Source: an uncultured Clostridia bacterium | Lineage (GTDB): Bacteria; Bacillota; Clostridia; TANB77; RGIG9151 | Direction: 5' to 3' | Length of the DNA stretch: 28,495 nt | Assembly (NCBI GenBank): GCA_934500865.1 | Contig: CAKSUD010000018.1 | Span: forward strand, 1 to 28,495 | Shown here: in pieces, positions 1-28,495 of the stretch | Numbering within the stretch: position 1 is the stretch's first letter | Layout of the letters: every line of letters begins with the position of its first letter | Position numbers and translations under genes: made by a program | Notes under the pieces: model-generated | Seen by the model: the letters and a program-made list of their open reading frames with translations, nothing else | Told to the model about the DNA's origin: nothing | The model's database searches: none

Positions 1-1884
1 TGTAGATTTACCTGCCATATTAGGTCCGGTTAATATATCTATTTCATTTTCGTCAAAGTCCAAAAACGTATCGTTTGGAACAAACTCTCCCGAAGCCAAA
101 CATTTCTCCACAACAGGATGTCTTCCATCTTTGATATCAATTATGCCAGAATTATCAACTATAGGCTTTACATATCCATTTTTCTCAGCAGTTTCTGCTA
201 GTGACACCAAAGTATCTGTCTGTGCAATAATAGATGCAATTCTTTGTAACTTTTCAACCTGAGATGCAACATATTCTCTTACCTTGCAAAACAATTCATA
301 CTCCAGCACTATTATTTTTTCTTCTGCACCCAAAATCGTTTCTTCAATTTCTTTTAATTCTTCGGTAATATATCTTTCTTTATCTGATAAAGTCTGTTTT
401 CTTATATATGTGGATGGAACTAAATCAAAATAAGATTTAGTTACCTCTATATAGTACCCAAACACTTTATTAAAGCTAACTTTTAGGCTTTTAATACCTG
501 TTTTTTCACGTTCTCTTGCCTCTATCTCAGCAATTATAGACTTACCGTTAGTTCCGGCATATCTTAACTTGTCCACTTCATCGTTATAACCGGTCTTAAT
601 AATATTTCCGTCTTTTGTGCTAATCGGCGGTTCATCAACAATAGCCTTGTCTATTATATCTACAACATCCTCTGCTAATTCCAAATTATCGTTTAGTTCA
701 TTTAACAGTTGATTATCAAATTGAGCCAAAATTTCTTTTACCTCAGGTAATTTCATTAATGAAAGCTTTAATGCAACTAAATCTCTGCCGTTTGCACTAC
801 CATATACAACACGTCCGCTAAGACGCTCTATATCATAAATCTTATTTAATTTTTCAATTACATCAGACCTTAAAATAGGATTATTTTTAAGTACCTCAAC
901 CGCGCTATTTCTCTTATTAATTTTATTCACATCAATAAGAGGTCTCTCAAGCCAACTATGTATCATTCTTGCTCCCATAGCTGTATTTGTATTATCAACT
1001 ACCCACAGTAGCGTACCCTTTCTGTTCTTTTCGCGCATTGTTTCGGTAATTTCCAAGTTACGTCTTGTAGACATATCTATGCTCATATACTTTTCTGACT
1101 CATATACATCTAAATTATTTATATGCTCCAAATTAGCCTTTTGGATTTCAGAAAGGTATCTAAGTAGCGCACCTGTTGAAATATATGCAAGTGAAAACCT
1201 TTCTTTATTTTCACTAAAATTCTCAATATGCTTTTTTATTAAAGTAATAGCCTCACCCCTGTCAAAGAACTCATCTTCTGCCATAGAAATAAAACTGTTA
1301 AATCTCTTCCTAATTGAGCTTATTTCTGCTTCTTCATAAAATAGGGCTGAATTTACAACAATTTCAGATGGCTTTATTCTAGCTAGTTCATCAATCAAAC
1401 TCATAAAGCTTCCGCCACCTAAAAACTCGGTGCAAGAAATCTCACCGGTGGTAACATCTGCACTTGCCAGACCAAAATTAACACCTAATTTATATATAGC
1501 ACAAATGTAATTATTATTCTTTTCATCAAGCATTATACTGTCTATAACTGTACCCGGTGTAACAACTCTTATTATATCGCGCTTAACCAGTCCTTTAGCA
1601 AATCTCGGGTCTTCCATCTGTTCACAAATAGCGACTTTATGTCCTTTTTTAACCAGTCTCGATATATATGTCTCCGCAGCATGATAAGGAACGCCACACA
1701 TAGGTGCACGTTCCTCCTGTCCACAGTCTTTTCCGGTTAATGTAAGTTCGAGTTCACGAGATGCCAAAATAGCATCGTCGAAAAACATTTCATAGAAGTC
1801 TCCTACTCTAAAAAACATAATAGAATCTTTATTTTGTTCTTTCATCTCCAAATATTGCTTCATCATCGGTGTCATTTCTGCCAT
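1..1884 (-). CDS. mutS: DNA mismatch repair protein MutS, N-terminal ~628 aa (3' end lies beyond the left window edge)
   Basis: The minus-strand frame is open from 1893 to position 1; it is absent from the ORF track because it has no stop in the window. My translation is MEKMAEMTPMMKQYLEMKEQNKDSIMFFRVGDFYEMFFDDAILASRELELTLTGKD..., the canonical MutS domain I. Codons at 1-33 read LTGPNMAGKST, the MutS Walker A. AGGAG lies 1 nt before ATG 1893 and 10 nt before the in-frame ATG 1884, so 1884 is favoured; 1893 remains possible. Confidence 0.9.
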   Translation of the reverse strand, partial: MAEMTPMMKQYLEMKEQNKDSIMFFRVGDFYEMFFDDAILASRELELTLTGKDCGQEERAPMCGVPYHAAETYISRLVKKGHKVAICEQMEDPRFAKGLVKRDIIRVVTPGTVIDSIMLDEKNNNYICAIYKLGVNFGLASADVTTGEISCTEFLGGGSFMSLIDELARIKPSEIVVNSALFYEEAEISSIRKRFNSFISMAEDEFFDRGEAITLIKKHIENFSENKERFSLAYISTGALLRYLSEIQKANLEHINNLDVYESEKYMSIDMSTRRNLEITETMREKNRKGTLLWVVDNTNTAMGARMIHSWLERPLIDVNKINKRNSAVEVLKNNPILRSDVIEKLNKIYDIERLSGRVVYGSANGRDLVALKLSLMKLPEVKEILAQFDNQLLNELNDNLELAEDVVDIIDKAIVDEPPISTKDGNIIKTGYNDEVDKLRYAGTNGKSIIAEIEAREREKTGIKSLKVSFNKVFGYYIEVTKSYFDLVPSTYIRKQTLSDKERYITEELKEIEETILGAEEKIIVLEYELFCKVREYVASQVEKLQRIASIIAQTDTLVSLAETAEKNGYVKPIVDNSGIIDIKDGRHPVVEKCLASGEFVPNDTFLDFDENEIDILTGPNMAGKST

Positions 1885-1905
1885 TTTTTCCATTCTCCTT
1901 CTAGC

Positions 1906-3690
1906 CTATCTACATCTACTTTCTCTACTTCTTTGATTAACTTTAGGAAGTTCTTCACTTAGTAATTTTATTTTTTCAGCATTATCTCCAAAACCTTTTA
2001 TATATTCTTTGTATTTTCCTTGTTCAGCCTCAGTCTCGGGATATGTTTTACTCTTCTTTCCATTTGCTATACATTGCTTTAAATAACCGCTTCTATCCAT
2101 TTCAAGTTGTGCCATAAGCTTATTTACATCAGGTACTGCCAAAAATTCAGTAAAAAAATCATGCTTGCTATCGCGTGTCAAAATCTTGGCTGCTTTTAAA
2201 ATCTGTGCAATTTTAGTAACTTCCTCATTGCCAAACTCATTCTTTTTACCCTCTTCTACCGTTTTATTCTTCATAAAACCTTCAAAGCGATTAAAGTACA
2301 ATGCATCAATTACTTCATCTATATCAGCTTTTTCATTAAAAGCTCTATTTTCATAATTTTCTTCACTTTCAAAAGCATCATAAATACTAATAAGAGAATT
2401 AGCAAAAAGACTTCTTCTGTTTTTCATATCTTTTTCCAGGATTTCTCTTGTCCCTCTTATATGACCGCCTTCTCTTAACAATTTATCTGCAATTTTGTTA
2501 AATGTACAACCATTTTCAAACCTAACAATTGCATTAACTTGTGACTTAAGTTCGCCATTTACCTGCTTTTCATCTTCAAGTAGCATTTGCGACATATTCA
2601 TTTCTTTAGCAAATCTTATACATTCTGTCTTATCCTTGGCTTTTTCATTAAAATACTGTTCCATACCATTTAAGTACTCTAATAAAGTATTCACACCAAA
2701 TCTGCCCGCAATCTTCTTATATTCCTCTTCATTAGACTGAGCTATTAGCGGACACATTACCTCATAATAAAATTTTGTGCAATTGCTATACTCTTGGTGC
2801 AGTAAAATAGTATTTCCGATTTTTCTATCTAATGAATAATATTTACGCATAATGTTTCTGCCATCTTCTATCATCTGCTCAAACACTTGCTCTAAATCTT
2901 TTTTCTTTCCATTTTCATTATAGACTTTTTGAAGTATAGGGTAATTATATAAAGTTTTAGGATATCTCTTTACATACAAATCGCACATTCCCCTAAAAAA
3001 TGTATCGCGGTTTTCCATTTTCCCTTTTTCATATATTTTACCAATTTTTGAGTTAGTAAAGCTAATATCGTTAGCCTCTTTTATCTTTGAAATTATATCT
3101 TCCGGAATCTCTCCATAAAGCAAATCAGACATATTAAATCTTCCCCAAATGTCCGCATACGCCTCAGAGGTTAGTCTATCATAATTAAAATCATAAAAAG
3201 ACTCATCGGCAGCTGATTTTAGCACCATTTCATATGCCATCTCCAAAACTTCCGGTCTTAATCTACTACGATTTATAAAAGTTTTTTGCTTAGAATGTTC
3301 AACTTCGTGATAGATAGAAAGTAACATATCGCTTAAGCCTAAAATTCTTTTTTCCTTATCACCGGACCTAAAAAACTTTTGGTAAAAATACTCTACATTA
3401 ATCCATATACAAGTATCTTTAGTTATGTCCTCGGCCTCGCTAGAAAAGCCTAATGTAACTTCTTCGTCATCAATTTCTTCATTGTCTAAACTAGGTAAAG
3501 TCTCATCATTCTCTTGAAATTCCAATTTAATTCTGTATGCTCCACACTCAAGTTCAGCCAATTCTTTAACTGACGTCTTTAGCATATTAAAATCTTCCTC
3601 GTTTAAAGGTCTCTCATTTAAAATATCCGCAAGTCTTTTTACAATCTCTCTTTGTTTTTCTTCATTCCCCTTGATACTAACGCTTTCCAC
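1906..3690 (-). CDS. Hypothetical 594-aa cytoplasmic protein with HExxH (HEVEH) and a downstream EAYAD motif; putative gluzincin-like metallopeptidase
   Basis: Long uninterrupted ORF. GTG start at 3690 is preceded by GGGGGA 8 nt upstream. It is packed 25 nt after the miaB stop and 12 nt before the first candidate mutS ATG (1893). No signal peptide or TM segment is evident. HEVEH is at aa 128-132 (nt 3295-3309) and EAYAD at aa 176-180 (nt 3151-3165). I do not recognise the family. Confidence 0.75.
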   Translation of the reverse strand: MESVSIKGNEEKQREIVKRLADILNERPLNEEDFNMLKTSVKELAELECGAYRIKLEFQENDETLPSLDNEEIDDEEVTLGFSSEAEDITKDTCIWINVEYFYQKFFRSGDKEKRILGLSDMLLSIYHEVEHSKQKTFINRSRLRPEVLEMAYEMVLKSAADESFYDFNYDRLTSEAYADIWGRFNMSDLLYGEIPEDIISKIKEANDISFTNSKIGKIYEKGKMENRDTFFRGMCDLYVKRYPKTLYNYPILQKVYNENGKKKDLEQVFEQMIEDGRNIMRKYYSLDRKIGNTILLHQEYSNCTKFYYEVMCPLIAQSNEEEYKKIAGRFGVNTLLEYLNGMEQYFNEKAKDKTECIRFAKEMNMSQMLLEDEKQVNGELKSQVNAIVRFENGCTFNKIADKLLREGGHIRGTREILEKDMKNRRSLFANSLISIYDAFESEENYENRAFNEKADIDEVIDALYFNRFEGFMKNKTVEEGKKNEFGNEEVTKIAQILKAAKILTRDSKHDFFTEFLAVPDVNKLMAQLEMDRSGYLKQCIANGKKSKTYPETEAEQGKYKEYIKGFGDNAEKIKLLSEELPKVNQRSRESRCR

Positions 3691-3715
3691 TAACTTTATC
3701 CCCCGCTCTTTTAAG

Positions 3716-5119
3716 TTATTGTACTTTTATTTTCCCCGTTAAATACCACTTTCTCTGCTCCGTAATTTCTAAATCTATCATATTTCCAATAAGTTCATCC
3801 GAACCTTCAAAATTAACGACCTTACCGCCGTCTGTTCTTCCGGTTAATGTATTCTCATTAGTCTTACTATGACCTTCAACTAAAACTTTTTGAACTGTTC
3901 CTACTAATTTTGCATTCTCTTCTTCTAAAATTTCATTAACAACATTAATGAGTCTTCCGATTCTCTCAGTTTTTATCTTCTCATCTACTTGGTCCTCCAT
4001 TCTAGCCGCTGGAGTTCCTTCTCTCTTTGAATATACAAACGTAAATGCTGAATAATATCTTACCTTCTTTACAACATCCATTGTATCTAAAAAGTCTTCT
4101 TCAGTTTCACCAGGGAAACCAACAATTATGTCCGTTGTAAACAGTACATCAGGAATTTTATTTCTTATTTTTTCAACTAAGCTTAAATATTGCTCCTTTG
4201 TATATTTTCTATTCATTCTTTTTAGAATACTACTGCTACCGGATTGCAATGGTAAATGTAGACATCTAGAAATCTTTGGCTCTATTGCTATCAAATCAAT
4301 TAGCTCGTCTGAGAAATCCTTAGGATGAGGACTAACAAATCTTATTCTCTCAATTCCCTCAATCTTAGCTACTTTTTCTAAAAGTTTAGCAAACGACATA
4401 GGGTTCTCCAGATCTTTACCATAAGAATTTACATTCTGACCAAGCAAAGTAATTTCCTTATATCCGTCTTTGGCTAACTGTTTAACCTCTTTAACAATAT
4501 TCTCAGGTTCTCTGCTTCTCTCTCTTCCTCTTACATACGGCACTATGCAATATGAACAAAAATTATTGCAACCATACATAATAGTAACAGACGCCTTTAT
4601 ATTGCTATCTCTTTTAATCGGCATATCCTCGGCAATCGTGCCATCAATATCCCAAATTTCAATAACCTTCTTTTCCTCAGTTATAGACTTATACAAAAGT
4701 TCAGGAAATTGATATAAATTATGCGTACCAAAAATTATATCTAAATGCTGTCCATGAGTCTTATTAAACTTTTCAACCATATGAGGCTCTTGTGCCATAC
4801 AACCACCAAGAGCAATAACCATATCCGGTTTACTACGCTTTAATGACTTAAAGTATCCCAACTGCCCCAAAATTTTATCCTCAGCATTCTCTCTAACACA
4901 GCAAGTATTAAAAATAACTAAATCTGCCTCTTCAAGCGCTTCTGTAGCCACATAGCCCATTTTTTCTACCATACCCGAAATCTTCTCAGACTCGTTCTCA
5001 TTTAATTGGCATCCCATCGTAAAAAGATGATACTTTTTCCCCTTAACTAAATGAGTTAATTTTTCAATATATTTGTTTTGCTCATCAATTTCTTCAGTTG
5101 TTAATACCTTTATAGCCAT
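3716..5119 (-). CDS. miaB: tRNA-i6A37 methylthiotransferase MiaB (radical SAM)
   Basis: 467 aa. N-terminal UPF0004 pattern (FTMGCQLNENESE...NTCCVRE), radical-SAM CxxxCxxC (CNNFCSYC) and a C-terminal TRAM-like end. The miaB-mutS neighbourhood is typical of Firmicutes. Confidence 0.93.
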   Translation of the reverse strand: MAIKVLTTEEIDEQNKYIEKLTHLVKGKKYHLFTMGCQLNENESEKISGMVEKMGYVATEALEEADLVIFNTCCVRENAEDKILGQLGYFKSLKRSKPDMVIALGGCMAQEPHMVEKFNKTHGQHLDIIFGTHNLYQFPELLYKSITEEKKVIEIWDIDGTIAEDMPIKRDSNIKASVTIMYGCNNFCSYCIVPYVRGRERSREPENIVKEVKQLAKDGYKEITLLGQNVNSYGKDLENPMSFAKLLEKVAKIEGIERIRFVSPHPKDFSDELIDLIAIEPKISRCLHLPLQSGSSSILKRMNRKYTKEQYLSLVEKIRNKIPDVLFTTDIIVGFPGETEEDFLDTMDVVKKVRYYSAFTFVYSKREGTPAARMEDQVDEKIKTERIGRLINVVNEILEEENAKLVGTVQKVLVEGHSKTNENTLTGRTDGGKVVNFEGSDELIGNMIDLEITEQRKWYLTGKIKVQ

Positions 5120-5131
5120 TTTTACACCCTT

Positions 5132-5626
5132 TCACTTATTCTCTACTAAATTATCATAAAAACTTTTCTTGTATTCCTCTATTTTATCCATATCAACTGT
5201 ACCAATCTTAAAAATTATTTGTTCGTTTAAAATTTTATATATTACATCCGTCTTTACTATACTATCTTTTTTCAATTCTTTATTAGTTTTAAATCTTAAT
5301 TTGTCCAAATTAGATGATAAAAGCATCCCAAAATTTTCTATAGGCACTGCCGTATTATCCTTATCTATTATTACAAAGAAATGATTATTACCTGCTTTAC
5401 CATTAGAATACATATATTCTTTAACAAATACGATATCACCAATTTCATATTCAACACCATAAGTTACTGTTTCTTCTCTTAATACATTCTCTATTTTTCC
5501 TTTATGCCATTCTTCCTCAATAGGAAATTCTTCAAAAGCTTCTTTAATATCTCTAACTTTATTGTACTTATAGGCTATTTTTAAAAAATCACTCACTTCT
5601 TTCACTCTATGCTCCCCCCTTTTCAT
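5132..5626 (-). CDS. MazF/PemK-fold-like protein with an N-terminal extension (orphan, function unknown)
   Basis: GDIVFVKEYMYSNGKAGNNHFFVIID parallels the E. coli MazF segment GDLIWVDFDPTKGSEQAGHRPAVVLS. SIVKTDVIYKI...KIGTVDMDKIEEYKKSF parallels ALADQVKSI...KKGTVAPEELQLIKAKI. The true start is probably GTG at 5605 (GGGGGGAG 6 nt upstream) rather than ATG 5626, which has only a weak RBS. Confidence 0.6.
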   Translation of the reverse strand: MKRGEHRVKEVSDFLKIAYKYNKVRDIKEAFEEFPIEEEWHKGKIENVLREETVTYGVEYEIGDIVFVKEYMYSNGKAGNNHFFVIIDKDNTAVPIENFGMLLSSNLDKLRFKTNKELKKDSIVKTDVIYKILNEQIIFKIGTVDMDKIEEYKKSFYDNLVENK

Positions 5627-5743
5627 TACGCCTATCGTTTTATTGTATTTTTTTATTACCTATACAAAAAATAAATATATAATTTTTTCATAATCAATCT
5701 CCCTCTTCATTTATTTCATGTATTATGATAATAAAATGTTTTC

Positions 5744-7174
5744 CTAATTATTTAATCTTTCTACAATTAACTTATTAATAACCTGTGGATTAGCCTTTCC
5801 ACGACTTTCCTTCATTACTTGCCCTACTAAAAATCCTACAACATTAGTCTTACCACGTTTGTAATCCTCTATTGATTGTGGGTTATTCACAATAACTTTG
5901 TCCACCATTTCTAAAATAGCAGACTCATCACTAACCTGTGCAAGGCCTTTTTGGGCAATTATTTCCGAAACCTTTTTGCCGGTAGCCAAAATTTCCTCAA
6001 ATACAGTCTTACCTGCTGTATTACTAATAGTGCCTTTAGTAATTTCTTTTATTAACTCAGCCAAAGTTTCAGGGCTTATTTCAATTTCATTAATAGAAAT
6101 CTCTCTTTCATTTAATACTTTAGAAATATCACCCAAAATCCAGTTACTTGCAGACTTAGGAACGGCACCGAAAGAAACTGTCTTGTCGAAATATTCAGAT
6201 AAATCTTTGCTAGACGAAATAAGTTCAGCATCGTACTCTGTCAACTTATATTCTGTTAAATACCTAGCTTTCTTTACATCAGGAAGTTCAGGTAAATTCT
6301 TTCTAATATCTTCTATGTATTCTTTCGTTAAAACTATCGGTACTAAATCCGGCTCTGGGAAATATCTATAATCTTGAGCATTTTCCTTAGTTCTCATAAC
6401 AACGCTTTCGCCTTTATCTTCATCCCATCTTCTAGTTTCTTGATGTATTTCTCCACCATTTTCTACTACTTCAATTTGTCTCTTAATCTCAGTATCAATA
6501 GCGTGTCCGGTTGCACTAAATGAGCTTATGTTCTTCATTTCAGTTCTCATACCGAATTTGTCTGAACCTTTAGGCATAATTGAAACGTTAACGTCACATC
6601 TTAGTGAACCTTCTTGCATTTTACAGTCAGACACCTCTATGTATTTTAATATAGTTCTAATCTTTTCAAGTAGTGCCTTAGCTTCATCAGAATTTCTCAT
6701 ATCCGGCTCAGTTACGATTTCAATAAGTGGAACTCCGCATCTGTTCATATCTACTAATGTACCATTGCCCCAAGCATTATGAAGTAACTTTCCGGCATCT
6801 TCCTCTATGTGAATTCTTGTAATTCCGATTCTCTTAGTTGTACCATTTACCTCTACATCCAAGTAACCATTCTTACAAAGTGGCAAATCATATTGAGAAA
6901 TTTGATATGCTTTAGGTAAATCAGGATAAAAATAGTTTTTTCTATCTTGTTTGCTAAATAGTGAAATTTCACAATTCATAGCAAGTCCGGCCTTTACCGC
7001 ATATTCAACAACTTTTTTATTCATAATCGGCAATGTACCGGGCATACCTGTACATATTGGACAGCAATGTGTATTTACATCGCCCCCAAATTCTGTTGTA
7101 CAATTACAAAATATCTTAGTCTTTGTAGCTAACTCTGAATGTATCTCTAAACCTATAACACTTTCGTATTCCAT
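5744..7174 (-). CDS. gatB: Asp/Glu-tRNA(Asn/Gln) amidotransferase subunit B
   Basis: MEYESVIGLEIHSEL... is the canonical GatB N-terminus, and a GatB/YqeY C-terminal domain is present. The start is moved from the track's 7195 to ATG 7174 because AGGAG (7182-7186) sits 7 nt upstream and this avoids an overlap with gatA. Confidence 0.95.
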   Translation of the reverse strand: MEYESVIGLEIHSELATKTKIFCNCTTEFGGDVNTHCCPICTGMPGTLPIMNKKVVEYAVKAGLAMNCEISLFSKQDRKNYFYPDLPKAYQISQYDLPLCKNGYLDVEVNGTTKRIGITRIHIEEDAGKLLHNAWGNGTLVDMNRCGVPLIEIVTEPDMRNSDEAKALLEKIRTILKYIEVSDCKMQEGSLRCDVNVSIMPKGSDKFGMRTEMKNISSFSATGHAIDTEIKRQIEVVENGGEIHQETRRWDEDKGESVVMRTKENAQDYRYFPEPDLVPIVLTKEYIEDIRKNLPELPDVKKARYLTEYKLTEYDAELISSSKDLSEYFDKTVSFGAVPKSASNWILGDISKVLNEREISINEIEISPETLAELIKEITKGTISNTAGKTVFEEILATGKKVSEIIAQKGLAQVSDESAILEMVDKVIVNNPQSIEDYKRGKTNVVGFLVGQVMKESRGKANPQVINKLIVERLNN

Positions 7175-7184
7175 ATTCTCACTC

Positions 7185-8612
7185 CTACTCTTCACACTTA
7201 CGTGCGACTCTTAAAATTGTCTTTTCATCAAAAGCTTTACCTATAATCTGAATACCTATTGGAAGTCCTTTGCTATCCTTTGCAACAGGTACAGAAATTG
7301 CTGGAACACCGGCAATATTTACAGGAACCGTACAAACATCTGATAAATACATTTCAAGTGGATTCTCAGACTTTTCACCAATCTTAAAAGCTGTTGTAGG
7401 AGCAGTTGGTCCGATGATAACATCATACTTACTAAAAGCTTTATTAAACTCATTTATTACCAAAGTTCTAGCCTTTAGTGCCTTTTTATAATAAGCATCA
7501 TAGTAACCTGAGCTTAAAACATAAGTGCCAAGCATAATTCTTCTCTTTACTTCCGGGCCAAATCCTTCACTTCTACTATTTTCATATAAATCATTTAATG
7601 TATCTGAGTTTTTACTTCTATATCCATACTTTACTCCATCAAATCTAGACAAATTTGAACTTGCCTCTGCTGAAGATAAAATATAATAAATAGACAAAGC
7701 ATAATCAACTATCGGCATTGAGAACTCTTCAACAATAGCTCCCTTTCCCTTTAATTCTTCAACCTTTTTCATAATAGCTTCTTTTACTTCCGCATTAATT
7801 CCTTCTCCAAAGAATTCACAAGGGAGTCCAATTTTTAAGCCCTTTATATCATCATTTAAGCCTTCTGTATAATCGGTAATTCCTGTATCAACAGAAGTTG
7901 CATCACTGTCATCCCTACCAGAAATAGCATTCATAACTAAAGCACAGTCAGTAACATCCTTTCCAAAAGGTCCGATTTGGTCTAATGAAGATGCAAAAGC
8001 AACAAGACCGAATCTAGAAACAGTTCCATAAGTAGGCTTTAATCCAACGATACCACAAAAAGATGCAGGTTCACGAATAGAGCCACCTGTATCAGAACCA
8101 AGTGAAATTATAGCTTCATCAGCAGCAACCGCAGCAGCAGAACCGCCACTAGAACCGCCCGGCACACATTCAGCATTGTGTGGGTTTGTAGTCTTGTAAA
8201 AAGCTGAATTCTCAGTAGAACCACCCATTGCAAACTCATCCAAGTTAGTTTTACCAATTAAAATACATTTGTTTTCATTTAGTTTTTCTATAACAGTAGC
8301 ATTATACGGAGGCACAAAATCCTCAAGCATCTTAGATGCACAAGTTGTTTTAACTCCCTTTGTACAAATATTATCTTTTATCGCAACAGGAATACCAGCT
8401 AAAACCGGCATATCCTTACCGGCATCAAACTCAGCTTGAATTTCTTCAGCTTTCTTTAATGCATTTTCTTTATCTAAAGAAATATACGCCTTAACCGTAT
8501 CTTCTCTTTCTTCAATTCTCTTAAAAACAGACTCCACTACCTTCGGAACAGTAGTTTCTTTATTTCTATACATCTTCGCAAGTTCATGCGCAGTATATTC
8601 ATACAATTCCAT
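7185..8612 (-). CDS. gatA: Glu-tRNA(Gln) amidotransferase subunit A
   Basis: 475 aa. Amidase signature [12 protein letters not shown] plus GSDTGGSIR. It sits in gatC-gatA-gatB order. Confidence 0.95.
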
Positions 8613-8658
8613 AATATTCTTCCTTTCTTATAGTAAAAAGTCGATTCTCTTAAGCTTT

Positions 8659-8940
8659 CTACTGAACACTTGGTACAACCAAACAACCAGCCTCTTTAAC
8701 AGGTGCATTTGCTATAATATCATTTCTATTATACGAAGGCTTTACTTCATCTTCTCTCATCACATTTTGCACCTTTAAAATGTGATTTGTAGGTTCAACA
8801 TTTTCAGTATCTAATTCGCTTATCTTATTAGCAAACTCAACAATTCCGTCCATTTGATGTGTTAATGTTTCCATTTCACTTTCAGGTATTTTTAGCTTTG
8901 CAAGTTTAGCAACATACTCAATATCCTTATTTGTTATCAT
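8659..8940 (-). CDS. gatC: Glu-tRNA(Gln) amidotransferase subunit C
   Basis: MITNKDIEYVAKLAKLKI... matches the GatC N-terminal pattern. The start is placed at the internal ATG 8940 (AAGGA 8 nt upstream) rather than the track's 8961. Confidence 0.9.
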   Translation of the reverse strand: MITNKDIEYVAKLAKLKIPESEMETLTHQMDGIVEFANKISELDTENVEPTNHILKVQNVMREDEVKPSYNRNDIIANAPVKEAGCLVVPSVQ

Positions 8941-10075
8941 TTTTATTATCCTTCCCCTCATACAACTTTAAAATTCTATCAACAATCTTTGCACCGGCAT
9001 CTAAATCCCTAAATGCAAGTTGATTTTTTCTTATCTTTATAAGTCTCTCTTTATCATTTACAATAAGCTTGTTTACGGTCTTAGCCAAGTCATTTGGCTT
9101 AGTGCAAAGAAGCCCTAAATCATTTAATAAAATAAAATCTATATTTCCTTCTTCTTGACCAGGAAGAGCACCTGTAATTATAACCGGTAAAGTACAAGTA
9201 ATACACTCCATAAGTACATTAGGGCTACCCCTAACAATTCCAACATCATTAGTAGTCATAAGAGTTTCAACATCTTTAACATAACCATAAATCGTCACTC
9301 TATCTAATTGGTTTCTGAACTTAACTTCTAAAGTCTCCTTTAGCTTTGTATTTCTTCCGGCAACAGCAGATACTCTGGAATTAGGAATCTTAAGCAATCT
9401 TTCAATCGTAGCTCCCATATCTCCAGAACCTTCTCCACCACTCATAATTAAGAAATCTATATTTTTCTTTTCACGAATAGCCTTGTCGTCTATCATTTTT
9501 ATTTTTGCACCGGCTTTTAATATTTCTTTTCTTACAGGAAGATTGATAATAGCCATTTTTTCTTCATCCGCGCCATTTTTAATAGCATATACCCAAGCTG
9601 ATTTTGTAGGTGCAATCATTAAGTCAGCTCTAGGCTCAATCCAAAGTGGAGAAATAGAAATCAAATCAGCAAATACAGCAGCAAACTTGATTTTTTTCTT
9701 TCCTTTTCTTTCCTCAAGTAAGTCCATAACCGCATTATTAAATGCAGGGTGAACTGTGACAATAATATCCGGATTAAACTCGTCAACTAATTTATAAAAC
9801 TTTCTCTTTATTATTCTTTTTACTACACTCTTTACTAAATGAGGTTCTGTTGCTGACATTGCATAAATAAATTTCCACATATCTTCGGAAGTTCTAATTA
9901 TTGGTGCATACATTTTGCCAATTCTAAGACCCATCTTACCTCCGAATTCAAATGCCTCAACAGACTTAAATTCAACATCTTCATACTTGCTAAGTTCTAC
10001 CTCTAGGGCATTAGTTATACTTTTGTGTCCATGTCCTGTAACATATGATGTCAAAATTAATACACGCTTTTTCAT
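8927..10075 (-). CDS. MGDG-synthase-family (GT28-like) diacylglycerol glycosyltransferase
   Basis: 382 aa. N-terminal ILTSYVTGHGHKSITNAL is typical of the monogalactosyl/diglucosyl-DAG synthase family, and the C-terminal half looks like GT-B (GGEGSG...PGQEEGN). GGAGG RBS is present. The stop overlaps the gatC start by 14 nt. Confidence 0.8.
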   Translation of the reverse strand: MKKRVLILTSYVTGHGHKSITNALEVELSKYEDVEFKSVEAFEFGGKMGLRIGKMYAPIIRTSEDMWKFIYAMSATEPHLVKSVVKRIIKRKFYKLVDEFNPDIIVTVHPAFNNAVMDLLEERKGKKKIKFAAVFADLISISPLWIEPRADLMIAPTKSAWVYAIKNGADEEKMAIINLPVRKEILKAGAKIKMIDDKAIREKKNIDFLIMSGGEGSGDMGATIERLLKIPNSRVSAVAGRNTKLKETLEVKFRNQLDRVTIYGYVKDVETLMTTNDVGIVRGSPNVLMECITCTLPVIITGALPGQEEGNIDFILLNDLGLLCTKPNDLAKTVNKLIVNDKERLIKIRKNQLAFRDLDAGAKIVDRILKLYEGKDNKNDNK

Positions 10076-10091
10076 ACGCTCTCCTCCTATT

Positions 10092-12080
<1,989 letters not shown>

Positions 12081-12096
12081 TTATCATTATTTTTTC

Positions 12097-12399
12097 TTAA
12101 TAAATACAGATTCCAACCCTGTCAATATGTTCAACCAATTCTTTTGTTGAGCAAGTATCATAGTGAACAACATCAAAAAAGTAAGGTAAAGTAGTTTCCT
12201 CTTCTAGTTCCTCCTGTATCTTAGCCACAGTGTCTACTGTTATATTCTTACCTTTTATTGCTATATCTATATCCGAACTATTTTTATATGTTCCCTTTGC
12301 TCTAGAACCAAATACGTAAGCATTCTCTACTTCATTATATTTTCTTATAACATCTTTAATTTCTCTAACCTCATCATCGCTAAGCCCTAAGCCATTCAT
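12097..12399 (-). CDS. Minimal nucleotidyltransferase (MNT / MntA-like antitoxin of a HepT-MNT module)
   Basis: 100 aa. Pol-beta-type NTase motif FGSRAKGTYKNSSDIDIAI (GSx..G...DxD). The ATG lies 1 nt after the stop of the upstream HEPN gene (TAG-c-ATG). Confidence 0.85.
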   Translation of the reverse strand: MNGLGLSDDEVREIKDVIRKYNEVENAYVFGSRAKGTYKNSSDIDIAIKGKNITVDTVAKIQEELEEETTLPYFFDVVHYDTCSTKELVEHIDRVGICIY

Positions 12400-12400
12400 G

Positions 12401-12793
12401 CTATATCTCCTCTTTTAACTTTAGATATAATTTTTTAATCATAAAATAATATTTTCCCTTTATACTTTCACCAACCGATAATGCCACACTCTCTTCATAA
12501 GTATGTGACATTAAGTTCCTTTTTTCTAAAGCATCAATCCACAATGCGCCATCATCAACTAAGTTCGCCGAAAATGCAGTCTTAATAGTTTCTCTTGGTG
12601 TACTTAATATATATCCCTCATTTTCTAAGTAATCCTTCATAACTTTCCAACCAAGTTCAAAAGTATATTCAAAACATTGAATTAACCCTTGAAGTTCAAA
12701 TTTATTTAATTCACCTTTTTCTATGAACTCAGTTAATTGGCCGAAAGCTTTTTCCAAATTAGAAAACCTTTGCTTCCAACGTATATCATGCAT
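12401..12793 (-). CDS. HEPN-domain protein, HI0074 / nucleotidyltransferase-substrate-binding family (HepT-like toxin)
   Basis: 130 aa. N-terminal IRWKQRFSNLEKAF is typical of the HI0074 family. The Rx4HxY motif RNLMSHTY is at aa 92-99 (nt 12497-12520). GGAGGGG RBS is present. Confidence 0.85.
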   Translation of the reverse strand: MHDIRWKQRFSNLEKAFGQLTEFIEKGELNKFELQGLIQCFEYTFELGWKVMKDYLENEGYILSTPRETIKTAFSANLVDDGALWIDALEKRNLMSHTYEESVALSVGESIKGKYYFMIKKLYLKLKEEI

Positions 12794-12817
12794 ATTGACC
12801 CCTCCATTTTCAAATTA

Positions 12818-13276
12818 CTATAATATCTCTAAAACTTCCTTAGGAACCCATTTGTCAATATTTTTACCGTACTTATGTAATTCCATAACAACAGATGAAC
12901 TTATATGCGCTGTTTTACCCGCTCTAAAATAAATTGTTTCGACACCCGAAACCTTGCTATTTACGACAGCCAAATTTTCCTCGTACTCATAGTCCGTTCC
13001 GTTTCTTAATCCTCTTACTAAGAACTTTGCCCCCTTTTGCATCGCAAAATCAACAGTAAGACCGTCAAACACGTAAACTTCAGCGTTATTAATTCCGTTA
13101 CTTGCTATTACTCTTTGAATTGCACTTTTCATAGCTTCTTTATCCGTACGTCTCTTTTTCTCACTATTAACCGCAATCGCAACATAAACGGTATCAAAAA
13201 CCTCAGCCGCTTGTCTTAAAACGTGTAAATGTCCAATCGTAAATGGGTCAAACGAACCCGCATATACAGCCTTCAT
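12818..13276 (-). CDS. coaD: Phosphopantetheine adenylyltransferase
   Basis: 152 aa. MKAVYAGSFDPFTIGHLHVL carries the T/HxGH motif, and the length is typical for CoaD. Confidence 0.93.
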   Translation of the reverse strand: MKAVYAGSFDPFTIGHLHVLRQAAEVFDTVYVAIAVNSEKKRRTDKEAMKSAIQRVIASNGINNAEVYVFDGLTVDFAMQKGAKFLVRGLRNGTDYEYEENLAVVNSKVSGVETIYFRAGKTAHISSSVVMELHKYGKNIDKWVPKEVLEIL

Positions 13277-13292
13277 ATAAAGTCCTCCTAAA

Positions 13293-14336
13293 TTATAAAT
13301 TAATTAAATTTATCAATTCTTCAACTATTTTTTCTTCCGGAACTTTTTTTATTATTTCGCCCTTCTTAAACAGTAATCCACAGCCGTCGCCACAAGCAAC
13401 TCCAAAATCAGCTTCACTAGCCTCTCCCGGGCCATTCACAGCACATCCCATAACAGCTACTTTTATATTTTTATCTATATTTTCTACTGCTTTTTCAACC
13501 CTCTCGGCAATTGGTAGCATATTTACCCTAGTTCTTCCGCAAGTAGGACAAGATATAAACTCAACGCCTTTATTTCTTATGCCCATTCCCTTTAAAATCT
13601 GCCAGCCAACCTTTACCTCATCAACCGGATTAGAAGTCAATGACACTCTTAGCGTATCTCCAATTCCTTCATTTAATAAAATTCCTATTCCCATAGAATT
13701 CTTAATCGTTCCGCCAAGTAACGTTCCGGCCTCTGTTACTCCTATATGTAAAGGATAATCACATTTTTCAGACAATAATTTATAAGCTTTAATCGTATCG
13801 GGCACATTAGAAACCTTAAGTGAAACAACCATATTATTAAAATTCAAATCCTCTAAAAGCTTTACATGTTCATACGCGCTTTCAACAAGCCCATCAACAG
13901 TAACCTTTCCGTATTTCTCAATTACACGCTTTGCAAGAGAGCCACCATTAACTCCAACTCTTATCGGAATATCTCTTTCTTTTGCCGTATCAACAACAGC
14001 CTTAACTCTATCAATATCCCCAATATTTCCTGGATTAATTCTTATTTTATCAGCTCCACTTTTCATTGCTTCAATAGCTAATCTATAATCAAAATGTATA
14101 TCAGCAACAATAGGAATAGAAATTTGTTTTTTAATCTCACCTATAGCCTGTGCCGCTTCCATATCTAAAACAGCCACTCTTATTATTTCACAACCTGCAT
14201 CTGTAAGTTCTTTTATTTGATTTACAGTAGCAGCAACATCTCTTGTATCTGTGTTGCACATAGATTGAACTAAAATAGGCTCGTTTCCTCCTATATATCT
14301 ATCTCCAATTCTTACTTTCCTAGTCATTTTTCTCAT
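13293..14336 (-). CDS. ispG: 4-hydroxy-3-methylbut-2-en-1-yl diphosphate synthase (GcpE)
   Basis: 347 aa. VRIGDRYIGGNEPILVQSMCNTDT is the canonical IspG start. C-terminal Fe-S cysteines are present (CPTCGRT...GCAVNGPGE). GGGGG RBS lies 8 nt upstream. Confidence 0.93.
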   Translation of the reverse strand: MRKMTRKVRIGDRYIGGNEPILVQSMCNTDTRDVAATVNQIKELTDAGCEIIRVAVLDMEAAQAIGEIKKQISIPIVADIHFDYRLAIEAMKSGADKIRINPGNIGDIDRVKAVVDTAKERDIPIRVGVNGGSLAKRVIEKYGKVTVDGLVESAYEHVKLLEDLNFNNMVVSLKVSNVPDTIKAYKLLSEKCDYPLHIGVTEAGTLLGGTIKNSMGIGILLNEGIGDTLRVSLTSNPVDEVKVGWQILKGMGIRNKGVEFISCPTCGRTRVNMLPIAERVEKAVENIDKNIKVAVMGCAVNGPGEASEADFGVACGDGCGLLFKKGEIIKKVPEEKIVEELINLINL

Positions 14337-14364
14337 ATCACTATCCCCCTAATTTACCACATAT

Positions 14365-14393
14365 ATTTTATACATTTTTTTGCAAAACGTCAA
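14365..14393 (-). promoter_or_regulatory. Putative sigma-A promoter of ispG (TTGACG-17 nt-TAAAAT)
   Basis: On the minus strand, TTGACG is at 14393-14388, followed by a 17-nt spacer and TAAAAT at 14370-14365, about 30 nt upstream of the ispG ATG. Sequence pattern only. Confidence 0.5.
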
Positions 14394-14452
14394 ACTTTCG
14401 GCAATATTTTATTTAGGATATTTAAAATTGTTTTTAATTAGTGCTGTATTGT

Positions 14453-14672
14453 TAATGTGTCACACAAAATAATAGCAAATATCGCTCCAAGGACTACGTT
14501 TTAAAAGGTTCTACCCAAATTACCGACCGTCGCTCAAAGTCGACATCCTTGTCGACTCTCGCTCAAAATTTCATCCGCGAAATTTTGACGTTCTTGCCTC
14601 CGGCAAATTTGGAGAACCGAATTAAAACTCCGTAAAGTCGCTTTATTTGCTATTATTTTGTGTGACACATTA
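14453..14672. other. 220-nt near-palindromic multi-hairpin element (candidate structured sRNA or MITE); strand unresolved
   Basis: A perfect 29-bp inverted repeat, TAATGTGTCACACAAAATAATAGCAAATA (14453-14481) against 14644-14672, continues inward as imperfect pairing: 14484-14502 with 14624-14641, and 14507-14520 with 14607-14618. It encloses three hairpins at 14538-14557, 14563-14588 and 14594-14606. The interior is visibly GC-richer than its flanks. No ORF is present. Confidence 0.6.
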
Positions 14673-14691
14673 CTTACATATTTTAAACAAC

Positions 14692-14726
14692 AAAAAACGC
14701 TAAACCTTTAAGATTTAGCGTTTTTC
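14692..14726 (-). terminator. Rho-independent terminator after tRNA-Arg (bidirectional A-run/stem/T-run)
   Basis: AAAAAACGCTAAA-cctttaaga-TTTAGCGTTTTT. The 8-bp core stem is ACGCTAAA/TTTAGCGT, with a U-run on both strands. It lies 2 nt after the tRNA CCA end. Confidence 0.75.
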
Positions 14727-14728
14727 TA

Positions 14729-14805
14729 TGGTGTGCCTGAGACGATTCGAACGTCCGGCCAACGGCTTAGAAGGCCGTTGCTCTATCCTGCTGAGCTACA
14801 GGCAC
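14729..14805 (-). tRNA. tRNA-Arg (anticodon UCU), CCA encoded
   Basis: The reverse complement GTGCCTGTAGCTCAGCAGGATAGAGCAACGGCCTTCTAAGCCGTTGGCCGGACGTTCGAATCGTCTCAGGCACACCA folds by hand into a cloverleaf. Acceptor stem is GUGCCUG/CAGGCAC, D stem GCUC/GAGC, anticodon stem ACGGC/GCCGU with loop CU-UCU-AA, and T arm GGACG-UUCGAAU-CGUCU. Confidence 0.95.
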
Positions 14806-14827
14806 ATATGTAACTCACAACAGAATT

Positions 14828-14856
14828 ATTATACAATGTAATTTTACAAAAATCAA
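14828..14856 (-). promoter_or_regulatory. Putative sigma-A promoter of tRNA-Arg (TTGATT-17 nt-TATAAT)
   Basis: On the minus strand, TTGATT is at 14856-14851, followed by a 17-nt spacer and a consensus TATAAT at 14833-14828. This leaves a ~16-nt leader before the mature tRNA 5' end. Confidence 0.55.
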
Positions 14857-14873
14857 GTACTTTTTTATAAAAT

Positions 14874-16040
14874 TTACAAAACACTTTCGCCGTTTCCTAT
14901 TTCTTCTACTCCCAGGTACTTCAAAATAGTTGCTGCAATATCTGTAAAACCGTGTCTTATTCCAAAATTCTTATTACCCTTTATAATCTTTCCATAAATC
15001 AAAAGAGGTATATACTCCCTTGTATGGTCACATCCAGGAGTAGTTGGGTCACAACCATGGTCAGCCGTAATCATAAGAATATCTTCTTCTTTCATATTAG
15101 CCATAATCTCCGGAATTCTTGCGTCAAATTCCTCTAATGCATTAGCATAGCCTATTGGGTCGTTTCTATGACCGTACTTCATATCAAAATCTACCAAGTT
15201 GGTGAATATAAGGCCATTATCAACTGTTTTCATATAATCTAGAGTCTTATCTACTCCGTCCATATTTCCTTTTGTATGTACTGCGTCAGTTATACCGACA
15301 CCACAGAATATATCCTCAATTTTCCCAACAGCTGCAACAGTTAACCCTGCTTCCTTTATTTTATCCAACATACTAACTCCGGTAGGTTTTATTGAGTAAT
15401 CACGTCTATTTGAAGTTCTTACAAAATCTTCTCTATTCGTTCCTACAAATGGTCTTGCAATAACCCTTGCTACTTCTCGTTCGCCTCTTAATAACCGTCT
15501 TGCAACTTCACATATTTTATAAAGTCTTTCTAATCCGAAAGTTTCTTCGTGGGCTAATATTTGGAAATTACTATCAACAGGTGATACATAAACGATAGGC
15601 TTTCCTGTTCTTAAATGTTCTTCCCCATATTCTTTCATAATATCAGTTCCAGAACCGGCAACATTTCCAATAACACCGTCTAGTCCTGCCTCTTTTACAA
15701 ACTCATTGATAAATTCCTCAGGCATTCCATTAGGATTTATTCTAAACGGAGTTTCTGTCACAATACCTGACATTTCCCAATGGCCGACAGTTGTGTCTTT
15801 TCCACGAGACTTTTCACTTAACTTTCCGTATATTCCAATAGGTTCATCGATTTTGCCAAGTTCGCTATTACCATCTATATTAGCAATTCCCAACTTTATT
15901 AAATTAGGTATTTTAAAATTCTCTTTTGCCTTAGAAACATGAAGCAAAGTGTTTGTTCCTACATCTCCAAAGTCCTTTGCATCAGGTAATTCACCAGTTC
16001 CAACACTATCCATAACAACTAAAATAACTCTTTTCATCAT
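14874..16040 (-). CDS. deoB: Phosphopentomutase
   Basis: 388 aa. KRVILVVMDSVGTGELPDAKDFGDVGTNTLLHV is the canonical DeoB N-terminus, and the metal-binding ADHGCDPT motif is present. The second ATG (16037) fits the GGAGG RBS spacing better than 16040. Confidence 0.92.
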   Translation of the reverse strand: MMKRVILVVMDSVGTGELPDAKDFGDVGTNTLLHVSKAKENFKIPNLIKLGIANIDGNSELGKIDEPIGIYGKLSEKSRGKDTTVGHWEMSGIVTETPFRINPNGMPEEFINEFVKEAGLDGVIGNVAGSGTDIMKEYGEEHLRTGKPIVYVSPVDSNFQILAHEETFGLERLYKICEVARRLLRGEREVARVIARPFVGTNREDFVRTSNRRDYSIKPTGVSMLDKIKEAGLTVAAVGKIEDIFCGVGITDAVHTKGNMDGVDKTLDYMKTVDNGLIFTNLVDFDMKYGHRNDPIGYANALEEFDARIPEIMANMKEEDILMITADHGCDPTTPGCDHTREYIPLLIYGKIIKGNKNFGIRHGFTDIAATILKYLGVEEIGNGESVL

Positions 16041-16062
16041 ATTACCTCCGTTCCATTGTACT

Positions 16063-16090
16063 TAAAAAGGCATACATTACTGTATGCCTC
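16063..16090 (-). terminator. Rho-independent terminator downstream of xerD
   Basis: The minus strand reads AGGCATACA-gtaa-TGTATGCCT followed by TTTTT. The stem is 16068-16076 with 16081-16089. It starts 14 nt after the xerD stop. Confidence 0.7.
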
Positions 16091-16103
16091 TATTTTTAAT
16101 TTT

Positions 16104-16985
16104 CTACGCTCTTGGATGATGCTTTTGATAAACTTCTTTTAACTTATTATTAGCAAGTTGTGCATAAATTTGAGTTGAAGAAATATCTGAGTGCCCAAGC
16201 ATTTCTTGAATAGCTCTTAAATCTGCGCCATTTTCTACTAAATGTGTCGCAAAAGAATGTCTTAATGTGTGTGGAGTTATATCCATAGAAATCTTAGCTT
16301 GGTTTTTATATTGTTTAATAATCTTCCAGAAACCTTGTCTTGTAAGTCTTCCGCCATTTGTGTTAACAAACAAAGCAGTCTCTTTATCAGTATGAATCAT
16401 AGCATTTCTAGCTTCCTTTAAGTAAGCTGAAATAGCGTTACAAGCAGTAGTTCCAACCGGTATAACACGTTCTTTGTGTGCATTTTTGCACTTAATAAAT
16501 CCCATTTCCAAATTAATGTCATCAAGATTTAAGTTAATAAGTTCAGAAACTCTTATTCCTGTGGCATATAAAACTTCTAGCATTGCCTTGTCTCTATATC
16601 CCTTTAAATCAACACATTTTGGTTGCTCAAGTAGTAAATTAACTTCACTTACAGATAATATTTTAGGCAATTTTTTCTCCATCTTAGGAGATTCTAACCC
16701 TTCTGTTGGGTCCTCTTCAACTTCCTTAGTTCTAACCATATATTGGTAGAAAGAACGGATTGAAGCTAGATTTCTTGAAATTGTAGAAGTAGCCTTACCT
16801 TCTTTTTGTAGATACATCAAATAAGTTATAATACTAGTCTTGTTAGCATTTTTAAAATTTAAATTATTACTATCTATATATGACATATATTGGTCAATAT
16901 CTCTTCTATATGACTGTAATGTATTATCTGATAATTTCTTTTCATTTTCCAAGAATTTAATAAAACTTGTTATATTTTTATCCAC
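16104..16985 (-). CDS. xerD: Tyrosine recombinase XerD (XerC/XerD family)
   Basis: 293 aa with a GTG start and GAGAGGGA RBS. C-terminal catalytic signature HTLRHSFATHLVENGADLRAIQEMLGHSDISSTQIY. A xerD (ripX)...deoB (drm) neighbourhood is remembered from Bacillus. Confidence 0.85.
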   Translation of the reverse strand: MDKNITSFIKFLENEKKLSDNTLQSYRRDIDQYMSYIDSNNLNFKNANKTSIITYLMYLQKEGKATSTISRNLASIRSFYQYMVRTKEVEEDPTEGLESPKMEKKLPKILSVSEVNLLLEQPKCVDLKGYRDKAMLEVLYATGIRVSELINLNLDDINLEMGFIKCKNAHKERVIPVGTTACNAISAYLKEARNAMIHTDKETALFVNTNGGRLTRQGFWKIIKQYKNQAKISMDITPHTLRHSFATHLVENGADLRAIQEMLGHSDISSTQIYAQLANNKLKEVYQKHHPRA

Positions 16986-17017
16986 AGTATCATCCCTCTC
17001 TAAAAACGTTACGGTTT

Positions 17018-17046
17018 ATTCTATCATTTATTAAAAGATTATTCAA
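17018..17046 (-). promoter_or_regulatory. Putative sigma-A promoter of xerD (TTGAAT-17 nt-TAGAAT)
   Basis: On the minus strand, TTGAAT is at 17046-17041, followed by a 17-nt spacer and TAGAAT at 17023-17018, about 32 nt upstream of the GTG start. Confidence 0.5.
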
Positions 17047-17082
17047 GCGATTTATGTAAATTTATCTAAAATTTTTTTAGAC

Positions 17083-18342
17083 CTAATAATCACTTCCGAG
17101 TATTACAGTTACGTCAATTTTTGAATTGCTTTCATACTCATCTTTTACTGTACCTTTGCCCAAAAATTTCTTTATTTCTTTAGCATATTCATTGTTAGTT
17201 TTATTAATTATAGTAGTTTTTATGCTATCTTTATTACCATTATTCCCAATTTTCGTAACATTATATCCTTCTTCTTTTAATTTTGTTGCAACTGAGTTAG
17301 CTAAACCGTTTCTTGTTGTTCCGTTTAATACCTCTACTTTTATTTCTGATTTTTTCTTTTCAGTTGTACCACTCGCTGAAACTGTTGTTGCCTGATTGTC
17401 CTCAGGAATCGTATTATCTTCTTCTATTATGTCATCATTTATAAACATCTCATCAACAAGTTCCTTTGTTTTTTCACTATCATGCACAAAATATGAAACA
17501 ATTCCTATATACTTGCCTTCGCCTGGTAAAGTCTCCATTCTAAGCTTAGAAGTATCGAAATTCTTAACATCATCAAGATAACCTAAAATATCCGAAAAAG
17601 TAATATCCGTCTTTACAGATTCAAGTCCTAGCTTTATTAAATCTCCGATTTTAAGCAATGTAGAAGGCTTTAAAACTTCGCCAACTGCTGCCTTGATAAA
17701 CTTTTGCTGTGTTTCAACCCTTTGTACATCTCCTAGAGGATAGCCTGAGCCGTCGTTATTCTTTCTAAAACGTATAAACTGTTCAGCCTTATTTCCGTCC
17801 AAAATCTGTTGACCTTTTTTTAATTTTATGTGCAAGTTTTGTTCGTTATCATCATAATCCATATCAAACGGTACGTTCATTGGAATTCCACCAATAGCAT
17901 CTACCATTTTCCTAACAGCTCCGGTATCTAGTAAAACATAATTATCTACTGAGATTCCTGTTAAATCCTTAACTTTTTCAGCTAAAAACTTTATATCACG
18001 TTTTTTAGTAGCGTATGCAGAATTTATCTTTCCATCAATAGTACCTACAACTTTAGTATCTCTCGGAATTGACATAGCATTAACTCTTCCGGTTTTAGGG
18101 TTATATTTAGCTATCATAATAAAATCTGTTAGTGGTCCATCCGGATGAAGTCCTGCTATTAAAACAGTTTTTGATGCCTTTTCATCTTGTTGTCCATCAT
18201 TATTTGTTAAGTCGCCTAATTCTTTACCGGAAATTTTTGAATATAAAATAACAGAACCAAATATAATTCCAACAAATACAAAAAGTATCAGTACAAATTT
18301 AATGACCAATTTTATAAATTCTTTCAAAACAATAACCCCCAA
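17083..18342 (-). CDS. LytR-CpsA-Psr (LCP) family protein with a C-terminal LytR_C-like domain
   Basis: 419 aa. An N-terminal TM anchor is followed by an LCP core (LIAGLHPDGPLTDFIMI...SIPRDT...INSAY...QFIRFRK...GDVQRVETQQKF) and a C-terminal IKVEVLNGTTRNGLA tail. Confidence 0.85.
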   Translation of the reverse strand: MGVIVLKEFIKLVIKFVLILFVFVGIIFGSVILYSKISGKELGDLTNNDGQQDEKASKTVLIAGLHPDGPLTDFIMIAKYNPKTGRVNAMSIPRDTKVVGTIDGKINSAYATKKRDIKFLAEKVKDLTGISVDNYVLLDTGAVRKMVDAIGGIPMNVPFDMDYDDNEQNLHIKLKKGQQILDGNKAEQFIRFRKNNDGSGYPLGDVQRVETQQKFIKAAVGEVLKPSTLLKIGDLIKLGLESVKTDITFSDILGYLDDVKNFDTSKLRMETLPGEGKYIGIVSYFVHDSEKTKELVDEMFINDDIIEEDNTIPEDNQATTVSASGTTEKKKSEIKVEVLNGTTRNGLANSVATKLKEEGYNVTKIGNNGNKDSIKTTIINKTNNEYAKEIKKFLGKGTVKDEYESNSKIDVTVILGSDY

Positions 18343-18344
18343 TA

Positions 18345-18956
18345 TTAGTTACATCTTTTTTTAGCCGCATTTAATGCATCTATACTTTGCTTATGAATAT
18401 TTTTCCCAACTTGCTTTACATTTTCCATACAATATTCAAGTGCCATAACCAAAGCTTTATCTAAGTCGATAAACGCCATTTCGCGTATTTTATCCAGCCC
18501 TTCTAAATCTCTACCTTCTTCTATTAAATCTGAAATGTATATAATTTTATCTAAATCCGTCATAGTTTCGTTAGCTAGTGTATGATAAAGTATACTCTCT
18601 TTTACTTCATCACTAACATTAAATTTCTTTTTAGCAATATCTGCCCCTACATCAGCATGTAAAATTCCAGGAGATTGCATTTTAATATCATCAATTTCTA
18701 TGCCATTATTCTTACAATACTCAATAAGTTCTTGGTTCGACATATTCTTTGCACAATCATGAAGCAAACCTGCAATTTTAGCTTCCTTCACATCAACATT
18801 ATATTTTCTCGCCAATCTTTCAGCCATATTCATAACGCCTAAAGAATGTTTAAATCTCTTTTCCTGCAATCTACCCTTTAAAAAATCTACTATTTCGCTT
18901 TCTAGTTTATCATCCAATTCAATTCTTCCTCTCGTGTTAATCTTTTGTTTCTTCAT
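18345..18956 (-). CDS. yqeK: HD-domain bis(5'-nucleosyl)-tetraphosphatase YqeK
   Basis: 203 aa. RFKHSLGVMNMAERLA...LLHDCAK carries the HD motif, and length and pattern match B. subtilis YqeK. The N-terminal start is uncertain because there is a 20-nt overlap with the upstream gene and a weak RBS. Confidence 0.85.
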   Translation of the reverse strand: MKKQKINTRGRIELDDKLESEIVDFLKGRLQEKRFKHSLGVMNMAERLARKYNVDVKEAKIAGLLHDCAKNMSNQELIEYCKNNGIEIDDIKMQSPGILHADVGADIAKKKFNVSDEVKESILYHTLANETMTDLDKIIYISDLIEEGRDLEGLDKIREMAFIDLDKALVMALEYCMENVKQVGKNIHKQSIDALNAAKKRCN

Positions 18957-19548
18957 TTGTAAATTCTATATTTCCGGCATAAGCAAATATTTCGTCGGTA
19001 ACATTAGGCACAAAAGAATTAATCGTATTACCTAATGTCGAAGACGGCAATTCGTTTTTTATCGGTTCTAATGTAGAAATGGGCAACCAATTTATAAGTA
19101 ACATAAGCAAATATGTAATAACTATACCTTCTGCCATTCCCGCAACAATTCCGCCAATTTTATTAACCTCATTTAATATCGGTAATTTAACAATCTTATT
19201 TAATATAGAAAAAATAACCGAGAAAAGTATTTTTAGCAAAATAAATAGAACTATAATCGATAAAACATTTATTACCCTTAGTACTATATTGTGTAACATT
19301 TCGTCAGTAAGTAGTGCAACTGCTTTATTAAAAATTTCTGAATGACTATATACCCAGTCAATCATAACAATATCCAACTTAAATTTGCTAACTACAAATT
19401 GTGAGAAAAAAGGTGTAAGTAAAATTGAAAAATAGGCAATTGCAATCCATTGTATTAGGCTAAATGCAGTTCCTAAAATTCCTCTATAATAGCCTAAAAT
19501 CGTAAATATTCCAATTATAATTAATATTGCTATATCTACTTTATTCAT
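18937..19548 (-). CDS. CvpA-family integral membrane protein
   Basis: 203 aa. MNKVDIAILIIIGIFTILGYYRGILGTAFSL is the typical CvpA N-terminus. About four hydrophobic segments are present. Confidence 0.7.
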   Translation of the reverse strand: MNKVDIAILIIIGIFTILGYYRGILGTAFSLIQWIAIAYFSILLTPFFSQFVVSKFKLDIVMIDWVYSHSEIFNKAVALLTDEMLHNIVLRVINVLSIIVLFILLKILFSVIFSILNKIVKLPILNEVNKIGGIVAGMAEGIVITYLLMLLINWLPISTLEPIKNELPSSTLGNTINSFVPNVTDEIFAYAGNIEFTNEETKD

Positions 19549-20390
19549 TCTTTAACTCCCTTTTTAGATATTATAGCCCTCGTATTACCGGAATAGTCTT
19601 TTATTATCTTGCATATATAAAAGCCATTTTCCTCTAAAATATCTTTTACTTGACCGACTTGGTCGTAGCCAAACTCAAATACTAAATAACCATTCTCATT
19701 AATAAAATTCTTTGATTCCTTAACTATCTTTCGATAAAAATCAAGTCCATCAATTCCGCCGTCTAACGCTAGTATCGGTTCGTTTTGTACATCACAAGCC
19801 AATTTTTTAATTTCTTCTCTAGGAATATACGGTGGATTAGAAACAATTATATCAAACTTATCAGCAGGAAATCTCTCGAATAAATTCGAGCAAATAAATT
19901 TAACTTCAACATCATTTCGCACAGCATTTTCGCTAGCCACTTTCAATGCCTCTTTGCTTACATCAGATGCATAAACCAAAACATCTTTTAGCATCTTTTT
20001 TAGAGTTATAGCAATGCAACCCGAACCAGTACATAAATCTAATATGCTACTCGCTTTAGTTTCTTTGGCAAGTTCTATAACCCTTTCTACCCAAACTTCG
20101 GTATCAGCTCTTGGCACAAGAACGTTTTTATTAACTATAAAGTCTAGTCCCATAAAGCCACAATTTCCGATTATGTACTGAAATGGCTCTCCCCCAATAC
20201 GTCGTTCCACATATTGTTCAAGAATCACTGTATCCTGCTTAGTAATCTCATCATTTATATGTATCATAATCCATTCATTAGGCTTACCTAATATATGTGC
20301 AAGAAAAGCTCTAGCTTCATATTTATTATTTTCAACATTGGCTTTTTCTAATTCTTTTATTGCACAATTCAAAGCATCAATTATCTTCAT
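19545..20390 (-). CDS. prmC: Peptide chain release factor N5-glutamine methyltransferase
   Basis: 281 aa. SAM motif ILDLCTGSGCIA and catalytic NPPY (IIVSNPPYIP). Confidence 0.9.
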   Translation of the reverse strand: MKIIDALNCAIKELEKANVENNKYEARAFLAHILGKPNEWIMIHINDEITKQDTVILEQYVERRIGGEPFQYIIGNCGFMGLDFIVNKNVLVPRADTEVWVERVIELAKETKASSILDLCTGSGCIAITLKKMLKDVLVYASDVSKEALKVASENAVRNDVEVKFICSNLFERFPADKFDIIVSNPPYIPREEIKKLACDVQNEPILALDGGIDGLDFYRKIVKESKNFINENGYLVFEFGYDQVGQVKDILEENGFYICKIIKDYSGNTRAIISKKGVKE

Positions 20391-21324
20391 CTAATGCACC
20401 TTTCAATGCTGTAATAGCAATAAATATTTGAAGGTCGTCAGGCTCTCTAGTTGTAAAACATTGGAACCACATTCCAGGCATAGCCAAAGCTCTGCCAAGC
20501 TTTCCTTTAAGCATTCCAAAGAAACTAATGACCTCATATGAAATTCCAGCAACTAAAGGAAGTAAAACTATTCTTTCAAGTATTGCAAAAATCAAGTTAT
20601 CAGATTTAAAAAATGCAAAAACAACAATACTTATAATCATCACTATAAATATGAAACTAGTTCCACACCTAGGATGATATCTTGAATATTTTTTTACGTT
20701 TTCAACAGTTAACTCTTCGCCAGCTTCAAAACAATTAATAGTTTTATGCTCTGCACCATGATACTCAAAAACCCTTTGTACATCTTTCATTAAAGAAATC
20801 AAAAGTAAATATATGAAAAACAGTGCAATTCGCATTCCGCCTTCTATAACATTAAACCATATTCTGTCGTTCACATCAACATTATTAAAAAATAAACTAG
20901 CGACAAAAGTAGGAAGTATAAAGAATAATGCAATGCTGAATATTATTGCAAGTGAAAGTGATATGAACACAACCCATCCTTGCTGTCTATCTAGTTTAGC
21001 ACGTTTTTCAACTGATATTTCCTCTTCTTTTGAAACTACGAACTTATCTTCAACACTTTTTTCTTCCATATCAAAGTAGTCTGCAGAAAAGATTAACGTT
21101 TTCATTCCTAAAACTAAAGACTCAAAAAAAGCAACTATACCTCTTAATATAAAAAGATTTAATATTTTTACTTTATCTTTAATCGAATGTACTTCGCCCT
21201 TATCTAAAACTACATTTCCATTATATTTCTTAATGGCTACTGCATATTTCTTAGGGCCACGCATCATAACACCCTCTATAACTGCTTGTCCACCTACTTT
21301 AGGTTTCTTTCCCATAATTATCAT
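20377..21324 (-). CDS. DUF1385 (YqhQ-like) membrane protein
   Basis: 315 aa. GGQAVIEGVMMRG and YHGAEHKTI are remembered hallmarks of DUF1385, which commonly precedes prmC in Firmicutes. Confidence 0.8.
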   Translation of the reverse strand: MIIMGKKPKVGGQAVIEGVMMRGPKKYAVAIKKYNGNVVLDKGEVHSIKDKVKILNLFILRGIVAFFESLVLGMKTLIFSADYFDMEEKSVEDKFVVSKEEEISVEKRAKLDRQQGWVVFISLSLAIIFSIALFFILPTFVASLFFNNVDVNDRIWFNVIEGGMRIALFFIYLLLISLMKDVQRVFEYHGAEHKTINCFEAGEELTVENVKKYSRYHPRCGTSFIFIVMIISIVVFAFFKSDNLIFAILERIVLLPLVAGISYEVISFFGMLKGKLGRALAMPGMWFQCFTTREPDDLQIFIAITALKGALDEDN

Positions 21325-21339
21325 CCACTCCTTTAGTAA

Positions 21340-24300
21340 TTATTTTTCTGCAATTACTATCATTTTACCTTTGTTAATATAATCTGTTTCAATTTTTATT
21401 ACCTTCATTCCTGCTTTATCGAGCAATTCCTTAATTGAACTTTGAGTAAATACATTTTGAACTCCAACTTTCGCCCATAAAGGTCTGTCCGCTAAAGTAG
21501 AATATGCATTCTCAGCATCAAAAACATTAAATATAGCTATTCCATTATGTTCTAATTTATTTACTATATTTTTAATTTTGCTTTTTAAATCATATGAATT
21601 TGTAATGTAATCATCTATTACTACTATATTAAATGTTCCATGAACTTTAGAGCTATACTTAGTTATATTATACCCCTTATTCTTACCTACCTCTTCTAAA
21701 TATTTATTATCAGAAAATGTAATGACATCTTTTTTATTAGATACTTTATCTAGTTGTTCAAAAAGTTTGTATGCAATCTCTATTTTCTGGTCATCATAAT
21801 TAAACTCGTCAGTATCAAAGAACTTGCTTTTTTCCTTAATTTCATTTTTTAGGAAAATATGCTTACATTCCTCACACTTCATATAGCCGGTAATAAGCGG
21901 GAAATCATAATCAAGCTTATTATCATCTATATTGCAAAACGTTAAAAATTGTCTTCCTTCTTTACCGCATATAGGGCATAACTTATTATATGTTTCCTTC
22001 TTCTTTGAAAAAACATAGTTGTAATTTCTATGTTCTCTAGGTAGCAATTTATTAGCTAATAATAAATTCTCACAAAATGCTTTTTCATAGCAATAAAAAC
22101 TCAAGTCCGGTTTGTTAAAATGATTATAAATTTCACCTAATTCAAAGTAACATTTATCTACACAATAATTAAATTTCAATGCTATTTTATAATATTTTTC
22201 AGCATATGCAAATGCTTTCTTTGACTTAGCAATATTCGCAAACTCAAATAATTCTTTAATTTGAGTCCTAACACCTCTAATCGGATTATCTTTTATCTCT
22301 TCACAGAATTTATCTATATTTAAGAAAAAGATATTGTCAGAATTAATATCACATATTTTATCTAGTTTTTCAAGCTTTTTCATTCCGGTATAAGCATCAA
22401 ACAAGCTAAAATAATATTTTAACTTTTCATCGTCAGCTTCTAATAATTCACATATAAGAATAGTCTCTATATTAAGATATCCACCCTCAATAGCCTTATC
22501 AAGAATTCCCTCAATTTCTTCAAATCTGCCTTCTCTAAAATATATACTTGTCAAAATAAAATAGGTATATGCCAAGATATCATCATCTTCAAGCTCCTCA
22601 CATCCAGCCCAGTCAATGCATTGTTTTGCCATATCGTATGAGTAATTATTAAAGTAATAATCTATAACATCTAGCCATATTTTATTGTTTTCGGTTTTAA
22701 AAGAAGTAATATACTTTCTCAAAGCAACTTCATTTCCTAAAAATGCAAGTTCTTTAAAAATATCAAATACCAAAGGATATTCGTTTTCTGCTAAACTTAT
22801 AGCTTCTCCATCATTAAAATATGCATTAATGATTTTAGAAAAAACGGGAGCAATATTCCCAGAAAGCTCGGCATATTTTTCCTTCCTATTTCCGATAATT
22901 ACCGCTGAAGCCACAAAAATAAGTGCTCTAATATCTTTGCTTTCATTAAAAACATTCATGTATAAATCTATAATTTCATCGTACTTTTCTGTAATCAGCC
23001 TTGAAGTAAAGAACGATGAATCAACTTCATTGAACTTTTTATTATATTTAACAAAATAATATAAAAACGTATCATGAAATCCAGTAAGTCTTAAACTTTC
23101 CTGTAAAAATTTCAAAACATCTTTATCCTCGGTATTGTATATTGAATTTATAAACAATACAACATCTTCACTCTTTTGATCACCAACAATATGCAATATT
23201 CCAAGTAATGCTCTTAAATTAGAATATTCAAACTTAATCGCATTAGCAAAGTATCCAAGTGCCTTTGACTTATCACCTGTTAGTAATTCATATTCCCCTA
23301 GTACAGTAAAAGCATCACCGGCTTTGGAATAAAAAGAATTTGCATTATCCGGATGTTTCTTTTCAAAATCAGAAGATAGTTTTACAGCATCTTGCAATGC
23401 AAGTATTGCCCTTTTTCTGTTTATTCCGTAAAACATATTATACTCATAATATTTAAAAATCGGATTCTCCGGAAATATTTTTTGAGCATTTTTAAGTAAT
23501 TCTAATCTTTCTTCAAAAGAATACTTATTAGGTAATTTATTAACCAATTTTATCATATTATCATCTAAAATTGGCCCTATGTTATACTGAGAAATTTTTT
23601 CTCTATAATCCGGAATACTTTTAATTAATTTATAAAAATAGTCCGCCATTTCAACATTTATATTAAGGTTTTCTCTTAATCCGTAAAAATAATCTATCGG
23701 TGCTGATTTACCCGCCGCAAAAGTTTTATCAAGTAACATTTTGTTACGCTTAGCTTTATTAGCCAGTACTTTTCTCATATATCCGGAATGATTAACTACA
23801 ATTAAGTCACTATATAGTGAAGGTAACGGTTCATTTTTTACTTTGTCAAAAAGTACTTCATGAATCGGTCTTTCAAATCTTATATTTTTATCATGTTTAA
23901 ATACTCGTAGTGTGCTACCAACTTCCAATATTTCCGTTTCATCAGCAAAATTAACCAATTTACAAGCAACTGCAGAATATCCCTCTTTTATGGTCGTGTT
24001 TATAGCCTGTTTTATATTCGCAGCAGTATTTCCATCAAACCATTCGTCAGCATCTAAAAAAATAACCCAGTCTCCGCTACAATTATCTAGTGCGAAATTT
24101 TTAGCTTCCGAAAAATCATTAACCCACTCATAATTTAAAACTTTCGCACCGGCTTTTTTAGCAACTTCTACTGTGTCATCTATTGAACCTGTATCTATAA
24201 TAACAATTTCATCCACATATTCCTTATAGCTATTAATAGATTTTGCTATATTTTTAGCCTCATTCCTTGCAATTGTGCACGCAGATAACTTTATCTCCAT
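21340..24300 (-). CDS. 986-aa multidomain protein: N-terminal GT2 glycosyltransferase, long TPR-like helical region, Cys4 zinc ribbon, C-terminal class-I methyltransferase-like domain
   Basis: GT2 signature LSACTIARNE...IIDTGSIDDT...W.NDFSEAKN...LDADE (aa 1-90). The helical repeat region spans about aa 300-750. The zinc ribbon is CPICG...CEECK (aa 775-812, nt 21865-21978). The C-terminal segment FNIVVIDDYITNSYDL...LEHNGIAIFNV...FTQSSIKELLDKAGMKVIKIE resembles the Methyltransf_11/23 pattern. Confidence 0.8.
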   Translation of the reverse strand: MEIKLSACTIARNEAKNIAKSINSYKEYVDEIVIIDTGSIDDTVEVAKKAGAKVLNYEWVNDFSEAKNFALDNCSGDWVIFLDADEWFDGNTAANIKQAINTTIKEGYSAVACKLVNFADETEILEVGSTLRVFKHDKNIRFERPIHEVLFDKVKNEPLPSLYSDLIVVNHSGYMRKVLANKAKRNKMLLDKTFAAGKSAPIDYFYGLRENLNINVEMADYFYKLIKSIPDYREKISQYNIGPILDDNMIKLVNKLPNKYSFEERLELLKNAQKIFPENPIFKYYEYNMFYGINRKRAILALQDAVKLSSDFEKKHPDNANSFYSKAGDAFTVLGEYELLTGDKSKALGYFANAIKFEYSNLRALLGILHIVGDQKSEDVVLFINSIYNTEDKDVLKFLQESLRLTGFHDTFLYYFVKYNKKFNEVDSSFFTSRLITEKYDEIIDLYMNVFNESKDIRALIFVASAVIIGNRKEKYAELSGNIAPVFSKIINAYFNDGEAISLAENEYPLVFDIFKELAFLGNEVALRKYITSFKTENNKIWLDVIDYYFNNYSYDMAKQCIDWAGCEELEDDDILAYTYFILTSIYFREGRFEEIEGILDKAIEGGYLNIETILICELLEADDEKLKYYFSLFDAYTGMKKLEKLDKICDINSDNIFFLNIDKFCEEIKDNPIRGVRTQIKELFEFANIAKSKKAFAYAEKYYKIALKFNYCVDKCYFELGEIYNHFNKPDLSFYCYEKAFCENLLLANKLLPREHRNYNYVFSKKKETYNKLCPICGKEGRQFLTFCNIDDNKLDYDFPLITGYMKCEECKHIFLKNEIKEKSKFFDTDEFNYDDQKIEIAYKLFEQLDKVSNKKDVITFSDNKYLEEVGKNKGYNITKYSSKVHGTFNIVVIDDYITNSYDLKSKIKNIVNKLEHNGIAIFNVFDAENAYSTLADRPLWAKVGVQNVFTQSSIKELLDKAGMKVIKIETDYINKGKMIVIAEK

Positions 24301-24342
24301 TTATTTTCCCCTTTTCATCAGTAGCTTACAAAATACATAATT

Positions 24343-24371
24343 ATAATACTTTTTAAATAGCTAAAAATCAA
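24343..24371 (-). promoter_or_regulatory. Putative sigma-A promoter of the GT2-TPR operon (TTGATT-17 nt-TATTAT)
   Basis: On the minus strand, TTGATT is at 24371-24366, followed by a 17-nt spacer and TATTAT at 24348-24343. The GGGG RBS and the ATG at 24300 follow. Confidence 0.5.
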
Positions 24372-24394
24372 GTATCACCGTTATATTGCCTTTA

Positions 24395-25384
24395 CTAGTT
24401 ATTTTTCTCAAACCTCCACGCATCTTCGCACATCTCTTCAACATTTAATTCAGTCTTCCAATTAAGTTCATTGTATGCCTTAGTTGCATCTGCATAAAAT
24501 GCAGGTAAATCTCCAGCACGGCGTCCTACAATTTCGTATGGTATTTTTAAGTTATTTACCTTTTCAAAAGTATCAATAAGTTCTAATACAGAAATTCCTT
24601 TTCCTCTGCCTAAATTATAAATATTAATTCCGGACTTTATCTTCTCTATTGCACATAAATGCCCCTTTGCTAGGTCAACAACATGAATATAATCTCTAAT
24701 ACAACTGCCATCAGGAGTATCATAATCATTACCAAAAACATTTAGTTTAGGTAAAATTCCTTTTGCAACTTTTGTAATATATGGCATCAAATTATTGGGA
24801 ATTCCATTTGGAGATTCACCTATAAGTCCGCTCTTGTGAGCACCAATAGGATTAAAATATCTAAGAAGTGATACAGAAAAACTAGGATTTACTTTAGCAA
24901 CGTCCATCAAGATTTTCTCACAAACGGCCTTCGTTTCGCCATAAGGGCTAGTAGCCGGAAGTAATTCCATAGTTTCAATAAATGGCGGTTTATTATTTCC
25001 ATAAACCGTAGCAGAAGAAGAAAATACAAATTTGTTAACATTAAATTCTAAACACAACTTGCTTAAATTAATAGTACTCATAATGTTATTATAATAATAA
25101 CTAAGTGGCTTTTCTACTGACTCTCCTACTGCCTTAAGTCCTGCAAAATGAATTACGCCATCAAATTTATAAGTTTCAAATAACTTTTTAGTCGCTTCAT
25201 ATTCAGTAACATCTATTTCAAAAAAATCCACCCTTTTACCGGTGATTTTTTCAATCTTAGGAATAACATCCCTACTACTGTTAACTAAATTATCCGCAAT
25301 AACTACCGAATGTCCGGCATCAAGTAGTTCCACACAAGTATGTGAACCAATATATCCGGCACCACCTGTAACTAAAATCGTCAT
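24395..25384 (-). CDS. galE: UDP-glucose 4-epimerase
   Basis: 329 aa. MTILVTGGAGYIGSH Rossmann motif, catalytic YGETK (YxxxK), and length typical for GalE. Confidence 0.92.
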   Translation of the reverse strand: MTILVTGGAGYIGSHTCVELLDAGHSVVIADNLVNSSRDVIPKIEKITGKRVDFFEIDVTEYEATKKLFETYKFDGVIHFAGLKAVGESVEKPLSYYYNNIMSTINLSKLCLEFNVNKFVFSSSATVYGNNKPPFIETMELLPATSPYGETKAVCEKILMDVAKVNPSFSVSLLRYFNPIGAHKSGLIGESPNGIPNNLMPYITKVAKGILPKLNVFGNDYDTPDGSCIRDYIHVVDLAKGHLCAIEKIKSGINIYNLGRGKGISVLELIDTFEKVNNLKIPYEIVGRRAGDLPAFYADATKAYNELNWKTELNVEEMCEDAWRFEKNN

Positions 25385-25396
25385 ATTTTCTCTCCT

Positions 25397-26278
25397 TTAA
25401 TTTATTATTTCCTTCATATCACTCGGCAAATTCGCCACAATTTCTAATTTTTCTTTAGTAATTGGATGAACAAAGCAAGTTTTATAAGAATGCAAAGCTT
25501 GTCTATCAATTAAGTCAGTTTCTCTATCCGAATATAAACCATCTCCTAATATAGGATGTCCAATCGCTTTTAAATGTACTCTTATTTGATGAGTTCTGCC
25601 TGTTTCCAATTTTAACCGAATTACAGTCATATCTTTCATTCGCTTTATTACTTCAAAATGTGTAACTGCCCTATCTCCATCGTCAGCCACCATTCTTGTC
25701 ATTATGCTGCCAGGTTCTCTTTTTATCGGCAAATCTATCGTGCCAAAATCATCTTTAATAATTCCGTAAACAATAGCTATGTATTCCTTTGTAAAAAGTC
25801 CTGACTGCATTTGCTTAGTTAAAATATCTTGGGTATATTCATTCTTTGACAACACAATAACCCCTGATGTTTCTCTGTCTAATCTATTTACAAAATGTAG
25901 TTTTATATGTTCGTCTTTACTCTCAAAATAATGCTTAACAAAATTAGCAAGTGTTCCACTTTGATGTAAGCATGTAGGATGAACCACCATATTACCCGAC
26001 TTATTAAGCACAAGTAAACTATCATCTTCATACAAAACGTCAATAATGCCCTCTTCGGATTTTATATTTTCTGCATCCCCTTCAGACGCAACATTTACAA
26101 CTATTTCATCTCCGGCTCTAGTAGTTCCGTTAACCCAAGCAACTTTTCCGTTGCAAAAAATTTGCTTGTTTAGTTTTAACTTCCTAAGTAAGCGAGATGA
26201 AATATCAAATTCTTTAATTATAACATCTTTTATTGTACTATCTTCTTTCACAGTACATTTTAGCAAAGTCTCCTTCAA
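25397..26278 (-). CDS. RluA-family 23S rRNA pseudouridine synthase (RluD-like)
   Basis: 293 aa. An S4-like N-terminus is followed by the catalytic motif VNRLDRETSGVIVL and the C-terminal GRTHQIRVHL. Confidence 0.88.
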   Translation of the reverse strand: MKETLLKCTVKEDSTIKDVIIKEFDISSRLLRKLKLNKQIFCNGKVAWVNGTTRAGDEIVVNVASEGDAENIKSEEGIIDVLYEDDSLLVLNKSGNMVVHPTCLHQSGTLANFVKHYFESKDEHIKLHFVNRLDRETSGVIVLSKNEYTQDILTKQMQSGLFTKEYIAIVYGIIKDDFGTIDLPIKREPGSIMTRMVADDGDRAVTHFEVIKRMKDMTVIRLKLETGRTHQIRVHLKAIGHPILGDGLYSDRETDLIDRQALHSYKTCFVHPITKEKLEIVANLPSDMKEIIN

Positions 26279-26302
26279 AATCAGTTGCTCCTTCTAATAA
26301 AT

Positions 26303-27292
26303 CTACAAGCACATATGGTCTCTTGCAAGCTGTGTAACAATTCTTCCACGAGGTGTTCTGCTAATAAAACCTAGTTGAAGTAAATATGGCTCATAAACAT
26401 CCTCTATTGTATCAGCATCTTCGCCAATGGATGCAGCTAAAGTATCCAGTCCAACAGGCCCACCCGCAAAATTCTTTATCATTGCATTTAGCATAACTCT
26501 ATCTATATTATCTAGTCCTAATTCATCAATCTCAAGCTTTTCTAAAGCATTTCTAGCAATATCTAGGGTTATCTTTCCGTCTCCCTTTACTTGGGCATAA
26601 TCTCTAACCCTCTTAAGTAACCTATTTGCAATTCTCGGAGTTCCTCTAGAACGCGAAGAAATCTCAAGTAATGCTTCGTCCTCAATTTCTGTCTTAAGTA
26701 TCTGGGCTGAACGCTTAACAATCTTTGATAAATCTTCCGGAGAATATAATTCTAATCTTTGTATAACTCCGAACCTATCTCTAAGCGGGGATGTAAGCAT
26801 TCCTGCCTTAGTAGTAGCTCCAATTAAAGTAAATTTAGGCAAGTCAAGTCTTATAGAACGTGCTGAAGGGCCTTTTCCTATAATTATATCTAAAGCAAAA
26901 TCTTCTAAAGCCGGATATAAAACCTCTTCAACGCTTCTATTCATTCTATGAATTTCGTCTATAAATAAAACATCGCCTTCACTTAAATTAGTAAGTATAG
27001 CTGCTAAATCTCCGGCACGTTCTATAGCAGGTCCTGATGTAATTCTTATATTAACTCCTATTTCATTTGCTATAATATTTGCTAATGTAGTTTTTCCAAG
27101 TCCCGGAGGACCATATAATAAAATATGGTCAAGAGACTCATTTCTAAGTTTTGCAGCCTCTATAAATACAAGAAGATTTTCTTTTACTTTACTTTGCCCC
27201 GTATAGTCTTTTAGCCATTTAGGGCGCAAAGAATTTTCTTCTGTATCTTCCTCCTTCATTCCCGGACAAACAATTCTTTCATCTTCATTCAT
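26303..27292 (-). CDS. ruvB: Holliday junction branch migration helicase RuvB
   Basis: 329 aa. [12 protein letters not shown]..., Walker [12 protein letters not shown], Walker B LFIDEIHR and [10 protein letters not shown]. Confidence 0.95.
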
Positions 27293-27320
27293 TCCAAAAT
27301 ACTCCTTATGTTATAAAAAT

Positions 27321-28397
27321 CTAGTCACCAAAACTAATTCCCATAGTTCTTGCAACGTTAATCAATTCATGATTTACAGGTACAGTCTTTAATTGACCAA
27401 CAGCTTCTTCTAATGAAACATACGAAATTTTTCCATCAACTAAAGCAACCATCTTTCCGAAAATTCCTTGCATAGCAAGTTCCATAGCTTTAACGCCATA
27501 TCTTGTAGATAAAATTCTATCGTATGGAGAAGTTTGTCCTCCTCTTTGAATATGACCAAGAACTGTTGCACGTGTTTCAATTCCTAATCTTTCCTCAATA
27601 TCATCAGCCAATTTATTAGCAATTCCACCAAGTCTTATTGCATCAGGGCTGTATTTTAATACTTTTCTTACAACAACTTCTCCGTCTTTAGGTTTAGCAC
27701 CTTCAGACACAGCAACAATTGTATAATGCTTTCCATTATCTGTTCTTTCTTTAATAGCCTCACAAACCTTATCTAAATCATAAGGAATCTCAGGAATTAA
27801 AATAACAGACGCTGCACCTGCAATTCCGGACTCTAATGTAAGCCATCCTGCATATCTTCCCATTATTTCAACAACAGCAACTCTGTTATGAGATTCCGAT
27901 GTAGTCTTTAACTTGTCAATAGCCTCTGTCACCGTATTTATAGCTGTATTAAATCCGAAAGTAACATCAGTAGCATTTAAATCATTATCAATAGTCTTTG
28001 GAACTCCAATTACAGGGAAACCAAGTCTAGAAAAGTCTCTTCCCGAAGTAAGAGTGCCGTCCCCACCAATAACAAATAGGCAATCTACACCATGATTTTT
28101 TAATATTTCTATACAATGACCGGACATATCTACCGGTTTAGAATCTCTAGTCTTTAAGAATTGGAATGGGTTATCCTTATTAGAACTTCCTAAAATCGTA
28201 CCACCCTTGTCTATAATTCCTCTAACAGTTTGAGCCGTAAGTGGCATCCATCTATTCTCAACTAGTCCTCTATAACCTTCCTTAAAACCAATTACTTCTA
28301 AGCCATATTTTTCAGTAGCCGATTTAGTAATAGCTCTAATTACAGCATTTAATCCAGGACAATCTCCACCAGCAGTTAAAATAGCAACTTTTTTCAT
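27321..28397 (-). CDS. pfkA: 6-phosphofructokinase
   Basis: 358 aa. ILTAGGDCPGLNAVIR, IGGDGT, PKTIDNDL and MGRYAG motifs. GAGGGGG RBS is present. Confidence 0.92.
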   Translation of the reverse strand: MKKVAILTAGGDCPGLNAVIRAITKSATEKYGLEVIGFKEGYRGLVENRWMPLTAQTVRGIIDKGGTILGSSNKDNPFQFLKTRDSKPVDMSGHCIEILKNHGVDCLFVIGGDGTLTSGRDFSRLGFPVIGVPKTIDNDLNATDVTFGFNTAINTVTEAIDKLKTTSESHNRVAVVEIMGRYAGWLTLESGIAGAASVILIPEIPYDLDKVCEAIKERTDNGKHYTIVAVSEGAKPKDGEVVVRKVLKYSPDAIRLGGIANKLADDIEERLGIETRATVLGHIQRGGQTSPYDRILSTRYGVKAMELAMQGIFGKMVALVDGKISYVSLEEAVGQLKTVPVNHELINVARTMGISFGD

Positions 28398-28420
28398 TTG
28401 TAATTCCCCCTCAATATATT

Positions 28421-28495
28421 TTAAATAATTAATTCTAATGTCTTAATATCAATTATAATATCGCATTTTTTCTTAATTTTATCAATACCATTTTC
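28421..28495 (-). CDS. 3' end (24 codons) of an unidentified upstream CDS running off the right edge
   Basis: The minus-strand frame is open from the window edge (...ENGIDKIKKKCDIIIDIKTLELII) to TAA at 28421-28423. It is too short to identify, and it may be non-coding. Confidence 0.3.
   Translation of the reverse strand, partial: ENGIDKIKKKCDIIIDIKTLELII

Follow-up and report, generated by a model that had tools for sequence, protein, structure and literature searches.

A probable divergent and solitary copy of the TwoAYGGAY RNA motif between tRNA-Arg and ispG in an uncultured gut Clostridia bacterium

Which kind of element is the 220-nt self-complementary block that follows the tRNA-Arg terminator and precedes the ispG promoter in an uncultured gut Clostridia organism, and does it act as RNA or as DNA? 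The stretch of DNA that was analysed as a whole, here called the window, is 28,495 nucleotides long. A preliminary description, made from the sequence alone, had seen in this block a structured RNA that matches no known family and that could be transcribed from either strand. Our analysis leads to a more definite answer: the block is probably a divergent, solitary copy of the TwoAYGGAY motif (RF01731), which has the minus strand as its coding strand, is accessory at this site, and may give rise to a processed RNA whose GGA loops would bind a protein.

The outer arms of the block are complementary at 29 of 29 positions and enclose 162 nt, as found by an inverted-repeat search. A second match to the arm 29-mer at up to 3 mismatches was not present in the window, and none of 100 shuffles matched. 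Past the 29 perfect base pairs, the closing stem goes on as imperfect helices. On the minus strand the 220 nt reach a folding energy of -95.9 kcal/mol (z = -11.2), and on the plus strand one of -88 kcal/mol (z = -12.2), with 0 of 200 shuffles as low in either case. The plus-strand fold contains the three short hairpins that had been drawn before (Table 1) and approximately reproduces the two imperfect inner helices. In the fold that is consistent with the Rfam model, the third of these hairpins is replaced by an inner helix and a 5' linker. No credible gene lies within the element, where a mechanical scan lists only open reading frames of 28, 30 and 44 aa. The preliminary reading of a highly self-complementary, ORF-free rod with hairpins, bearing the signature of a structured RNA and placed between the tRNA-Arg terminator and the ispG promoter, was thus correct. 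The core (14475-14624) is also GC-enriched, though modestly, with 0.447 vs 0.25-0.33 in the flanking spacer.

Table 1. Coordinates of the element, its parts and the neighbouring features in the window, in the direction of the minus strand
Feature	Position	Strand	Basis and placement
Phosphopentomutase-type metalloenzyme gene	14874-16040	minus	Upstream end of spacer
tRNA-Arg (anticodon tct)	14729-14805	minus	Upstream neighbour on the element's strand
Intrinsic-terminator-like hairpin of tRNA-Arg	14692-14726	minus	Inverted-repeat list and terminator scan; directly upstream of element
TAAAAT, -10-like hexamer	14680-14685	minus	Read from sequence; 7 nt ahead of rod
GTAAG	14673-14677	minus	Read from sequence; abuts rod on 5' side
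Whole element, 220-nt rod-shaped, TwoAYGGAY-type	14453-14672	minus	Inverted repeat, fold, Rfam match inside
Closing stem, 5' arm (extended P1), 29 nt	14644-14672	minus	Perfect pairing with 14453-14481
Optional third hairpin UUGCC-GGA-GGCAA, GGA triloop	14594-14606	minus	Folds
Hairpin 1, 10-bp stem, loop GCGGAU (loop 14573-14578)	14563-14588	minus	Inverted repeat and Rfam alignment
GAGCGA, 5' copy of tandem-GA module	14559-14564	minus	Direct repeat
Hairpin 2, 7-bp stem, loop AAGGAU (loop 14545-14550), sequence ACAAGGAUGU	14538-14557	minus	Rfam alignment
GAGCGA, 3' copy of tandem-GA module	14530-14535	minus	Direct repeat
Closing stem, 3' arm	14453-14481	minus	Perfect pairing with 14644-14672
ispG promoter-like site, TTGACG-17-TAAAAT	14365-14393	minus	Promoter scan; downstream of element
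GcpE/IspG gene	13293-14336	minus	Downstream end of spacer

The search with Infernal against Rfam 15 assigns the block to a described family. RF01731, TwoAYGGAY, matches 14491-14635 on the minus strand over the full length of the model (1-168 of 168) with 49.6 bits and so exceeds the gathering score of 43 by 6.6 bits, at E-values of 8.3e-7 in the local search and 2e-5 over the whole window. Apart from tRNA, TwoAYGGAY is the sole Rfam family above threshold in the window. Hairpin 2 (ACAAGGAUGU) is furthermore identical to the loops of the rows BAAU01005512 and BAAU01025327 in the seed alignment of Weinberg, among whose gut-metagenome members the loops ACAAGGAUGU and ACACGGAUGU occur. The absence of any known family, for which a confident Rfam match had been named in advance as refuting, is therefore unsupported, both from the RF01731 match and from the identity of the seed loops. 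The choice between the two orientations, formerly left even, is narrowed as well: the model matches the minus strand only, and GGA occurs in the hairpin loops of that strand only.

Further traits described for TwoAYGGAY recur in the window element. The motif was introduced by Weinberg et al. 2010 (Genome Biol 11:R31), whose supplement calls its P1 'often very large' and gives an example of 24 bp with 2 mismatches; the large closing P1 expected from this is present here with 29 of 29 pairs. The 'two tandem-GAs' that are named as a feature of the motif (PMC4333381) have a counterpart in the two GAGCGA copies, which, as read from the sequence, can pair at the base of hairpin 2 as G.A/A.G - G-C/C-G - G.A/A.G. 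The fixed GGA spacing is found too, since the GGA triplets of the two hairpin loops lie 27 nt apart, close to the 29-30 nt of canonical copies. Because the long rod, the GTAAG and the GGA spacing all lie outside the scoring of the Rfam model, they support membership independently of the match. In its general make-up, the element resembles the family in its two adjacent GGAY hairpins with six-base loops at fixed spacing, in its G.A-rich stems, its enclosing multi-helix rod and very long P1, and in its gut Clostridia host and intergenic site without a consistent gene partner.

It differs from canonical copies in being AT-rich, in its loops (GCGGAU and AAGGAU), in its displaced linkers, in an outer rod of 29 perfect bp vs 40-52 bp past the model, in a possible extra GGA-triloop hairpin, and in being apparently solitary within at least 59 kb. 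The bases ahead of GGAU in its loops are GC and AA instead of the consensus AY. Seed members include loops of AAGGAU and ACGGAU, canonical hairpin-1 loops include AAGGAC, and the original alignment of the family bears the name 'TwoGGAY'. Of the linkers, neither the ACAG (ACACAG) before hairpin 1 nor the CGUCA after hairpin 2 was found at its canonical place, and only CGG is in place; in the Rfam alignment an ACGUCA sits ahead of hairpin 1 instead. Such departures, together with the low GC content and a score near the threshold, are what one would expect if the block belonged to a new class of structured RNA, unrelated to described families, and if the Rfam match were a false positive caused by generic hairpins. 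We consider this very improbable, as the whole-window E-value of 2e-5 comes with full-length coverage of the model, traits outside the scoring of the model (a very long outer rod, a basal GTAAG, the seed loop ACAAGGAUGU, the GGA spacing) agree with TwoAYGGAY, and gut Clostridia are the main habitat of this family. Judged by its sequence, the element is thus very probably a TwoAYGGAY member, which should be annotated as such on the minus strand; with this, a false lead to a 'novel RNA' is removed. It is a distant member, because the canonical copies of Agathobacter rectalis score 149-159 bits.

These canonical copies were reached with the RF01731 consensus as BLAST query, which gave one A. rectalis record in the plasmid collection and no match in E. 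coli genomes or phages. The first 150 kb of the A. rectalis replicon carry four full copies (A-D), of which A and B gave the scores just mentioned, and one decayed or partial copy. Past the Rfam model, copies A-D continue into a further outer stem of 43-48 bp that is 88-100% Watson-Crick paired, with 46 of 46 Watson-Crick pairs in copy A. Their cores are 75-91% identical to each other, and their arms 49-63%, against a shuffled expectation of 49 +/- 4%. A pattern scan over metagenome contigs added 120 canonical loci from the human gut, the 88 unique arm pairs of which mostly form outer rods of 40-52 bp, 14 of them perfect. Watson-Crick pairs make up about 91% of the rods, and the leader CCACARCGTAAGG is conserved at their 5' base; in 42 of 58 copies, GTAAG starts or ends no more than 15 nt from where the rod begins. 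Of the 73 hairpin-1 loops that the search pattern had left unconstrained, 66 contain GGA, the GGA-to-GGA spacing is 29-30 nt in all 66 copies (66/66), and the hairpin stems covary between paralogues. Up to 3 copies occur within 3 kb in metagenomes and several in Psychromonas, and internal deletions recur among canonical copies.

Several ideas about these copies did not hold. The seemingly random arms of A. rectalis had suggested that the core was inserted into unrelated, pre-existing palindromes; this is weakened by the sub-motifs GGCGTAAGCCCC and GCACACGTACTCTC, which are shared among the 88 arms and indicate that the arms are homologous yet fast-evolving. Co-orientation with neighbouring genes, hinted at by the A. 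rectalis copies and the window, did not hold up when 52 canonical copies were compared on the basis of crude ORF calls. A 'spacer-like' nature of the arms was rejected as well, as the arms of five copies match only themselves in the phage and plasmid collections. Finally, G.U mismatches exceed A.C mismatches by 115 to 69 over the 88 unique arms (p = 4e-4) and by 112 to 64 in the 65 arms of at least 30 nt, but with one representative per arm cluster this excess is no longer significant (44 to 30, p = 0.13), and as proof of selection at the RNA level it is lost.

Searches with the window element itself returned next to nothing. The roughly 59 kb of host contig contain neither a second copy nor any other perfect inverted repeat of at least 18 nt. 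Blastn of the 220 nt gave no match in phages and plasmids, and core patterns of the window type had none in viral contigs or JGI metagenomes. Among 185,579 species-representative genomes, the exact 20-mer of the arm is absent but for two chance matches, one in a Corynebacterium rRNA leader and one in a 560-nt contig.

The history of the element can be read from the same spacer in close relatives. Two loci with an IspG identical to that of the window have the identical element (L001, L002). Where IspG is 99% identical, the element is intact in three loci: L009 and L010 differ by one or two pair-breaking SNPs, two of which create A.C mismatches in the minus-strand sense, and L011 has 7 substitutions in the core and 0 in arms or flanks, with both loops changed to GAGGAU. 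A fourth locus at this distance, L012, has lost 14481-14644 and keeps a 56-bp perfect palindrome; alignment and local BLAST place 3-nt direct repeats, TAT, at the edges of this 164-nt deletion (14480-14482, 14644-14646). At 96% IspG identity only a remnant is left (L013, L014), with GTAAG kept in L013. At 93% the element is absent, with tRNA-Arg, its terminator and the ispG promoter retained (L015, L016). From this we conclude that the element was inserted recently, is dispensable and decays by internal deletion. It is not a conserved gene of this locus but an accessory of a single lineage within an uncultured gut Clostridia species, and in some strains its decay is under way. A lack of helix conservation among relatives, which the preliminary description had named as refuting, is thus seen in part at this site, where close relatives have the element missing, truncated or deleted; elsewhere, the family itself is conserved. 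Within one species, the spacer thereby provides a series of natural alleles (intact, loop-variant, core-deleted, absent), which is suited to metatranscriptomic or fitness comparisons.

The relatives also bear on a role of the element for its neighbours. It lies on the same strand as tRNA-Arg and ispG and between both, the stretch from the element to ispG has no terminator, and Rfam files RF01731 under 'Cis-reg', all of which would suit a role in cis, either as a leader that regulates ispG (as riboswitch, attenuator or thermosensor) or as an element for the 3' processing of the tRNA-Arg transcript. In addition, 15 nt of the core (14578-14592) are 93% complementary to the -35 region of ispG (14386-14400), but such complementarity is at chance level (E = 0.69). 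A riboswitch would be expected in the 5' UTR, between promoter and gene, and the ispG promoter-like site (14393-14365) lies downstream of the element instead and is conserved where the element is absent. L012 moreover has the same IspG protein with the element deleted, canonical copies have no consistent neighbour gene or orientation, and the family was scored as not cis-regulatory by Weinberg 2010 (Genome Biol 11:R31). The element is not an ispG leader, and a function of either kind for its two neighbours is extremely improbable.

A more serious question is whether the element, and the family with it, should be seen mainly as palindromic DNA that is repeated because it is selfish or mobile, either of the MITE, REP or Correia kind or as the dispersed solo end of an Rpn/YhgA-like nuclease cassette. 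The RNA fold would then be a by-product of DNA palindromy, and arm-to-arm gene conversion, or the mechanism by which the element inserts, would preserve the complementarity of the arms. In a narrow clade, the element is found intact, with a variant core, with the 164-nt deletion, as a remnant or not at all. This patchy presence agrees with the idea, as do the 7 substitutions of L011, which all fall into the core as if it had been replaced. The family is multi-copy elsewhere (A. rectalis, metagenome loci, Psychromonas), its decay by internal deletion is recurrent, and short metagenome contigs end at or within the element. The high share of Watson-Crick pairs in the rods and a G.U bias that is not significant after de-replication are on the same side. 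So are the canonical loci with an Rpn/YhgA-like gene (PF04754; 26 of 120), at which elements bracket the gene at fixed distances. With the Correia elements of Neisseria, enterobacterial ERIC/IRU, REP/BIME and MITE sequences, the element shares the form of an intergenic imperfect palindrome of 100-300 nt that varies between strains and is multi-copy in canonical TwoAYGGAY hosts, and a transcript of any of these would fold into an RNase III-type stem.

The 164-nt indel with its 3-nt direct repeats, which leaves a perfect palindrome, could even be read as an empty target site, but the TAT repeats fit a microhomology-mediated deletion equally well. A target-site duplication is not established, because the relatives at 93% lack more than the element itself and give no clean empty site. 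The arms of solo copies are not conserved in sequence and remain near the shuffled expectation, so that there is no terminal-repeat consensus for recognition by a transposase; similar arms between copies, as a MITE with conserved terminal repeats would have them, occur in the Rpn-linked subfamily only. What is conserved in TwoAYGGAY, unlike in palindromic repeats and MITEs, is an asymmetric core. Its conserved features are strand-specific, and the GGA loops, tandem G.A modules and 5' leader point to a readout as single strand; the stems of its hairpins covary between paralogues. Neither a transposase nor an Rpn-like gene is present in the window or in the about 59 kb of host contig, which also holds no further copy, and the arm 20-mer is missing from the species-representative genomes save for its two chance matches. 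On this evidence, we judge a mainly selfish nature to be somewhat unlikely.

The preferred reading, a TwoAYGGAY RNA made from the minus strand, asks how such an RNA would be produced. A promoter scan found no convincing promoter upstream of the element. The TAAAAT that the preliminary description had taken for a -10 box is indeed located ahead of the rod, but has no acceptable -35 and was not called by the scan, and from its sequence it may be a weak promoter at best. The supposedly bidirectional terminator next to it is a terminator-like hairpin, but it was flagged on the minus strand only. No terminator was found by the scan after the rod or between the element and ispG. Neither a promoter-like site nor a terminator was found at the two A. 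rectalis copies that were scanned, and T-run terminators are not found after the canonical rods of the 120-locus set. We propose that minus-strand transcripts could arise when polymerase reads through the AT-rich terminator of tRNA-Arg, or that they could start at a weak promoter provided by the TAAAAT. The long double-stranded P1 may then serve as a stalk for processing and stability and as an RNase III-type substrate, as in rRNA precursors, where, by analogy, long near-perfect flanking helices would allow excision from a longer transcript. The lack of promoter and terminator, here and at the two A. rectalis copies, combined with the long perfect helix suggests such RNase III-type excision from longer transcripts, and an RNA released in this manner would need neither a strong promoter nor a terminator of its own. 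Hints of constraint at the RNA level come from the relatives: compared with the window and taken in the minus-strand sense, the arms of L013 and L014 show, as read from the alignment, three G.U pairs and two double transitions that are compensatory, and six of the seven core substitutions of L011 are unpaired (4/7) or give G.U (2/7). On balance, we lean towards a function of the element at the level of RNA.

For the ligand of this RNA, a dimeric protein is suggested by the constancy of the GGA loops and of the distance between them. Two GGA loops at a fixed distance could bind a dimeric RNA-binding protein, for which CsrA would be the best candidate, and the RNA could act as a small decoy. RF01731 belongs to the Rfam clan CL00106, which we take to be the Csr/Rsm clan, and hairpin 2 (ACAAGGAUGU) fits RUACARGGAUGU, presumably the SELEX consensus of CsrA. 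To our knowledge, no function of TwoAYGGAY has been demonstrated since 2010, and we know of no CsrA sponge RNA in Firmicutes. Like CsrB, RsmY and RsmZ, the window element exposes GGA in hairpin loops, and the spacing of its two sites suits one CsrA dimer. It differs from these RNAs in offering just two sites per RNA, in its long double-stranded rod, which Csr/Rsm RNAs do not have, and in the absence of an evident promoter or terminator of its own that would make it an independent unit. CsrA had been proposed as the TwoAYGGAY ligand by Gardner and Eldai 2014 (PMC4333381). Word counts for a preprint (bioRxiv 10.64898/2026.09.22.753630) give TwoAYGGAY 52 times and reverse transcriptase 14 times, and in the same counts CsrA, recombinase, 'nuclease', inverted repeat and dsRNA each stand at zero. 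A CsrA mechanism for the window element is, from these sequence features, a tentative and rather doubtful proposal.

Several features of the family provide handles to distinguish a CsrA-type decoy from a nuclease-linked selfish element, namely the 40-52-bp rods, in which sequence turns over but pairing is kept, the CCACARCGTAAGG leader, the invariant GGA spacing and the bracketed Rpn-like nuclease genes. The last of these allow yet another proposal, in which TwoAYGGAY elements, rather than being sRNA genes that stand on their own, would be the structured nucleic-acid partner of cassettes for Rpn/YhgA-like PD-(D/E)XK nucleases, either as a convergent antisense or 3'-end RNA or as a hairpin DNA site, and solitary copies such as that of the window would be non-autonomous remnants, dispersed by Rpn-promoted recombination. 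Rpn proteins are described as toxic DNA endonucleases that come with intragenic antitoxins and act against phages (PMC10400941), and they promote RecA-independent recombination (PMC5350276). Although we hold this partnership to be quite unlikely, it would, if true, give the orphan motif a function and Rpn proteins a cognate structured element.

The Rpn-like loci show a regular arrangement, which we record here as an observation in its own right. At the 26 canonical loci concerned, the elements occur together with a multi-copy gene, near-identical from copy to copy (88-99% amino-acid identity), that matches PF04754 (Transposase_31 / YhgA-like, Rpn family) and is near full length in 20 cases. 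In this bracketing, which is seen in gut Lachnospiraceae, a divergent element lies 255-470 nt upstream in 11 of the 13 genes with upstream room, and a convergent one follows 12 of the 16 genes with downstream room, its rod end mostly 22-27 nt past the stop codon. Several of these loci represent the same hot spot, and pairwise BLAST finds the unit in other flanks at L066 and L113.

A conserved leader, CCACARCGTAAGG(G), stands at the 5' base of the long closing rod in the canonical TwoAYGGAY copies of human-gut metagenome loci (L029-L148), with GTAAG at the same place in the window (14673-14677), and this motif at the rod foot lies outside the Rfam TwoAYGGAY model. In the canonical copies GGCGTAAGCCCC frequently comes next, giving two occurrences of CGTAAG 10 nt apart. 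The GUAA of the leader could form a GNRA tetraloop.

A multi-copy gene of the Rpn family (PF04754; Transposase_31 / YhgA-like) is bracketed by canonical TwoAYGGAY elements at several loci (listed below), and its proteins share 88-99% amino-acid identity from one such locus to another. The upstream element is divergently oriented and lies 255-470 nt from the gene, and the downstream element is convergent and ends about 22-27 nt past the stop codon. These units were also found as tandem arrays with truncated gene copies.

Features located in the window and in the comparison loci
Feature	Location	Strand
Element-bracketed PF04754 gene	L088:3680-6543; L091:1-3074; further loci L140, L142, L147, L148, L061, L066, L113	
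Decayed TwoAYGGAY copy	L022:41050-41260 (A. rectalis NZ_CP143948.1)	minus
MNT/HEPN-like toxin-antitoxin pair: nucleotidyltransferase (PF01909-type) and substrate-binding partner (PF08780)	window 12097-12793	minus

The copy in A. rectalis, flanked by pflB and an inserted IS607 (tnpA and tnpB), has retained short arms and GCGTAAGG and is without both GGA hairpins. It is a further example of TwoAYGGAY decay via internal deletion.

The first 29 nt of a close relative's contig (L011:1-29) are the exact reverse complement of the right flank of the element, a fold-back at the contig end that is most likely an assembly artefact arising from the palindrome. Among the Logan contigs, L003, L005 and L006 all break within hairpin 2 of the element, and L004 breaks 4 nt outside its arm.

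A 15-nt stretch of the core, on the 5' side of hairpin 1 (window 14578-14592), shows 93% complementarity to the -35 region of ispG (14386-14400). With E = 0.69 this match is no better than expected by chance, and it is probably fortuitous. The tRNA-Arg of a close relative (L009:9531-9604; NCBI MAG GCA_964318315.1) carries a C at position 8, as opposed to the otherwise invariant T (GTGCCTGCAGC), and scores 63 bits versus 69. This C could be genuine variation or could stem from an error in sequencing.

The toxin-antitoxin pair of the window, with a cytidylyltransferase gene on one side and ligA on the other, is strain-variable, since it is carried by the close relatives L009, L016 and L017 and missing from L013 and L015. 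About 15 kb past the window end, two strains (L024:1-4700 and L023:1-4800) differ in gene order upstream of an SRP54-type gene, where one has ThiI, MutL and an acetyltransferase, whereas the other has the spoIIIA operon; the PFK protein is identical in both. This difference marks a rearrangement breakpoint.
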